DNA from: Deltaproteobacteria bacterium
GTDB taxonomy: Bacteria > Myxococcota > Kuafuiibacteriia > Kuafuiibacteriales > Kuafuiibacteriaceae
DNA length: 64,000 nt
Direction: 5' to 3'
Assembly (NCBI GenBank): GCA_040218735.1
Contig: JAVJQW010000067.1
Coordinates: 96,001 to 160,000 of the forward strand
Shown here: piece after piece, positions 1 to 64,000 of the stretch
How positions within the stretch are numbered: position 1 is the stretch's first letter
Layout: every line of letters starts with the position of its first letter
Position numbers and translations under genes: made by a program
The notes under the pieces: model-generated
Told to the model about the DNA's origin: nothing
The model's database searches: none
Seen by the model: only the letters and a program-made list of their open reading frames with translations

Positions 1-1
1 C

Positions 2-901
2 CCGATGAGCTACCTGTTCGGCTGCGGCGCGAAGACTTTCCAGGACACCGACGCCGCGTGCGGCGAGTCCGAAGAACGCGCGTGCTCGTGCGGGCGCGCC
101 TCGCAGAACAGCGTCGAGATCCTCCACCTCAAGCTCGACTCCGACGTCCCGCTCGCGCAGCTGCGTCCGACGCAGCTCACGGTCGAGACGCCGTCGGTGC
201 GTCCCGGTGAATCGGCGCGCGTCCGGTACGCGCGAAGCAACGACGCCGAGGACGACGCGGGACGCTTCGCGGACGGCTACTTCCTCACCGCGGACCGAAC
301 GATCTCGCAGAGCGACGACCGCCTCCTGCGGCGCGCCGGCCGCCCCGCCCTCCCCGCGAACACGGAGCGCGGGCCGTACACGGTGACGCTCGACATCCCG
401 GAGGACGTCGCGCCAGGGGCGTACTGGATCGCGTACTGGGTCGACTACCAAAACGCCGTCGAGGAGTCGGTCGAGGACGACAACATCCTCATCGCTCGCA
501 TCACCATCGCGCCGCCCTGCGACGGCGACTGCGAAGACGGCGAGGTGAACCTCCGCCCGTCGCTCCTGGAGGCACCGACGCCGACCGTGGACGCCGGCGC
601 GAGCATCTCGGTGCGCTACGAGCGCAGCAACGACGGCACCGCCGGCTCGCCGCGCTTCGCGGACGGCTACTACCTGTCGACCAACAGCTACATCAGCACG
701 GCGGATCGCCTGCTCGTCTCGTCCCGGCGCGGCGAGCTCGCCGCGGGCGCGACGGCGGGACCGTTTCGACGGTCGCTCACCATCCCCGCGGACGTCACGC
801 CGGGGACGTACTGGATCGGCTATTGGGTGGATCACGAACGCGAAGTCGAGGAGACGAGCGAGAGCGACAACCGCCGCGCGGTGCAGATCACGGTCCGATG
901 A
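2..901 (+). CDS. 5'-truncated secreted protein: Cys-rich tail of a myxobacterial zinc-peptidase-like domain plus two CARDB/Ig-like domains
   Basis: Frame is open from the window edge. PMSYL..CG.K.FQD...CGE..R.C.CG..QNS block, then two similar modules (RFADGYFL/RFADGYYL; PGAYWIAYWVD/PGTYWIGYWVD; ESVEDDN/ETSESDN). Confidence 0.7.
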   Translation, partial: PMSYLFGCGAKTFQDTDAACGESEERACSCGRASQNSVEILHLKLDSDVPLAQLRPTQLTVETPSVRPGESARVRYARSNDAEDDAGRFADGYFLTADRTISQSDDRLLRRAGRPALPANTERGPYTVTLDIPEDVAPGAYWIAYWVDYQNAVEESVEDDNILIARITIAPPCDGDCEDGEVNLRPSLLEAPTPTVDAGASISVRYERSNDGTAGSPRFADGYYLSTNSYISTADRLLVSSRRGELAAGATAGPFRRSLTIPADVTPGTYWIGYWVDHEREVEETSESDNRRAVQITVR

Positions 902-1000
902 CCCAGCCCGTCGCCGAGCGCGACATACGGCCCAGCCGACCGTGCGACGGGTGATGATCCGAGTGAATCGCGTCGGACCACGAGAGCGTCCAATAGGGGC

Positions 1001-1465
1001 GTGCCGACCGCCCCCCGACGTACCCGCTCGACGATCGTGAAGCGCCTGTCCCGGCTGCTGCAGCACGGGACCGACGAGAAGTACACGTTCCTCCCGCACC
1101 ACCGCGCACCGGCGCTGGCGTGGATCGACGAGGCGGCGCAGGGCGACGACGCGATCGTCGCGGTAGGGGGCGTGCTGAAGTTGATTCGTGTGCTCCGGGT
1201 GCGGCACGCGTCTCCGAGCGCGGCCGACTGGCTGAGCGACCTCGTGAAGGCGTCGCGAGCTGCGCTGCGCATCGTCACGTTGCACTGGTCGAGCGGCAAA
1301 CGCGCACGACTCGGTGCAGACCTGTTGCCGGTGAAGACCGGCCGAGCCCCACGCTACGGCGCCGCCCCGGCGGCGGGCACCGTGCGGGCGGGGTCCTTTC
1401 TCGAGCCCGGGCGCGACCTGAGGAGCGCCCATATCCAAAAACGAATCATGAGGAGGAAGTCATGA
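1001..1465 (+). CDS. Hypothetical basic protein, translationally coupled to the downstream toxin-like gene
   Basis: 154-aa ORF with GTG start. Its TGA overlaps the next ATG (ATGA 1462-1465). Confidence 0.6.
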   Translation: MPTAPRRTRSTIVKRLSRLLQHGTDEKYTFLPHHRAPALAWIDEAAQGDDAIVAVGGVLKLIRVLRVRHASPSAADWLSDLVKASRAALRIVTLHWSSGKRARLGADLLPVKTGRAPRYGAAPAAGTVRAGSFLEPGRDLRSAHIQKRIMRRKS

Positions 1466-2580
1466 GTGAAGTAGGCGGCGCAGGAAGCGCGAGTGGAACC
1501 AGTGGACCCGACAGCACCGGAGGGGTCGGCGACGACAGTGGCGTGAGCGAAGCCGAAGCGTCCGGCGTCGCGGCGGACGCGGAAGCGGCCAGCGACGACG
1601 ACGCTGCGACGGTCGGCGAGTCCATCGCCGCGGAGGCGAGCACCGACACGTTCGAGGGCGCCGCGTCGACGGACGACGACGCGGTCGACGCCGCGGCCGA
1701 CGAAGACGCAGTGGAGGCGGCGGCGGAAGAGGACGCGGTGGACGACGGCACGACGGCGGAGGCGACCATCGAGGCCGCCGCCGCGGACGTGGACGCGCCC
1801 GCCGAAGAGGCTGTCGAGGAGGAACCGGTCGAGGAGCCCGGGTTGTTGGAGGCGGCGGCGTCCTACGTCGGGCAGACCGCCAAGGGTTACGTGACGGGCG
1901 CGGCGAACACCGTGCTCGACGCCGCCAACCTCGTGAACAGCGGCGTCAACCTCGGCCTCGAAGCGGTCGGTGTGGACTACCGCTTCGACACGGACATGGG
2001 CATCGCGCCGACCTCGGAGGCGGAGCGTCACGCGCAGAACGCCGTGACCGTGGCGAGCGCCGTGGCGGGGGTCGCGGGGCTCGCGAAGAGCGCTCCCGCG
2101 ATCGCACGCGGCGTCGACGCGGGGATCGACGCCGCGCGCGGGGTCGTGACCGGAACGCGCGCCAAACCCACGGGCCCCGCGGCACCCGCAGCAACGGCCA
2201 CCGGCACCACGACGGCGGTCGCCAACGTGGGGGACCTCCGCCCGAGCGAAGTGGCGAAGATTCAAGCGGCGGCCGACGAGCTGGGCGCGGATCTCTACGT
2301 CGTCGGGAGCGCGGCGAAGAGCGCGCGTCGCAACGTCGATACGGATCTCCCGCTCGCCGACTTCGGTGCGCCGAAGGCCGGGACACGGAGTGACATCGAC
2401 TACGCGGTGCGCACGGATCTCGACGACGCGGCCAACGCGCTCGACCTCCCGGACGTGGACCCGAGCTTCGGCGTCCGCGGTGTCGACTACCTCACGTTGG
2501 ACAACTCACCGGCGATTCGGTTCAGCCCCGGTCGGCCCCCCGAGCTCATCGAGGGGACCGGCCGAATGACGCTGGACTGA
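1462..2580 (+). CDS. Polymorphic toxin-like protein with C-terminal Pol-beta-type nucleotidyltransferase domain
   Basis: AGGAGG Shine-Dalgarno before ATG 1462. Acidic disordered N-terminus, Gly/Ala-rich hydrophobic middle, C-terminal LYVVGS...RSDIDY (hGS...DxD) motif. Confidence 0.7.
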   Translation: MSEVGGAGSASGTSGPDSTGGVGDDSGVSEAEASGVAADAEAASDDDAATVGESIAAEASTDTFEGAASTDDDAVDAAADEDAVEAAAEEDAVDDGTTAEATIEAAAADVDAPAEEAVEEEPVEEPGLLEAAASYVGQTAKGYVTGAANTVLDAANLVNSGVNLGLEAVGVDYRFDTDMGIAPTSEAERHAQNAVTVASAVAGVAGLAKSAPAIARGVDAGIDAARGVVTGTRAKPTGPAAPAATATGTTTAVANVGDLRPSEVAKIQAAADELGADLYVVGSAAKSARRNVDTDLPLADFGAPKAGTRSDIDYAVRTDLDDAANALDLPDVDPSFGVRGVDYLTLDNSPAIRFSPGRPPELIEGTGRMTLD

Positions 2581-2596
2581 CGGGGTCGGGGGGCGC

Positions 2597-3160
2597 CTAG
2601 CGGATCATGTTCTGCTCGGCGATGACCTGCGAGCAGCGTTTGCCGCCGAGGATCGAGCGCTGGAGCGTCTCGAACTTCGGGAAGCGCGCGTACGACATCA
2701 GCTTGTCGTAACAAGGCGTCCCCTCGATCTTCGCGCTGGCGCCCATCACCTCGGCGAAGTGGATGCGCTTCATGACGGCGTCGTCGCGCGCGCGGAGGAT
2801 CAGCTCGATGCCGCCGGCTTTCGACGCCTGCACGCGCGCGATCGGCGCGGTGTGGGTGTCGCCCTTGTCGCACTGCACGATGACCTCGTCGATCTTCACC
2901 TGCACCTTGGTCGGCGGGCGCGCGCACCACGCCTCGGGGACCATGGTGTCGTCGTCGAGGCGGGTGATCTCACCGTCCGGGTACCAACGACCGATGAGGT
3001 TGTTGATCAGACCCTTCTCGTCGGTGTTCGGGGGGAGCTTCGTGTAGTCCGGCACCGAAGCATCGAGCACCACGGTCTCGACCTTCGTCTCCCCCGGGCA
3101 GCCCACGAGGGCCGCCGACAAGACGAGCGACGCGAGCGCCGCAGGCCTGGTCACCTTCAT
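2597..3160 (-). CDS. Hypothetical lipoprotein (187 aa, several Cys)
   Basis: MKVTRPAALASLVLSAALVG-C lipobox; codon pattern typical of the window. Confidence 0.75.
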   Translation of the reverse strand: MKVTRPAALASLVLSAALVGCPGETKVETVVLDASVPDYTKLPPNTDEKGLINNLIGRWYPDGEITRLDDDTMVPEAWCARPPTKVQVKIDEVIVQCDKGDTHTAPIARVQASKAGGIELILRARDDAVMKRIHFAEVMGASAKIEGTPCYDKLMSYARFPKFETLQRSILGGKRCSQVIAEQNMIR

Positions 3161-3233
3161 CGGCCGAGGGTGTATCACGCGCTCGGGTCTCACGAAAGCG
3201 CCCGACCACCGAGGTCTTCGCCGTAGAGCCCGC

Positions 3234-6200
3234 CTAGTCCGTCGTAGAACCCGAGGTGCCCTCGACTTCGGATTGCACCGTCGGATCGTCGACCGCCGAA
3301 GGCCGCGCAGGCGTGGTCTCGAACAGGCGCCCCCGGAACAAGGGATCCAACTCGTGGAACGCATCCGGGTCGAGCCCGAGCCGTTCGAGGGCCCGCCGCA
3401 GCAGCCCGCGGTACTGATTCGCCATGGAGGTGCTCGCGTCGATCCACGACTGCGGCCAGCCGCGATGACGACCGATCATCGCCGTCCACTCGTGCGCGCG
3501 CACCTCCTCCGCGTAGTTCTCCGCGGGTCCGAGGAGCTGACGTGCGTAACCGCGGACGTGGTCGCGGTAGAGGTGGTAGAGCTCGTGGAAGGCTTCGAGC
3601 TCGGACGGCCGCGGCGTCCCCTCCGGCGTCAGCACCGTCCCCGGGCGCCCGACCTCGGGCGCGCGATCGTAGGCGGCCGTCGCCCCGGGCGGGAGCTCCC
3701 CGGGGCGAGCCTGCCGCACGCCGCCACCGAGTGCTTCGATCGTGGCCTGCATCCGCGCCCACAACGCTGCGTCCATCGGCTCGAGCTCGCGCGCCCGCGA
3801 GTGGTGCCTCGGGTCGAGCTGCCACCCGTCGTAGTCCGCGCTGCCCGGCATTCTCGACTGTTCGGCGAGCAGCCCCAGGACGTACCTCGGCGCCGACAGT
3901 CGCATCTCCTCGAGGTGCAGACGCCATCCCTCGTAGTTGATCGCCGGGACGTCCGCCCCGCCAGGGAGGTTCGGCGTCTCGGAGGCTCGCCCTTGGATCA
4001 CCCACGCCCTGGCCTGCGGGTGGATGTACATCGTCCGCCGCAGCCCGCGGAAATAGTCACGATCGCCGTGGCTGAAGTCCTGTTCCGTGGACCCCGGGTT
4101 GTCGATGCCGTCCACGCCGCTCGGCGGGTGGATGTGGGCGTCGATCACGAGGCGCCCTTCGATTCCGCTGGCGAGCAGACGCTGGTACGCGATCACGCGC
4201 GCGTTCGCCTGGTCGGGATCGACGCGGAACCGTGCGCTCCGGTGCTCGATGTCCGCCCGCGTGACGTCCCGCGGGATGCTGACGTCCGGGTCCGTGAAGA
4301 TGGCCACCAACGATCCCGTTCCGCGCGCGTGCGCCGGGACGAGGCGAGCGTCGAGGCCATGCGCCTGGTACACCGAGATCGCGGCGGCGGCGTCGACGGG
4401 GTTCTTGAACTGCACGATCTGCCCCGAGACCTCCCCGAGGAACGTGGCGTCACTCGAAGCGTCCGGTACGCCGTCGACCCGTCGCCCCCCCGCGGCCCGC
4501 CCGCGAAGCTCGGCGATCATGTAGTCCCGGAACGCGTCCGGCACGAAGTTCAGATCCAGCGGCGGCAACATCAGGGGCTCGGTCGGACGCATCGCCGGGT
4601 CGGGTCGCAACCGCGGTTCGACGGCGAGGCCCCAGTCACGGAGCATCTGGTCGAGGCTCCGCAGATCGACGCGCGTCGTCGCCGATCCCACGTCGCTCCC
4701 GCACCCCGGCGCATCGTCGGCGCCGCGCGGGGTCCGAATCATTCGGCGCCGTGAGCCGACGCTCGGAGCTCGACCCGCCCGCGAGATGAACCTCGTGGCG
4801 CGTCGGATCCCTGCGTCGATCGGGAGGAGCTCCGCGACGAGCTCGAGCAGACGATCGATGGCCGCGGAGCGTGTGTCGGCGTCGCCGGACAGCAGGTCCG
4901 GCAGCAGATCGAGCGCGTAGCTCCCGGCCGGCAAGATGAACGCGAGTCGCTCCGCGGTCGTGAGCGCCCGGAAGGTGACCTCGCCGATGCGCTCTGCGCG
5001 ACCCACCGCACGCCCTGCCGCGAGCACGCGCTTCAGCCGCTGCGCCGTGATCCCCCCCGCACGCGCCGCCGCGAGGACCTTGAGCTGCGCGACGGCGCCG
5101 GCACCGAACCCCTCGACGTACGACTCTCCGGCGATCACCGCGACGGCGGACGTATCGTAGAGTAACCCTGTCACGACATCTCCGCGGCTGTACGCCTCGC
5201 CGCCGTCGCTGAAGAAGGTTGCCGGGAGGTTGGCGAGGCCCATGACGGTCGCCGCCATGTTCGCGACCTCCAGCTCGGTGTAGCTCGTCTTCACCGGCGT
5301 CCGCGACTGCAGCAACCCATCGAGCTCCGGGTCGCCGCTGGCGGACTTCGCGATGCGGTCGACCATCTCGTGGTAGCGCGCGGTGACGGCGGCGACGAAG
5401 AAGTCGTACTGCTCCGCGGTGAGGCGCTCACGCACCGAACGCAGCGCGTCGAGCCTCTCTTCGTCGGTCGAGAGGCCGTGGCCGAGCCAGTCCCAGATCT
5501 GCCCCTGCCGCGTGGTGTAGACGCTGTGAGCGCGCGCGAAGCCGCGTTCGTTCTCGCCGATCCAGCCCTTGTACATCGAGACGGCGTAGACCACGTCGAG
5601 CGGGACGCCGTAGCCGACCAGGTCTTGTAAGAACCCTTCGATCGAGTAGAGCGCGGTCTGCAGCGGCGAGAAGACGTAGGAGGCGCCCGTCCCGATGTAC
5701 CCCATCGTCTCCATCCAGCGTGTCTTGAACTCCTCCCAGTACGACGGCGTGGACGGGACCGATTCGATCGGCACGCCGTCGACGCGCCAACCGACGAGGC
5801 CCCAGTCCTCGCCGTGCCCCGTGGTGACGAACTGGTCGCCGTGACTGATCGCCGTCGTGACCTGCTCGAAGCCCGCGTCGAAGTGCCACCGCGAGATGCT
5901 GTCCTGACCCATCGCGAAGACCTTCACCCCGCCCTCGTTCGACGGCTGGAACACGTAGTTCTTGGTGCTGACGCTCGTGTTGGCGTCGCCCCGCGTCTCG
6001 ACGTCGATGTGCAGACGGCCGTCGCGGATGCGCATCGAACGCACGCGGTACTCGACCCCGTCGACCTTCACCCACGCGCCACCGCCCTTCAGCGCGTTGG
6101 CGAATGGACGGTTGAGCTTCGCCATCTCGGCGACGGTCCGCTCGAAGACACGGGCGACGTCGGGGTCGAGGTATTCGGGGTCGACGTCGAGCTCGAGATC

Positions 6201-9200
6201 CGTCGCGAGGACCTTCGGGTCGAACACGAGCTCCCCGCGCTCGCCGTCGGGCCACACGTAGCGTGCCTCCGACTTGCCGGCGACGAGGTCGACACGCGTC
6301 GTCCCCTCGAAGAAGCCGGTCATGACGAACTCGCGCTCCCCGTTCAGCTCGACGACCTTCCCGATGCCGATGCGATCGAAGTCGCCGGGGATGACCGCGA
6401 TCTGCTCGTCCTCCGCGAGGAGCCTCGTCGCGTCGCCGATGCGCACCCGCTTTTCTCCGTCCTCGCTGCGCTCCACCTGCACCCGTCGCTGGCCGTCGAG
6501 ATCGACCCAGCTATCCACGCGCGGCACGCCGTCGGCGCCCTTGTCGACGATGACGATGCGATCGTCGCGCACGTGCGCGACCTGACTGGCTTCGAGGACG
6601 CGTTCGAACGTGCCCGCGCGGACCTCGAAGCGCCCCTCCTCGTCGATGTGCACCGTCGTCGTCAGGTCGCCAGCGACCTCGCGTGCGTACGCCCCGTTGG
6701 CGTAGGTCGTCTCGGTGACCCCTTGGCCGTTCTTCTCGCGGATCGTCCCGTCGGACTCGACGACGTTCTCGCGACCGTCGCGCTCGAACCGAACCACCCA
6801 GTGGTAGGGGCTGTTCTGAACGATCTGAACGTTCTTCACGCCTTGCGCACGGAGCAGCTCCACGAAGTCCTCGGGCCGGCTCGGCAGGCCCACCGCGAGA
6901 CCGGGCACCACCGCCACGGCCCGGTTCACGAGCGTGTCCATCCTCGACTCGAGCCACTCGACGGTCTTCGTCAGCTCGATACGCTCCTTGGCGGGCAGCG
7001 TCGGATCCCGCAGCGCCTCCTCCGCCGCCTCGCGCTCACCACGGAGCCGCTCCACCTCGGGCCGCAATCGCGCAGGGTCGAAGTCCTCGCCGCGGGGGAG
7101 CGCCTGGGCCCCGTCGTCGTCGCGCAGCAGCGCTCGGGCGGCGTCCACCTCGGCACCGAGGCGAACGAGGGCCTCGAAGGCCGCCTTGTCCTTCGGGTCC
7201 ACGTCGAGCCTCGCCTTCGCGTCTTCGACCTGGTCCACGAGCTGGTCGACGTGGACCGCGGCGTCGGATGCTTCCGCGATCTGCTTGCCGTCCAATACGG
7301 CGAGCCGACGCTCCACGGCCTCCAAGCGCTTCAACTTTGCGCGGTACACCACCTCGTCACCGAGGGGGTTGTCGATCAGACCGAGGTGTCGCGGATTGCG
7401 GGGGTCACCGAACAGCTCGAGCTCCAGCGCGAATCGCTCACGTCGGAGCGCGAGGCGCTCACGCGCCAGGTCCAGGTCGGCACCGGCGTACCACCCCGGC
7501 GGGAACCCGAAGCCGTTGGCCTTCACGTCGTCGTACCGCAGATCGTCGAGCGCGGTGCGGGTCTCCTCCTCCCCGAGTCTGCGCACGGGGACACCCGGTC
7601 CACCGGCGACGGGGAACGCCACGGGCCGCGGCGACGGAACGTCGAGGTTCACGGCAGCGGGCGCGGCGGCGCCTGGGGGCTTGCCCAACGCGAAGTTGAA
7701 CTGCGTGACACGCTCCGTGACGAGCTCGCCGAGGCGAATCGCAAACGCGTTGAAGCGCAGCTTCTCGAACTCCTGGACCGTACCGACGAGCGATCGGTTC
7801 TCGCGCCCGAGCGCATCGAGCTCGGCGCCGAGCTCGGTGAGCGCCATCTCGAGGTCGACGATCTCCGCGCGTAGTTGTCGTGCTTCGTCCGCCGCGCCGG
7901 GCTGGTTGGCGATCTGCCGGAGCCGCCGCTGACGATCCTCGATGCCGCGCGAGTAACCGCGTGCCTCGCGGCTCCCGCGCTCCATGCGATCCCCGTTGCG
8001 TCGGAGGGTGTCGCGCGCCTTCTCCGCCGTCGCCTTTCCGTCCTTCAGCGGCTTGGCGAGGTCGATGATCATGTCGTTCTTCGTCGCGATCGCGCTCGCG
8101 TTGGGCTGGCCGAGCTTGGCCTCCGCGTCCTCCAGGCTCGACAAGGCGATGTCCAAAGCCTCTCCGCGCTCCGCGAGGTCCTGGTCGCTCATCTGGGTCC
8201 AGTAGTCGAAGCCCTTGCCACCGACGGCCTCCGTCGCGGCGCCCAGCGCACCCGACGCCGCCTGCACGACGTTGCCGAGCCGATTCACCTCCGCCTCCAG
8301 CTGACGAATCTCGGCCTGCTGCGCCGGCGTCGGGTTCGGTTGTCCGCGGAGCCCGTCCAGGCGGGCCTTGGCGTCCTCGAAGGCCTGCGCCGACGAAGCC
8401 ATCCGCTTCTGCGCCTCGTGGTGCCGCCGCTCCGCGGGGGTCATCGCCTCGAGCTTCTGCTGCTCGTGTGCGCGACGGCGGTTGGTGAGCGCCGCTTCTT
8501 TCGCGCGGATCGGCGCGGTCTTGGATTCCCAGCGCCCTTTGTCGCCGAGGTCCTGACTGTGTTGCCGGTTGAGGTCGGTCAGGTCCTGCCGAATCTCACG
8601 CTGCGCGTCGACGTCCCCGGAGTCCATCGCATCCTGAAGCTCGTTGCGCAGACGCTGTGACTCCTTCTCGTAGTCCCTCTCGAGGTTCTTGAACTTCTTC
8701 TCGTCCTCCTCGTAGGTGTTGCCTTCGCGATCGTACGCGTCCTTCGCGTCGTCGATGTCGCGCTGCTCCTCGTCGATCGCCTTCGACTCCGCCTGCGCCG
8801 CCCGACGCTTCGGGTCGTTCCTTCGCCGCTTCTGCTCGTCCTCGACGTCCTGCTTCTCTCGTTCGACCTCGTCCTTCGCGTCTTGGACCTCCTCCTCGAG
8901 CGCCTCGAGCTCCTCTTCGTTGCCCTTCACCACGAGCGCTTCGAGCGGGACTTCGGGTGCCTTCGGACGCAGCGGCGCCGCCGCGGGCGCCGGACCTCCG
9001 GGCCCCACGGGCGGCACCACCGGCGGCATGATTGGCGGCATGATCGGCGGGAGCTGCCCGGACACGAGGCCCGGCGTGGCGGCGGCGTAGACGTCCCCGG
9101 TCAGGCGCTGCGTGACGTTCGTCGTCGGCGTGTTCGTCGGCGGCGTGAACGTCGGCGTCTCCGGTTCGGCTTCGAGGGAAGGGGTGACGAGGGAGGAAGA

Positions 9201-9224
9201 GAAGAGCCCGTTGAATTCGACCAT
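3234..9224 (-). CDS. Giant (~1996 aa) coiled-coil effector/polymorphic toxin-like protein with C-terminal JAB and HExxH metallopeptidase domains
   Basis: Start placed at MVEFNG by the sigma54 promoter 13 nt upstream. Long E/K/R/Q/A heptad-rich region, beta-rich middle, hydrophobic Gly-rich segments, then AHIHPP...FSHGD and HELYH...EEVRAH. Confidence 0.8.
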   Translation of the reverse strand: MVEFNGLFSSSLVTPSLEAEPETPTFTPPTNTPTTNVTQRLTGDVYAAATPGLVSGQLPPIMPPIMPPVVPPVGPGGPAPAAAPLRPKAPEVPLEALVVKGNEEELEALEEEVQDAKDEVEREKQDVEDEQKRRRNDPKRRAAQAESKAIDEEQRDIDDAKDAYDREGNTYEEDEKKFKNLERDYEKESQRLRNELQDAMDSGDVDAQREIRQDLTDLNRQHSQDLGDKGRWESKTAPIRAKEAALTNRRRAHEQQKLEAMTPAERRHHEAQKRMASSAQAFEDAKARLDGLRGQPNPTPAQQAEIRQLEAEVNRLGNVVQAASGALGAATEAVGGKGFDYWTQMSDQDLAERGEALDIALSSLEDAEAKLGQPNASAIATKNDMIIDLAKPLKDGKATAEKARDTLRRNGDRMERGSREARGYSRGIEDRQRRLRQIANQPGAADEARQLRAEIVDLEMALTELGAELDALGRENRSLVGTVQEFEKLRFNAFAIRLGELVTERVTQFNFALGKPPGAAAPAAVNLDVPSPRPVAFPVAGGPGVPVRRLGEEETRTALDDLRYDDVKANGFGFPPGWYAGADLDLARERLALRRERFALELELFGDPRNPRHLGLIDNPLGDEVVYRAKLKRLEAVERRLAVLDGKQIAEASDAAVHVDQLVDQVEDAKARLDVDPKDKAAFEALVRLGAEVDAARALLRDDDGAQALPRGEDFDPARLRPEVERLRGEREAAEEALRDPTLPAKERIELTKTVEWLESRMDTLVNRAVAVVPGLAVGLPSRPEDFVELLRAQGVKNVQIVQNSPYHWVVRFERDGRENVVESDGTIREKNGQGVTETTYANGAYAREVAGDLTTTVHIDEEGRFEVRAGTFERVLEASQVAHVRDDRIVIVDKGADGVPRVDSWVDLDGQRRVQVERSEDGEKRVRIGDATRLLAEDEQIAVIPGDFDRIGIGKVVELNGEREFVMTGFFEGTTRVDLVAGKSEARYVWPDGERGELVFDPKVLATDLELDVDPEYLDPDVARVFERTVAEMAKLNRPFANALKGGGAWVKVDGVEYRVRSMRIRDGRLHIDVETRGDANTSVSTKNYVFQPSNEGGVKVFAMGQDSISRWHFDAGFEQVTTAISHGDQFVTTGHGEDWGLVGWRVDGVPIESVPSTPSYWEEFKTRWMETMGYIGTGASYVFSPLQTALYSIEGFLQDLVGYGVPLDVVYAVSMYKGWIGENERGFARAHSVYTTRQGQIWDWLGHGLSTDEERLDALRSVRERLTAEQYDFFVAAVTARYHEMVDRIAKSASGDPELDGLLQSRTPVKTSYTELEVANMAATVMGLANLPATFFSDGGEAYSRGDVVTGLLYDTSAVAVIAGESYVEGFGAGAVAQLKVLAAARAGGITAQRLKRVLAAGRAVGRAERIGEVTFRALTTAERLAFILPAGSYALDLLPDLLSGDADTRSAAIDRLLELVAELLPIDAGIRRATRFISRAGRAPSVGSRRRMIRTPRGADDAPGCGSDVGSATTRVDLRSLDQMLRDWGLAVEPRLRPDPAMRPTEPLMLPPLDLNFVPDAFRDYMIAELRGRAAGGRRVDGVPDASSDATFLGEVSGQIVQFKNPVDAAAAISVYQAHGLDARLVPAHARGTGSLVAIFTDPDVSIPRDVTRADIEHRSARFRVDPDQANARVIAYQRLLASGIEGRLVIDAHIHPPSGVDGIDNPGSTEQDFSHGDRDYFRGLRRTMYIHPQARAWVIQGRASETPNLPGGADVPAINYEGWRLHLEEMRLSAPRYVLGLLAEQSRMPGSADYDGWQLDPRHHSRARELEPMDAALWARMQATIEALGGGVRQARPGELPPGATAAYDRAPEVGRPGTVLTPEGTPRPSELEAFHELYHLYRDHVRGYARQLLGPAENYAEEVRAHEWTAMIGRHRGWPQSWIDASTSMANQYRGLLRRALERLGLDPDAFHELDPLFRGRLFETTPARPSAVDDPTVQSEVEGTSGSTTD

Positions 9225-9237
9225 GCCCGGGTGCATC

Positions 9238-9252
9238 GCAAGCCGAGTGCCA
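9238..9252 (-). promoter_or_regulatory. sigma54 (-24/-12) promoter of the giant gene
   Basis: Minus strand reads TGGCACTCGGCTTGC, matching TGGCAC-N5-TTGC. Confidence 0.85.
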
Positions 9253-9280
9253 GGCCCGCGCGACGGTCGGTCGCCACCTC

Positions 9281-9303
9281 GTCGTGCAGGCGCGTGCACA
9301 ACG
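9281..9303. promoter_or_regulatory. Putative enhancer-binding-protein site (copy 1)
   Basis: GTCGTGCA-N7-GCACAACG imperfect inverted repeat, 28 nt upstream of the sigma54 promoter. The same arms occur at 13137-13159. Confidence 0.7.
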
Positions 9304-9330
9304 ACGCCGTCGTGACGTGCACGACCCGAC

Positions 9331-11052
9331 TCAATCGTCGAGGATGCGCGCGACGATGTCGTCGATGCGCGTGGTCGCGCCGCTCGCCGTGGCCTCCGTG
9401 AGCTCGAAACGCAGGCGCGACGCACGCTCGGGCGTCAGGGCGTCGAGGCGCGCCCACGCGGCCGCCGTGCGCTCGGTGCGTTCGGCGCGGTCGGCGTCTT
9501 CGCTGCGTCCGCTGCGTTCCGTGCGTTCGGCGCCTGCGCTGCGTTCCGTGCGTTCCATGCGCTTGGTGCGTTGCCTGCGTTCGGCGTCTGCGCTGCGTTC
9601 CGTGCGTTCGGCGCCCACGCTGAGCACGCTGCGTTCGGTGGGTTCCGTGCGCTCGCTGCGTCCGGTGCGTTCGGTGCGGAGCGCAGCGGGAGGCTGGTTC
9701 GGCTCCAGCGCCGCGCGCTTCACGACCGGCGTCCTCTCCTTCGCGGCCGCCGCCGCCTCGCGTCGCGCCGCGCCGCGCGCTCCCTTGGGGGCCTCTCGCG
9801 GCCGCACCTGTGGCGTCGACTTCACCGCCGTCGCAGGGCTCGATCGCGGCGACCACCACGAGACGACGTCCCGCGCCGCGAACCCGGCGAACGCCGCGCA
9901 CGCAAGAGCGAGCGCCAACACGAGCCACGATGCTCCGCGACGTGCTCGCGTCGCCGGCGGCGGCGCCCAGTCACTCATCCGACGCGGCGTGCGGTCGTCG
10001 CGGGCCGTGGTCTCGGCGGTCACGAGCGCGCCCACCGAAGTCGTCGGCGCGAGGGTGTTCGTCGCGGGCATCGGCCGACGCGGCGCCTCCTCAGCGGCGG
10101 GTTCGAAGCGTTCGACCAGCGCGGCCAGATCGCGCTCCGCGGTGGTGTGTCCGTCGAGCGAAGGCAACAGACCCGTAAGCGCCTCCACCAGCTCGCGGTG
10201 CGTCGGTCGTTCGTCGGGGACGCGGTTCAAGCCCCGCGCAATCACGTCGGCGAGCGATCGTGGAAAGTCGGGACGAAGCGCATCGACCCTCGGCGCATCC
10301 CGCGTCACCAACCGCGCGACCATCGCCGCGAGGTCTCGGCCCTGAAACAGCCGCGTCCCCGTCGCACACTCGAAGAGGACGATGCTCGCGCTGAACACGT
10401 CGGACTTCTGATCGAGCGGCGCGCCGGTCGCCTGCTCCGGAGAGAAGTAGCCGGGCTTGCCGCGGAGCACCCCCGAAGCGGTCACGTGCGACTGAATCGC
10501 CGTCCGCGCGATTCCGAAGTCCGTGAGGCGCACGACCCCCGTCCGATCGACGAGGATGTTGTGCGGAGAGACATCGCGATGCACCAGCTGGAGCGGCCGG
10601 CCATCGTCGGACGGGAACGCGTGGGCGTAGTCGAGCCCGGCCGCCAACCGCAGCCCGATGTGCGCCACGACGGCCGGCGACATCGCCTCCTCGGCGTCGA
10701 CGAGCTGCCCGAGGAGCCGGTTGAGCGGGAGGCCGTCGACCAGCTCCATCGCGATGTAGATCCACTCACCCTCGCGGCCGAGGTCGATCGTCCGCACGAT
10801 CGACGGGTGCGAAAGCGCCGACGTCGCGCGCGCCTCGTCGATGAACATCACCGCGGTCTGCGACGTCATGCGGGGCGCACGCACCAGCTTCAGCGCGACC
10901 ACCTTCTCGAACCCGGCCCGCCCGGAGTACACCGCCGACCACACTTCGCCCATGCCCCCACGTCCGAGGCGCGAGAGAAGTGTGTACGCGCCGATCCGAT
11001 CCCGGGGAGCGGGACGTACCGCAAGCGGCTCCAAGGGGAGGCCTGCGCGCAT
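9331..11052 (-). CDS. Membrane-bound Hanks-type Ser/Thr protein kinase
   Basis: LGRGGMGEV, VALK, HRDVSPHN, DFG and GKPGYFSPE motifs; TM helix WLVLALALACAAFAGFAA. Exact start uncertain (11052, 11034 or 11085). Confidence 0.92.
   Translation of the reverse strand: MRAGLPLEPLAVRPAPRDRIGAYTLLSRLGRGGMGEVWSAVYSGRAGFEKVVALKLVRAPRMTSQTAVMFIDEARATSALSHPSIVRTIDLGREGEWIYIAMELVDGLPLNRLLGQLVDAEEAMSPAVVAHIGLRLAAGLDYAHAFPSDDGRPLQLVHRDVSPHNILVDRTGVVRLTDFGIARTAIQSHVTASGVLRGKPGYFSPEQATGAPLDQKSDVFSASIVLFECATGTRLFQGRDLAAMVARLVTRDAPRVDALRPDFPRSLADVIARGLNRVPDERPTHRELVEALTGLLPSLDGHTTAERDLAALVERFEPAAEEAPRRPMPATNTLAPTTSVGALVTAETTARDDRTPRRMSDWAPPPATRARRGASWLVLALALACAAFAGFAARDVVSWWSPRSSPATAVKSTPQVRPREAPKGARGAARREAAAAAKERTPVVKRAALEPNQPPAALRTERTGRSERTEPTERSVLSVGAERTERSADAERRQRTKRMERTERSAGAERTERSGRSEDADRAERTERTAAAWARLDALTPERASRLRFELTEATASGATTRIDDIVARILDD
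9466..9680 (-). repeat. Degenerate coding tandem repeats (ERT/ERS units) in the kinase's extracytoplasmic tail
   Basis: Repeated cgttccgtgcgttcgg-like units encoding AERTERS. Confidence 0.75.
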
Positions 11053-12382
11053 GTCCAACGGATTCGGAGAAGTCGAGACCATCAAGCGCGGTACGTCCGC
11101 GTCGGCGCTTCAGATCGCCGATTCACCCGGGAGGAGGTTGATCGTCTTCGGGCGCGGCCCCACCCGCACGATCGAGGTCCCCGAGGAGGGCCAGTGGCTC
11201 GTCGGGCGCGCGCCCGACGCTGCGTTGCGCCTCGACGACGGTGAGGTCTCGCGCGCACACGCACGTGTCACCTTCGGCCGTTCCGTCTTCATCGAGGATC
11301 TCGAGAGCGCCAACGGGACGCTGGTGCGCCTGGAGGCGGCCCGCGCCGGACGGCGCACGGAGGTCCGCACGGGCGACGCGGTGCAGATCGGCCCCTTCAC
11401 CCTCGTCCTCCTCGGGCAGCAACCCCTCGAGCGCGACGCACACGACTTCGTCATAGCGTCGTCGGCGATGCAGCAGCTCTACGACCTGATCGATCGCATC
11501 GCGGTGGGGAGCATCAGCGTCCTCATCTTCGGTGAGACCGGCGTCGGCAAGGAGGTCACCGCCGAGGCCGTGCACCTGCGCTCGCGTCGTCGCGACGGCC
11601 CGTTCGTTCGGCTCAACTGTGCCGCGCTCACCGAATCCATCATCGAGAGCGAGCTGTTCGGCTACGAGAAGGGGGCCTTCACCGGCGCCGTGGCGTCGAA
11701 GCGAGGGCTCATCGAAGCCGCCGACGGCGGAACGCTGTTCCTCGACGAGATCGGCGAGTTGCCGCTGTCGTCGCAAGTGAAGCTGCTGAGGGTCCTCGAA
11801 GAGCGGCGCGTGCGGCGGGTCGGCGCGCTCGAATCACACCCGGTCGACGTCCGCATCGTCGCCGCGACCAACCGCGATCTCGAGCGTGAGATCGCCGCGG
11901 GCAGCTTCCGGGAGGACCTCTACTTTCGGCTCAACGGCATGCCGCTGGAGGTCCCGCCGCTGCGTCTTCGCAAAAGCGAGATCGCGGCGCTGGCGGAGCG
12001 GTTCGTGACGCTCGTGTGCACACGCGACCCTCACCTCGTCCCGCCTCCGATCTCGACGCAGGCGTTGGCGCACCTCGAGCGCTACGACTGGCCCGGGAAC
12101 ATTCGCGAGCTCCGGAACGTCATCGAACGCGCCGTGCTGTTGGCGCAGGGCGGCACGATCGAGGTCGAGCACGTCCCGCTCGACGGCGTCGTGACGTCGA
12201 CGAAGACGGCCGCCGCCTTGCCCTCTCAGGTCCAGGCCTTCGAGCGGGATCGTATCGTCGCCGCGTTGGCCGCGTGCGACGGGAACCAGACCCAGGCCGC
12301 CGAGCGGCTGGGTATCGCGAGGCGGACGCTCATCAACCGCCTCGACCAGTACGACATCGAGCGTCCGCGGAAGGGGCGCTGA
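11051..12382 (+). CDS. FHA-domain sigma54-dependent transcriptional activator (AAA+ plus Fis HTH)
   Basis: GGGGAGG SD; FHA motifs VGR..VSRAH..SANGT; Walker A GETGVGKE; GAFTGA; Walker B FLDEIG; WPGNIREL; [15 protein letters not shown]. Confidence 0.95.
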
Positions 12383-12383
12383 T

Positions 12384-12617
12384 TCACGCCGCCCGATCGA
12401 CATCTCGGTGCTCGAGCATCAGCCGCACCAGCGTCTCGCCGAGCTGCCGACTCACCGGGTCGGGCGACCCCTTCTTCACCGACAGCGGGCCCCCACTCGC
12501 ATTGAGCGCCGCGCGCCGCGCACGAATCTGCTCCGCGAGCGCGAGCTCCCCGAGCCCGGCGCTCTCCAGACGCTCCCAGATCAGACGCCGTCGCGCCGCC
12601 GCCTCCTCCGCCTTCAT
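12384..12617 (-). CDS. Small hypothetical protein (77 aa) coupled to the upstream gene
   Basis: MKAEEAAARRRL...; ATG overlaps the upstream stop (TGATG). Confidence 0.55.
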   Translation of the reverse strand: MKAEEAAARRRLIWERLESAGLGELALAEQIRARRAALNASGGPLSVKKGSPDPVSRQLGETLVRLMLEHRDVDRAA

Positions 12618-13081
12618 CAGCGCTGCCCAACTTCCGACGCCGCCTGCTTGGCGTTGCGATCGTAGGCCTGCACGCAGTTCGAGAGCGCGTCGAAGAGCAT
12701 CTGGCGCTCGTCCGTGAGGCGGTTGAGCTCGACGACCTGCACGTCGACCGAGCGCGACGGGTCGGTGTCCATCCCCGCGTTGATGGTGTCGACCTTCTCT
12801 CGGATGCGCTCGTCGGAGCTTCGCATCGCGCGGATGAGCAGCAACATGATGAGCTCGGCGATGGAGCGCCCGACCCCCGCGAGCGGATCCAAGCCCGCGT
12901 CGCGGACGAGGCGCATCGTCCCGTCGACGACGCCTGCGCCGTTGGGGCCGGCCACGGTCGGGAGCACCGGCGGCGGCGCCTGGCTCGCATCGTAGCCGTC
13001 GACGGGCGCCGCCGTCGGCACCTCCTCGGACGGCGGCGCCGTCGTAGAGATCGGGGTGGTGGTCGCGTTCGTGACGTTCAT
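12617..13081 (-). CDS. Small helical protein with Thr/Pro-rich N-terminus; C-terminus resembles type III needle/filament subunits
   Basis: 154 aa; ATG 13 nt below a sigma54 promoter. C-terminal helix SVDVQVVELNRLTDERQMLFDALSNCVQAYDRNAKQAASEVGQR. CDS solid, function inferred. Confidence 0.75.
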   Translation of the reverse strand: MNVTNATTTPISTTAPPSEEVPTAAPVDGYDASQAPPPVLPTVAGPNGAGVVDGTMRLVRDAGLDPLAGVGRSIAELIMLLLIRAMRSSDERIREKVDTINAGMDTDPSRSVDVQVVELNRLTDERQMLFDALSNCVQAYDRNAKQAASEVGQR

Positions 13082-13094
13082 GCCCGGACGTAGA

Positions 13095-13109
13095 GCAGCG
13101 ACCGTGCCA
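13095..13109 (-). promoter_or_regulatory. sigma54 (-24/-12) promoter
   Basis: Minus strand reads TGGCACGGTCGCTGC(T). Confidence 0.8.
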
Positions 13110-13136
13110 ACCGCGCCGCAGCCGCGTTCGCGCGCG

Positions 13137-13159
13137 GTCGTGCACGTCCTGGCACAACG
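13137..13159. promoter_or_regulatory. Putative enhancer-binding-protein site (copy 2)
   Basis: GTCGTGCA-N7-GCACAACG, 27 nt upstream of the sigma54 promoter; extra GTCGTGCAC half-site at 13159-13167. Confidence 0.7.
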
Positions 13160-13168
13160 TCGTGCACG

Positions 13169-14590
13169 CTACTGCTCGACGACGACGAGCGTCCCGCGGG
13201 CGCCCGCGACGACGAGGTCCTCACCTCCGTCGAGCGCGAGGTACGCGTCGGAGGGCGACGCGCCTTCGTCGCCGAGCGCGACGTTCACGCAGTCGATCGC
13301 GGTCGCGAACAACAGGACCCCTGCACAACCCAACGTCACCGCGATCCGCGGCCCGAACCGAGCCACGTCGTTGGCCGCGGACAGACGGCCCGCAGCGTCG
13401 AGGCACGGGGCGATCGATCGCGGGAGCGTCGGCGCATGTTCGACGAAGCCCGCCCCCTCCGCGCGGAGCACTCCGGGCGGGAGCGTCGTCATCCACGTCT
13501 CGTCGTCGGCGCTCACGGCGAGCCCGGTGGGGTCGACCGTCTCGGCGGACGTCAGGGTGCGGGTCGTGAACGTGTCGGTCGTGAGGTCGCCCTCGAAGAC
13601 GACGTTGGTCGCCGCGACGACATCACGCGTGGTCGCGCGCAGGACCCGCTCGACGCGACGACCGGGCGCAACCGGAAGGTCCGCGAGCCGCTCCACCCGC
13701 CCGTCGACGCGGAGCACGAGCCGCACGCCCTCCTCTCCCGCCGCGATGGCCTCCCCGGCGGCGTCGAACGCGACGGCGCGCAGGCCGCGGTCGGCTACGA
13801 CCGTCGCGGTGCCCGCCCACGTGAGCGTGCGGCCGACGATCGAGAACGTGTACAGGCGCCCTTCGACACACGCGGGATCTTGGTCGCAGCCGCGCGCGGT
13901 CGCGGCGACGACGCCCGAGAAGCCGTCTTCGTTTCGGACGACGTCGAGGTCGAGCGCCTCGACGTTCGTCGCGCCGTCCAGCGGGAGGAGCTCGTCGTGG
14001 GTCGGTGCGCCGGGGAGGTCGTCGCGCGTGAAGAGGTAGATGTTACCGCGCGACATCGCGACCGCACGGTCGTCGTCGAGCCTGCGCACTCGGGTGAGGT
14101 CCGCGGCGTAGGCCGGCGCGGAGGGCAAGAGTGAAGCGGCGGTCGCAAACGGGACGAGGCGCGCCGCCGCGCACTGCGGGGGCGCCGGCTCGGACCACGT
14201 CAGCGCTTTAGCGACCTCGCGATCCGTCGCGACGAACCGATCTTTCTCCAGCAAGAGGATCTCCACGTCGGCGGGTACGGGGCCCTCGATCCGTGACGCA
14301 CCGTCGAACGTCGGCGCGTCGGGCGGCGCCCCCAACGCGAGGCCCGCGCCCTCACCGAGCGGCGCGCGGAGCAAGATGAGTTGCGCCTCGTCGAGGTCGA
14401 CGGACAGGCGTGTCCGTGGCTCCGTCCGCCCGTCGACGATCGTGAACGGCCCGACGATCTCGACCGGGGCGGCCCCTTCGACGACGACCGCGAACGCCAC
14501 CGGCGCGTCGAGCCCCTCCAGCGTCACGTCGAGCTGGCGGGAGCCACAGCCGAGCAAGAGCGCGGCCGCCGCGACGCACCAGGACCGCAT
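13169..14590 (-). CDS. Lipoprotein, probable beta-propeller C-terminal region
   Basis: MRSWCVAAAALLLG-C lipobox; repeated beta-strand blades such as LRAVAFD, IAAGEEG and VVAGARGTLV. Confidence 0.7.
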   Translation of the reverse strand: MRSWCVAAAALLLGCGSRQLDVTLEGLDAPVAFAVVVEGAAPVEIVGPFTIVDGRTEPRTRLSVDLDEAQLILLRAPLGEGAGLALGAPPDAPTFDGASRIEGPVPADVEILLLEKDRFVATDREVAKALTWSEPAPPQCAAARLVPFATAASLLPSAPAYAADLTRVRRLDDDRAVAMSRGNIYLFTRDDLPGAPTHDELLPLDGATNVEALDLDVVRNEDGFSGVVAATARGCDQDPACVEGRLYTFSIVGRTLTWAGTATVVADRGLRAVAFDAAGEAIAAGEEGVRLVLRVDGRVERLADLPVAPGRRVERVLRATTRDVVAATNVVFEGDLTTDTFTTRTLTSAETVDPTGLAVSADDETWMTTLPPGVLRAEGAGFVEHAPTLPRSIAPCLDAAGRLSAANDVARFGPRIAVTLGCAGVLLFATAIDCVNVALGDEGASPSDAYLALDGGEDLVVAGARGTLVVVEQ

Positions 14591-14630
14591 GGCTCCGAAC
14601 GATATCAGAAGACGTGGTAGCGTCCGGCGC

Positions 14631-15356
14631 GTGGTGGGCCTCGTCGCGATCGTCGTCGTGGCCGGACTCGACGCCGATCCCGCCGAGCTTCGCCGGACCG
14701 CAGCACGCGCGATCACGACGCACACCACCCTCGACGTCTCCGCCGACGACCTCTTCGCGCCGGACCTGTCCCGCGAGACCGTCGCGGCCTGCGCGACGGA
14801 CGATCGTTGTTTTCGCGCGCGCATCCGCGACAGCGGCTTCGGCGGGCGCTACGTCGTCGTGATCTCCGCGGCCGACAGCCCCGCGGGCGCAGTATCAGCG
14901 GTGCGCGTCGTGGACGCCGAAGGTCGAACGGTGGGCCGCGCGAGCGGCGCGCTGATCCCCGGCGCGCTCGATGCGCAGCTGAAGGCGGCCTTCCCGTCGG
15001 AGGTGTGGGGCGCGGTCGCGACCGTCGCGATCCGCAGCGCCCCCGCGGGTGCCACGGCGACGTTCGACGGACGTCGCTGCCAGACCCCGTGCCCACCAAG
15101 ACGGGTGGCCCCCGGACGTCACGACGTCCGGATCGAGCAGCTGTCGTACGAGCCCTTCGCGACGACCTTCGACGTCCGACGAGGCGACGACCACGTCATC
15201 GATGCCGTGCTGAACGACGTTCCCGCGCGCCCCGTGTACACACGCTGGTGGTTCTGGACCGCCGCCGCCGCGGTCGTCGCTGCGGGTGTGACCACCGCGG
15301 TCGTCGTCGGGACGCGCTCGGGTCCGACCGATGTGTGCCTCGGCGGCGGGTGTTAG
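14631..15356 (+). CDS. PEGA domain-containing protein
   Basis: SAPAGATATFDG..TP..PGRHDVRI PEGA pattern and PVYTRWWFW C-terminal motif. Start at GTG 14631 (alternative ATG 14589). Confidence 0.75.
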   Translation: MVGLVAIVVVAGLDADPAELRRTAARAITTHTTLDVSADDLFAPDLSRETVAACATDDRCFRARIRDSGFGGRYVVVISAADSPAGAVSAVRVVDAEGRTVGRASGALIPGALDAQLKAAFPSEVWGAVATVAIRSAPAGATATFDGRRCQTPCPPRRVAPGRHDVRIEQLSYEPFATTFDVRRGDDHVIDAVLNDVPARPVYTRWWFWTAAAAVVAAGVTTAVVVGTRSGPTDVCLGGGC

Positions 15357-15360
15357 TCCT

Positions 15361-16044
15361 TCAATGCGAGGACGGGAGCGCGCGGGCGCGAACGCCACCG
15401 AGCAGCGCGAGGAGCTCTTCGCTCGAGAGGTCGTCGGGTACGCCGAGCGCGTGCGGCACGCCGCCCTGCTCGTACGCGACACCCTCCCCCAACCGGCCGA
15501 GGCCGGTGATCGCGGGCCACCGCACGATCGAGCGCAGTGAAGCGTCCCGCGTGATCCCGGCGCGCAGCACGCGGACCGCCGGCGTGCGCGCGTCCTCGTG
15601 GCGGAGCGTCACGATCACACACTCGCCCTCGCCCGCCGCGTCGATCAGCGTCGACGCATCGCCGCGCGCGAGGCGCGACGGACCGCGAGGGTCCGGACGG
15701 AGCGGCGGCCCCCACCGGCCCTTCGCGTGGAAGTGCGCCGCGACCGGGTCCTCGACGTAGAGCACGTCCTCGCCGGCGACGAATCGGTACCCCGAGTCCG
15801 CGCGCTCGACGTTCGCCGGGTTCGGCGCGAGCAACGCGCGCGCGAGGTCATACGCCATCCCGTGCGCCCCCTCGCCGGACAGCGACGCGAGCACGGCGCG
15901 GTCCTCGGCCCGGCCCGCGCGCGCCATCGTCAACGCGAGCTGCGCGCGGCGGTCGGGGGCCAGCTCGGGATCCGCGAGATCCTCGGCGATGCCATCGAGG
16001 GCCGGATCCGTGATCCCCGCCTCCTGCGCCACCGCGAGGAGCAA
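15361..16044 (-). CDS. Hypothetical protein downstream of gyrA
   Basis: 227-aa ORF co-oriented with gyrA; may start at CTG 16086, overlapping the gyrA stop. Confidence 0.55.
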   Translation of the reverse strand: MLLAVAQEAGITDPALDGIAEDLADPELAPDRRAQLALTMARAGRAEDRAVLASLSGEGAHGMAYDLARALLAPNPANVERADSGYRFVAGEDVLYVEDPVAAHFHAKGRWGPPLRPDPRGPSRLARGDASTLIDAAGEGECVIVTLRHEDARTPAVRVLRAGITRDASLRSIVRWPAITGLGRLGEGVAYEQGGVPHALGVPDDLSSEELLALLGGVRARALPSSH

Positions 16045-16082
16045 CCCCTCCGGCCCGAGGTCCGCGGCGAGGTAATGCTCGG

Positions 16083-18737
<2,655 letters not shown>

Positions 18738-18812
18738 ACTAAAAGAGACGGTTGTCTAGCCCGGCGTGCGTGGGTGGTAAAGCGCTAGGTTTGGCGCTAG
18801 CTTCCGCGCGCG

Positions 18813-20168
18813 ATGACCGACAAAGACGCCATCCGCGAACAATTCTCGGCCCACCAGATCCGACGCGTGAAGATCGGCGGATTCGACGTCGACGGGGTCC
18901 TGCGCGGCAAGTACGTCTCGCCCGAGAAGTTCTGGTCGATCGTCGACGGCGGCATGGGGTTTTGCGACGTCATCTTCGGCTGGGACTCCGCGGACGTCTG
19001 CTACGAGGACGCGAAGTTCACCGGCTGGCACACCGGCTACCCGGACACCCCCGCGAAGATCGATCTGGACACCTTCCGCGTGATCCCCTGGGAGCCCGGG
19101 ACCGCCGCGTTCATCCTCGACTTCGAAGCGCAGGACGGAACACCGACCGCCGTATCCCCGCGCCAGCTCCTCCGATCCGTCCTGAAACGCGCCGACGACA
19201 TGGGCTTCGCGGTGACCGCCGCGATGGAGTTCGAGTTCTTCATCTACCAAGAGGAGCCCGAGGAGCTGCGCGAGCGCGGCTTCTTCCGCCCCCGCCCGCT
19301 GTCACCCGGGATGTTCGGCTACTCATGGCTCCGCACGTCGCAGAGCTCGGGGCTGGTGCACGACCTGTTGGACGCGTGCGACGAGTTCGGCCTCCCGATC
19401 GAAGGTTTCCACACCGAGACCGGCCCCGGCGTCTTCGAGGCGGCGCTGCGCTACACAAACGCGCTCGAAGCCGCCGATCGCGCCGCGCTGTTCAAGACGG
19501 TGGTGAAGGAGATCTGCAGCCACCGCGACCTGATGGCGACCTTCATGGCGAAGCCCGCGAACGGCCTACCGGGTTGCTCGGGACACACGCACCAGTCGCT
19601 GCAACACAAGGACTCGGGCGCGTCGGCGTTCTTCGATCCGAACGCCGACCGCGGCATGAGCCAGACCTGTCGCCAGTACCTCGCCGGGCAGCTCGCGCTC
19701 CTCCCGGACATCGCCGCGCTCCTCGCGCCGAACATCAACAGCTACAAGCGACTCCTCGACGGGAACTGGGCGCCGAACGCCGCGACGTGGGGCGTCGAAA
19801 ACCGCACCTGCGCCATCCGCTACATCCCGGGCACCGACAAATCGACGCGCCTCGAGCACCGCTTCCCCGCCGCCGACACGAACCCGCACACCGCGCTCGC
19901 CGCGATGATCGCGACGGGCCTGTACGGGATCGAAAACGGGCTCGAGCCGCAGGACGCAGTGTCCGGCAACGGCTACACGACGGACGCGCCGAAGATCCCG
20001 ATGTCCCTGCACGCGGCGACGGACGCGCTGGAGAACAGCGCGACGGTGAAGGAGATCCTGACCCCCGACTTCATCGACCACTACGTGATGTCGCGGCGCT
20101 GGGAGGTGCTGCAGTCCGAGAAGGCGGTGACGGACTGGGAGCTGCGGCGCTACTTCGAGCTCGCGTAG
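18813..20168 (+). CDS. Glutamine synthetase family protein (gamma-glutamyl-amine ligase-like subgroup)
   Basis: DVDGVLRGK, EFEFF, HTETGPGVFE, ATFMAKP, SGHTHQSL, NSYKRL, WGVENRT and EHRFPAAD.NP motifs. Confidence 0.93.
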   Translation: MTDKDAIREQFSAHQIRRVKIGGFDVDGVLRGKYVSPEKFWSIVDGGMGFCDVIFGWDSADVCYEDAKFTGWHTGYPDTPAKIDLDTFRVIPWEPGTAAFILDFEAQDGTPTAVSPRQLLRSVLKRADDMGFAVTAAMEFEFFIYQEEPEELRERGFFRPRPLSPGMFGYSWLRTSQSSGLVHDLLDACDEFGLPIEGFHTETGPGVFEAALRYTNALEAADRAALFKTVVKEICSHRDLMATFMAKPANGLPGCSGHTHQSLQHKDSGASAFFDPNADRGMSQTCRQYLAGQLALLPDIAALLAPNINSYKRLLDGNWAPNAATWGVENRTCAIRYIPGTDKSTRLEHRFPAADTNPHTALAAMIATGLYGIENGLEPQDAVSGNGYTTDAPKIPMSLHAATDALENSATVKEILTPDFIDHYVMSRRWEVLQSEKAVTDWELRRYFELA

Positions 20169-20192
20169 CTCGGTCCGGCGGGCCTCGCCGCT

Positions 20193-20825
20193 TCAGCGGA
20201 TCCAACCCGGCGGCACACTCGCCTTGCGCGCCTCCTCGGGGATCGCGACGGTCAGCTCGTGGTTGAGCTCGTCGATCTCCTTTTCGAGCGCGTCCATCTT
20301 CTTCTTCGCGTCGTCCATCTGCTTCTGCTGCCCGGGCAGCAGCCCGTAGCCGCCCTTGATGGCGATGGCGTTGTACGTCTTCTGCTCCTTGTCGAACTCG
20401 GCGAGCGCTGCCTTCAGCCGCTGCCGCGCGCTCTTCACGCGGTTGCGCCAGAACTCCTCCGTCTGCGCGCGTGCCTTTCGACGCTCCCGGATGTGCTCGA
20501 GCTGCAGGTCGATCGCCTGGATGCGGCGCTGGCGCTCCTCCTCCTCGATCTTCGCCTGGAGTAGGCGCTGGCGCTCGGCCTTCATGCGCTCGCTCTCGAC
20601 GCTGTCCTTGCCGCGCGCCTTCTCGATCTTGCGTAGGCGCTCCGCGCGGTCCCGCTCGAGGTTGTTGTAGTAAGCGCGCCGCTCGGACGGGAGCTGCGCG
20701 AGGCTGTCCGTGTAGACGATCGTCCCGTCTTTCTTCTTGAACTTGTAGACCTGTGCCGAGGCGCCGGCCGACAGCAGCGAGAAACCGAAGGCCACCAACA
20801 GGGCCGTGGACATCCTGCGCATCAT
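20193..20825 (-). CDS. DUF4124-like secreted coiled-coil protein
   Basis: Signal peptide, VYKFKKKDGTIVYTDS motif, long coiled coil, C-terminal ARKASVPPGWIR. Confidence 0.8.
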   Translation of the reverse strand: MMRRMSTALLVAFGFSLLSAGASAQVYKFKKKDGTIVYTDSLAQLPSERRAYYNNLERDRAERLRKIEKARGKDSVESERMKAERQRLLQAKIEEEERQRRIQAIDLQLEHIRERRKARAQTEEFWRNRVKSARQRLKAALAEFDKEQKTYNAIAIKGGYGLLPGQQKQMDDAKKKMDALEKEIDELNHELTVAIPEEARKASVPPGWIR

Positions 20826-20850
20826 GCTCGCTAGTATGGCACACCCGCCG

Positions 20851-22431
20851 ATGGCACAGCTCCCCCTAGGACTCGGCGCGCGCAAGCGCGACGACGACGA
20901 CCGGCCGGCGCGCACGGTCCTCTCCGTGGGGCAGGTGCAAAACCAGCTGCGCCGCACCGTCGAGGGGCGCTTCCGTCACGTCGCGGTGCAGGGGGAGATC
21001 TCCAACCTGCGCGTCCCCGGATCCGGGCACGCGTACTTCACGCTCAAGGACCGGCACGCCGCGCTGAAGGCGATGATGTTCCGCGACGACCTTCGGCAGG
21101 TCGCGTTCCGTCCCAAGAACGGGCAGGAGGTCGTCGCCGCCGGGCAGGTCTCCATCTACGAGAAGAGCGGCGATCTCCAGCTCGTCGTCCGCACCCTGGA
21201 GATCGCCGGCGTCGGCGCGCTGTACGAGAAGTTCGAGCGCAACAAGGCGGAGCTGATCGAACGCGGCCTCACCGCGCCCGAGAACAAACGCCCCATCCCG
21301 CGCTATCCGCGGCGCATCGGCGTCGTCACCAGCCACCACGGCGCTGCGCTGCGCGACGTGCTGCGCACGATCGATCGCCGCGACCCACGCGCGCACGTCA
21401 TCCTGGTCGACACCAAGGTGCAGGGGCGCTCCGTCGAGTTCGAGATCCGCACCGCGATCAAACGCCTCGACGCGAGCGGGCTGGTCGACGTGATCATCCT
21501 TTGCCGCGGCGGCGGGAGCCTGGAGGATCTCTGGGCCTTCAACGAGCTGCCCGTCGCGCACGCGATCGTCGAAGCCCAAACACCGATCGTCACCGGCATC
21601 GGCCACGAGACCGACACCACCATCGCGGACCTCGTCGCTGACGCCGTCGCCTCCACGCCCACGGCGGCCGCCGAGCGCTGCGTCCCGATCCGCGCGGACG
21701 TCATCGCGCGCATCGAGCGGCAAGAGAGCCGGCTGCAACGTAACCTGCACGCCCGCCTCACGGCCGCTTCGCGTGACCTCTTCCGCCTCCAGGATCGGCT
21801 GCGCGATCCCACCGCGACGATCCGCGCCCGCGCGCAGCAGATCGACGATCTCACGCTCCGCGCCGAGCGCGCCGTAGACGCGAAGCTCAAAGCCGAAGCG
21901 GATGGCCTCCGCACCCTCGAGCACCGCCTCCGCGAGCACGCCCCCGCGGCGAGCGTCGCCCGCACCCGCGAGCGGCTCGACGCCGCGACGGCGCGACTCG
22001 AACCGCTCATCCGACGCCGCATCGAAGCCGCGCGCACGCAGCTCGAAGCGGGGCGCGGACACCTCGATCCCCTCGTCCGTCGACGCATCCACGACGAACG
22101 GCAACACCTCGACCGCCTGGCCCGCTCGCTCACCCCCGCGGCCGAGCGCCACGTGCGAACGCAGCGAGGTCGGCTGGACGCCACCGTCGCCGATCTGGGC
22201 CCCGCCTCAGAGCGCGCCCTCGCCGCCCGCGGCGAACGGCTCACGCGCGTGCTCGGCCGGCTCGAGGCGCTCAGCCCGCTGAAGGTCCTCGGCCGCGGCT
22301 ACGCCGTGGTGCGGGACGAAGAGGGCCACGTCGTGGCGTCGAAGGACGCCGTGGCCCCGGGCGATCGGGTCACGGTTCGGGTCGCCGACGGGCGCTTCGC
22401 GGCGCGCGTCGAGGACGACCAAGAGCGTTGA
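20851..22431 (+). CDS. xseA: Exodeoxyribonuclease VII large subunit
   Basis: VQGEISN..SGHAYFTLKD, IGVVTS..GAALRD, RGGGSLEDLWAFN, GIGHETD, TPTAAAE, LSPLKVLGRGY. Confidence 0.96.
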   Translation: MAQLPLGLGARKRDDDDRPARTVLSVGQVQNQLRRTVEGRFRHVAVQGEISNLRVPGSGHAYFTLKDRHAALKAMMFRDDLRQVAFRPKNGQEVVAAGQVSIYEKSGDLQLVVRTLEIAGVGALYEKFERNKAELIERGLTAPENKRPIPRYPRRIGVVTSHHGAALRDVLRTIDRRDPRAHVILVDTKVQGRSVEFEIRTAIKRLDASGLVDVIILCRGGGSLEDLWAFNELPVAHAIVEAQTPIVTGIGHETDTTIADLVADAVASTPTAAAERCVPIRADVIARIERQESRLQRNLHARLTAASRDLFRLQDRLRDPTATIRARAQQIDDLTLRAERAVDAKLKAEADGLRTLEHRLREHAPAASVARTRERLDAATARLEPLIRRRIEAARTQLEAGRGHLDPLVRRRIHDERQHLDRLARSLTPAAERHVRTQRGRLDATVADLGPASERALAARGERLTRVLGRLEALSPLKVLGRGYAVVRDEEGHVVASKDAVAPGDRVTVRVADGRFAARVEDDQER

Positions 22432-22464
22432 CCTCGGGTGCCCTTCGACGCGACAAGTCCTCCC

Positions 22465-22692
22465 GTGTCCGAAGCGCGCCCCACGTTCGAAGGCCTCATC
22501 GAGGAGCTCGAGGGGATCGTCGAGCGCCTGGAGTCGAGCGAGCTGTCCCTGGAGGACGCGATCGACGCGTACCAGCGCGGCGTCACGCTCGCGAAGGAGG
22601 GGCACCAGCGCCTGCAGGACGCCGAGCAGCGCATCGAACGCCTCACCCGCGACGGCCGGACCGTCCCGCTCGACGGTGCCGAGGGGGCCTGA
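22465..22692 (+). CDS. xseB: Exodeoxyribonuclease VII small subunit
   Basis: TFEGLIEELEGIVERLESSELSLEDAIDAYQRG; lies between xseA and ispA. Confidence 0.93.
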   Translation: MSEARPTFEGLIEELEGIVERLESSELSLEDAIDAYQRGVTLAKEGHQRLQDAEQRIERLTRDGRTVPLDGAEGA

Positions 22693-23555
22693 TGCTCCTC
22701 GACCTCGCCCAGGCGCGCGTCGAGCCGGCGCTCATCGAAGCGCTCGAACGCATCGGCGCCCCCCTCCCCGCGGACGGACCCGCCGGCGCCCACGCGGTGC
22801 CCGCCCGCCTCGCCGAGGCGATGAAGTACGCCGTGACCTCGCCGGGTAAGCGCCTGCGCCCGGCGCTGGTGCTCGGCGGCGCCCACGCGGTCGGTGCCGA
22901 GGTCGACGACGTGCTCCCCGCGGCGTGCGCGGTGGAGATGGTGCACGCCTACTCGTTGGTGCACGACGACCTCCCCGCGCTCGACGACGACGACACCCGG
23001 CGCGGCCTCCCCGCGTGCCACAAGAAGTTCGACGAAGCGACCGCGCTCCTCGCGGGTGACGCGCTCCTGACCGAAGCGCTCGCGCTCGTCGCCGACCCGC
23101 GCCCCCTCGCTGCGGGCCGCCCGATCGACGCCGCGCGCCGCGCCGCGGCGACGACGGAGCTCGCGCGCGCGATCGGCGCAGCGGGGATGGTCGGCGGACA
23201 ACAGGACGACGTCACGCTCGGCGAGGACGCCACCCGCACGCAGCTCTACACGATCCACCGCCGCAAGACCGGGCGCCTCATCGCGGCGTCGGTCGCGTTG
23301 GGGGCGATCGTCGGAGGGGGGTCGGACGAAGACATCGCGGCCCTGCGCGCGTTCGGCGCGGACATCGGCCTCGCGTTTCAGCTCGTGGACGACATCCTCG
23401 ACGCGGACGGCGTCGTGCCCCACGTCGGGAACGACGCGGCCCGCCAGGAAGCCGTGGAGCTCACGGTCCGCGCGACCGAACGACTTCAACGCTTCGAAGG
23501 CCGCGGCGCCCCGCTCGCCGAGGTCGCGGAGCAGATGGCGGAGCGCATCCGATGA
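22692..23555 (+). CDS. ispA: Farnesyl/geranylgeranyl diphosphate synthase
   Basis: GKRLRP, HAYSLVHDDLPALDDDDTRRG, AGDALL, GMVGGQ, KTG, FQLVDDILD. Confidence 0.93.
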   Translation: MLLDLAQARVEPALIEALERIGAPLPADGPAGAHAVPARLAEAMKYAVTSPGKRLRPALVLGGAHAVGAEVDDVLPAACAVEMVHAYSLVHDDLPALDDDDTRRGLPACHKKFDEATALLAGDALLTEALALVADPRPLAAGRPIDAARRAAATTELARAIGAAGMVGGQQDDVTLGEDATRTQLYTIHRRKTGRLIAASVALGAIVGGGSDEDIAALRAFGADIGLAFQLVDDILDADGVVPHVGNDAARQEAVELTVRATERLQRFEGRGAPLAEVAEQMAERIR

Positions 23556-23812
23556 AACGCCTGCTGATCGTCCTCCTCTTCGCCGTCGGGAGCCTCCGCT
23601 GCTCGGGTCCGTGCCAGACCCGCTCGGACTGCGACGACGGGGAGTTCTGCAACTTCAACACCGGGGACTGCGTCACCGGCTGCGAGTCCGACGGCGACTG
23701 CAGCCCGTCCACGTACTGCGACACGACCAAGGGCCAGTGCGCGTTGCGCAACATCGTCCGCCCCATCCCGGACGGCGGCACGACCACCAGCACCGCCCCC
23801 GACGCCGGATGA
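23552..23812 (+). CDS. Small secreted Cys-rich protein (two C-x-x-x-x-DC units)
   Basis: MKRLLIVLLFAVGSLRC signal; CQTRSDC..FC..C and CESDGDC..YC..C; ATGA overlaps at both ends. Confidence 0.8.
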   Translation: MKRLLIVLLFAVGSLRCSGPCQTRSDCDDGEFCNFNTGDCVTGCESDGDCSPSTYCDTTKGQCALRNIVRPIPDGGTTTSTAPDAG

Positions 23813-24585
23813 AGCCGAGGAAGTCGCGCGTGGACGCCCTCCTCGTGGAACGCGGGTTCGCCGACGACCTCCGCGTGGCGCGCGGCCTGCTGATGGCCGG
23901 GCGTGTGATGATCACCGAACCGAACCGCGGCGAACGCAAGATCGAGAAGGCCGGCGAGCCGGTCGACGTCGCGTCCTCGCTGCGCCTCGTGAACGACCAC
24001 CGGCGCTTCGTCTCCCGCGCCGGCGACAAACTCGACGGCGCGCTCGACGCCTTCGGGCTCGACGTCACCGGCCTCACGATCGTCGACCTCGGCCTGTCGA
24101 CCGGCGGCTTCACGGACTGCCTCCTCACCCGCGGCGTCGCGCGCGTGCACGGCGTCGACCTCGCGCAGGGGATCGTCGACTGGAAGCTGCGCACCGACGA
24201 TCGCCTCGTCCTCCACGAACGCACCGACGCCCGCACGGTCACGCGCGAAGCCCTCGGCATCGAACCCGACGGCTCGGACCGCGTGGACGGCGTGACCATC
24301 GACGTCTCGCTCGTCTCGCTCACCGACATCCTCGGCGCCGCCGCCGGCCTGCTGGACCCGGGCGGGTTCGTCGTCGCGCTGATCAAACCGCAGTACGAGG
24401 TGCTGCCCTCCGTCCTCGTCGACGGCATCGTGGAAGACGACGCCGCGCGCGCCGCCGCAATCGACGAGGTCACCGCGTTCGCGGGCTCGGTCGGGCTCGA
24501 CGCGCAGAGCGTCGTGGCGTCCTCGGTGCGCGGGACGAAGGGCAACCAGGAGCACCTCGCCCACTTCGTCCGGAGGGCGCCGTGA
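23809..24585 (+). CDS. tlyA: TlyA family rRNA 2'-O-methyltransferase
   Basis: S4 domain RVDALLVERG; FVSRAGDKL, DLGLSTGGFTDCLL, LIKPQYE, GTKGNQE. Confidence 0.93.
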   Translation: MKPRKSRVDALLVERGFADDLRVARGLLMAGRVMITEPNRGERKIEKAGEPVDVASSLRLVNDHRRFVSRAGDKLDGALDAFGLDVTGLTIVDLGLSTGGFTDCLLTRGVARVHGVDLAQGIVDWKLRTDDRLVLHERTDARTVTREALGIEPDGSDRVDGVTIDVSLVSLTDILGAAAGLLDPGGFVVALIKPQYEVLPSVLVDGIVEDDAARAAAIDEVTAFAGSVGLDAQSVVASSVRGTKGNQEHLAHFVRRAP

Positions 24586-25559
24586 GGATCGAGCACCTCG
24601 TCCTCGGCACCCTGGTCGACAACGCCCCCGTCGCGCGAACCTACGCGCTGCGCCCCGGCGTGTCGGTGATCGTCGTGGACGACCCCGACGCGGTCGCGTC
24701 CGCCGTGCGCGACACCCTGACGCGCCCCGAGCGCGACGGCTCCGTGGTCCCGTTCGTCAGCGTGGAGATCCAGCACGACGACATCATCCTCACCGTCGCC
24801 GACGACGCCGCGGGCGGGGTCCGCATGATGACGCGCGGTCGCGCCGGCGCGATCCCCGAGGTGCTGGAGATCCACCGCTCGGATCCGGAGGAGATCATCG
24901 ACGGGGGCCTCGACACGATCTTCTCCGCCGTCGCCCACGCGGCCGGCGCGAAGGACATCGAAGACGTCGCGCCCTCGCTCGCGGTCGTCGACGCGGACGC
25001 CGTCGTCGACGACATGTCGCCGCAGGCGCGCCGCTTCCTGGAGTCCTCGCGCCGCGCGCAGGAGCTCGCCGCCGCGGTGCGCGGCATCGACGATCAGATG
25101 ACGGCCTCCGTCGTCCCCGATTGGCTGTGGATCGCGACGGGCGTCGGCGGCCTCGGCGTCTTCTGCACCGCGATCGCGTTTCTGTACCCCGAGCTGCGCG
25201 TCATCCTCGTCGCGGCGCTCGTCGTCCTGTCGGTGATCGGCTTCTCCGCGTACGGCTACCGCGCCGCGCAGGAGATGAAGACACGCGCACGCCTCCAGGA
25301 CGAGCGCGCCAAGCTCCGCGCCCGCCGCGAAGACGCCCGCGCCGAGGCGCGCGCCTTCTCGGATGAGCTCGTCGCCGCAGGCACGGACCCCAACGCGCTG
25401 TTGGTCGCCCTCGGTGATCTCCCGCGCGAGGCCCCGGCGATTTTGGGCGCGACCGACCTCGACCTCGCAGCGCTCGCGGACTCGGGGCGCCAAGTCCTCG
25501 TTTTTTCGCGGCATCCGCCGTCCGACGAAGACTGCCTCGTCCGCCCGGCCGACGCCTGA
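24582..25559 (+). CDS. Membrane protein with two TM helices flanked by coiled coils; degenerate SMC/YhaN-like termini
   Basis: GTGA overlap with tlyA; two hydrophobic helices; N-terminal MRIEHL..LRPGVSVIV and C-terminal RQVLVFSRH. Confidence 0.7.
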   Translation: MRIEHLVLGTLVDNAPVARTYALRPGVSVIVVDDPDAVASAVRDTLTRPERDGSVVPFVSVEIQHDDIILTVADDAAGGVRMMTRGRAGAIPEVLEIHRSDPEEIIDGGLDTIFSAVAHAAGAKDIEDVAPSLAVVDADAVVDDMSPQARRFLESSRRAQELAAAVRGIDDQMTASVVPDWLWIATGVGGLGVFCTAIAFLYPELRVILVAALVVLSVIGFSAYGYRAAQEMKTRARLQDERAKLRARREDARAEARAFSDELVAAGTDPNALLVALGDLPREAPAILGATDLDLAALADSGRQVLVFSRHPPSDEDCLVRPADA

Positions 25560-25629
25560 CGCGCTTGGTTCGGATGAGGGCGGTCACGCCCCACGAAACC
25601 GATGTTCGGTGGAGGAATAGTGTCCTTTC

Positions 25630-25847
25630 AGCCGGCGTTGCACCAACAGAACGACGCAAGGGCCGACAAAACGAGCCCGGTTCGTTCGAGCCAGTAACCG
25701 AGGGTTGAAACGCCCGACCCCTCCCCGGCCCGTGCAGGCCCTCGGACTACTGGCGTTCTTTCGCAGTTGGGTTTTGGCCCCGGGGAGTGGTGGTCGTTGA
25801 AGAAGGGGCAGCTTCGACGGTCGTCATTCTCCGGGGTCTCTTTTTTC
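25630..25847 (+). ncRNA. Candidate structured ncRNA or cis-regulatory leader (unassigned family)
   Basis: Lies in a ~335-nt intergenic gap. TAGTGT -10-like hexamer at 25618. Stems 25649-54/25682-87, 25690-96/25748-54 and 25698-704/25739-45, then a 25-bp hairpin plus U tract. Confidence 0.55.
25778..25846 (+). terminator. Long intrinsic-terminator-like hairpin
   Basis: 25778-25802 pairs with 25812-25836 at 25/25 positions (7 G-U), followed by TCTCTTTTTT. Confidence 0.75.
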
Positions 25848-25894
25848 CCCACCATCGGTCACCCATCCGAATCGATGTTTGCGACACTCCATCC

Positions 25895-26785
25895 ATGAAG
25901 GCACCGCGCTTCGTCGAAGGGGGCCGCATCGGCGTCTTCGCGCCCGCGAGCGCGTTTGATCCCGAACGTTTCAAGCGCGGCGTAAGTACGCTGGAAGGCC
26001 TGGGGTTCGAGGTCGTCCTCCACCCGCAGCTCGCGCTGAAAACGGGCTTCCTCGCGGGGGCCGACGACGCGCGCATCGACGCGTTCCTCGAACTGCTCGC
26101 CGACGACAGCATCGACGCCCTCATCGCCGCGCGCGGCGGATACGGTGTTCATCGACTCCTCCCCCGCCTCGACCCGGCCGTCGTCGCCGCTGCGAACAAA
26201 CCGATCGTCGGGTTCTCGGATCTGTCGGCGCTGCACGCGGTCGCGCAGCGCGGCGGGTTGGTCTCCTACCACGGCCCCGTCGTCACGCAGCTCGGCGACC
26301 TGTCGTACGACGACCACGCGGCGCTCGTCGACACGTTGGCGGGCCGCTGGTCGCGCACGATTCGCGCGGCGCACACGATCGTCGAAGGCGTCGCGGAAGG
26401 CCCGCTGATCGGCGGGTGCCTCTCCGTGCTCACGCCCCTTCTCGGCACGCCGTACCTCCCGCCGCTCGACGGCGCGATCCTCGTGCTCGAGGACGTCGGC
26501 GAGCCGCCCTACCGCATCGACCGCCAGCTCACGCACCTGGAGCTCGCGGGGGTGTTCGACCGCGTCGCGGGGATCGCCGTCGGCGAATTCGTGAACTGCC
26601 GTTCGCCGCGCGAGGGCGAGCAGTCCATCGACGAGGTCCTGGACGAACGTCTCGGTCGATGGGCCTGCCCGGTCGTCGCCGGGTTGCCGTTCGGACACGG
26701 AACGGTGAATCTCACGCTACCGCTCGGCGCCCATGCGCGGCTCGATGCCGCGGCGCGGACGCTCACGGTCGCGAGCCCGACTTGA
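25895..26785 (+). CDS. ldcA: LD-carboxypeptidase (peptidase S66)
   Basis: IGVFAPAS, ARGGYG, VGFSD (Ser), LEDVGE (Glu), PFGHG (His). Confidence 0.9.
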   Translation: MKAPRFVEGGRIGVFAPASAFDPERFKRGVSTLEGLGFEVVLHPQLALKTGFLAGADDARIDAFLELLADDSIDALIAARGGYGVHRLLPRLDPAVVAAANKPIVGFSDLSALHAVAQRGGLVSYHGPVVTQLGDLSYDDHAALVDTLAGRWSRTIRAAHTIVEGVAEGPLIGGCLSVLTPLLGTPYLPPLDGAILVLEDVGEPPYRIDRQLTHLELAGVFDRVAGIAVGEFVNCRSPREGEQSIDEVLDERLGRWACPVVAGLPFGHGTVNLTLPLGAHARLDAAARTLTVASPT

Positions 26786-27975
26786 CCTCACCGATCGACA
26801 TCTTCGCCGCGGGCGCCCGCGACGGCGTCTACCCCGGCGGACAGCTCGCCGCGTCGCGCGAGATGAAACGCATCGTCACCGCGGCGGTCGGACGCATCGG
26901 CCCCGGCCTCGAACCCACCAGCGACAAGGTCAACTACGACCTCGCCTCGCTCACCAAACCCCTCGCGACCACGGTCCTCGTCGGCAAGGCGCTGGAGACC
27001 GGGCTCTGTGATCTCACCGATCCGATCTGCAAGTTCGTGCCGGGCGTCGATCCCGAGATCCGCATCGAGCACGTGCTCGAACACTCCGCCGGCTTCCCCG
27101 CGCACCAACGCTTCGACCGGACGCTCCCCGACACCGTGACCCCCGGCTCCTGGGACGCCTGGCGCCACATCGTCTTCCGCGCCGCGCACACCCCGCGCAC
27201 CGCGCGTCCCGGCCTGAAGTCGGAGTACAGCGACATTGGCTTCATCCTCCTCGGCGCCGCGCTGGAGGTGATGTTCTGCCGGCCGCTGTCGATCGCCTAC
27301 GCGCAGCTCGGCACGCACCTGTTCTACCGCGACCGGCGGGGCACACCCGCGCTCCCCCCCTTCCTCCCGCCGTGGCCGATCGCCCCGACGGAGGACGACT
27401 GCGCCATCGGCTTCGTGCACGACGAGAACTGTCGCGCGATGGGCGGCGCGGCCGGACACGCCGGGCTGTGGGGCAACGCGGAGGGGACCCTCCTCCTCGC
27501 GGAGCAGCTCGTCGCCGCGTACCACGGCGATCGCCGGTGCCTCCTGCAGCCGGAGACCGTGCGCCGACTCTGGCAGCCCAGCCTCGTGAAGGGATCGACG
27601 CGCACGCTCGGGTTCGACCGTCCGTCGAAGGTCGGCAGCTCCACGGGCGGCCGGTGGCCGAGCTCCAGCGTCGGGCACCTCGGATTCACGGGGACCAGCC
27701 TGTGGATCGAGCCGGACCGCGCGCTGATCGTCGTCCTCGTGACCAACCGCGTGTGTCCGACGCGCGCGAACAACATGATCCGGCGCCTCCGGCCCGCGCT
27801 GCACGACGCCGCGTGGACGTCGTGGGCGCGCCCCATGGTGCGCCCCCGCAAACGCCGCGCCGCGGGCGTGCGTGCGCTCCCGCCGGACCGCGCACCCACG
27901 ATGCGAATCGAGATCGACAGCGGGGAGCGGCCGACGGACCCGCAGGTCCCGGCCAAGAAGCGGCGACGTCAGTAG
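26782..27975 (+). CDS. Serine hydrolase, beta-lactamase/class C fold (probably peptidoglycan recycling)
   Basis: DLASLTK (SxxK), YSDIGFILLG, VHDEN..GHAGL, GHLGFTGTSLWI; TTGA overlap with ldcA. Confidence 0.88.
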   Translation: MTSPIDIFAAGARDGVYPGGQLAASREMKRIVTAAVGRIGPGLEPTSDKVNYDLASLTKPLATTVLVGKALETGLCDLTDPICKFVPGVDPEIRIEHVLEHSAGFPAHQRFDRTLPDTVTPGSWDAWRHIVFRAAHTPRTARPGLKSEYSDIGFILLGAALEVMFCRPLSIAYAQLGTHLFYRDRRGTPALPPFLPPWPIAPTEDDCAIGFVHDENCRAMGGAAGHAGLWGNAEGTLLLAEQLVAAYHGDRRCLLQPETVRRLWQPSLVKGSTRTLGFDRPSKVGSSTGGRWPSSSVGHLGFTGTSLWIEPDRALIVVLVTNRVCPTRANNMIRRLRPALHDAAWTSWARPMVRPRKRRAAGVRALPPDRAPTMRIEIDSGERPTDPQVPAKKRRRQ

Positions 27976-28340
27976 TCGCGCAGGAACTGGCAGGCGCCGT
28001 CCTTCGCCTCCAGCTGCATCGGCATCAGGTCCTGGCTGGTGCTCGTCTTCACGAACAGCCCCACGCGCGACCAACCCGGGGAGACCGGACGCACGAACGC
28101 GAGCTCGACCGCGCTGTCGCGCAGCAGGCGCGCGCGCATGGAGGGGGTCTTCACCAGCTCGCGCAGCGCGGCTTCGTCCTTGGCGTTCGCGGCGGTGACG
28201 AGGCGCGTCGCGCAGTCGTCCGCTGCCGCGCCGAGCTGAAGGCCGCTCGACAGGAACACCCCGACCGCGATCAGCCCCGCGACGACGAGCGCGACCTTCG
28301 TGGAGGTGCGTCCGAAGATCGCGCGGAGCAGCTCACCCAT
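27969..28340 (-). CDS. Hypothetical membrane-anchored protein
   Basis: 123 aa with an N-terminal hydrophobic helix; overlaps the upstream exonuclease stop. Confidence 0.65.
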   Translation of the reverse strand: MGELLRAIFGRTSTKVALVVAGLIAVGVFLSSGLQLGAAADDCATRLVTAANAKDEAALRELVKTPSMRARLLRDSAVELAFVRPVSPGWSRVGLFVKTSTSQDLMPMQLEAKDGACQFLRDY

Positions 28341-28923
28341 CGGTCTTCTCCGGCTCGCGGATGTTGCCGTTCATCAGCGCGCAGAACACCGAAGCGAGGT
28401 GGCTGGCGTCGGCGCCGGCGTGATGCAGGCGGTCCAGGTCGATTTCCTCGTAATCCGTGAGGTAGCGCTTCACGTTCTTGAGGCTGGTGGCGTTCCAGGG
28501 GATGTCGAGGCGGCCCATCGCGAGCGCCTTCGTGTCGATCGCGGAGTGGCCGAACGGGTTGTCCACGTCCGCGTGACCGCAATAGTAGGTGAAGAACATC
28601 CAGTCGAACGGCGCGTTGTGTGCGACGAACACCGGGCGGTCCTTCGCCTTCGGTTTCCGCTGCGACTCGATCCACCCGACGATGCGGGACATGGCCCCCT
28701 CCGGGGAGAGGCCCTCGGACTCCAAGCGCACCGCGTCCAGGCCGTTCACGCGCATCGCCGCGTCCTCGAAACCCGGGAAGATGGGACGCAGCTCCACGTA
28801 CATCTCCTCGAAGCGCTGGTAGCGCCCCTCGAAGCGCCGCACGTGCGACACCCCGACCGACAGGAGGTTGTGGATCCCCGGGATCGGCCCCGAGGACTCG
28901 ACGTCCACGCAGAAGTAGTCCAA
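28333..28923 (-). CDS. DEDDh 3'-5' exonuclease
   Basis: CVDVESSG (Exo I), AHNAPFD (Exo II), HHAGADA (Exo III); probable TTG start. Confidence 0.88.
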   Translation of the reverse strand: MDYFCVDVESSGPIPGIHNLLSVGVSHVRRFEGRYQRFEEMYVELRPIFPGFEDAAMRVNGLDAVRLESEGLSPEGAMSRIVGWIESQRKPKAKDRPVFVAHNAPFDWMFFTYYCGHADVDNPFGHSAIDTKALAMGRLDIPWNATSLKNVKRYLTDYEEIDLDRLHHAGADASHLASVFCALMNGNIREPEKTDG

Positions 28924-28987
28924 CGCCCTGGCGTATAGCGGACCGAGCACAGCCGCGCCGCAAAAAAAGGAGTAGCATCCCCGGGGG

Positions 28988-30676
28988 ATGCGGACGGCGA
29001 GCATCACCGCGCTGGCCCTGTGGGTCGGCGCGTGCGGGAGCCCGGTGCTCGACCTCGGGCAGTCCCGGCACGACGGCGGCGCGCCCGTCGTGCGCGACGC
29101 CGGCGGGGAGACGCTCGACGGCGGCGCGAACCCCCGCGACGCGGGTCGCCTCGATGGCCCGAAACCCGACCTCGTCGTCGCCGCGCTGTCGGCGCCCCCC
29201 GCGACCCACGTGCCGGGGGAGGCGTTGTCCGTCACCGTCGACGTCGAAAACCGCGGCGAGCGCAGCGCACCCGAGACCGTGGTCGAGGTGCGCCTCGAGC
29301 GCATCGACGGGTCGTCCCGCGGCGTTCGGTTCTTCCAGATCGGGCTCATCTCGTTCGGCGCGATCGCGCGCGGCGACCGCGAGACCCGCACCCGCATCCT
29401 CCCGGCGCCGCCGTCGTTGGAGACCGCGCGGTACCGACTGGTCGTGGAGGTCGACCCCGACGAACGCATCGACGAGTCCGACGAGTCGAACAACCTCCTC
29501 GACGGCCCGGTGTTCACCGTCAGCCACGTCGTGGTGACGCCGACCCTCGACTTCGGCACCGTGGGGCTCGGCTGCACGGCGGAGCTGTCGGCGCGGGTGG
29601 AGAACCGCGGCACGACGCGCGTCGTCGTCGCCCCCTCCGTGCTCGACCCCGCCGGCGACGTCGCCTTCCAGCTCGACGCCCCAACGAGCCCGCGTGCGCT
29701 CTCGCCCGGGAATGGCTTCGACATCACCCTCACCTTCGCGCCGGACGCGATCGACGCGTTCACGAGCCAGCTCTTCCTCCGCCACTCGCAGCTCGCGGGG
29801 GACACGCCGCTCCCGATCCGGGGCATGGGCGACATCGAGCCGCTCCGCGAGGAGCGCTTCGCTCAGCGCGCGGCGCCGCTCGTGGACTTCCTGTTCGTCG
29901 TCGACGACTCCCCCGACATGACCGCGCTGCGCGACCGCCTCGTCGCCGCAGCGGGGCCGCTGTTCGAGCACCTCGCGGCGAGCGGCGTCGACTACCACGT
30001 CGCGATCACGACGACCGACGTGTCCGTCGACGGACCGCGCGGCGCCTTCGTCGGCGATCCGAAGGTCATCACCCCCGCGACCCCCAACGGCGCGCGGGTC
30101 TTCGAGACGAGCGTCGTCGAGACGGAAGCGAAGGTCCCTTCGTCGGGCGGCCTCGCCGCGTCGCGCCTCGCGCTGAGCCCCGAGAACCTGGACGGCGTGA
30201 ACGTGGGTTTTCTGCGCGAGGACGCTTCACTCGCGGTGATCTACGTTTCGAACGAGGACGACACGTCGGGGGACGACGTCGCCAACTTCATCGCGGACTT
30301 CCGCGCCTTGAAGGCACCCGACGGCGAGCAGCGCTTCGTCGCCCACGCGATCGTGGGGCCGCCCAACGGGTGCGTCGTGGAGGGCGCGCGCTACGCAAAC
30401 GTCGCGCGCACTACGGGCGGGTTCGTCGATGCGATCTGTGTGTCGGACTGGACGGGGATCGTCACGCAGTACCCGGGGGCGGGCTTCGGCTTCGCGGTTC
30501 GCTTCGACCTCTCCCGCGCGCCGGTGCCAGGGACGGTGGAGGTCGAGGTCGACGGGACGACATTGCCGTCCAACGCCTGGCGCTTCGTCCCGAACCCACC
30601 GGCGGTGGTGTTCGAAGGGTCGGCGGTGCCGGAGCCGGGGGTCGAGGTCGTGGTGAAGTACCGAACGCCGTGTTAG
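28988..30676 (+). CDS. Surface lipoprotein with CARDB, Ig-like (choice-of-anchor D-like) and vWA domains
   Basis: LWVGA-C lipobox; PDLVV..V.N.G..VDPD.RIDESDESNN; LDFGTV..VENRG; VDFLFVVDDS vWA strand. Confidence 0.85.
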   Translation: MRTASITALALWVGACGSPVLDLGQSRHDGGAPVVRDAGGETLDGGANPRDAGRLDGPKPDLVVAALSAPPATHVPGEALSVTVDVENRGERSAPETVVEVRLERIDGSSRGVRFFQIGLISFGAIARGDRETRTRILPAPPSLETARYRLVVEVDPDERIDESDESNNLLDGPVFTVSHVVVTPTLDFGTVGLGCTAELSARVENRGTTRVVVAPSVLDPAGDVAFQLDAPTSPRALSPGNGFDITLTFAPDAIDAFTSQLFLRHSQLAGDTPLPIRGMGDIEPLREERFAQRAAPLVDFLFVVDDSPDMTALRDRLVAAAGPLFEHLAASGVDYHVAITTTDVSVDGPRGAFVGDPKVITPATPNGARVFETSVVETEAKVPSSGGLAASRLALSPENLDGVNVGFLREDASLAVIYVSNEDDTSGDDVANFIADFRALKAPDGEQRFVAHAIVGPPNGCVVEGARYANVARTTGGFVDAICVSDWTGIVTQYPGAGFGFAVRFDLSRAPVPGTVEVEVDGTTLPSNAWRFVPNPPAVVFEGSAVPEPGVEVVVKYRTPC

Positions 30677-30689
30677 CGGCGCCGCGATC

Positions 30690-31319
30690 TCATTCGCAGG
30701 CGGCGTCGATGCGCGCGAGGTGGACGGAGCGCGGCGCGAGGGCGCGGAGCGTCTCGGCCACCGTCTTCGCTTCGTCCTTGCGGTCGAGCCCGCACAGCGC
30801 GAGCGCGCGGGCGGCGAGCGCCTCTTCGCGGAGCATCCCCTGCGGGAACCGCGCGTCGTAGGCATCGACGTGGGTGAGCACCGCGGCGTGGTCGCCGTCG
30901 CGGAGCGCGACGCGAACCTGTGCGAGCAGGCCGGCCTGCTCGGCGAGGGTGCTGACGTCGACGTCGGCGGGCGCATCCGCGGTGTCCGCCGCGGCCCCCT
31001 GCGCCACCGGCGCCGTCGCAGCGGGCGGAGTCACCGGGTCCTGCTCGGGGGTCGCCGAGCGGGTCGTGTAGAGCGCGGTCGCGAGGCCGGCGGTCACGAG
31101 GACGGCCGCGCCGATCTTGAGCGCGAGGCCGGAGCCGGTCGCCGTGGCGGCCGCGCTGGCCGGGGCGGAGGCGGAGGAAGCGGCCTCGGCCGTCGCCGGG
31201 AGGGCGGCGATGCTCGCCGCCACGAGCAGCTTCACGCGGGCCTTGTCGGCCGGGGACGGGTCGTGCGCATCGCGCGCAGCGTCGAGGAGCGCCAGGGCGT
31301 CGGGTCCGAGCTGATTCAT
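30690..31319 (-). CDS. Putative anti-sigma factor (TM plus C-terminal TPR-like region)
   Basis: Coupled to the ECF sigma by an ATGA overlap; LLDAAR..P...K.RV N-terminus, TM helix, RFPQGMLREE motif. Confidence 0.75.
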   Translation of the reverse strand: MNQLGPDALALLDAARDAHDPSPADKARVKLLVAASIAALPATAEAASSASAPASAAATATGSGLALKIGAAVLVTAGLATALYTTRSATPEQDPVTPPAATAPVAQGAAADTADAPADVDVSTLAEQAGLLAQVRVALRDGDHAAVLTHVDAYDARFPQGMLREEALAARALALCGLDRKDEAKTVAETLRALAPRSVHLARIDAACE

Positions 31320-31951
31320 GACAGCCGCTCCTCCTTGGCCTTCTGTCGCTGCACCGCAGCTTCGAAGGCGGTCCGTGCGGCGCGTAGCCGCGAGTACACC
31401 GTGTTGACCTTGACCCCGATCGCCTCCGCGATCTCGGGCGCGGTCATCTGTTCGAGCTCGGAGAGGACGAACACGGCGCGTTTGTCCTCGTCGAGCTCAC
31501 CGAGGAGCCGGTCCAACATGCGCCGTGCTTCGTTCTGCGACGCCGCGGCCTCCGGCCCCTTCTGATCCACATCGGCCATCTGCGGCGGAAGTGGATCCAA
31601 TCCGCCCTTTCGAGCCAGCCCGCGTCGATGCGTTCGCGCGACGCGCAGCGCGATCCCGAAGAGCCACGTTTTCACACTGGAGCGCCCCTCGAAATCCGCC
31701 AAGCGACGGTACACGACCAGGAAGACCTCCTGGACCACGTCGTCCATCGCGTCGTCGTCGATGCCGAGTCTGCGGACGCTGCGCCATACGAACTCGAAGT
31801 GCTCCTCGTACACTCCTTCGAACGTCAGCGCGGTCGCCGCGTCAGAAGAAGAACTGGGGGCCGCCACCGTCACTGTCGATACCCTCGAACCCCCCCGGCC
31901 CGCACGCATAGCCGGAGCTGGACCGAGCGCACCCAGGACGGTGGTCGACAT
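31316..31951 (-). CDS. ECF RNA polymerase sigma factor
   Basis: FVWRSVRRLG, DVVQEVF, FEGRSSVKTWLFGIA (region 2); EIAEAIG..TVYSRLRAAR (region 4). Start could be 31909. Confidence 0.93.
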   Translation of the reverse strand: MSTTVLGALGPAPAMRAGRGGSRVSTVTVAAPSSSSDAATALTFEGVYEEHFEFVWRSVRRLGIDDDAMDDVVQEVFLVVYRRLADFEGRSSVKTWLFGIALRVARTHRRGLARKGGLDPLPPQMADVDQKGPEAAASQNEARRMLDRLLGELDEDKRAVFVLSELEQMTAPEIAEAIGVKVNTVYSRLRAARTAFEAAVQRQKAKEERLS

Positions 31952-31979
31952 CCCGGACAGTGAGTGACCGGGGCCCGAT

Positions 31980-33566
31980 TCATCCGTCACCAAAAAACAC
32001 TTCGATGCCGAATGCGCCCGACACCCCCACCGCCGGCGGGGAAAATACGCGCGCGTCGTCGATCCGAACCTCGGGGCGGCGGGCGAGCGCGAGCACCCGA
32101 AAGCGGGCCGTGAGCCACACGTCCGCGAAGATCCGGGCGCGGGGCCCGACCTCTGCGAAGTAGGCGCCGTAGAAGGCCCGCTGCGGGTCCTCGTTCGTGG
32201 TGCCGAACGCGCGGGCGGTCATCCGTGCCCCTTCGCCGCCGGCGCAGAGCGCGAGCGACAACCGTCGGGGCCGCAACCCCACCGCCCCGAGCGTACCGAG
32301 CGGTGCGTCGTAGCAGAGCGCGGCGTGCAGCCCGGTCGCGCTGACGTCGGCGCTCCCGACCGGCGGCACGCGGATCGTCTGCGTCGCGCGGAGATCGACG
32401 CCGACCTCCAGCGTGAAGCGCCCGAGCGCCAGCCCCGCCCCGAGCTGGAGGCGCGCGCCAGAGGTCGGGAGCATGCCGGTCTCCCAGGCCCACTGCGCCG
32501 CGACGTGCAACCCGAGCCGCGTGGGCGCGGTAGGCGGCGTGGTCTCCACGCCGGGCCGGACCACGGCCCTCCCGGTACCGGTACCGGGCCGGGTCCCGGA
32601 ACCGGACGCGGTCGGCGAGTCGGGACCCGTCGCGGGACCGGAATCGGATTCGGGCCCGGACGTCGGGGCAGAGCCCGTCGCGGAGGCGAGCGCGCCGCTC
32701 GCCTCGGAACGGGGCTCCGACCCGGAGGCGGACTCGGCGCGAGGCGCGGACCGGGCGCCGGGGCGTGGGCTCGCCTCGGACGCGGGAGCGGAGCCGGCCC
32801 GGCGGGCCGGGCCGGACGGGGACGCGGTGCCGGTGCCGGACTCGGATGGGGACCCGGAATCGGATGCGGACCCGGATGCGGAGCCGGAATCGGAATCGGA
32901 GCCGGACTCGGGTGCGGAGCCGGACTCGGATGCAGACCCGGACTCGGATGCGGACCCCGACTCGGATCTCCCGCCGGGCGCGGACTTCGCGCCGCCGCCG
33001 GATCCCGCCTCACCCTTGGACGGAGCGCCCGCCTTACGCTTCGCGCCGGCGCTCCGCTTGGGCGATGACTCGCCGCCGGGCTTCGGCTTCGCCGACCGCT
33101 TCTTCGCTGCCTTGGGCGCGGCCTTCTTCTTCGGGGCAGACGCCGATCCCGAGTCCGATCCCGAATCCGAATCCGAATCCGAATCCGATCCCGAATCCGA
33201 TCCCGAGTCCGATCCCCCGCCCGCCTTCGGCGCGTCCTTCGCCGCGGTGTCCACGGCGAGCGCCAGGATCACCGCCACCGCCTCCGCCACCGCGTCACAC
33301 TTCGGGTCCTCCAAGCGCCGCGTCGTCTCGCCTCCCGCCGTCGCGACGATCAGATCCGCGCGCCACTTCGAGCCCTCCGTCCGCGCCACGCGCACGTGCG
33401 CGCGCAGGCGGGTCTCGGCCTTTGCGTCGAGCGGTCGTCCGATGAGCTCGCCGATGCGCGCGACGACGCGGTCGCGCGGCGGGCAGGCGTCGGCCGGCGC
33501 GGTCCACGTAAGATCGACCTCCCCGGGCGCGCCGACGAGCGCGAGCAACAGCGCCGCCCCGATCAC
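31980..33566 (-). CDS. Secreted/outer-membrane protein of the ECF cassette with long Ser/Asp/Gly linker and probable C-terminal beta-barrel
   Basis: Signal peptide; W.AP..CP and C..VAEAVAVILALAVD; alternating beta-strands ending FGIEVFF. Confidence 0.75.
   Translation of the reverse strand: MIGAALLLALVGAPGEVDLTWTAPADACPPRDRVVARIGELIGRPLDAKAETRLRAHVRVARTEGSKWRADLIVATAGGETTRRLEDPKCDAVAEAVAVILALAVDTAAKDAPKAGGGSDSGSDSGSDSDSDSDSGSDSGSASAPKKKAAPKAAKKRSAKPKPGGESSPKRSAGAKRKAGAPSKGEAGSGGGAKSAPGGRSESGSASESGSASESGSAPESGSDSDSGSASGSASDSGSPSESGTGTASPSGPARRAGSAPASEASPRPGARSAPRAESASGSEPRSEASGALASATGSAPTSGPESDSGPATGPDSPTASGSGTRPGTGTGRAVVRPGVETTPPTAPTRLGLHVAAQWAWETGMLPTSGARLQLGAGLALGRFTLEVGVDLRATQTIRVPPVGSADVSATGLHAALCYDAPLGTLGAVGLRPRRLSLALCAGGEGARMTARAFGTTNEDPQRAFYGAYFAEVGPRARIFADVWLTARFRVLALARRPEVRIDDARVFSPPAVGVSGAFGIEVFFGDG
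32820..33215 (-). repeat. Low-complexity coding repeats (SD/SDSG and SESGSA)
   Basis: Runs of gaatcc/gatccc/gactcg units with 6-18 nt period. Confidence 0.8.
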
Positions 33567-34312
33567 GGCGCCTCCAGATCGAACGCGAGCACGCCCTCCA
33601 CCCGCCGCGCCACCACGCCGAAGACCTCGCGGACGTTTTCGTCGGTGATCGTCTCGGTCGGGGTGCCCGCCGCGTGGACGCGTCCGCGGTTCAGCATCAC
33701 CACACCATCCGCGAAACGGTCGGCGAGGGAAAGGTCATGGAGCGCCGCGAGCACCGTGACGCCCTGATTCTTCACGAAACTCAGGATCTCCAACCGGTGA
33801 CGCACGTCGAGGTGGTTCGTCGGCTCGTCGAGGAGCAACACCCGCGGCCGCTGCGCGATCGCCCGCGCGAGCAGGACCCGCTGCTTCTCACCGCCCGACA
33901 ACGTCGCGAAGCTGCGGTCCGCGAGCTCGGTGGTGTCGGTCTCGGCGAGGGCCGCCGCGACGATCGCCTCGTCCTCGGGCCCGTCCGAGTCGAGCATCCG
34001 TTTGTACGGGCTGCGCCCCATCATCACGAGCTCCCGCACCAGGAAGTCGAACTCGGGCGCCCCCTCCTGCCGGAGCACCGCCACCGTCTGGGCGAGCGCG
34101 CGCCGGTCGTAGGATTCGAGCGGGCGATCGTCGATCCGCACCGTCCCCGCGCGCCGCGCGATCGCGCCGTAGAGCGTTCGGATCAACGTCGTCTTGCCGC
34201 TCCCGTTCGGCCCCACCACGGCGACGAACGCCCCTTCGGGCACCTCGAGCGAGACGCCGTCGAGGACGTCGCGATCCCCGAGGCGAACGACGAGCCCATC
34301 GACCGTGATCAT
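33563..34312 (-). CDS. Iron-siderophore/cobalamin ABC transporter ATP-binding protein
   Basis: GPNGSGKT, LSGGEKQR, LLLDEPTNHLD, LHDL. Confidence 0.93.
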   Translation of the reverse strand: MITVDGLVVRLGDRDVLDGVSLEVPEGAFVAVVGPNGSGKTTLIRTLYGAIARRAGTVRIDDRPLESYDRRALAQTVAVLRQEGAPEFDFLVRELVMMGRSPYKRMLDSDGPEDEAIVAAALAETDTTELADRSFATLSGGEKQRVLLARAIAQRPRVLLLDEPTNHLDVRHRLEILSFVKNQGVTVLAALHDLSLADRFADGVVMLNRGRVHAAGTPTETITDENVREVFGVVARRVEGVLAFDLEAP

Positions 34313-35337
34313 CGCAGGTCCCCCGACGCTCGCTTCAGTAGAAGCAGGAAGAACGGCGCCCCGAGCAGCCCGGTCAGGATGCCGACCGGGAGCTCCTCCG
34401 GCGCGAGCACGCTCCGCGCGATCCCGTCCATCACCACGAGCAACCAACCGCCGTACAGCGCCGCCGCGACGAGCAACCGCCGGTGGTCCGGCCCGGTGAA
34501 CGGTCGAAGCGCGTGCGGGACGATCAACCCCACGAACCCGATCGCCCCCGCGAACGCCACCAGCGCTCCGGTCGCGAGCGCGGCCCACGCGATGAGCCAC
34601 TGGCGCGCGCGCGCGGCGTCGAGGCCGAGCGCCAACGCGCTGTCGTCGCCGAGCAGCAGCAGCGTCTGCCAGCGTGCCCCCGCGAGCAGCACGACCGTCG
34701 CTGGGCCGACGACCGCCGCGAGCAACGTCAGCCCCGCCCAGTCCGCGCCCGACAGCCCGCCGAGGAGCCAGAAGATCACGCCGCGCACCGCCGTCGCCTC
34801 CGGCACGAGGTAGAGCAGGAAACTCGTCACCGCCTGCGCGAACGACGACAGCGCGACGCCCGCGAGGATCAGCCGCACCGGCGGCACCCGACCATCGACC
34901 ACCGCGACGCGGTACACCACCACGACGCTCACCACCGCGCCGACGAACGCGAGCATCGACGTCCCGATCCCGCCCAGCGCGAACCCGAGGAGCACCGAGG
35001 ACGCCGCACCGACAGAGGCCCCCGACGAGATACCCAGGATGTACGGCTCCGCGAGCGGGTTCTTCATCACGGCCTGGAGCGTGGCTCCGACGATCGCCAG
35101 CGCCCCGCCGACCAACGCCGCGCCCAGCACCCGCGGCAAACGCAGCTGCACCACGATCTGCGTCGTGACCGGATCCCCGCGCCCCAACAGCGCGTCGATC
35201 GTCGCCGCCGTGTCGATCGACGCCGACCCCAGCCGCAACCCCACCACCACGGACACCACCAGCCCGACGGCGCCGACGACCAGTAACGCCACGTACGAAG
35301 CACCGAAGAGGCGGAGCGTGCGATTCGAGTCCGGCAC
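34309..35337 (-). CDS. FecCD/BtuC family ABC permease
   Basis: LRLPRV, QAVMKNPLAEPYILGISSGA, GAIGFVGLIVPH, ELPVGILT.LLGAPFF. Confidence 0.93.
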   Translation of the reverse strand: MPDSNRTLRLFGASYVALLVVGAVGLVVSVVVGLRLGSASIDTAATIDALLGRGDPVTTQIVVQLRLPRVLGAALVGGALAIVGATLQAVMKNPLAEPYILGISSGASVGAASSVLLGFALGGIGTSMLAFVGAVVSVVVVYRVAVVDGRVPPVRLILAGVALSSFAQAVTSFLLYLVPEATAVRGVIFWLLGGLSGADWAGLTLLAAVVGPATVVLLAGARWQTLLLLGDDSALALGLDAARARQWLIAWAALATGALVAFAGAIGFVGLIVPHALRPFTGPDHRRLLVAAALYGGWLLVVMDGIARSVLAPEELPVGILTGLLGAPFFLLLLKRASGDLR

Positions 35338-35379
35338 TGCGCCGCGCCACCCTACCCGAAAATTGGTAAGGTCCGCGCG

Positions 35380-36540
35380 ATGATCGAGAACCCCGCGGGC
35401 GTGGTCGCCGTCCTGGCCGGAATCGCGACCCTGTTCTTCACGCTCGAGAAGCGGTTTCGCTGGAAGCTGTTCACGGTCTTCCCGCCCCTCCTGTTCATCT
35501 ACGCGATCCCCGTCATCACCACGAACCTCGGCCTCACGCCGGCCAAGAACCCCGCGTACGACGCCCTGAAGCTCTACGCCCTCCCCGCCTTCCTGGTGCT
35601 GATGTTGATCGACATCGACGTGAAGTCCGCCGTGCGCGTCATGGGCAAGGGCGTCATCGTCATGTTGATCGCGAGCGTCGGCGTGGTCGTCGGCGGCGTG
35701 GTCGCCTACGCCGCCGTCCACCGCTACATGGAGCCCGAAGCCTGGCGGACCTTCGGCACCCTCGCCGGCTCCTGGATCGGCGGGACCGGCAACATGGCCG
35801 CCGTCGCCGGCGCGCTGAAGGTCGACGAACAGGGCGCGGGCTTCGGCCTCGCCGTCCTCGCCGACAACCTCGTCTACGTGGTGTGGCTCCCGATCCTCCT
35901 CGGCTCGAAGGCCTACGCCAAAGCCTTCGCGCGTTTCACGAAGGTCGACCCCGAACGTGTCGCGCAGATGGAGAAGGCCGCCGCCGAGATCGAGACGAAG
36001 TCGTCCGACGTGAAGATGCTCGACCTCCTCACGCTGACCTTCATCGCCGCCGCGTGTGTCTGGATCGCCGGCGCCGTCTCCGAGGTGCTGCCGCCGCTGG
36101 AGCCTGTCGTGTCGCGCGGGACCTGGAAGGTCCTCCTCGTCACCACGCTCGGCATCGGGCTGTCGTTCACCCCGGTGCGCCGCATCCCAGGGACCCACGC
36201 CATCGCGATGGCGATCGTCTACGTCTTCGTCGCGGGCATGGGCGCACGCTCGTCGATCGACAACCTCGGCGACGCCCCCGCGTTCCTCGCCGGCGCGTAC
36301 CTGTGGATCTTCATCCACGGCGCGTTCTGCCTGGTCGCCGCGCGGATCTTCCGCGTCGACGTCGCGACCGCCGCGATCGCCTCCGCGGCGAACATCGGCG
36401 GCGCCGCGTCCGCACCGATCGTCGCGGCGCACCACAACGAAGCGCTTGTCCCCGTCTCGATCCTCATGGCGCTGATCGGCTACGCGATCGGCAACTTCCT
36501 CGCCGTCGGCATGGCCCAGCTGTGCCTGATGATCACCTGA
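35380..36540 (+). CDS. DUF819 family membrane protein
   Basis: Many TM helices; GSWIGGTGNM, AS.ANIGGAASAP, LIGYAIGN. Confidence 0.85.
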   Translation: MIENPAGVVAVLAGIATLFFTLEKRFRWKLFTVFPPLLFIYAIPVITTNLGLTPAKNPAYDALKLYALPAFLVLMLIDIDVKSAVRVMGKGVIVMLIASVGVVVGGVVAYAAVHRYMEPEAWRTFGTLAGSWIGGTGNMAAVAGALKVDEQGAGFGLAVLADNLVYVVWLPILLGSKAYAKAFARFTKVDPERVAQMEKAAAEIETKSSDVKMLDLLTLTFIAAACVWIAGAVSEVLPPLEPVVSRGTWKVLLVTTLGIGLSFTPVRRIPGTHAIAMAIVYVFVAGMGARSSIDNLGDAPAFLAGAYLWIFIHGAFCLVAARIFRVDVATAAIASAANIGGAASAPIVAAHHNEALVPVSILMALIGYAIGNFLAVGMAQLCLMIT

Positions 36541-37579
36541 CGCCGAACACCACCGAGTCCGCGAGCGCCACGTACGACCACGTCGCGCCGGCCGGGATGT
36601 TCGCCGCCGACTCCGCGGGGACGATCCGGTCCGACTCCTCCCCGTCCTTCACGACGGTGAGCGCGATCTTCCCGCGCTCGACGAACAGATCGGCAGGCCC
36701 CTCCCCCCCGCTCGAGTCCCCGCGCGCGAGCACGTCGCGCGTCGCGGTGTAGCGCGACGTCCGCGCCCAGGTGTTGTCAGTGGGCTCCGACTCCGCCGCG
36801 ACGGGGGCCGGCGCCGGGCCTTCGAGCACCGCCCGCCAGGACGGCAGCGGTCCCTCCAGCATCTTGCCCAGCCGGTCGGCGCGCATCCCCGCGTTGGGCG
36901 CGAGGTGATCGTCTTGGCGGTGACGCACCGCCGTCGGCGCGACCCCGAGCGCCTCCGCTATCGACGTCCACAGCTCGTGCTCTCGCACCGGCGCCTCGTC
37001 CGCGGTCACGTGCACGACGCCCTTCGCCTTCGCGGCCAGCACCGCGCGGATCGACGTCGCGAGCGCGCCCACGGAGACCGGGCTCACGCGCCGCGAGGGC
37101 CCCGTCGACACCCCCGCCGCCAACGCCGAGCGCTCCACCGAGAGGTCGTCGCTCAGGAGCGGACCCACGCGCAGCACGACCGCGTGCGGCGCGGCGCGCA
37201 TCAGCAGCACCTCGCCCCGCCGCCGGCTCTCCGCCCACACCGAGCGCGGCGTGGGGTCGTCCGACTCGGCCCACGGACCGCCGCGTTGACCGAACAGCTC
37301 GGGCGTCGAGACCAGCACCGGGGTCGCGGAGAACTCCATCGTCGCGGCCGCGAGGCTGATCACCGCCTCGGAGTTCTCGAGGTACGCGCGGTTCTCGTCG
37401 CGCTCCGCGGCGGCGATGTCGTCCCAGAACCGCATCCACACCACGGCCGTCGGCTCGTGCTCCGCGACGACGCGACGCACGTCGCGCATCGACGTCGCGT
37501 CGAAGTCCGCCGCGTGTCGACCATCCAGCCGCCGGGCCAGCATCGCGGCCCGCGGGTCGCTCCCGAGGACGAGGATCAA
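36533..37579 (-). CDS. RmlD-like SDR-fold protein with degenerate catalytic motifs and a C-terminal cupin-like domain
   Basis: RmlD-like AE.D..AY.EN, LVST, P..E.D.P.P.S; TTGA overlap with the SPOR gene. Confidence 0.7.
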   Translation of the reverse strand: MILVLGSDPRAAMLARRLDGRHAADFDATSMRDVRRVVAEHEPTAVVWMRFWDDIAAAERDENRAYLENSEAVISLAAATMEFSATPVLVSTPELFGQRGGPWAESDDPTPRSVWAESRRRGEVLLMRAAPHAVVLRVGPLLSDDLSVERSALAAGVSTGPSRRVSPVSVGALATSIRAVLAAKAKGVVHVTADEAPVREHELWTSIAEALGVAPTAVRHRQDDHLAPNAGMRADRLGKMLEGPLPSWRAVLEGPAPAPVAAESEPTDNTWARTSRYTATRDVLARGDSSGGEGPADLFVERGKIALTVVKDGEESDRIVPAESAANIPAGATWSYVALADSVVFGVR

Positions 37580-38352
37580 CGGTACTTCACCACGATCGAC
37601 GTCGATCGCAGCTCGTCGGTCATGTTCCGGCGCGCGCGTCGCGCGATGCGTTTGCTGTCGAAGTGCCCGACGCGCACGCGGTGCCACGTGCCCTTGCCCT
37701 TCACCTCGGTCGCGATCACGTGCACGCGACGATCGCCGAGCGCCGCCCCGTGCTCCCGAATGAACGCGACCGCCTCTTCGCGCGACTCGAACGCGCCGAG
37801 CTGAAGGCCGAAGCCGTCGTCCGGGACGTCGTCGCGGATCTGCACGTCGGCCGGCGCCGCGTCGTCGCCGCGCGCCCGGGCGTCAGCCCCAGGCGCCGCG
37901 TCGTCGTCTCGCGCCGCTGCGTTCCCGCGTGCCGCGTCGTCGCCGCGCGCCGGTGCGTTCCCGCGCGCCGCGTCGTCGCCGCGCGCCGATGCGTTCCCGC
38001 GCGCCGCTGCGTCACCGCGCGCCGCCGCTTCGTCTCGCGCCGCCGTCGGCGCCGCGCCCTTCACCTCGGCCGGGTCCCGTTCTCCGCCGACGCGCGCCAG
38101 CTCCATCTTCGGCGCCGCAGGCGCGGCGCGTCGAGTCGGCTCGCGCTCCTCCGGCGCGTCCACGGCCGACACGGCCATCACGCCCGGCTTCGCGGTGTTC
38201 TGCCCGAGCAGCAGGCCCCCCGCGAACGCGGCGCCCACCAACACGAACACTCCGCCGACGAGGAGCCGGAAGCGCCCGCGCCCCATCGTGAACGCGACGA
38301 CGTCCGCGCGCGGGCGGCGACGCATCGAGGCCTCCTCCAGCGACGAAGTCAT
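37576..38352 (-). CDS. SPOR domain-containing protein (FtsN/DedD-like architecture)
   Basis: N-terminal TM helix, repeat linker, FGLQLGAFES..KGTWHRVRVG.F. Confidence 0.85.
   Translation of the reverse strand: MTSSLEEASMRRRPRADVVAFTMGRGRFRLLVGGVFVLVGAAFAGGLLLGQNTAKPGVMAVSAVDAPEEREPTRRAAPAAPKMELARVGGERDPAEVKGAAPTAARDEAAARGDAAARGNASARGDDAARGNAPARGDDAARGNAAARDDDAAPGADARARGDDAAPADVQIRDDVPDDGFGLQLGAFESREEAVAFIREHGAALGDRRVHVIATEVKGKGTWHRVRVGHFDSKRIARRARRNMTDELRSTSIVVKYR
37895..38038 (-). repeat. Four ~36-nt coding tandem repeats (ARGNAxARGDDA)
   Basis: Units start at 37895, 37931, 37967 and 38003 with no spacers. Confidence 0.85.
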
Positions 38353-38356
38353 CGCG

Positions 38357-40732
38357 TCACCCTCGCGTGCGGATCAGGTAGACCGCGCCGGTGTTGCCGT
38401 TGAGCACGACGACGTCGTCGAGGTCGTCCGCGTCGAGGTCCCCGCAGGCGACCGGGCCGCCCGAGTCCCCCGGGAGCTCGACGGTCTCCGGCGGATCGAG
38501 GAGCCCGCCGTAGCCGTCGCCGGAGTAGATGTACAGCAGCCCCGAGTCGCGCGACGCGACGGCGATGTCGACGTGATCGTCGCCGTTGAAGTCACCCGCG
38601 CACATCCCGTGCGGCTCGTAGTCGAGGATGTGGCGGCGGCAGCCACCGGCGGTCGGCGTGCGGAGCTTGAACACCGACTCCTGGCCGTCCGTGAAGTACG
38701 CCCCGAGGCAGCCCCGCGCCTCCACGCCCTCTTCGATCGGGCGCCACACGCCGCAGCTCGCCTGGAAGTTGTCGCCGTCGAGGCACGGCTCGCGCGAGAT
38801 CCACACCACGTCCGGCGGCGGATCACCGGTGGTGCGCCGTTCGAACGTGTCGTCGAGCGGCACGATCACCGCGTCGTGGATCGGCGCGTTCACGATCGGC
38901 TCGGCGCTCCACACGAACGTCCCCGACGTCTCCTCGATCAGCTCGAGCCCACCGACCGACGGCACGACGATGTCCCAGTTCGCCGGGTCGCGAAGCCCGC
39001 CGGCGATGATCCCGTACGGCAGCACCGGCGCGTCGAGGGCGCCGACGTAGACGCGCGGCGGCACGCGGCAACCGCACGCGTCCATCGGCGTGCAACGGAG
39101 CAGCTCGTTGCCCTCGTCCTGGCACTCGCAGTACGACTCCTCGCCCGCACGGTTCGTGCAGTCGAGCACCGGCATCTGGCAGCCGTTTTTGTTGTAGAGC
39201 CGATCCACCTGCTGCACCGAGCGCGTCACGAGCACGTCGACGAGTTTGTCGCGCGCCATGCACACCCCGGCCTGGTTGGGACCCGAACACCCGATGCACT
39301 CGCAGCGCTCCTGCGGCGGGCACCCGCAGACCTCCGGGTTGGTGTCACACTCGCCGCCCTGCCACGGCAGGCACCGCGGCGTCGGGCTGCACACACGGTC
39401 GTTGATGCTGCGCCCCTGCGCGACCATCGCGATCCCGCGGTACGGGCCGTTGTCGGTGGACTCGAACGTCGTCAGCGCGACGGCGTTCGAGCCGGTCATC
39501 GTGTGCCGCGAGTCGAGCGTGAGGTTCGGGCCGTTCGCGCTGAACACCAGAATCTCCGCGCCCTCGCACCCGCGCTGCTCGCAGTCCGCGCGACGTGAGT
39601 TCAACAGCACGACCTCGCGCCGCCCGGGCGTCGGCGCGATGTCCTCGATGATGATGTCCGCCGGCAGGATCCCCGCCGACACCGGCGTCGTCAGCTGCTG
39701 CCGCGAGCTCAGCCCCGCCGACGTGTACACCGACAAACGCGTGCGGCCCGCCGGCAGCACCCCGTCGAGCCCCGGCGTGCAGTTCTCTCGGTTGCCCTCG
39801 CAGGTCACGACCGCGAGGTCCGCCGTGTTGTCCGCGTCGATGTCGCCGACCGACGCCGCGATCGGGATCGTCCCGTCGCCCACGCCGAGCACGTCCTTCG
39901 AAGGGAACGAGGGCACCGGCGTCACCGACACCGTGAACAGCGCCTCGTGTCGGCCCGGCGCCGTGTCGGTCTCGAGCGCCGCGGCGGTCGCGAGGATCTC
40001 CCCCGTCCCCGCCGAAGTGGGCAGGCGCACGCGCACCGACGCGCGCCCCTCGAGGTTCGTCGTGGTGCTGTACGACGCCGCCACGTCGCCATCGAGCAGC
40101 TCGTAGCCGGTGGTCTCCGCGGAGAAGACGATCGGCACGCCCGGGATGTCGTACGTGCCGCCGGTGCCGTCGGGGGAGTCGGCCTGAACGCGCACCTCGA
40201 GCGGGACCAACAGCTCCTCACCCGCGCGACCGATCTGACGGTCGCCGCCGCTCTTCACCATGCGCGCGTTGTCGGGGATGACGAGGCGCATCTCGATCGG
40301 GACCTCCTGCGACTCACCGGAGCCGCCGTCGGAGTCGAACTGGTCGGTGCAGCCCTCGAGGATCGGCGTGGCGGTGTCGAGCGTCGAGCTGAACGCGAGC
40401 GCGTAGATGATGCGTCGGCCGCGCGTGATGATGAGGTCGTCGCGACCGTCGAACCAGCCGCCGTTGCACTCGTTCTGCGCGGTGTCGACGCACTGGTAGT
40501 CGGCGCGGACCGGCGCCCCCAGCGGGTCGTCGCCGACGCGCGCCTTGCCGAGGAAGTCGGAGCAGTCGCGGAGGCTCGCGGGTGCTCCGCCTGCGTCGGG
40601 ATCGTAGGACTCGATGCGGAGGCGTCGGACCGCCTGTCGCGAGACGTCGTTCGGGAAGATGATCGAGACGGAGGCGTCGCCGGCGCCGCAGGCGGTCAGC
40701 GACCACAACAGGACCGAGCTCAGACGGCGCAT
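38357..40732 (-). CDS. Lipoprotein with Ig-like domain, FG-GAP/VCBS repeats and a Cys-rich insert
   Basis: WSLTA-C lipobox; SGGDRQIG.AG..L; GDIDADNTADLAV, GDFNGDDHVDIAV, GDLDADDLDDVVV. Confidence 0.85.
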   Translation of the reverse strand: MRRLSSVLLWSLTACGAGDASVSIIFPNDVSRQAVRRLRIESYDPDAGGAPASLRDCSDFLGKARVGDDPLGAPVRADYQCVDTAQNECNGGWFDGRDDLIITRGRRIIYALAFSSTLDTATPILEGCTDQFDSDGGSGESQEVPIEMRLVIPDNARMVKSGGDRQIGRAGEELLVPLEVRVQADSPDGTGGTYDIPGVPIVFSAETTGYELLDGDVAASYSTTTNLEGRASVRVRLPTSAGTGEILATAAALETDTAPGRHEALFTVSVTPVPSFPSKDVLGVGDGTIPIAASVGDIDADNTADLAVVTCEGNRENCTPGLDGVLPAGRTRLSVYTSAGLSSRQQLTTPVSAGILPADIIIEDIAPTPGRREVVLLNSRRADCEQRGCEGAEILVFSANGPNLTLDSRHTMTGSNAVALTTFESTDNGPYRGIAMVAQGRSINDRVCSPTPRCLPWQGGECDTNPEVCGCPPQERCECIGCSGPNQAGVCMARDKLVDVLVTRSVQQVDRLYNKNGCQMPVLDCTNRAGEESYCECQDEGNELLRCTPMDACGCRVPPRVYVGALDAPVLPYGIIAGGLRDPANWDIVVPSVGGLELIEETSGTFVWSAEPIVNAPIHDAVIVPLDDTFERRTTGDPPPDVVWISREPCLDGDNFQASCGVWRPIEEGVEARGCLGAYFTDGQESVFKLRTPTAGGCRRHILDYEPHGMCAGDFNGDDHVDIAVASRDSGLLYIYSGDGYGGLLDPPETVELPGDSGGPVACGDLDADDLDDVVVLNGNTGAVYLIRTRG

Positions 40733-40734
40733 GA

Positions 40735-41592
40735 TCAACCGCCCCCCACGCCGCCGTCGTTCACGCGCAGCGAGATCTGATCGCCGCCGGAGTTGGTCGC
40801 GACCACCACCAGCGCGACGCCGCCGAGGACCGCGACGCCGATCGCGCTCCAGAACCACCACTTCGAGGTGATGGCGCCGCCCTCGCCGGACGACGGCGCG
40901 ACCGCGAACACCAGCGGCGACTTCGGGCTGCCCTCCTCCTCGAGCGTGCCTTCCCACCGGTCGACGGCGCGGATGAAGTACTCCATCCGATAGCCCTTCT
41001 CGTCGGGCGGCACGGACAGCGCGGGGATGACGACCGAGACGTTTTCGTCGGCACGCGCGGTAACGGTGGTGAAGATCTTCACGCCCTCGCGGCGGAAGTA
41101 GACCTGCACCTGGTCGACGAGACGCAGCGGATCCACGACGCGAACCGGCAGCGACACCGGCGCGTTCGGCTGGACCTCCTGCGGCGACGAGTGCACGAGC
41201 GACAGCTCGCGGCGCTCGGGGGCGACGCCCTTCGCGTCGTCGAAGCAGTTCTTGATCTTCGGCGGCACGTCCGCCGGCATCACGTAGTCGGGATCGAGCG
41301 CGAGGAGGATCTCGAACGCGCGCTGGCAGCGTTCACGCTCGGCGTTGACCGCGTCGACGAAGGCCTTGAGCCGGTAGATCTCTGCGAGGTCCCAGCGACA
41401 GTTCTTCGAATACTCGATCGCGCGCTGGAGCGTGCGCGCCGCGCGATCGAACTCCAGGCGATCGTATTCGTCCTTCGCGCGGGACAGGTGGGGGTTGGAC
41501 CGACACTCGGCCGCCGAGGACTGCGCCCAGGCGTCGAGGGGAGCCGAGAGCAGCACGCCGAGGGCGGCTCCGAACAGCAGACAAGGACGCAT
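40735..41592 (-). CDS. Secreted TPR plus Ig-like protein with KWWFW membrane tail
   Basis: Signal peptide; TPR helices; LLALDPDY..P..PPKI; MEYFIRAVD; SKWWFWSAIG. Confidence 0.8.
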   Translation of the reverse strand: MRPCLLFGAALGVLLSAPLDAWAQSSAAECRSNPHLSRAKDEYDRLEFDRAARTLQRAIEYSKNCRWDLAEIYRLKAFVDAVNAERERCQRAFEILLALDPDYVMPADVPPKIKNCFDDAKGVAPERRELSLVHSSPQEVQPNAPVSLPVRVVDPLRLVDQVQVYFRREGVKIFTTVTARADENVSVVIPALSVPPDEKGYRMEYFIRAVDRWEGTLEEEGSPKSPLVFAVAPSSGEGGAITSKWWFWSAIGVAVLGGVALVVVATNSGGDQISLRVNDGGVGGG

Positions 41593-41684
41593 CTGGCGGC
41601 GAGCGTACCCTCAACCCTCGTCGCGTTGAAGTCCTCGACCTCCATGCTGTCAACTCGCGTCCGCACGTACTAGAATACCGGGCA

Positions 41685-42971
41685 ATGTCCCGCGTGCCGG
41701 CCTGGCTCTTTCCTGCATCGAGCGCGTTCCTCGTCACCGCGATCGTCGTCCTGTTCGGCGTCCTCGCGAGCCCCGGGTGCCAAACCCGGTGCACGTCGAA
41801 CTTCGACTGCGGAGGATCGTTCTGCTCGCAGGGTCGCTGCGAGACCGAGTGTTTCGCGGACATCGACTGCCAGCGCCCGCCGGAGTGCCAGGACAACCCG
41901 ACGGCGTGTGTGCCGAAGGGCCTGCGCTGCAACGGCATCGGGCGCTGCGTCGGCGCCGTTCGGCTGCGTCCGCCGGTGGAAGGCACGCGTGACGTCTTCA
42001 CGCCGCCGAACGACGGCATCATCGACGGCTGGGACGACCGCCCCGGCTCGGGCCGCGCGTTCATCGTCAACCAGATCGCGATCGCGGGTGACGACCGCGG
42101 CTTCGACATCGACGGCGTCTGCACGGAAGACGGCTGCATCGACAACTACCTGCACCGCCTCGGCGACCTCGGGAACGACCAGATCCGCCAGGGCCTCCTC
42201 GGCGGCGAGTCCCTCCTGCTCCTCGAGCTGGCGGGCCTGGAGCAGAACTACCTCGGCGACGACTCGTCGATGACGGTGAAGATCTACGGCGCGCGCGACG
42301 CGGACGACCCCTTCTTCCCTGCGAACAACTTCAAGATCCCGCCGGGTCACTCCACCTGCTGTGAGTTCAAGATCAACCCGCAGTCGCTCGCGGGCATCCC
42401 GTCGCAGGCGCGCGCGCGAGCGCCGGCCCGCATCGAGCGCGGCCGCCTCCGTTCGCTGGCGCCGGTGCCGATTCAGTTCACGCTGACCGTCGGCGTGCCG
42501 CCGCACCCGGAGATTCGCCTGGAGCGCGTGCTGATCTCGGGTCGCCTCCCGTCGAACCTCGCGGAGTTCAGCGAGGGCCTGCTCGGCGGCGCGGTGCCGG
42601 TCAACACGCTCGCGCAGACCGAGAACCCGTACTGCCGCACGGTCTCGCCGCGGTGCCCGATCCCGTTCACGGACAGCACCCTGATCGACCTCGTCGCGAA
42701 CCTCCTCGGGCCGCAGCCGGACGTCGACCTCGACTTCGACGGCCTCGAGTGCGTGCGCGACATGAACGGCGACGGCGCGATCGACGTCTGCTGCGATGGC
42801 GCGGACGGCGCGGACACCTGCGGCGGCTCGTCCTGCCCGGGCAACGCGGTCGCCGCGGTCGACCCCGCCAAGCCGGCCTCCTGCGCCCTGCACCCGCAGG
42901 TCGCGGACGGCTACTCGGTGGGCATCACCTTCACGGCGGTCGCGGCCAAGATCGTCGGCGTCGGCCAGTAA
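41685..42971 (+). CDS. Cys-rich secreted/lipoprotein
   Basis: LASPG-C lipobox; C.SN.DC units; GFDIDG..IDN motif; DxDxDG Ca-binding loops. Confidence 0.8.
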   Translation: MSRVPAWLFPASSAFLVTAIVVLFGVLASPGCQTRCTSNFDCGGSFCSQGRCETECFADIDCQRPPECQDNPTACVPKGLRCNGIGRCVGAVRLRPPVEGTRDVFTPPNDGIIDGWDDRPGSGRAFIVNQIAIAGDDRGFDIDGVCTEDGCIDNYLHRLGDLGNDQIRQGLLGGESLLLLELAGLEQNYLGDDSSMTVKIYGARDADDPFFPANNFKIPPGHSTCCEFKINPQSLAGIPSQARARAPARIERGRLRSLAPVPIQFTLTVGVPPHPEIRLERVLISGRLPSNLAEFSEGLLGGAVPVNTLAQTENPYCRTVSPRCPIPFTDSTLIDLVANLLGPQPDVDLDFDGLECVRDMNGDGAIDVCCDGADGADTCGGSSCPGNAVAAVDPAKPASCALHPQVADGYSVGITFTAVAAKIVGVGQ

Positions 42972-43029
42972 AAGACCCCCGCCTCCGTCCTTGCGACGGG
43001 CCCCGCAGGTTGGGGTAGAGTTGTCGCCG

Positions 43030-44166
43030 ATGCGGCACAGCCTCGTACTGTTCACGCTCACGGCTACCTTCGCCGCCACCGCGTCCGCACGCGCGGACCA
43101 GCGCCTCCCGATCGCGGTGATGGAGCTGTCCGGTCAGGGCGTCGACGAGGCGGCGGCCAGCGCGCTGACGACGGAGGTGTCGAACACCCTGTCCCAGCTG
43201 CGTGTCTTCCAGGTCATCACGCGCGAGGACATCAAGCGGATGCTGCAGCTCGAGCAGACGAAGCAGCAGTGCACCGGCACGGTCGACGCGGCGTGTATGG
43301 CGGAGATCGGCGGCGCGCTCGGCGTCGACTACCTGATCTACGGCTCGGTCGCGAAGCTCGGGACGACGTACTCGCTGTCGCTCGTCCTCCTCGACATCTC
43401 CAAGGCCGAGGCGGCGAACCGCGCCAACAAGAAGATCGCGGACGTGGGTGCGCTGCTCGACGAGACGGCGACCGCCACGAAGCTGCTGATGCAGCCGCTC
43501 CTCGCGGACAAGAAGGGCTACCTGGTCCTCGACATGCGCGAGCCGGGGGCGAAGGTCACCGTCGACGGCCGCCTCATCGGCGTGTCGCCGCTGCCGGGGC
43601 GCCTCGAGCTCCCGATGGGCGCACACGAGGTGCTGATCGAGAAGAAGGGCTTCTTGACCTGGGCGAAGACGGTCGACGTGCCGCCGAACCAGGCCGCGGT
43701 GGAGCCCGTGTCGTTGGTGCCGAGCCAGGAGTTCATCGACGAGTACGTCTCGGGCGCACGCACCACGCGTACGGCCGCGTGGATCACCGCGGGCGCGGGC
43801 GCGACGCTGATCGCGACGGCGGTGGTGTTGCGGTTGGTCGCCAACGCGCGCTTCGACGACCTCTCGAACAAGGGTTACATCACGACCCAGGCGTCGATCT
43901 GCGCGGAGCAGAACCCGGGCTTCGCGGGGGGTGAGTTCTGCCCCACCTCGGAGGGCTACGCGAACGACGTGCTCGGCTCGGTGCGGAGCATCGAGACCAT
44001 GGACTCCTTCGCGCTCGGCGCGGTCATCACCGGCGGAGCGAGCGCAATCGTGTCGGCGGTCCTCTTCGCCATCGGCGAGGACCCGGGCCGCTACGAAGCC
44101 TACGGCGACACCAAGGTCGCGGTGTCGGCGGGGCAGAACGGTGGCGCCCTGACCTTCTCGTTCTGA
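43030..44166 (+). CDS. PEGA domain protein with N-terminal CsgG/TolB-N-like domain
   Basis: Signal peptide; C....C.AEIGGALGVDYLIYGSV; PGAKVTVDG..G.SP; C-terminal LTFSF. Confidence 0.85.
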   Translation: MRHSLVLFTLTATFAATASARADQRLPIAVMELSGQGVDEAAASALTTEVSNTLSQLRVFQVITREDIKRMLQLEQTKQQCTGTVDAACMAEIGGALGVDYLIYGSVAKLGTTYSLSLVLLDISKAEAANRANKKIADVGALLDETATATKLLMQPLLADKKGYLVLDMREPGAKVTVDGRLIGVSPLPGRLELPMGAHEVLIEKKGFLTWAKTVDVPPNQAAVEPVSLVPSQEFIDEYVSGARTTRTAAWITAGAGATLIATAVVLRLVANARFDDLSNKGYITTQASICAEQNPGFAGGEFCPTSEGYANDVLGSVRSIETMDSFALGAVITGGASAIVSAVLFAIGEDPGRYEAYGDTKVAVSAGQNGGALTFSF

Positions 44167-44192
44167 CCGCCCTGTCTTAGACTCTAGGCGCG

Positions 44193-44702
44193 ATGAAGAA
44201 GTGGTTCGCGCTCGCGTTTCTCGCGGCCGCCGCCTGCAGCGGCGGCGACGAAGACGACGGTCCGATGTTCGAGATGCCGCAGATCCTCCCGGTGCAGACG
44301 CCCGCGTGTGTCACGTCGACCGCGGCGGTCGTAGGTGATTCGCTCAAGTACGACTTCGCAGTGAACAACCGCGGTCGCGAGACGCTGCTCATCACGGGCG
44401 GGGAGCTCGTGGACGACGACGGCGGGCACTTCCGTTACTCCGAAATGCGTCTCTCCGTCGGCTCGGATCCCTGCACCGACGCGACGCCGTGCGCCCTCGA
44501 GTATCTCGACGACAGCGCCTTTGCCCGCTTCTTCTACGAGCCGACGGGACCTGGCTGGCACTCGGCGAACCTGCTGATCTACTCGAACGCCGAGAACTTC
44601 CCGATCCTTCAGACGTACGTCCTCGCGCGCGCGCGCCCGGAGGACGATCCCGACTACGTGTTCGGCGACAAACCGGCCGACGCCCAAGGGGCATGTGACT
44701 GA
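44193..44702 (+). CDS. Lipoprotein with single Ig-like domain
   Basis: FLAAAA-C lipobox; V.N.G..L.I and L.IYSNA.N.P. Confidence 0.8.
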   Translation: MKKWFALAFLAAAACSGGDEDDGPMFEMPQILPVQTPACVTSTAAVVGDSLKYDFAVNNRGRETLLITGGELVDDDGGHFRYSEMRLSVGSDPCTDATPCALEYLDDSAFARFFYEPTGPGWHSANLLIYSNAENFPILQTYVLARARPEDDPDYVFGDKPADAQGACD

Positions 44703-44714
44703 CGATCTCCGGCG

Positions 44715-45455
44715 GTGGGTCTCTTCGACACAACAGCCACGACCCGCCTCGGAGCCTTGGCCGGGGTCCTCGCGATCGCTGGCCTCGCGTGCAGCCACAC
44801 CATCGACTACGACCCTCCGCGCACCGACCGCCGTGCGAGCACCTTCCCCTATCGACTCGGCATCGCGCCGTTTCGGATGCACGCCGAAACCAAGGCTGCC
44901 GATACCGTGCGAGGCAGAGCGCTCGAGTGCAACGAAGGGACCGGCTACAGCGGCGGCGCAGAAGCGATCCCGAGCCAGATCGCCCATCAGCTCGCTCGAC
45001 ACATCGCCACCACCGGGTTGGTCGAGGATGTCGTGGTGACCGACGACACCTCCGGCGTCGACTTGCTCCTCACCGGCGCCATCCGCAGCTTCGACGGGTG
45101 CATCTCGGACATGCCGACGCGAGCGCTGGGCGGCCTGGTCGGCAGCACGATCGAGGCCCACGTCGACAAGGACCGGTTCCGCGACGCCAACGCGCCCCGC
45201 AGCATCCACGCCGAAGTCGTCTTCTACGATCTGGAGGTCCGTCGCTCTGGGCGACGCGACAGCCTCCCCTCGATACGCGAAGGGGTGACCGCCAATATCC
45301 CTCGTAAGCGGAGCGATAGGACCCCGTACGAAGTGGCCGACCAAGCCCTCGCACGCGCAGGTAGCGCGCTCTTCAGAACGCTGGTTCGCTACCTCGACGG
45401 ATCGATGCGCGAGGACGACGCGAACCGGACGTTCGTTCCGAGGTCGACGGACTGA
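44715..45455 (+). CDS. Hypothetical lipoprotein
   Basis: IAGLA-C lipobox; 246 aa; codon usage looks less GC3-biased than neighbours. Confidence 0.65.
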   Translation: MGLFDTTATTRLGALAGVLAIAGLACSHTIDYDPPRTDRRASTFPYRLGIAPFRMHAETKAADTVRGRALECNEGTGYSGGAEAIPSQIAHQLARHIATTGLVEDVVVTDDTSGVDLLLTGAIRSFDGCISDMPTRALGGLVGSTIEAHVDKDRFRDANAPRSIHAEVVFYDLEVRRSGRRDSLPSIREGVTANIPRKRSDRTPYEVADQALARAGSALFRTLVRYLDGSMREDDANRTFVPRSTD

Positions 45456-45464
45456 CTCCGCGAC

Positions 45465-47333
45465 CTACGGGCGGCCGCAGAGGTCCATGCCGTTCTGCTC
45501 GTAGATCCCTTCGCACTGCCCCGGCACCGCGCAGCCGGCGCGGGCCGTGATGCGGAACTGGTACCGGCCGCTCGCGCCGATGTCGTAGTCGTCGCGCTGC
45601 AGATCCGACATGCGGAAGTAGTGCGGCCCCGCGCGTGTGACTTCGCGGAAGACCACGAAACACTCGCTCGAACCGACGCCGCCGGTGTCGACGGACTGCG
45701 CGTTCTCAGCGACCGGGTACTGGCACGGCTCGGGATCCTGCTGCGTGATCATCCCGTCGTTGCGGCAGCGCTTGCCGTAACCCTGGTAGCGCTCACGCGG
45801 GCTGTCCTGCTCGCCGAAGAAGAACGCTTCGAGCTCCACCGCCGTCGGCGCCATCTGCAACTCGAATTGCAGCTCCCAGTCGCCGTTCTGGCCCGGTGAC
45901 GGCGCGGCGTCGCCCGGGATCTCGAACGCGAACCAGTCCGCGTCGCCCGCGTACGAGATGTACCCCTCGGTCCACGGCCACTGGATCGTCGTGCCGGCGG
46001 TGCTCGTCGACGGCTGCACCAACCGCGCCGACCCGCGCCCATCCGCGTAGTTCTCCGGTCCGTCGGGATCCGCGGGGAGATCGATCGTGAGCGTGTACGC
46101 GATCGCGTCGTCGTAGTCGTTGTCCTGAAGGTCGCGCACCTGCACGAAGTACAGCCCGTCCTCACGCGCCACGTGGGAGGTCGTCAGCGACGCGGCCCCC
46201 ATCGCGCCGTCGCGGTGGAAGCGCAAGGCCTGACACTCGTCGCCCAGCTCCTGCTCGCAGATGAGGAGGTTGCCGTCGTTCGCGAGCACGGAGATCGACA
46301 GATCGACCGCCGTCCCCATCGGCATCTGCGCCGTCGCCGTGATCAGCCGCGGCGCGCCCGTCACCTGAATCGCGTAGAAGTCGAAGTCCGAGACCGACGC
46401 GATGTACCCGGTGATCTGCTGCCCCGCGGTCACCATCGTCGGACGGTTCGCGGTGTCGTTCTGGCTCGCACGCTCGTTGGCGTCCGGCTCCTGGAGCAAC
46501 CGCACCGTCAACGTGTAGATCCGCGCGAGGTCGGCCTGCGCTCCGTCCATCGGGTCGTCGTCGACGCGGATGAGGTAGCGGCCCATCGCGTTGCCCACCG
46601 CGCGGTTCTCGGTGCGCCACGGGACGTCCGTCGTCGGTTCGCGCGACACCGCGATGTCCGTGTCCGCCGCGGGGTTGAGCAGCGTCCAACGCAGCCGCAC
46701 GTCCGACAGCCCCGGCGCCACCATATCGATCTGGATGAGCTCGTTCGCAGCAACGTCGATGTAGAACCAATCCTGGTCTCCCTGCGAACCGATCGCCCCG
46801 TTCACCGAAGTCCCCGGCGTCAATGCGATCGCCTCCGCCGCCGTGTCGTTCGGCTCGTTGCTGTCGGCCTCTTCGAGGATGTCGACCTGGATGTAGTAAG
46901 GCGCCTTGTCCTGACCGTCGCCGCCGACATCACGCACCACCACGGCGTGCGCGCCGCCCACATCGATCGCGCGCTGGATGACCACACGTTGCCGGCCGTT
47001 GTTCTGGAAGCGCTGGTTGTCGAGCGCCATGCCGTCCGGACCGAACAGCACGACCTCCAGACGAATCGGCGAGAACTCGATGTCGTTCTCCACCACGATG
47101 TTCACGATGCGCCCCGCCTGCACGTCGAACGTCCAGCGGTCGGAGTCGCCGACTGGGTACACGTAGTCCGTCGCGCGCGTCCCGGGCACGAGCGTGCACG
47201 CCATCGCGTCCGTACACTCGTCCGGGATCGTCGCGGCGTCCGTCGGCCCCGCGTCCCGCATCTCGGTCATCTTGTCGTCGCTGCACGCGACGAACGCGAG
47301 AGCGATCCAGCACCAGCGCATTGATCTCATCAT
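45465..47333 (-). CDS. mtsF: MtsF-like lipoprotein with repeated pre-peptidase C-terminal (PPC)-like domains
   Basis: AFVA-C lipobox; four GD.D.[FY] modules (GDSDRW, GDQDWF, SDFDFY, GDADWF); EPND motif; last gene of the mts-like operon. Symbol assigned by position. Confidence 0.7.
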   Translation of the reverse strand: MMRSMRWCWIALAFVACSDDKMTEMRDAGPTDAATIPDECTDAMACTLVPGTRATDYVYPVGDSDRWTFDVQAGRIVNIVVENDIEFSPIRLEVVLFGPDGMALDNQRFQNNGRQRVVIQRAIDVGGAHAVVVRDVGGDGQDKAPYYIQVDILEEADSNEPNDTAAEAIALTPGTSVNGAIGSQGDQDWFYIDVAANELIQIDMVAPGLSDVRLRWTLLNPAADTDIAVSREPTTDVPWRTENRAVGNAMGRYLIRVDDDPMDGAQADLARIYTLTVRLLQEPDANERASQNDTANRPTMVTAGQQITGYIASVSDFDFYAIQVTGAPRLITATAQMPMGTAVDLSISVLANDGNLLICEQELGDECQALRFHRDGAMGAASLTTSHVAREDGLYFVQVRDLQDNDYDDAIAYTLTIDLPADPDGPENYADGRGSARLVQPSTSTAGTTIQWPWTEGYISYAGDADWFAFEIPGDAAPSPGQNGDWELQFELQMAPTAVELEAFFFGEQDSPRERYQGYGKRCRNDGMITQQDPEPCQYPVAENAQSVDTGGVGSSECFVVFREVTRAGPHYFRMSDLQRDDYDIGASGRYQFRITARAGCAVPGQCEGIYEQNGMDLCGRP

Positions 47334-49091
47334 TCAGTCCTCCGAGCTCACCGCGGTCCCTTCGACACAGTGCACGTCCGGGTCGAAGTCCGTGGGCGCC
47401 ACGAACGCCGTTTCGTCGATGGCCACCTCCGGGAACGGCGGATCCCGGAAGTCGGGGAACAGAAATGTCTGCTGCACGCAGGCGATGCGGAAGACGCCGA
47501 AGTCCGACGGGTCGTCGAAGGGCGCCTGGTCCACGTAGATGTACACGCGATTGCGGCCACCCTGGGTGTCCGCGAGCGTGATGTTCTCCACGCGGAAGTC
47601 GTAACAAGCGCGGCCCTGCTGCAGGATGTCGATGCGCGGATCGCCGGCCGGCAGATCGTCGAGGCGACGCGACACGATGTCGTAGCGGTACGCGACCGAC
47701 GAGCGGTTCGCGGCGTCGTTCTCCACGGGGTCGGAATGACCGCGGATCTCGTCGGCGTTGCGCGCGGAGTCGAAGTCGAGATCCGCCTTGCTGTCGTCCG
47801 AGACCGGGTTCGTGCCGAAGCGGAGCTCGATGGTGTCGGGCAGCCCGTCGGCGTCGGTGTCGATGAAGTTGCGGTTCGATCCGACGAAGCGCTCCTCGCA
47901 GTCGAGCAAACCATCGCCGTCGGTGTCGATGCGATCGAGGCCCTCGGTGCAGTCGGCGTCCGAAGGATCGAGCGGATCGAACCCGGACGCGCCGAGCCGC
48001 ACCTCGAGGAAGTCGTGGAAGCCGTCGTCGTCGGTGTCCGGCGAGAGGATGTCCGTGCCGACGAGCGCCTCCTCTTCGTCGTCGAGCCCGTCACCGTCCG
48101 AGTCCGGGCTCGCACGACCCACACGATCCTCGGGCGTCACGAACCTCAGCCGCGGCCGTGTGTTGGTGTTCGACACCACGAGGTTCTTCAGCGTGAACAC
48201 TCGGCGGATCGAGGTGAAGTCGACCTTCAGGAAGTTGATCTCCTCGCCGTTCGGGAAGCTCCGGAACGTGCCCTCGCCGATGTCCGCCATCGCGGTGAGG
48301 AGCGACTCGGCCTCCTGCTCGACGCCGATCCACACGCAGCCGCCCTGCTGCGCGCACTGCGCCGCGCTGCTCGCCGCGGCGCACATCTGCGAGCCGCCCT
48401 CGAGCCCCGAGTCGGTGCATCGCGAGCCGGACCGCGTCGCAGACAACAGGAGCGCGGTGTGGAAGCGAATCTCGCCGGGGCGGTAGATGCGTTCGAGATC
48501 CTTGATCGCGTTGACGGCGTCGAGGATCGACGAGCGCGTGTTGTTCGGCGGGTCGACCGGGTTGGGGAGCCCGTCGGAGAGGAAGATGATCACGTACTTC
48601 GAGCGCGCGAGATCCTCCTCCGGCGTGATCATCATGTCGTCGGCGAGCACGCGCGAGACGAGCTGCACGGCGCCGTCGTAGTCGGTCGGCTGCGACGCGA
48701 TCCCGAGCTGCACGATCGCGGCCTGAAGATCCGCGACGTCCCGCGTGAAGCCGTCCATCCCCATCGCGTTCTGGGTGAGGATGTTCGACGCGCCGTTGAA
48801 CTGCACGATCGCGAACTCGACGCCCGGGTCCGCGATGTACGCGTCCACGACCTCCTGCACCGCGAGCACCCGCTGCCCGAGCGGATCCGTGCGCGCCATG
48901 GACTGGCTGGTGTCGACCGCGAAGAGGATCTTCACCGGGAACGCGACGGTCGTCGGATCCTGGGTGCAGAACGATCCCTCGACCGCGAGTTTGTTGTCGA
49001 TCGCGCCGTCGCCGAGGCCCGGCGCGCGATAGAGACCACGGTCGGTGCACGAGACCGCGAGGAACAACGAGACCGCGAGGACACGCCTCAT
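47334..49091 (-). CDS. vWA plus Ca-binding repeat lipoprotein (MtsE-like)
   Basis: LAVS-C lipobox; [19 protein letters not shown]; FLSDG; [14 protein letters not shown] repeats; paralog of the upstream gene. Confidence 0.82.
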
Positions 49092-50917
49092 TGTGCGACC
49101 CCCGGCGGCGGCGTGAGCCCCACGCAGTCGCGCGAGACGTCCAGCTCGTCGGGCGCCCAGAAGTTCTCGGGCGTCAGCTGCACGACGCCCGTCGGTGGGT
49201 CCTTGAAGTCCGGCGCCACGTAGCGCGCGTTGATACACGCGACCTTGTAGGAGCCGAAGTCGTTGGGATCGTCGAACGGCGCCTGCGCCATGTAGACGAA
49301 CAGGTCGTTGCGCCCGAAGGATCCGCGCTCCCCGGTCCGTGCGAGCGGCGTCTCGAGCTGAACGTTGCGCACGCGGAACGAGTAACACTGTCCGCCCTCG
49401 TCGTTCGTTCCGAGCTCGTCGGTGCGGTAGCGGTACGCGAGCTGCGGGCGCCGCGACGCCTCGCCGAACCCGATGCCGGTGTGCACGCGGATCTCGTCGC
49501 CATTGCGCACGCCGTCGAGGTCGCTGTCCGCGAGCGCATCGGACAGCGCCGGATCGCTCCCCGCGATGAGCTCGAGCCCGTCCGGCACGCCGTCGGCGTC
49601 GGTGTCGAAGATGTCGGTCGACGTCCCCAGGATGACCTCCTCGCAGCGGAGCAACCCGTCGGCGTCGAGGTCGGTGCGATCGCTGTCGAGCTCACAGCCG
49701 GGGCTCGGCTGCTCGGGGTCGAAGCCGTTGCGGCGGAACTTCCACTCGAGGGTGTCGGAGAAGCCGTCGTCGTCGGTGTCGCGCGACAATCGGTTGAGCC
49801 CGTGCTCGAACTCGAGGTCGTCGGACAACCCGTCGCCGTCACTGTCGACCGCGAGCCCGTCCGGCGTGGGGATGACGTTCGAGTTGTGCACGATGAGGTT
49901 CTTCATCGCGTTCTCGCGTTTGATGTTCAGCAGGTCGAAGCCGAGGAAGTCGATCTCTTCGGCCGCCGAGAAGTCACGGAACACGCCGTCGCCGAGCGCG
50001 GCCATCATGCCGAGGAGCGAGCGCGCTTCGTCGGGGCACACGAGCGTGATGCCGCCGCCGAGTGAGTAACAACCGTTTGCGTCGAGCATCCCGACGAGCG
50101 ACGGATCGAAGAGGAAGGCGGTGTGCATCCGCAGCTCGCCGACGTTGAACGTCTCCGCGAGGTCCATGATGTCCTGCACCGCGGCGCGGATCTGGAACGG
50201 CTGGTTGTAGTCTTCACCCGCGACGAGCCACGGCAGCTGCGTCGGGTTCGCGCGGATCTGATCGGGGTCCTCGCAGAACGGGATGTTCGCGGCGCGCGTG
50301 CACAGGCCGCTCGCCTCCGACATGCGCGAGCAACAGTCTGGGAAGGGATCGCCGTCGGAGAGGAACAAGAGCACGTACTTGGTGCGGCCGAGCTCGGCCG
50401 GCGGGGCGTCGAGCATGTCCGACGCGAGGATCTGGAACGCAGTCGCGAGCGCGCCCTGGTAGTCGGTCACCGAGTCGGCGACGCGCAGGCCCTGCACGGC
50501 CTGCTGGAGGATCGCCGGGTCGCGCGTGAACGCTCCCGACAGATCCACGCCGAGCGGATCGTCAGCGGTGACGGACGCGCCGGGTTTCGTGAGCACGACG
50601 TCCGACTCGTTGAATCGAATCACGGAGAACGAGACGCTCGGGTTCGCGCGCAGGCGGAGGATGACCTCCTCCACCGCGAGCGCGCGACGCGTCGGGTTGT
50701 CGACGAACTGCATCGACCCCGAACCGTCGATCAAGAACATGATCTTGACCGGGAAGTCCGTGGCCTCCGGCGGGTCGGTGCAGACCTCGCCCTCGATCTC
50801 CAACAGGTTGTCGACGAGGTTGATCTCGACGTCGTCGATCGCCTGCAAGTCGGCGTTGGTGCAGCCGATGAGCGCGGCTGCGAGAACGAGCGGGAGGTGT
50901 CGAGAGCGTTGCGACAT
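49088..50917 (-). CDS. mtsD: vWA plus Ca-binding repeat lipoprotein (MtsD-like)
   Basis: ALIG-C lipobox; CT.PP...[19 protein letters not shown]; DSDGDGL repeats. Confidence 0.8.
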
Positions 50918-50997
50918 GGGGCCTCCGAAAACGAGCGAAGGCGACGGTCACCGAAGTGACCGCCGCCCAAAACCGGAAATCCTATCGAAGCGGGAGC

Positions 50998-52341
50998 TTA
51001 GCGCCGACGGCGCCGGCGCGACACCAACAGCACCCCACCGAACAGACCGAACGCCGCCAGACCGGCCAGCGAGCGATCCTCGGCCGTGACGCAGGAGCAA
51101 CCACCGGCGCTGCCGTCGTCCTCGGCCGTCAGCGTGAACGTCGTCCGCGCCGTGTTGTTGTTCGGGTAGTCGGGGTCGGGGAAGACCAGCTCGGCCGACA
51201 GCTGCAGCTGGTACTCACCGGCCTTGTCCGGCGTGAAGCGCGCGACCTGGTCCTTCAGGTAGCGGTACTCGAACGCGCTGGAGTAGGTCACCGAGCCGCG
51301 CGGGTTCTGGACGCGAGCCGAGGAGCCGTCGGGCGCCTTCACGACGGTCCAGGTGTAGCGCATCGGGGTGTTCTCGCGGTTCGCGAAGATGTGCAGGTGG
51401 CGCGACTCGCCGACCAGACCGATCTCGTCTTCGAGCGAGAGGACTTCGAAGGTCGTCTCGGGGTCGAGGCAGTGCTCGGGGTTCGCGTCGTCGAGGAGGC
51501 GGTTACGGACCACGAAGCAGAAGCGCTCGTCGCAGGCGTCGCCGAGGCCGTCACGGTCGAGGTCCGCGAGGGACGCGTCCGCAACGCGGGGGCAGTTGTC
51601 GCCGATGTTCGCCACGCCGTCGCCGTCGGTGTCGCCGTCGCAGACGTCGCCGATGCCGTCGCCGTCCATGTCGCCCTGCTCGAAGTTCACCACCGCGAGG
51701 CAGTTGTCGATCGAGTCGTTGATGCCGTCGCTGTCGGAGTCGACGTCACACAGCGAGCTGTCCGTGATCGTCTCCTGCGAGGGGTTCGAGAACAGCGGGC
51801 AGTTGTCGATGTTGTCGTTGAAGCCGTCGTTGTCGTCGTCGGCGTCGCAGGCGTTACCGAAGAGGTCGCCATCCGAGTCGAGCTGCGCCGGGTTGGCGAT
51901 GAGCTCGCAGTTGTCCTGCGCGTTCAGGACGCCGTCGTTGTCCTTGTCGGGGTCGCAGACGTCGCCCACGCCGTCGCCGTCCGCGTCGAGCTGGAACTCG
52001 TCGGCCGCGGCCATGCAGTTGTCACAGACGTCGCCCACGAGGTCGCCGTCGGCGTCGAGCTGGTCGAGGTTCTTGGCGAAGGGGCAGTTGTCGAAGTCGT
52101 CTTCGATGCCGTCGCCGTCGTAGTCGTCCGCGTACTGGTAGGTGTCGCCGACGTCGGTGTTGTTGACGAGGATGGAACCGCCGCCGCAGCCGCAGCCGCC
52201 GCCGCCGGACTGGTTCGGCGTGCCGCAGAGGCCGCTGGCGCACTCGGCGTTCGCGTCGCCGCTCTGGGCGAATGCCATCGGCGCGAAGGCCATGGCCGCA
52301 AGGAAAGAAGTGGTGGTGAGGAGGACCCCGGTCGTGCTCAT
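50998..52341 (-). CDS. mtsC: Thrombospondin type 3 repeat protein with MYXO-CTERM tail (MtsC-like)
   Basis: Signal peptide; CG.P...[11 protein letters not shown]; multiple DNCP..N..Q.D.D.D..GD.CD repeats; GGCSC + TM + RRRRRR tail. Confidence 0.85.
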
Positions 52342-52354
52342 GCCCTCATCTTTA

Positions 52355-52369
52355 ACAAGGTCCGTGCCA
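52355..52369 (-). promoter_or_regulatory. sigma54-type promoter of the mts-like operon
   Basis: TGGCACGGACCTTGT (-12 element GT instead of GC), 13 nt above the ATG as in the other two. Confidence 0.7.
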
Positions 52370-52401
52370 ATCGAAAGGGGGTGCATCCGCGGGATTCGGG
52401 T

Positions 52402-52448
52402 GGGGGCGCTCGCCCCCTTTGGGTCGGAGCGAGGGGGCCGTCGCCCCC
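52402..52448. promoter_or_regulatory. Twin 16-bp palindromes, candidate regulator sites
   Basis: GGGGGCGCTCGCCCCC (52402-17) and GGGGGCCGTCGCCCCC (52433-48), 31 bp apart. Confidence 0.45.
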
Positions 52449-52502
52449 AACCTGGACCGCCAGGACTCGTTGTCATATTCGGTGGTTACGGCGCCCACAG
52501 GT

Positions 52503-52531
52503 TTGACAGCACCGCCGATCGACGCTACCGA
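52503..52531 (+). promoter_or_regulatory. Possible sigma70 promoter for the Glt-like cluster
   Basis: Perfect TTGACA, 17-nt spacer, weak -10 TACCGA. Confidence 0.35.
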
Positions 52532-52540
52532 TCGTAGGTG

Positions 52541-52921
52541 ATGGCTCGCCTGTCTCGCTGGTACCTGGTCGCGACGCTCGCGTTGGCGGTCGGGGCGCCG
52601 GCCACGCTCTCGTTCGAGTCCGACGCCGTCGCCGCGCAAAAGAAGCGGCGCGGCAAGAAGCGCCGACGCGCCAAGGCCAAGCGTCCCACGAAGGCGCCTC
52701 CGCCTCCGCCGCCCGCGCCCGCGCCGGTCTCGGACGTCGTCCCGAACACCCAGTTCCGCGGGCCGACGCGCATCGACTTCGACGATCGCCTCATCCAAGG
52801 GCAGACCAACAAGAGCGGCGCGGTCTACCTGTTCGACCGCAAGGAGACAGGCATCTCCAGCATGGTCAAGCGCCGCAAGTCGTTCCGTCATCTGACGATC
52901 CGAACGGTCTACGACCGATGA
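52541..52921 (+). CDS. GltF/CglF-like small secreted protein
   Basis: Signal peptide; TRIDFDDRLIQGQTNKSGAVYLFDRK..SMVKRRKSF. Confidence 0.8.
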   Translation: MARLSRWYLVATLALAVGAPATLSFESDAVAAQKKRRGKKRRRAKAKRPTKAPPPPPPAPAPVSDVVPNTQFRGPTRIDFDDRLIQGQTNKSGAVYLFDRKETGISSMVKRRKSFRHLTIRTVYDR

Positions 52922-55383
52922 GCAGCGCCTCGGTTCTCCAGGTCTTCGTCTTCCGCGACGGCGAGTACGTCGGGAGCGAGGTCTTCGTCGAGCCGGAGAT
53001 CATGGTCGGTCGCGGCCAGGACGTCGACCTTTACCTCGACGACGAGATGGTGGCGCCGAGCCACGCGATCCTCACGCACGAAAACGAACAAGCGACGGTC
53101 CTGGACCTCGGCGCGCCCGGCGGCGTGCAGGTCAACCGCGCGCCCATCCAACACAGCTATGTGACGCCGCGCGACGAGATCCGCATCGGGCGCCACACGC
53201 TCAAGATCAAGTTCGCCGCAGCGAAGCGCTCGCTGCGCCCCGCGCCCGCGCCGCAACCCTCCGCGCCACCGTCGCAGCAACACTTCGCCGACGACCTGCA
53301 CACCGAGGTGTTCGACTCGCAGTCGCAGCGCTCGCCCGTGCAGCGCAACGTGCCGACGGACATCGTCCGCGACCGCGCGGCGGAGGCGTCGATCGACGCG
53401 TTGCTCGAGGACGAGCTGAAGGGTGACTTCGACGAGATCACCGCTTCGATCGCGATCTCCGGCTCGGACGTCGTCTCGGCGTCGAACCTGCGCACGCCCG
53501 ACGCGCCGGCGAAGCCGTACGAGGACCAAGAGACCGTCGCATTCGACAGCGGCGCGCCGCGCGGTCACACGCAGCCCCCGCGTCGGCAGCGCGCGGAGGC
53601 CGTGGAGGACGTCGCCGAGCTGAACAGCGCCCTCGACAGCGCGTTCGTCAGCGACGCCTTCGAGCGCCCCGCCTCGCGCGCCCCCTCGCCCGTCGCGCCG
53701 TCACGCTCTCAGCCGATCGCACGGATCACGTCGACGCCCGCGCCGTCGCGCCCCGAGGCGCGAGCGAGCTCTCACCCCGACCCCCTCGCGACGCGCTCGT
53801 CACGCCCCTCGCAACCCGAGCCGCAGGCGTCGCACCCCTCGCAGCCCGAGCCGCAGGCGACCGTGCCGTCGCGGCCCGAGCGTGTCGCGCAAGAGGATCC
53901 GGCGGCGGCGTTCTCGGGCCTCGGCGCCGGCCCAGCGCCCGACCCCGTCGACTACGACGGTGAGCTGGACGAAGACGATCTCGACGAGCTCACGCGTCCC
54001 GGTTTCTCGCTCGTGACCACCCTCGTGGAGTCGAGCGGCCAGGTCCCTCAGGGCGACCTCGCGGTGGAGGTCATCGCCTTCGCGCAAGACGAGGTCCGCC
54101 ACACGCGGCTGCTCGAGAAGTCCGGCGATCGCTACGTCCTCGGTAAGGGACGCGCGGGAGACTTCGCGCCGGCGGCCGGTCACACCGGCGTGAAGCTCGC
54201 GCGCAAGTCGGGCGAGCGCGAAGCGATCCTCGAGTTCCCGTCGGACGCCGAGGGCGCGATCGTCGAAGGCAGCCGACGCATCGATCTCGATCAACTCAAG
54301 GTCCCGAAGAACGCGGTCTCCAAGACCGGCAACCTCTTCCACATGGCGCTGCGCCCCGGGATGACCGCGACGTTCCGCATCGGGGACAACGGCTTCCACG
54401 TCCGCTTCGTGGCCCCACCGAAGCTCGCCGCGACCGTGGGCAAGATGCAGATGGACAAGAACGTCCTGTCCGCGATCGGGATGAGCGTCTTCGTCCACCT
54501 CTTCACGTTCATGGTGGTCGGCCTCCTCTCCCCCGGCGTCTCGTACAGCGAGGTGCCACGCGAGCAGTGGGCGGAGATCGAAAAGGACGACCTCCGCGAC
54601 GTCGAGCTCGAAAAACCTCCGGAGCCCGAACCAGAACCGGAGCCCGAGCCCGAGCCGGAGCCCGAACCGATCGACGAGGACTCCGAGCCGGAGCCCGACC
54701 CGGAGCCGGAGCCCAAGAAGGTCGTCAAACGCACCCGCGGCGTCCGCAAGGGGGTGTCGCGCAAAGAGGTCAAGAAGGCCGGCGTCCTCGGCGCGATGGG
54801 CAAGCTGAACCTCAAGGCGCCCGGGCGTAAGAGCATGGTGCAGGCCGTGTCGAACATCGACGCGGTGCGCGCGCCCGGTGGCTCCAACTATCGCGTCGGC
54901 GCGCTCGTCGGGAAGACACCCAGCTCGAAGGTGAGCGTCGGCGGCGGCGGCGGCGGCAAGATGCTCACGCGCGGCAGCGCCGCGCTGCTGAAGGGCGGCA
55001 AGGGCTTCGCGCGCATCGGCAAACGCAGCGGCACGAAGATCCGCGGCAAGGTCGCGAAGGCGCGCAAGTCGCGCCTCAAAGCGCAGGGCAGCATCTCGCG
55101 CGAGGAGGTCCTGAAGGTGATCAACAAACACCTGCGGGAGGTCCAGTACTGCTACGAGAAGACGCTCCTGAAGGACCCCGGCCTCAAAGGCAACCTCACC
55201 TTGGAGTGGGTGATCAAGACCAACGGTCGCGTCGGTCGCGTCAAACAGAAGACGTCCACGCTGCGAAACCCCGCCGTGTCCAGTTGCATCATCAGCAGCA
55301 TCAAGCGCTGGCAGTTCCCGAAGCCGCGCGGCGGTGTCGTCGTCGTGTCGTACCCCTTCATCTTCAGCTCGGTCGGTTACTAG
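52918..55383 (+). CDS. GltG/PglI-like FHA-TM-TonB_C protein
   Basis: N-terminal FHA fold (VGR..H..DLG..G..VN); TM SVFVH; PE repeat linker; VQYCYE..L..P.L.G..WQFPKP.GG.V.V.YPF.F. Confidence 0.88.
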   Translation: MSSASVLQVFVFRDGEYVGSEVFVEPEIMVGRGQDVDLYLDDEMVAPSHAILTHENEQATVLDLGAPGGVQVNRAPIQHSYVTPRDEIRIGRHTLKIKFAAAKRSLRPAPAPQPSAPPSQQHFADDLHTEVFDSQSQRSPVQRNVPTDIVRDRAAEASIDALLEDELKGDFDEITASIAISGSDVVSASNLRTPDAPAKPYEDQETVAFDSGAPRGHTQPPRRQRAEAVEDVAELNSALDSAFVSDAFERPASRAPSPVAPSRSQPIARITSTPAPSRPEARASSHPDPLATRSSRPSQPEPQASHPSQPEPQATVPSRPERVAQEDPAAAFSGLGAGPAPDPVDYDGELDEDDLDELTRPGFSLVTTLVESSGQVPQGDLAVEVIAFAQDEVRHTRLLEKSGDRYVLGKGRAGDFAPAAGHTGVKLARKSGEREAILEFPSDAEGAIVEGSRRIDLDQLKVPKNAVSKTGNLFHMALRPGMTATFRIGDNGFHVRFVAPPKLAATVGKMQMDKNVLSAIGMSVFVHLFTFMVVGLLSPGVSYSEVPREQWAEIEKDDLRDVELEKPPEPEPEPEPEPEPEPEPIDEDSEPEPDPEPEPKKVVKRTRGVRKGVSRKEVKKAGVLGAMGKLNLKAPGRKSMVQAVSNIDAVRAPGGSNYRVGALVGKTPSSKVSVGGGGGGKMLTRGSAALLKGGKGFARIGKRSGTKIRGKVAKARKSRLKAQGSISREEVLKVINKHLREVQYCYEKTLLKDPGLKGNLTLEWVIKTNGRVGRVKQKTSTLRNPAVSSCIISSIKRWQFPKPRGGVVVVSYPFIFSSVGY

Positions 55384-55441
55384 TCACGGACTCGCCGCCA
55401 CCCCCTGTCGATTGGCTTGGTTCTCAAGTAGCCTCCGCCTC

Positions 55442-56113
55442 GTGAAGCACGCTCGAATGTTCGGCGTCGTGCTCGTGGCCGCGACCAGCCTGGGTTCGGT
55501 ACACGCGCACGCGGCGGAGGAGCCCGACGATCGTGTCGCGATCCAACGCCGAAAGTTCCTGATGGCGCACGAGCTGCGCTTGTCGTTGGGCAGCATGCCG
55601 CTCGACGCGTTCCAGAAGGGGTGGACCGCGTCGCTGTCGTACACGATGCATCTCAACGAGTACGTCGCGTGGGAGGTCGCGCACGCGACGGTCGCCCTGC
55701 TCTCTTCCACCAACCTGCGCGACACACTCATCGCGACGTTCGCCGTGCCGCCGGAGGACTTCGCCGCGCCGCGCTTCATGCTCACGTCCGGACTCGAGCT
55801 CACGCCGTTCTACGGCAAACAAGCGTTCCTCAACGACGAGATCACGCACCAGGGGCTGTTCATGGGCGCGTACGGCGGCGTGATGTTCGGCGATCGCGGG
55901 TCGTTCGGCGACACACTCGGCGACCTCCGCCCCGCCGCCGGCCTCGGGATCGGGTACCGCATGTTCCTGTCGAAGCTCGTATCGGTGCGCTTCGACGCAC
56001 GCGGGTTCGGCGCGCTCCGTCGCGCAGTTCGTACGAACGAACAGGTCGAGCTGGAGGCGGTGTTGTTCTTGTCGCTGTCCGGCTCCCTCAACCTCTGGAG
56101 GGATGACGCGTGA
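55442..56113 (+). CDS. Outer-membrane beta-barrel protein (GltA/B/H-like)
   Basis: Signal peptide; AIQRRKF..HE..L..P.DAF; TPFYGK. Confidence 0.82.
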   Translation: MKHARMFGVVLVAATSLGSVHAHAAEEPDDRVAIQRRKFLMAHELRLSLGSMPLDAFQKGWTASLSYTMHLNEYVAWEVAHATVALLSSTNLRDTLIATFAVPPEDFAAPRFMLTSGLELTPFYGKQAFLNDEITHQGLFMGAYGGVMFGDRGSFGDTLGDLRPAAGLGIGYRMFLSKLVSVRFDARGFGALRRAVRTNEQVELEAVLFLSLSGSLNLWRDDA

Positions 56114-56853
56114 GGCGTTCACCGTTGATCGCCACGTTCCTGATCGTCGCCGCGGGTGCTCCTGCGCTTGCGGAGGACGACGAGCTCAACAAGGGCCGGG
56201 TCATCGCCGTGCAGGACCGCGACTTCCGCATGGTGCACGAGTTCACGCTCTCGACGGGTGTGCTTCCGATGGACGCGTTCTACACCGGCTACTCGCTCGG
56301 CGGCTCGTACACGCTGCACTTCTCGGATCTGATCGCTTGGGAAGCGGTCAGCTTCCACTACTCGGCGAACGTCGGCTCCGGTTTGGAGAGCACGCTCGCG
56401 CAGCGCTGGGACGTCGCGCCCACGAACGATCCCGAGATTCAGTACCTGCTCGGCTCGAACCTCACGCTCACGCCGCTGTTCGGAAAGCTCACGTTCTTCA
56501 ACCGCGCAATCCTGCACGCGGGGACGTTCATCTCGGTCGGCGGCGGCGTGGTGCGTTTCACCGACGGCTTCCGCCCGCAGGTGAGCATCGGCCCCGGCGT
56601 CCGGCTGTTCTGGGGGAACGTCGTGTCGACGCGCCTCGAGCTGCGCAACATCATCGCGCCCGACTTCCCGGACGGGCTCGAGTACATCCTGCACGTCATG
56701 CTGTCCGTCTCGTTCAACTTCGGAAAGGTGCGCGCGATCGAGAGCGACGAGGACGTGGTGCGCGACGACGTCGACCCGTTCGCGGTGCTCGACGAGCTGT
56801 ACCCCCTGTCGAAACCCAAACCCACCGAGCAGCGCCGTGAGGAGGAGCCGTGA
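56110..56853 (+). CDS. Outer-membrane beta-barrel protein (GltA/B/H-like), paralog of the previous gene
   Basis: AVQDRDF..HE..G.LP.DAFY; TPLFGK; GTGA overlap. Confidence 0.82.
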   Translation: MRRSPLIATFLIVAAGAPALAEDDELNKGRVIAVQDRDFRMVHEFTLSTGVLPMDAFYTGYSLGGSYTLHFSDLIAWEAVSFHYSANVGSGLESTLAQRWDVAPTNDPEIQYLLGSNLTLTPLFGKLTFFNRAILHAGTFISVGGGVVRFTDGFRPQVSIGPGVRLFWGNVVSTRLELRNIIAPDFPDGLEYILHVMLSVSFNFGKVRAIESDEDVVRDDVDPFAVLDELYPLSKPKPTEQRREEEP

Positions 56854-58352
56854 TGAAACGTCTCGCGCTCTTGCTCTGGCTCCCCTTGCTCGTCGGCGCC
56901 GCCGCCGAGGACGACGCGTCGCCGCCGCCCGAGGAGGCGCCGCCCGAGGACACCGGGCCGCGCCGTCCGGCTGCGCCGCCGGAGGTCTTCGAAGACGGCC
57001 TCGGTGACTACTACTCGGACGACTTCGTCGGCTCGGCCGCGAAGATGTACGACTACGTGTCGACCAACGAGCCGACCGTCGAGAACTACGAGTGGGCCGA
57101 GTACTTCCTCGGCGTGTCGCTCGAAAACCTCGGCTTCAAACACGCCGCGGCGGAGTACCTGTTCAACGTCGCGAAGAACCGCAGCCGCCCGGAGATCCTC
57201 CCGGACGCGCTGACCCACATCGAGGCGCTCCTCGAAGATCCCCACGACGAACGTCTCCTCGACGACATGCTGATCGTCGAGGGCGACTTCGGCTACCTGC
57301 CGAGCTACGTCTCCGCGTTTGTCTTCTACCACCAGGGCCTCGCAGATCTCCGCGCCGGGCGCCTGCCGTGGGCGGAGCGTCTGTTCGACGAGATCGGCGA
57401 GGACAGCCGCTACTACGCGCGCGCGCTCTACGCGCTCGGCGTTCAGCGCCTGACGAAGAACCGCCTCACCGACGCGGTGAAGTACTTCCGCCGCGCCCTC
57501 GCGCACCCGGCGGCGGACCGCGTGTTGAGGAACGAAGCGCGCCTCGCCCTCGCGCGTGTGCTCTACGAGAAGGAGGCCTACAAGGCGGCGCTCGCGATGT
57601 ACGAGCAGGTCGAGGTCCCGGAGCTGTCGATCGCCGAGGCGTCGCTGTACCTGGAGAAGGCGTGGACGAGCTACTGGCTGCGCGACTACCGGCAGACGAT
57701 GGGCATCCTCTACGCGCTGGAGGCCCCGAGCTACCGCGACTACTTCGCGCCGGAGAAGTACCTGCTGCGCGCGCTCGTCTACAAGGACCTCTGCCACTAC
57801 ATCCCCGCGAAGCGTGAGATTCGGCGCTTCCGTTTCCGTCACGCGGAGACGCTCGAGAACATCCGCGAGCGCATCGACCTGCGCGAAGACGACGTCCTGC
57901 GCACCGCTGCGCTCGGGCGCGGGCAGCTCGGACGCATCGCGGCCTTCCGGCGTATGATCGCCGACGAAGCGGATCGCATCGACACGATCGGCGGCACGTG
58001 GGTGGAGGTCGACCTCGACGATCACCTCCGCGAGATCTACGCGCTGAAGGCCGAGCAGACGGACCTCAAGCTCGACGCCGCGCTCCGTCGCAAGACGCGC
58101 GACATCGCCGAGGAGCTCGTGGAGTTCGAGGAGCAGATGTACCTGCTCGACTACGAGGTCGGCCTCGCGATCTACCGCCGGCTCCGCAAGGAGGACGCGC
58201 GCCGCCCGACCGAGGAGGACGACCTCACGATCCCCCTCGCCGGCAACCAGGCGTTCTACGCGTTCGACGAGGAGTTCTGGAACGACGAGCTGCCCGACTA
58301 CGACTTCTTCGTCGAGAACCGCTGCTTCGACGAACGAGGAGGTGAGCTGTGA
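56850..58352 (+). CDS. Periplasmic TPR protein (GltC-like)
   Basis: Signal peptide; TPRs; ARLALARV.YE; LEKAW..Y; C-terminal F..EFW.DEL..Y....NRC. Confidence 0.82.
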   Translation: MMKRLALLLWLPLLVGAAAEDDASPPPEEAPPEDTGPRRPAAPPEVFEDGLGDYYSDDFVGSAAKMYDYVSTNEPTVENYEWAEYFLGVSLENLGFKHAAAEYLFNVAKNRSRPEILPDALTHIEALLEDPHDERLLDDMLIVEGDFGYLPSYVSAFVFYHQGLADLRAGRLPWAERLFDEIGEDSRYYARALYALGVQRLTKNRLTDAVKYFRRALAHPAADRVLRNEARLALARVLYEKEAYKAALAMYEQVEVPELSIAEASLYLEKAWTSYWLRDYRQTMGILYALEAPSYRDYFAPEKYLLRALVYKDLCHYIPAKREIRRFRFRHAETLENIRERIDLREDDVLRTAALGRGQLGRIAAFRRMIADEADRIDTIGGTWVEVDLDDHLREIYALKAEQTDLKLDAALRRKTRDIAEELVEFEEQMYLLDYEVGLAIYRRLRKEDARRPTEEDDLTIPLAGNQAFYAFDEEFWNDELPDYDFFVENRCFDERGGEL

Positions 58353-61300
58353 AGCGCCTGGTCGTCCTGTGTTCTCTGCTGCTCGCGTCGCCCGCGCTCG
58401 CGCAGGCGCCCGGCTCGGCCGGGTTCAAGACCGCGTCCGAGCAGCGCGAGGAGCTCATCCAGAAGCTGCGTCGCGACATCGCGAAGGTCGCGCACTCCGT
58501 GGAGGTCACGAAGGAGCTCATCGCCCGCTCGCGCGGCGCTCCGTTCCTCCCGGACATCTACCTGCGCCTCGCCGAGCTGTACGTCGAGCAGGCGCGCTAC
58601 GAGTTCTACCTCGTGCACGAGGAGCGCGGTGAGTCGTCGAAGGGCTCCGCCGTCGCGCCGACCGCAAAGTTGCTCAAGGAGAAGGCGGTCGAGACGTACC
58701 AGCGCATCCTCGCCGACTTCCCGGACTACGAGAACAACGACAAGGTCCTCTTCTTCATCGGCCACGAGTTCCGCGAGCTCGGTCAGTACGAGCGCATGAT
58801 CGCGCAGTACGAAAAGCTCGTGACGAAGTACCCCAAGAGCCCGCTCGTGCTCGACGCGTACCTCGTGCTCGGCGACTACCGCTTCGACAAGCAGGACCTC
58901 GTCGGCGCCAAGCGCTACTACCAGAAGATCCTCGACTCCCCGAACTCGTCCGCGCACGACATGGCGCACTTCAAGATGGCGTGGGTCTACCTCAACGAGG
59001 TCGACTACAAGGAGGCGCTCCGCCACTTCGAATCGGCGGTGAAGAGCGAGAACGATCCCGCGAAGGCCGCCACGCGCCGTGAGCGCGAGCGCCTCGGTAG
59101 CGTGAAGCGCGAGGCCCTCGTCGACCTCGCGTACGCGTACACCGAAGTGAAGAAGCCACAGGGCGCGCTCAAGTACTTCCGGCGCCTCGCGACGTCGCGG
59201 AACATGTACCTGCTCGCGCTCAAGAAGCTGTCGCGTCGCTACTTCGTGAAGCAGGAGTTCAACGCGGCGGCGATGGTGTACCGCGAGATCGCGCGCCTGT
59301 CCTACGCGGCCGAGGAGAACCTCGACTACACGACGCGCATCTACGAAGCCGACAAAAACGCGAAGAACTACCGGCTCGTGCACCGCGACGTCGACGCGAT
59401 GCTGGAGTCGCTCGACGACTACCGTTACGACTGGCGTGTCCCGAACGCGCAGCGAACGGCGGCGGCGACGGACTTCGAGGTGTTCACGCGCGACCTGTCG
59501 ACCAAGGCGCAGGCCTGGGTGCTCCGCGCGAAGAAGCCGCGCTACGGACCGCGCGTCGCGGTGGCGTACACGCGGTACCTGGAGAGCTTCCCGGACAGCG
59601 AGCACAAGAAGGACATCGTCGAGAACCTCGCGGACACCCTCTTCGAGGCGAAGATCTACCTGCGTGCGGGGGACCGTTTCGAGCAGGCGGCGCGCCTCGC
59701 GGAGGGGGATGAGAAGGCCCGGGAGGAGGCGCTGTACAACGCGTGTGTCGCCTTCCACGAGGCGCTCAAGAACGCGCAGAAGATGAAGCGCTTCGACCGC
59801 GTGTGGGCCCAGCAGGGGCTCATCCGCAACGGCGTCGCGTACGTCGAGTCGTTCCCGAGCTCGAAGAAGATCCCGCAGATCAAGCTCAACATCGGGCGCT
59901 CGCACTACGAGGCCGGAGACTTCGAGCGTGCGATCGGCGTCTTCGACGAGTTCATCGCGAGCTACCCGAACCACCCGAGCGCGGTGACGGTCGCCGATCT
60001 GATCCTCGACTCGTACGCCCAGACCCAGGACTTCGCGAAGCTCGCCGAGAAGGCACGCGCCCTCTCCCAGGTGAACGGGCTCGGCGACGGCGCGTTCAAG
60101 AACCGCATGCTCGTCACCGCGAAGCGCGCGGAGGAGCGGCAGATCGGCGAGGTCATCCTGACGGCGTCCGTCGACCGCCCCGCCGGCAGCAGCGCGGGTG
60201 AGCAGCTCAAGCAGTACTGGGAAGCGAACAAGAACTCCCCGGTCGCCGAGAAGACGCTCTACACCGCGTTCGTCCAGTACAAGGAGGCGCGCGACTTCAC
60301 GCGGACGTTCGAGACCGGTAACCAGTTCATCGGCGCGTACCCGCAGTCGCAGTACCTCGGCGACGTCTTCGGGACGCTCGCGAGCTTCACCACGCAGACG
60401 GGTGAGTACGAGCAGGCGTCGGTCTACCTCGAGGAGTTCTACAAGCGCTTCCCGAACGACACGTCGGCGCAGCGGATGCTCGCGCAGGGCGCGCAGATCA
60501 AGAAGCTCATCGGCGACCACCGCGCGGCGATCCAGGCGTACTCCGAGCTGCTCCGCTCGGTGCGCGACCCGGCGCTGCGCTCCGAGTACGCGTCCGAGAT
60601 GCTCGACTCCTACGAGCGGCTCGGCGACTGGGACGGCCTGCAGAAGGCCGCGCGCGACGTGCTCCGCACGGACGCCGACAACGTGAAGGCACACCTGATG
60701 CTCGGCCTCGTCGCGCAGAAGGCGGGCGACCTCGACACCGCGCTCGAAGGTTTCTCGAACGCCGTCCGGGCCGCCGGGCGCACGCCGAGCGAAGCCGTGC
60801 AGGACGACGCCGCGCGCTCGGCGTTCATGATCGGTGACGTCATCTACCGGCAGTTCACGCGCATCAGCGCCGACGGCGACCTGCAGGAGGTCGCGGCCGC
60901 GAAGGCGGAGCTGCTGTCGGAGCTGGAGTCCGCGCTCGTCGACGCCGTCGGTTACAACCAGGGTGAGTGGGCGGTCGCGGCGCTGCACCGCGCGGCGCTC
61001 GCGTACTCCGACTTTGCGTCGTTCCTCGAGAACGCGCCGGTGCCGCAGGGTCTGTCGCCGGACGAGGTCGAGCAGTACCGCCAGCTCCTCGCCGAGCAGG
61101 CCGCGCAGATCCGCGCGCGCGCGGACGAGTTCTTCGACACGTGTGTCACCAAGGCGCGCACGCTGTCGGTGTTCACCGGCGCGATGCTCGGGTGTGTGAA
61201 CCGGACCACCGAGCAGCCGATCCCCTCCGTCTCTCAGGCGGCGCCGCCGCCGCCGAAGCAGAAGAAGGAGGAGCTCAAGCAGGCGCTGACCCAGAACCCG

Positions 61301-61663
61301 AAGGACCTCGACGCGCTCGCCGACCTCGCGGACTACTTCCTCGCCTCGGGCGAGCCCGCCAAGGCCCGGCTGGTGTCCGGGCGCGCGCTCGACATCGACG
61401 AACGTGACGCCCGCTTCCACAACAAGATCGGCATGGCGGACCTCCTCCTCGGACAGCCGCAGGACGCCTTCTTCGGCTTCCAGCGGGCGCGCGACTTCGG
61501 TCACCCCTACGCCGCGGCGAACGAGATCGCGCTGCGCCTGAGCTTCGGGGACGAAAAGGGCGCGCAGCAGGTCGCGGACAAGTCGAACCTCGACGACGTC
61601 CCCGGGGCGGCGCCCGATCTGCACCCCGGCGTCGGTTCCGCGCTCCAGCGCGTCTCGCGGTAA
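58349..61663 (+). CDS. Large periplasmic TPR protein (GltD/AgmU-like with extra C-terminal TPR block)
   Basis: Signal peptide; YLRLAELYVE; many YP.S TPRs; W.VAAL.R; AP.P.GL....Y...L. Confidence 0.85.
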   Translation: MKRLVVLCSLLLASPALAQAPGSAGFKTASEQREELIQKLRRDIAKVAHSVEVTKELIARSRGAPFLPDIYLRLAELYVEQARYEFYLVHEERGESSKGSAVAPTAKLLKEKAVETYQRILADFPDYENNDKVLFFIGHEFRELGQYERMIAQYEKLVTKYPKSPLVLDAYLVLGDYRFDKQDLVGAKRYYQKILDSPNSSAHDMAHFKMAWVYLNEVDYKEALRHFESAVKSENDPAKAATRRERERLGSVKREALVDLAYAYTEVKKPQGALKYFRRLATSRNMYLLALKKLSRRYFVKQEFNAAAMVYREIARLSYAAEENLDYTTRIYEADKNAKNYRLVHRDVDAMLESLDDYRYDWRVPNAQRTAAATDFEVFTRDLSTKAQAWVLRAKKPRYGPRVAVAYTRYLESFPDSEHKKDIVENLADTLFEAKIYLRAGDRFEQAARLAEGDEKAREEALYNACVAFHEALKNAQKMKRFDRVWAQQGLIRNGVAYVESFPSSKKIPQIKLNIGRSHYEAGDFERAIGVFDEFIASYPNHPSAVTVADLILDSYAQTQDFAKLAEKARALSQVNGLGDGAFKNRMLVTAKRAEERQIGEVILTASVDRPAGSSAGEQLKQYWEANKNSPVAEKTLYTAFVQYKEARDFTRTFETGNQFIGAYPQSQYLGDVFGTLASFTTQTGEYEQASVYLEEFYKRFPNDTSAQRMLAQGAQIKKLIGDHRAAIQAYSELLRSVRDPALRSEYASEMLDSYERLGDWDGLQKAARDVLRTDADNVKAHLMLGLVAQKAGDLDTALEGFSNAVRAAGRTPSEAVQDDAARSAFMIGDVIYRQFTRISADGDLQEVAAAKAELLSELESALVDAVGYNQGEWAVAALHRAALAYSDFASFLENAPVPQGLSPDEVEQYRQLLAEQAAQIRARADEFFDTCVTKARTLSVFTGAMLGCVNRTTEQPIPSVSQAAPPPPKQKKEELKQALTQNPKDLDALADLADYFLASGEPAKARLVSGRALDIDERDARFHNKIGMADLLLGQPQDAFFGFQRARDFGHPYAAANEIALRLSFGDEKGAQQVADKSNLDDVPGAAPDLHPGVGSALQRVSR

Positions 61664-61675
61664 GGTAGAGCGGTC

Positions 61676-63007
61676 ATGCGTTTTCGGATTCTCACCGCGG
61701 CGCTCGCGGCCTTCGCGGCGGCGTGCTCCGGGAGCTCCTCGGACGACGTCGTCGACGCGCGCGACGCCGGCGTCCGCGACCTCGGCCCCCGCCAGACGAC
61801 GATCGAGCAGCTCGACGTCGAGCCGGAGGAGATCGTCGACGGCCTGAACAGCGAGGCGATCTACGGCGACAACGCCGTGATGCGTCAGACCAGCGGCGGT
61901 GACTACGTGATCGCCTACGGCGTCGTGCCGGCCGCGGATCCGAAACAGGAGGTCCACTACGCGACGCGGACCGGCGCGAACACCTGGACGACGGAGCTCG
62001 TGGGTCGCCCGGCCGAGCTGGTGCAGGACGCGCCCGGGACCTTGGTGGGGCTCGGCTTCGATCTCGTGGGGGGCGTGCCGCACATCGTCTACGCGGGCGG
62101 CGACGACGACGACAACATGCTGTCGCCCTTCCCCACCGACCTCGAGCTGAGGACGAAGAACGGCGCGACGTGGTCCTCGCAGATCCTCGTCGACACCAGC
62201 GGCGAAGCGAACGGCACCTGCATCACCGGACAGAACTACTGCAACTTCGGGAACGTCGTCGGCACACACGCGGCGATCAAGGCCAACGGCGGGCAGTACG
62301 CGGTCGTGTACCGCGACACCCACGGCGGCTTCGCGGACCTCGACTTCGGGCAGGCCGACGTCGAGCTGTACATGTCGAACGGGGGGCCTTCGCAGGTCGA
62401 CTCCGAACGGAGCGGCGGGCCGTTCGCGGACGTCGCGTTCAAGAACGACGGCAGCGTGGTCATGGCCTACAACCTGACCCGGCCGGACGAGTTCGAGGAT
62501 CGCGTCGGCGTGTGGGTCGCGTACGGAACGCCCGGAAACTACGAGCTGCGGCGCGTCTCCTCCAGTGAGACCACGTCCCGCACCTCACTCGCGGTCGCGT
62601 CCGACGGGACGATCTACCTCGCGTTCTTCCACCTCGACGCACGCGACCTCGTCCTCGCGACGTCCACCGACGGCGGCGACACCTGGACGTCGGAGGCTAT
62701 CGACGAGAGCGGTGCGACCGGCCTGCACCCGAGCCTTCAGCTCGACGCGCAGGACGAGCCGGTCATCGCGTACACGTACTGCGGTCGAACGAGTAACCGC
62801 GACTGCCCCGGGGAGCTGGGGGGGGACTCCGAGGTCCGGCTCGCGCGCCGCGAGAATGGCGCCTGGCAGCTCTACACGGTCTATGACGGCGGCGGCGCCG
62901 GCGGCGTGGGGCTCTTCAACAGCCTGGTGATCGACGCGGACGGCAAGGTCGCTATCGCGTTCCAGGACGCCACGTTCCGCGACCTCGTCTTCGTGAAGGA
63001 GCGATGA
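61676..63007 (+). CDS. Lipoprotein, probable beta-propeller (Asp-box/BNR-like)
   Basis: FAAA-C lipobox; STDGGDTW Asp-box; repeated G...SL..D..G...IA[YF]. Confidence 0.8.
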   Translation: MRFRILTAALAAFAAACSGSSSDDVVDARDAGVRDLGPRQTTIEQLDVEPEEIVDGLNSEAIYGDNAVMRQTSGGDYVIAYGVVPAADPKQEVHYATRTGANTWTTELVGRPAELVQDAPGTLVGLGFDLVGGVPHIVYAGGDDDDNMLSPFPTDLELRTKNGATWSSQILVDTSGEANGTCITGQNYCNFGNVVGTHAAIKANGGQYAVVYRDTHGGFADLDFGQADVELYMSNGGPSQVDSERSGGPFADVAFKNDGSVVMAYNLTRPDEFEDRVGVWVAYGTPGNYELRRVSSSETTSRTSLAVASDGTIYLAFFHLDARDLVLATSTDGGDTWTSEAIDESGATGLHPSLQLDAQDEPVIAYTYCGRTSNRDCPGELGGDSEVRLARRENGAWQLYTVYDGGGAGGVGLFNSLVIDADGKVAIAFQDATFRDLVFVKER

Positions 63008-63525
63008 AGATGCGATGGATGATGCTCGCGGTGATGGCGCTGTCGGTGTCGGCGTGCGGCGGCGGCGACGGTGGTGCGTGCGGCGGTGAGAAGGTCGGCG
63101 GCAACTCCCTCGATGGCAGCTACTGCGAGGGGCTCGACATGTTGTTCACCGGCGTGCGGCTCAAGGTGCAGGAGTCCGGCGACAGCAAGTTCGTGACGAT
63201 CGACTACCTCTACGCGGACGAGGCGACGACGACACCGCTCAAGACCCTCACGATCCTGTTCGACGCCGGCGCGGTCATGGTCGAGGAGAACAAACAGATC
63301 CCGATCCTCCAGGCGAGCGGCGTCGTGCGGCGCATCGATCGCGACATGACGATCAACCTCACGGACCAGCTCGAGAGCGACAGCCAGGTGACCTTCTCGG
63401 ACTACTCTGGCGACGTCGGCAGCGACACCGCCGGCTCGTTCGGCCTCCTCTTCAAGAACGGCCGCACGCTCCTCGGCACCTTCGAGGGGCCCCTCGTCGA
63501 CGCGCGCGACACGGTCGACGGCTGA
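63004..63525 (+). CDS. Hypothetical lipoprotein
   Basis: LSVSA-C lipobox; ATGA overlap with the previous gene. Confidence 0.8.
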   Translation: MKMRWMMLAVMALSVSACGGGDGGACGGEKVGGNSLDGSYCEGLDMLFTGVRLKVQESGDSKFVTIDYLYADEATTTPLKTLTILFDAGAVMVEENKQIPILQASGVVRRIDRDMTINLTDQLESDSQVTFSDYSGDVGSDTAGSFGLLFKNGRTLLGTFEGPLVDARDTVDG

Positions 63526-63589
63526 GCCCCGAGCCGCGGACCGGTTTTTTTTCCGATATGCTCCCGGAGCACGCCCGTTCTGGGCGTGC

Positions 63590-64000
63590 GTGGAGACTGG
63601 CGCCATCAGCCCGGCCGAAGACACCTCCGTGGCCCCTCTGGCGCCGGACTGGGACGCGATCGTCGAGCGACACCAACACACGGTGCTCCTGTCGGTCCTC
63701 GCGCTGGGCCTGAGAATAGAGCGCGCGAAGGACGTCACGAACCAGGCCTTCGCCCGACTCTACGAACAGCACCGTGCGGGGAAGCTCGACCGGCTCTCCT
63801 TCCCCGGCCTGGCGATACGGCAGGCCCGCTTCCTCGCGCTCGACGCGCTCGAGAAGGACAAGGTCGCGGCCCGCGCGCAGCGGGCGCTCGCTTTGACGGT
63901 GGTCGACGAGGATCACGCCCCGAACCCGGAGCGGCGCCTCCTCGCCAAGCAGCAGCTCGCGATCGCGGTCGAGGCGCTGACGTACTGCTCGCCCGCGTCA
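63590..64000 (+). CDS. ECF-type sigma factor, 3'-truncated (absent from the ORF track)
   Basis: My translation from GTG 63590: WDAIVERHQHTVLLSVLALG..ERAKDVTNQAFARL...PERRLLAKQQL; open to the window end. Confidence 0.72.
   Translation, partial: METGAISPAEDTSVAPLAPDWDAIVERHQHTVLLSVLALGLRIERAKDVTNQAFARLYEQHRAGKLDRLSFPGLAIRQARFLALDALEKDKVAARAQRALALTVVDEDHAPNPERRLLAKQQLAIAVEALTYCSPAS

Follow-up and report, generated by a model that had tools for sequence, protein, structure and literature searches.

Does a Ser/Thr kinase, encoded divergently from an FHA-domain activator, control the two genes that flank the pair, and what would the products of these genes do? This question is raised by a locus in the 64,000 nucleotides of DNA analyzed here (the whole stretch is referred to as the window). 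An initial annotation had proposed a self-contained sigma-54 regulon, in which a transmembrane Ser/Thr kinase and an FHA-AAA+-HTH activator lie between a giant effector and a small filament-like protein with the same enhancer box, both co-induced by a surface-sensed phosphorylation switch as a possible contact-triggered attack module, and had regarded this as a candidate for an undescribed system. Myxobacteria encode FHA-type sigma-54 activators by the dozen and Ser/Thr kinases by the hundred, and to our knowledge there is no FHA-type activator to which both a kinase and a DNA site have been assigned. Our main reading, to which we give a probability of roughly 0.6, is that a lineage-restricted small sigma-54 regulon is run by this Ser/Thr-kinase/FHA-activator pair. 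The features of the locus are:

2597..3160, minus strand: lipoprotein ORF, 187 aa (MKVTRPAALASLVLSAALVGC...), 74 nt downstream of the P0003 gene
3234..9224, minus strand: target 1, the orphan P0003, 1996 aa, no family match
9238..9252, minus strand: sigma-54 promoter of target 1 (P0003), TGGCACTCGGCTTGC, then 13 nt and ATG; predicted 5' UTR of about 2 nt
9281..9303, no strand: enhancer box 1, 22-bp imperfect palindrome GTCGTGCA-N6-TGCACAAC plus G; centre at about -65 relative to the predicted start
9309..9325, no strand: GTCGTGAC / GTGCACGAC, additional half-sites on the distal side of box 1, from direct reading
9331..11052, minus strand: Hanks-type Ser/Thr kinase P0004, 573 aa (Pkinase, PF00069, E 1.6e-37)
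9467..9678, no strand: 9-bp tandem repeat, 23.6 copies, coding for the P0004 repeat tail
11051..12382, plus strand: enhancer-binding protein (EBP) P0005, 443 aa, with FHA, Sigma54_activat and HTH_8 domains
12384..12617, minus strand: orphan P0002, 77 aa, no Pfam or NCBIfam match
12617..13081, minus strand: target 2, P0001, 154 aa, divergent member of a hairpin family linked to type III secretion (T3SS) operons
13095..13109, minus strand: sigma-54 promoter of target 2 (P0001), TGGCACGGTCGCTGC, then 13 nt and ATG
13137..13159, no strand: enhancer box 2, proximal, centre at about -65
13159..13181, no strand: enhancer box 3, distal, 2 mismatches, 22 bp from box 2, centre at about -87

Both promoter sites have the GG and GC doublets 10 nt apart in a TGGCAC-N5-TTGC-like context that is characteristic of sigma-54 promoters. 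The pattern TGGCAC-N5-YTGC has only two matches in the 64-kb window, at the annotated positions 9238-9252 and 13095-13109 on the minus strand, compared to 0.16 expected, and none of 100 shuffles of the window had two or more. Sigma-54 promoters typically initiate transcription about 12 nt past the GC doublet. At both promoters the 13-nt spacer ends with CCGGGC and the ATG follows directly. This arrangement, which had been read as a shared signature of the two targets, is present at both but is not special to them: genome-wide, an ATG lies 11-18 nt past 42 of 65 strict sigma-54 sites compared to 7 of 198 decoy sites, and 37 of these 42 ATGs open ORFs of at least 100 aa, many with signal peptides. 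The 13-nt spacing is the genome norm and implies that the sigma-54 mRNAs would be leaderless. Sigma-54 promoters placed directly on start codons are the rule in this bacterial family. In the portions of the literature covered by our search, leaderless mRNA in myxobacteria is mentioned for a sigma-A-type promoter and for no sigma-54 promoter. Start-codon-abutting sigma-54 promoters may interest work on translation initiation and promoter annotation more widely. As an observation in its own right, an ATG 13-14 nt from a sigma-54 site was found in 196 matches across 20 genomes of the family, compared to 20 matches with an ATG at 23-24 nt.

Upstream of each promoter lies an exact copy of GTCGTGCA-N7-GCACAACG, at 9281-9303 and 13137-13159, with 16 of 16 arm bases identical and at a distance of 28 nt (box 1) and 27 nt (box 2) from the promoter, as had been annotated. 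The genome of 11,606,468 bases holds only these two exact copies, compared to about 0.008 expected by chance according to our own composition estimate. The extra half-sites noted earlier were also found, at 9309-9325 and as the two-mismatch box at 13159-13181, which overlaps the stop codon of a 551-aa ORF located upstream. With a GC content of 0.66-0.74 throughout positions 1-22000, the base composition does not point to a foreign island. Among 40 of the 143 listed differences to related strains, 9254 G>C was the only intergenic change, a comparison that has no power as the strains are near-identical.

The box is not confined to the window. A genome scan for the box with a sigma-54 core, which the initial annotation had proposed for defining the regulon, was run as a search for half-sites that precede a loose sigma-54 core by 26-29 nt and resulted in five matches, four of which are the promoters of the window and of contig C9; four other gap windows gave 1, 1, 2, and 2 matches. 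On C9, a degenerate tandem box pair is placed between two divergent sigma-54 promoters in the same geometry as in the window, and the genes at these promoters are two divergent lipoprotein genes. In all four cases the ATG follows after 13-14 nt. Moreover, when 652 loose sigma-54 candidates were ranked by the number of half-sites, C9:561418 came first with six, and two of the three candidates with four half-sites are the promoters of the window. It is very probable that the four promoters form one regulon. This regulon is not self-contained, as had been claimed, because C9 carries two more promoters with the box. Several similar sites were set aside: C64:69362 has four half-sites and no ATG at the right distance, C42:95838 has the right gap and no ATG, and the box-like sequence C17:417717 is part of an FHA-domain ORF, lacks a nearby promoter and probably reflects chance.

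The two regulators have the domains that had been ascribed to them. The kinase domain of P0004 (residues 23-290) carries the motifs GRGGMGEVW, VALK, HRD, DFG, and SPE of Hanks-type kinases and is followed by one hydrophobic segment near residues 384-403 and by a tail of about 170 aa built of (S/T)ER repeats. FHA domains read phospho-threonine with a set of conserved loop residues (Gly-Arg, Ser-x-x-His, Asn-Gly), and in P0005 the motifs VGR, SRAH, and ANG are found within residues 49-114 (PF00498, E 8.6e-12). The AAA+ domain (residues 135-299; PF00158, E 7.9e-69) is of the NtrC class with the Walker A/B motifs, an intact EKGAFTGA and the lid present, and an HTH_8 domain (residues 396-434, E 1.9e-14) completes the protein, with candidate palindromes upstream of the targets. 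The start codons of P0005 and P0004 overlap by 2 nt on opposite strands. Among the 91 EBP loci of this genome, 28 have an FHA domain; a kinase gene lies within 1.5 kb for 11 of these 28, compared to 11 of the 63 other activators. Judged by this gene adjacency, we lean slightly toward control of P0005 by the kinase via the FHA domain.

The products of the target genes bear on what the regulon might do. P0003 begins with a Thr/Pro-rich N-terminus; next come a charged coiled-coil region and a central domain that is conserved (approximately residues 850-1475), and the C-terminal part contains HIHPPSG at 1697 and HELYH at 1880. It has three orthologues (86-98% identity) in a tiny family of 13 representatives in 1.84 billion, and its central region (800-1475) matches 12 remote giant proteins with varying C-termini, in which the modules AvrB_AvrC, EndoU, GGDEF, and M48 plus ABC1, thus including a peptidase, were identified. 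A conserved central region with variable C-terminal modules is the layout of modular effectors and supports the effector-like character that had been proposed. No trafficking domain of P0003 was found in Pfam (no Rhs, PAAR, MAFB, LXG, etc.), four 500-aa pieces and the last 221 aa gave nothing credible in Pfam at E ≤ 10, and the comparison with PDB sequences gave no meaningful match. A JAB/MPN metalloprotease was considered for residues 1480-1750 and was not supported, with no Pfam match even at E ≤ 10. Compared to the JAB/MPN metal site E...HxH...S..D, P0003 shows only a motif HIHPPSG...STEQD, which is kept in the homologue P0133. For residues 1480-1996, the AlphaFold2 model was unusable (pLDDT 42.8) and the scores of a language-model search (0.77-0.78) were within chance. 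The 187-aa lipoprotein gene may, by its position, be on the P0003 transcript; it has no paralogue in the genome, and the longer ORF has no Pfam or NCBIfam match.

The second target, P0001, starts with 70 disordered, Thr/Pro-rich residues followed by a helical hairpin (H74-103, H108-152). The TGA of P0001 and the ATG of P0002 have one base in common, which suggests translational coupling. The complex prediction for P0001 (55-154) with P0002 scored 0.01, the fold of P0002 itself being uncertain. The hairpin aligns with a family whose copy on contig C23 lies 1.0-1.4 kb upstream of SctV, in the order SctU, 151-aa ORF, TPR protein, hairpin protein, 280-aa ORF, SctV; this genome encodes six full-length SctV genes and has one partial match. 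The protein described as filament-like is supported as a helical hairpin akin to a family found in type III secretion operons. Five genomes that belong to another family (f9) carry the hairpin gene away from SctV, and no type III gene adjoins P0001 itself. P0001 has no Pfam or NCBIfam match, including the needle family (SctF, PF09392), and comparing the P0001-family profile with the weak PF09392 candidate needle protein of the genome gave an hhalign probability of 2.9%. Language-model look-alikes (scores 0.81-0.86) are leads only, and among PDB sequences the hairpin-family profile found nothing but coiled-coil noise (influenza HA2 at E ~0.02).

A real regulon could also serve the producing cell itself, with neither secretion nor attack. 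P0003 would then be a large coiled-coil scaffold or an enzyme, such as a JAB-like or HExxH hydrolase acting in development, stress or envelope remodeling, and P0001-P0002 a cytoplasmic helical pair. Consistent with this, neither P0003 nor P0001 has a Sec signal or a membrane segment, no secretion genes were found in the neighborhood (10 ORFs analyzed by Pfam, GyrA among them), and the GGDEF, ABC1, and kinase-like modules of the remote homologues are ordinary cytoplasmic signaling domains. Moreover, the hairpin fold is generic: the only Foldseek matches of the P0001 model were generic helical hairpins or designed coils, none at E ≤ 0.001. However, 13 of the family's 20 genomes, this one and 12 relatives, have a copy of the hairpin gene embedded among type III export genes, the AvrB_AvrC and EndoU modules of the homologues P0131 and P0132 are of a kind typical for delivered effectors or toxins, and the other two regulon members are lipoproteins and hence exported. 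An action inside the cell is somewhat unlikely. We tentatively consider it possible that both P0001 and P0003 leave the cell and are tied to the type III-like machines of this genome. It is unlikely, as a more specific proposal, that the regulon supplies needle-less type III-like machines, the P0001 family being the missing needle- or translocon-like part and the P0003-type giants the missing effectors, gated by the FHA activator and made from leaderless sigma-54 mRNAs.

As P0005 has about 90 paralogues, the box could also be the site of another activator. The boxes would then be operators of a different regulator, i.e., another EBP or a repressor, and P0005 and the kinase would lie between the targets by coincidence. 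Several of the EBPs encoded in this genome have a related HTH (51-64% identity at best). In addition, seven of the larger ORFs up to about 9 kb away from the C9 boxes were tested and none matched a sigma-54 interaction domain, so that an activator encoded elsewhere must serve these boxes and linkage to P0005 is not a rule for box-bearing promoters. Against a different regulator, the sole two exact boxes in 11.6 Mb flank P0005 within 2 kb on each side, and its HTH is not shared by any of the approximately 91 paralogous activators, none of which has its recognition helix. Furthermore, related strains or metagenome-assembled genomes (MAGs) preserve the order giant-kinase-activator-P0002-P0001. 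Two foreign contigs (225,295 and 69,843 nt) each encode orthologues of both P0001 (79-80%) and P0003 (86-89%), with locus tags four steps apart in one case, and two related-strain contigs are collinear with the window over 8800-13400 apart from a skip of 9489-9671 in the kinase repeat; four DNA runs gave collinear contigs about 98% identical to the window. The synteny anticipated by the initial annotation was thus found in related strains or MAGs. In the 20-40 relatives searched, no orthologue of the activator, P0001, P0003 or the C9 lipoprotein was found, the best full-length match to the activator being 49-51%, and a search of genome and metagenome contigs with P0001 or its alignment found no orthologous locus. 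A different regulator is quite unlikely in our view, and P0005 is the probable binder of the boxes as judged from the sequence.

The most far-reaching interpretation is that the kinase senses a surface or prey and that an attack device is induced together with an injected effector and a filament. The kinase is predicted to be membrane-anchored with an outward tail, and the targets are effector-like and type III-linked. Furthermore, contact-dependent killing by M. xanthus uses a needle-less type III-like system, with FHA proteins in the Kil cluster, according to a review (PMC10433427). However, the tail is low-complexity, has no domain match and no recognizable sensor domain and varies in length among related strains, so that surface sensing was not borne out; P0001 is far from any secretion cluster, and the organism is known from metagenomic or mixed-culture DNA only. 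Contact-triggered attack is speculation, and this full scenario appears markedly improbable. Finally, that the shared box is a chance likeness or a functionless local duplication has a negligible probability, although the genome is GC-rich and GTGCAC-like words abound in it (1649 half-sites): all 16 of the 16 bases agree, four promoters on two contigs have the box at the same distance, and differences in the spacers and in the 27-28-nt gaps show that the flanks of the boxes are not duplicated.

For the kinase/FHA-activator regulon the following mechanism can be proposed. The membrane-anchored P0004 would phosphorylate a threonine, either its own or one in a partner. In P0005, the FHA domain, replacing the receiver domain of NtrC-type activators, would read the phospho-threonine and gate the assembly of the AAA+ ring. 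P0005 dimers would bind with their Fis-type HTH to 22-bp palindromes of the consensus GTCGTGCA-N6-TGCACGAC, either single or in tandem 22-23 bp apart, with centres at about -65 and -87. The activator would remodel the sigma-54 holoenzyme at the four promoters, and transcripts starting 2-3 nt before the ATG would be leaderless. The predicted outputs are the modular P0003 (1996 aa), perhaps together with the downstream lipoprotein gene, the P0001-P0002 pair, and the two divergent lipoprotein genes of contig C9.

Compared with known systems, the wiring is of a known kind, in a real lineage-restricted case with uncharacterized target proteins. The proposal of an undescribed system was not confirmed, as FHA-type EBPs are a recognized myxobacterial class and a nearby kinase gene is seen for over a third of the FHA-activators in this genome. 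The upstream activating sequences of NtrC and NifA are palindromes that a Fis-type HTH dimer binds; they lie above a -24/-12 promoter and often form tandem pairs with a spacing of two helical turns. The palindromes of the window and of C9 resemble them in form, in their tandem pairs and in their position upstream of a -24/-12 promoter. Unlike the NtrC/NifA sites (-100 to -150), they are unusually close (about -65 and -87), their half-sites are everted (GTGCA...TGCAC) and the promoters abut the start codon. Polymorphic toxins and other modular effectors combine a conserved delivery region with a swappable C-terminal module, and are further marked by a trafficking domain and by an immunity gene immediately behind the toxin gene; P0003 differs from them in having no recognized trafficking domain and a family of 13 representatives only, and shares with them a central domain occurring in 12 giants with differing C-termini.

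The type III-like system of M. xanthus (T3SS*) is described as having the export apparatus and LcrH-type TPR chaperones and no recognized needle, translocon or effectors (PMC10433427; PMC12075869), and the review poses the question what myxobacterial type III-like systems export (PMC10433427). Similarly, in the C23 operon a TPR protein is followed by a hairpin-family gene. Unlike in T3SS*, P0001 and P0003 are encoded outside such a cluster and are putative substrates. Both candidate families, hairpin proteins and giant modular proteins, bear on what such systems export, and through what. Control of secretion by sigma-54 and EBPs is known from HrpR/HrpS of the Pseudomonas syringae T3SS and VasH of the Vibrio T6SS, and PpkA-PppA-Fha1 forms a threonine-phosphorylation switch of the P. 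aeruginosa T6SS. The sigma-54 control of T3SS and T6SS is also mentioned in a further paper (PMC12316311). As in these systems, a sigma-54 activator and/or kinase-FHA signaling would gate a delivery system and its substrates, whereas here both principles are united in one protein (FHA, AAA+ and HTH) and the module lies beside putative substrates only, not beside an apparatus.

The closest relatives are the FHA-domain EBPs of Myxococcus xanthus, which Jelsbak, Givskov and Kaiser reportedly described in 2005. In both cases an NtrC-like activator has an FHA domain as input instead of a receiver, the presumed input is phospho-threonine and the phylum is rich in kinases. Unlike in M. xanthus, the kinase gene is directly paired with the activator by divergent, overlapping starts, the targets are orphan proteins and not known developmental genes, and the sequence alone reveals a complete candidate binding site and a regulon of four promoters. 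A kinase/FHA-activator pair with a readable candidate site and a list of four promoters offers a convenient test case for how phospho-threonine is converted into sigma-54 transcription.

Exactly two matches to TGGCAC-N5-YTGC are present in the 64-kb window (C20:96001-160000; 0.16 expected, at least two matches in 0 of 100 shuffles), which is part of an 11.6 Mb genome (68.8% GC, 70 contigs) assigned to Myxococcota from the source names of homologous proteins. Both matches are followed at the same spacing by the start codon of a target gene and preceded by the box GTCGTGCA-N7-GCACAACG.

Features of the module in the window (coordinates, strand, description)
74 nt downstream of the P0003 gene: orphan lipoprotein gene, 187 aa
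3234-9224, minus: P0003 (target 1), 1996 aa, no Pfam or NCBIfam match
9238-9252, minus: sigma-54 promoter of P0003, then 13 nt ending in CCGGGC, ATG at 9224
9281-9303: exact box, 28 nt upstream of the 9238-9252 promoter
9309-9325: additional half-sites
9331-11052, minus: P0004, 573-aa Hanks-type kinase (Pkinase, E 1.6e-37)
9467-9678: 9-bp repeat, 23.6 copies, encoding the P0004 tail
11051-12382, plus: P0005, 443-aa activator with FHA (49-114), Sigma54_activat (135-299, E 7.9e-69), AAA lid and HTH_8 (396-434)
12384-12617, minus: P0002, 77 aa, its ATG sharing one base with the P0001 TGA, no Pfam or NCBIfam match
12617-13081, minus: P0001 (target 2), 154 aa, no Pfam or NCBIfam match
13095-13109, minus: sigma-54 promoter of P0001, then 13 nt ending in CCGGGC, ATG at 13081
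13137-13159: exact box, 27 nt upstream of the 13095-13109 promoter
13159-13181: box copy with two mismatches, abutting the 13137-13159 box

In the whole genome the exact box is present only in these two copies (approximately 0.008 expected, estimated from base composition). Written as the palindrome GTCGTGCA-N6-TGCACGAC, it has five genomic copies with at most one mismatch, two of these in the window, and no exact copy of the palindrome consensus was found in the genome. Pattern searches of window and genome thus confirmed the two sigma-54 promoters with a shared upstream box that had been proposed in the initial annotation; Pfam confirmed the domains of the kinase and the FHA-AAA+-HTH activator encoded between them, and the GAFTGA motif of P0005 was read as intact.

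A third box locus lies on contig C9, where tandem boxes (561345-561366 and 561368-561389, one mismatch each to the palindrome) are flanked by two divergent sigma-54 promoters (G000:C9:561286-561450, i.e., L001:9287-9451).

Promoters at the C9 boxes
One side: TGGCACCGCGAGTGC, 28 nt from the boxes, 14 nt then the ATG of a 420-aa lipoprotein
Other side: weaker CGGCGC-N5-GTGC, 27 nt from the boxes, 14 nt then the ATG of a 145-aa lipoprotein

The 420-aa lipoprotein carries acidic double-disulfide repeats (NF033662, E 2.4e-15), and no match to the C9 lipoprotein was found in 20 relatives. None of the seven larger ORFs tested within approximately 9 kb of the C9 boxes contains a sigma-54 interaction domain. 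A genome-wide search for the half-site TGCAC[GA]AC spaced 26-29 nt from a loose sigma-54 core resulted in five hits, four of which are the two window and the two C9 promoters, while four other gap windows in the same search gave 1, 1, 2 and 2 hits. Moreover, ranking 652 loose sigma-54 candidates by the number of half-sites in the 200 nt upstream placed C9:561418 at the top with six, followed by three candidates with four, i.e., both window promoters and C64:69362. The latter and the fifth search hit, C42:95838, are without an ATG at the right distance and were rejected; a one-mismatch palindrome copy inside an FHA-like ORF (C17:417717-417738) is probably due to chance, because no sigma-54 promoter lies at the right distance. 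The scan with box and sigma-54 pattern by which the initial annotation wished to define the regulon therefore yields four promoters on two contigs, and the notion of a self-contained regulon has to be given up in view of the two further box-bearing promoters on C9.

Transcription from sigma-54 promoters starts 12 nt after the C of the -12 element. Relative to this predicted start the centre of the proximal box falls near -65 at every site and that of the distal box near -87/-88; their distance corresponds to two helical turns, and the position is unusually close for an enhancer. Across the 65 strict sigma-54 sites of the genome the first ATG follows at 13 nt in 14 cases, at 14 nt in 12 and at 15-17 nt in nine. 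An ATG 11-18 nt beyond the -12 element was found at 42/65 strict sites compared to 7/198 reversed-motif decoys, and 37 of those 42 open ORFs of at least 100 aa, many of them having a signal or lipoprotein peptide. The 20 genomes of this family contain 196 hits with N13-14 before the ATG compared to 20 with N23-24 (backwards control: 11), and in 21 genomes from other families of the phylum the corresponding numbers are 45 and 27. These spacing counts imply that sigma-54 transcripts with a predicted leader of 2-3 nt would be the norm in this lineage, i.e., that the mRNAs are leaderless. The genome-wide spacing therefore supports the predicted start codons, and 13 nt plus CCGGGC-ATG, initially taken as a common signature of the two targets, is dropped as a regulon-specific mark. 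In the literature searched, no link of leaderless mRNA with sigma-54 in myxobacteria was found; the accessible part of one paper refers to leaderless mRNA solely in the case of a sigma-A-type promoter, and the word is absent from the accessible part of a comparative sigma-54 regulon paper. This family-wide architecture is one of the results that most deserve further work.

The kinase and activator genes are divergent, with start codons overlapping by 2 nt on opposite strands (11050-11053). The P0004 coding region contains a good Shine-Dalgarno sequence for P0005 (AGGGGAGG, 9 nt upstream of its ATG), and none is evident for P0004. P0004 contains the Gly-rich loop, VALK, HRD, DFG and SPE motifs and a single hydrophobic segment near residues 384-403, followed by a C-terminal tail of approximately 170 aa of (S/T)ER repeats. 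The length of this tail is unstable, because a 9-bp deletion and a skip of 9489-9671 occur within the repeat in related strains, and the tail lends no support to the surface-sensing role earlier ascribed to the kinase. Concerning the activator, the genome contains approximately 91 loci for activators and 258 for kinases, and a kinase gene lies within 1.5 kb of 11/28 FHA-activators (P0005 included) compared to 11/63 other activators. Across the AAA+ and HTH parts, P0005 shares 58.5% identity with its closest paralogue, and the same HTH is absent among the paralogues, the best being 51-64% identical with differing recognition-helix residues. This distinct HTH, together with the only two exact boxes of the genome bracketing the P0005 gene, points to P0005 as the probable binder of the candidate boxes (probability approximately 0.7).

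P0003 has neither a Sec signal nor a membrane segment; residues 1-100 are Thr/Pro-rich and residues 101-500 are highly charged, probably forming a coiled coil. Only three orthologues were found in 5.8 billion clusters (98, 89 and 86% identity) and none in 40 relatives, using a search with a stricter first pass. Exhaustive HMMER searching with residues 800-1996 resulted in 13 representatives at E <= 0.001, one being the 98% orthologue and the other 12 matching mainly residues 850-1475. Pfam domains in other parts of these 12 are AvrB_AvrC in P0131, GGDEF, a kinase-like domain and EndoU in P0132, GGDEF in P0135 and P0139, GGDEF and a weak Kdo kinase-like match in P0141, and M48 plus ABC1 in P0142; the remaining six have no recognisable Pfam domain there. 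Such an arrangement is that of modular or polymorphic effectors. The C-terminus of P0003 contains HIHPPSG...STEQD at 1697, invariant in P0133 (31% identical), and HELYH at 1880; it has no family match and its AF2 model is unusable.

For P0001 the AF2 model (19-row alignment, mean pLDDT 64) shows residues 1-70 as disordered, followed by a helical hairpin (74-103 and 108-152). Over its last 50-110 residues P0001 shows homology to the C-terminal ends of approximately 400-aa Gly/Met/Gln-rich proteins, the final 45 residues of which are almost invariant across genera (SIDVETMKLKRLIDKRSQMFDMLRQIIDKYNETAKNIIQSIGR). This hairpin family, for which Pfam holds no model, has six copies in this genome, and its profile matches 26/121 genomes sampled from the phylum (f1 13/19, with 3-8 matches each; f9 10/12, single copy; f17 1/5; f27 1/1). 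One member, a 407-aa Gly/Met-rich protein with the almost invariant hairpin, is encoded in a type III operon (C23:318340-325308, i.e., L029:3340-10308) in the order SctU (Bac_export_2, E 1.5e-108), 151-aa ORF, 173-aa TPR protein, hairpin protein, 280-aa ORF and SctV (FHIPEP, E 4e-239). In 12 relatives (G002, G004, G006, G007, G008, G009, G010, G011, G012, G015, G016, G018) a coordinate comparison places a member 1.0-1.4 kb upstream of SctV and in the same orientation, and in five f9 genomes the single copy is away from both SctV genes. This type III linkage also merits follow-up among the parts of the analysis.

In this genome, FHIPEP (SctV/FlhA-type) genes are present in six full-length copies plus one partial match (C23:323241, C59:395676, C41:146084, C70:143580, C38:16372, C9:330842, C16:73260), several near strict sigma-54 sites or FHA-activators (e.g., C38:19471, C9:326102). 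Another hairpin gene (C18:142630-145855, i.e., L027:4630-7856) has its own strict sigma-54 site, TGGCACGGCGCCTGC, and is followed by genes for a 613-aa ABC-type exporter and a PAS hybrid histidine kinase. At C42:130983 an 80-aa protein whose N-terminus resembles that of P0001 (MSITNVDNTPTPQ...) has a strict leaderless-type sigma-54 promoter approximately 2.6 kb from another FHA-activator gene (C42:133574-134788), and this may be a parallel module using another upstream site. That P0001 belongs to the needle family was considered and rejected: Pfam gives no hit, and the hhalign probability of the hairpin profile against the genome's weak needle candidate is 2.9%, even though their C-termini align end to end. 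The N-termini of P0003 (MVEFNGLF...), P0001 (MNVTNATT...) and hairpin proteins (MVGFNTAG..., MGFNVRRF..., MVAINVTG...) are alike in style (uncharged, Asn/Thr/Gly-rich), a resemblance to which little weight is given.

Close P0001 orthologues are limited to two MAG contigs (79-80%) and one fragment, with none in 19 other genomes of the family. Orthologues of P0001 and P0003 are co-located on both MAG contigs (P0007 and P0010 on 225,295 nt, at a locus-tag distance of four steps; P0006 and P0011 on 69,843 nt), which fits a preserved five-gene order. Contigs from a related strain (35,655 and 6,441 nt, approximately 98% identical) run collinear with positions 8800-13400, the exception being the kinase-repeat length change. 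The best match of P0005 outside its own 90% cluster has 64% identity and the best full-length match in 40 relatives 49-51%. Given these weak or absent matches in relatives, the whole predicted regulon is limited to a narrow clade. DNA gyrase subunit A (DNA_topoisoIV, E 8.7e-165) is encoded at 16083-18737, 3 kb from the module, and positions 1-22000 show an even GC content, so that the module lies in ordinary chromosomal surroundings.

For the M. xanthus T3SS*, the available part of a review (PMC10433427) lists LcrH-type chaperones, no needle or translocon homologue, and unknown effectors. Judged only from gene context and domain architecture, it is a tentative and rather doubtful suggestion that the hairpin family and P0003-type giants fill these missing needle/translocon and effector roles. 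The targets P0001 and P0003 are orphan proteins with a possible link to secretion. Overall, the sequence observation behind the proposed contact-triggered attack module was borne out, and its interpretation is supported in part only.

The mechanism considered most likely proceeds in three steps: the FHA domain of P0005 would read a kinase-derived phospho-threonine, its AAA+ ring would assemble on the tandem palindromes at -65 and -87, and the four leaderless sigma-54 promoters would thereby be switched on. Such an FHA-activator design was reportedly described in myxobacteria by Jelsbak and colleagues in 2005, and the design at this locus is the same. The idea of an undescribed system is thus not supported, its regulatory design being known; what is new is the readable candidate site, the closed list of targets and their nature.
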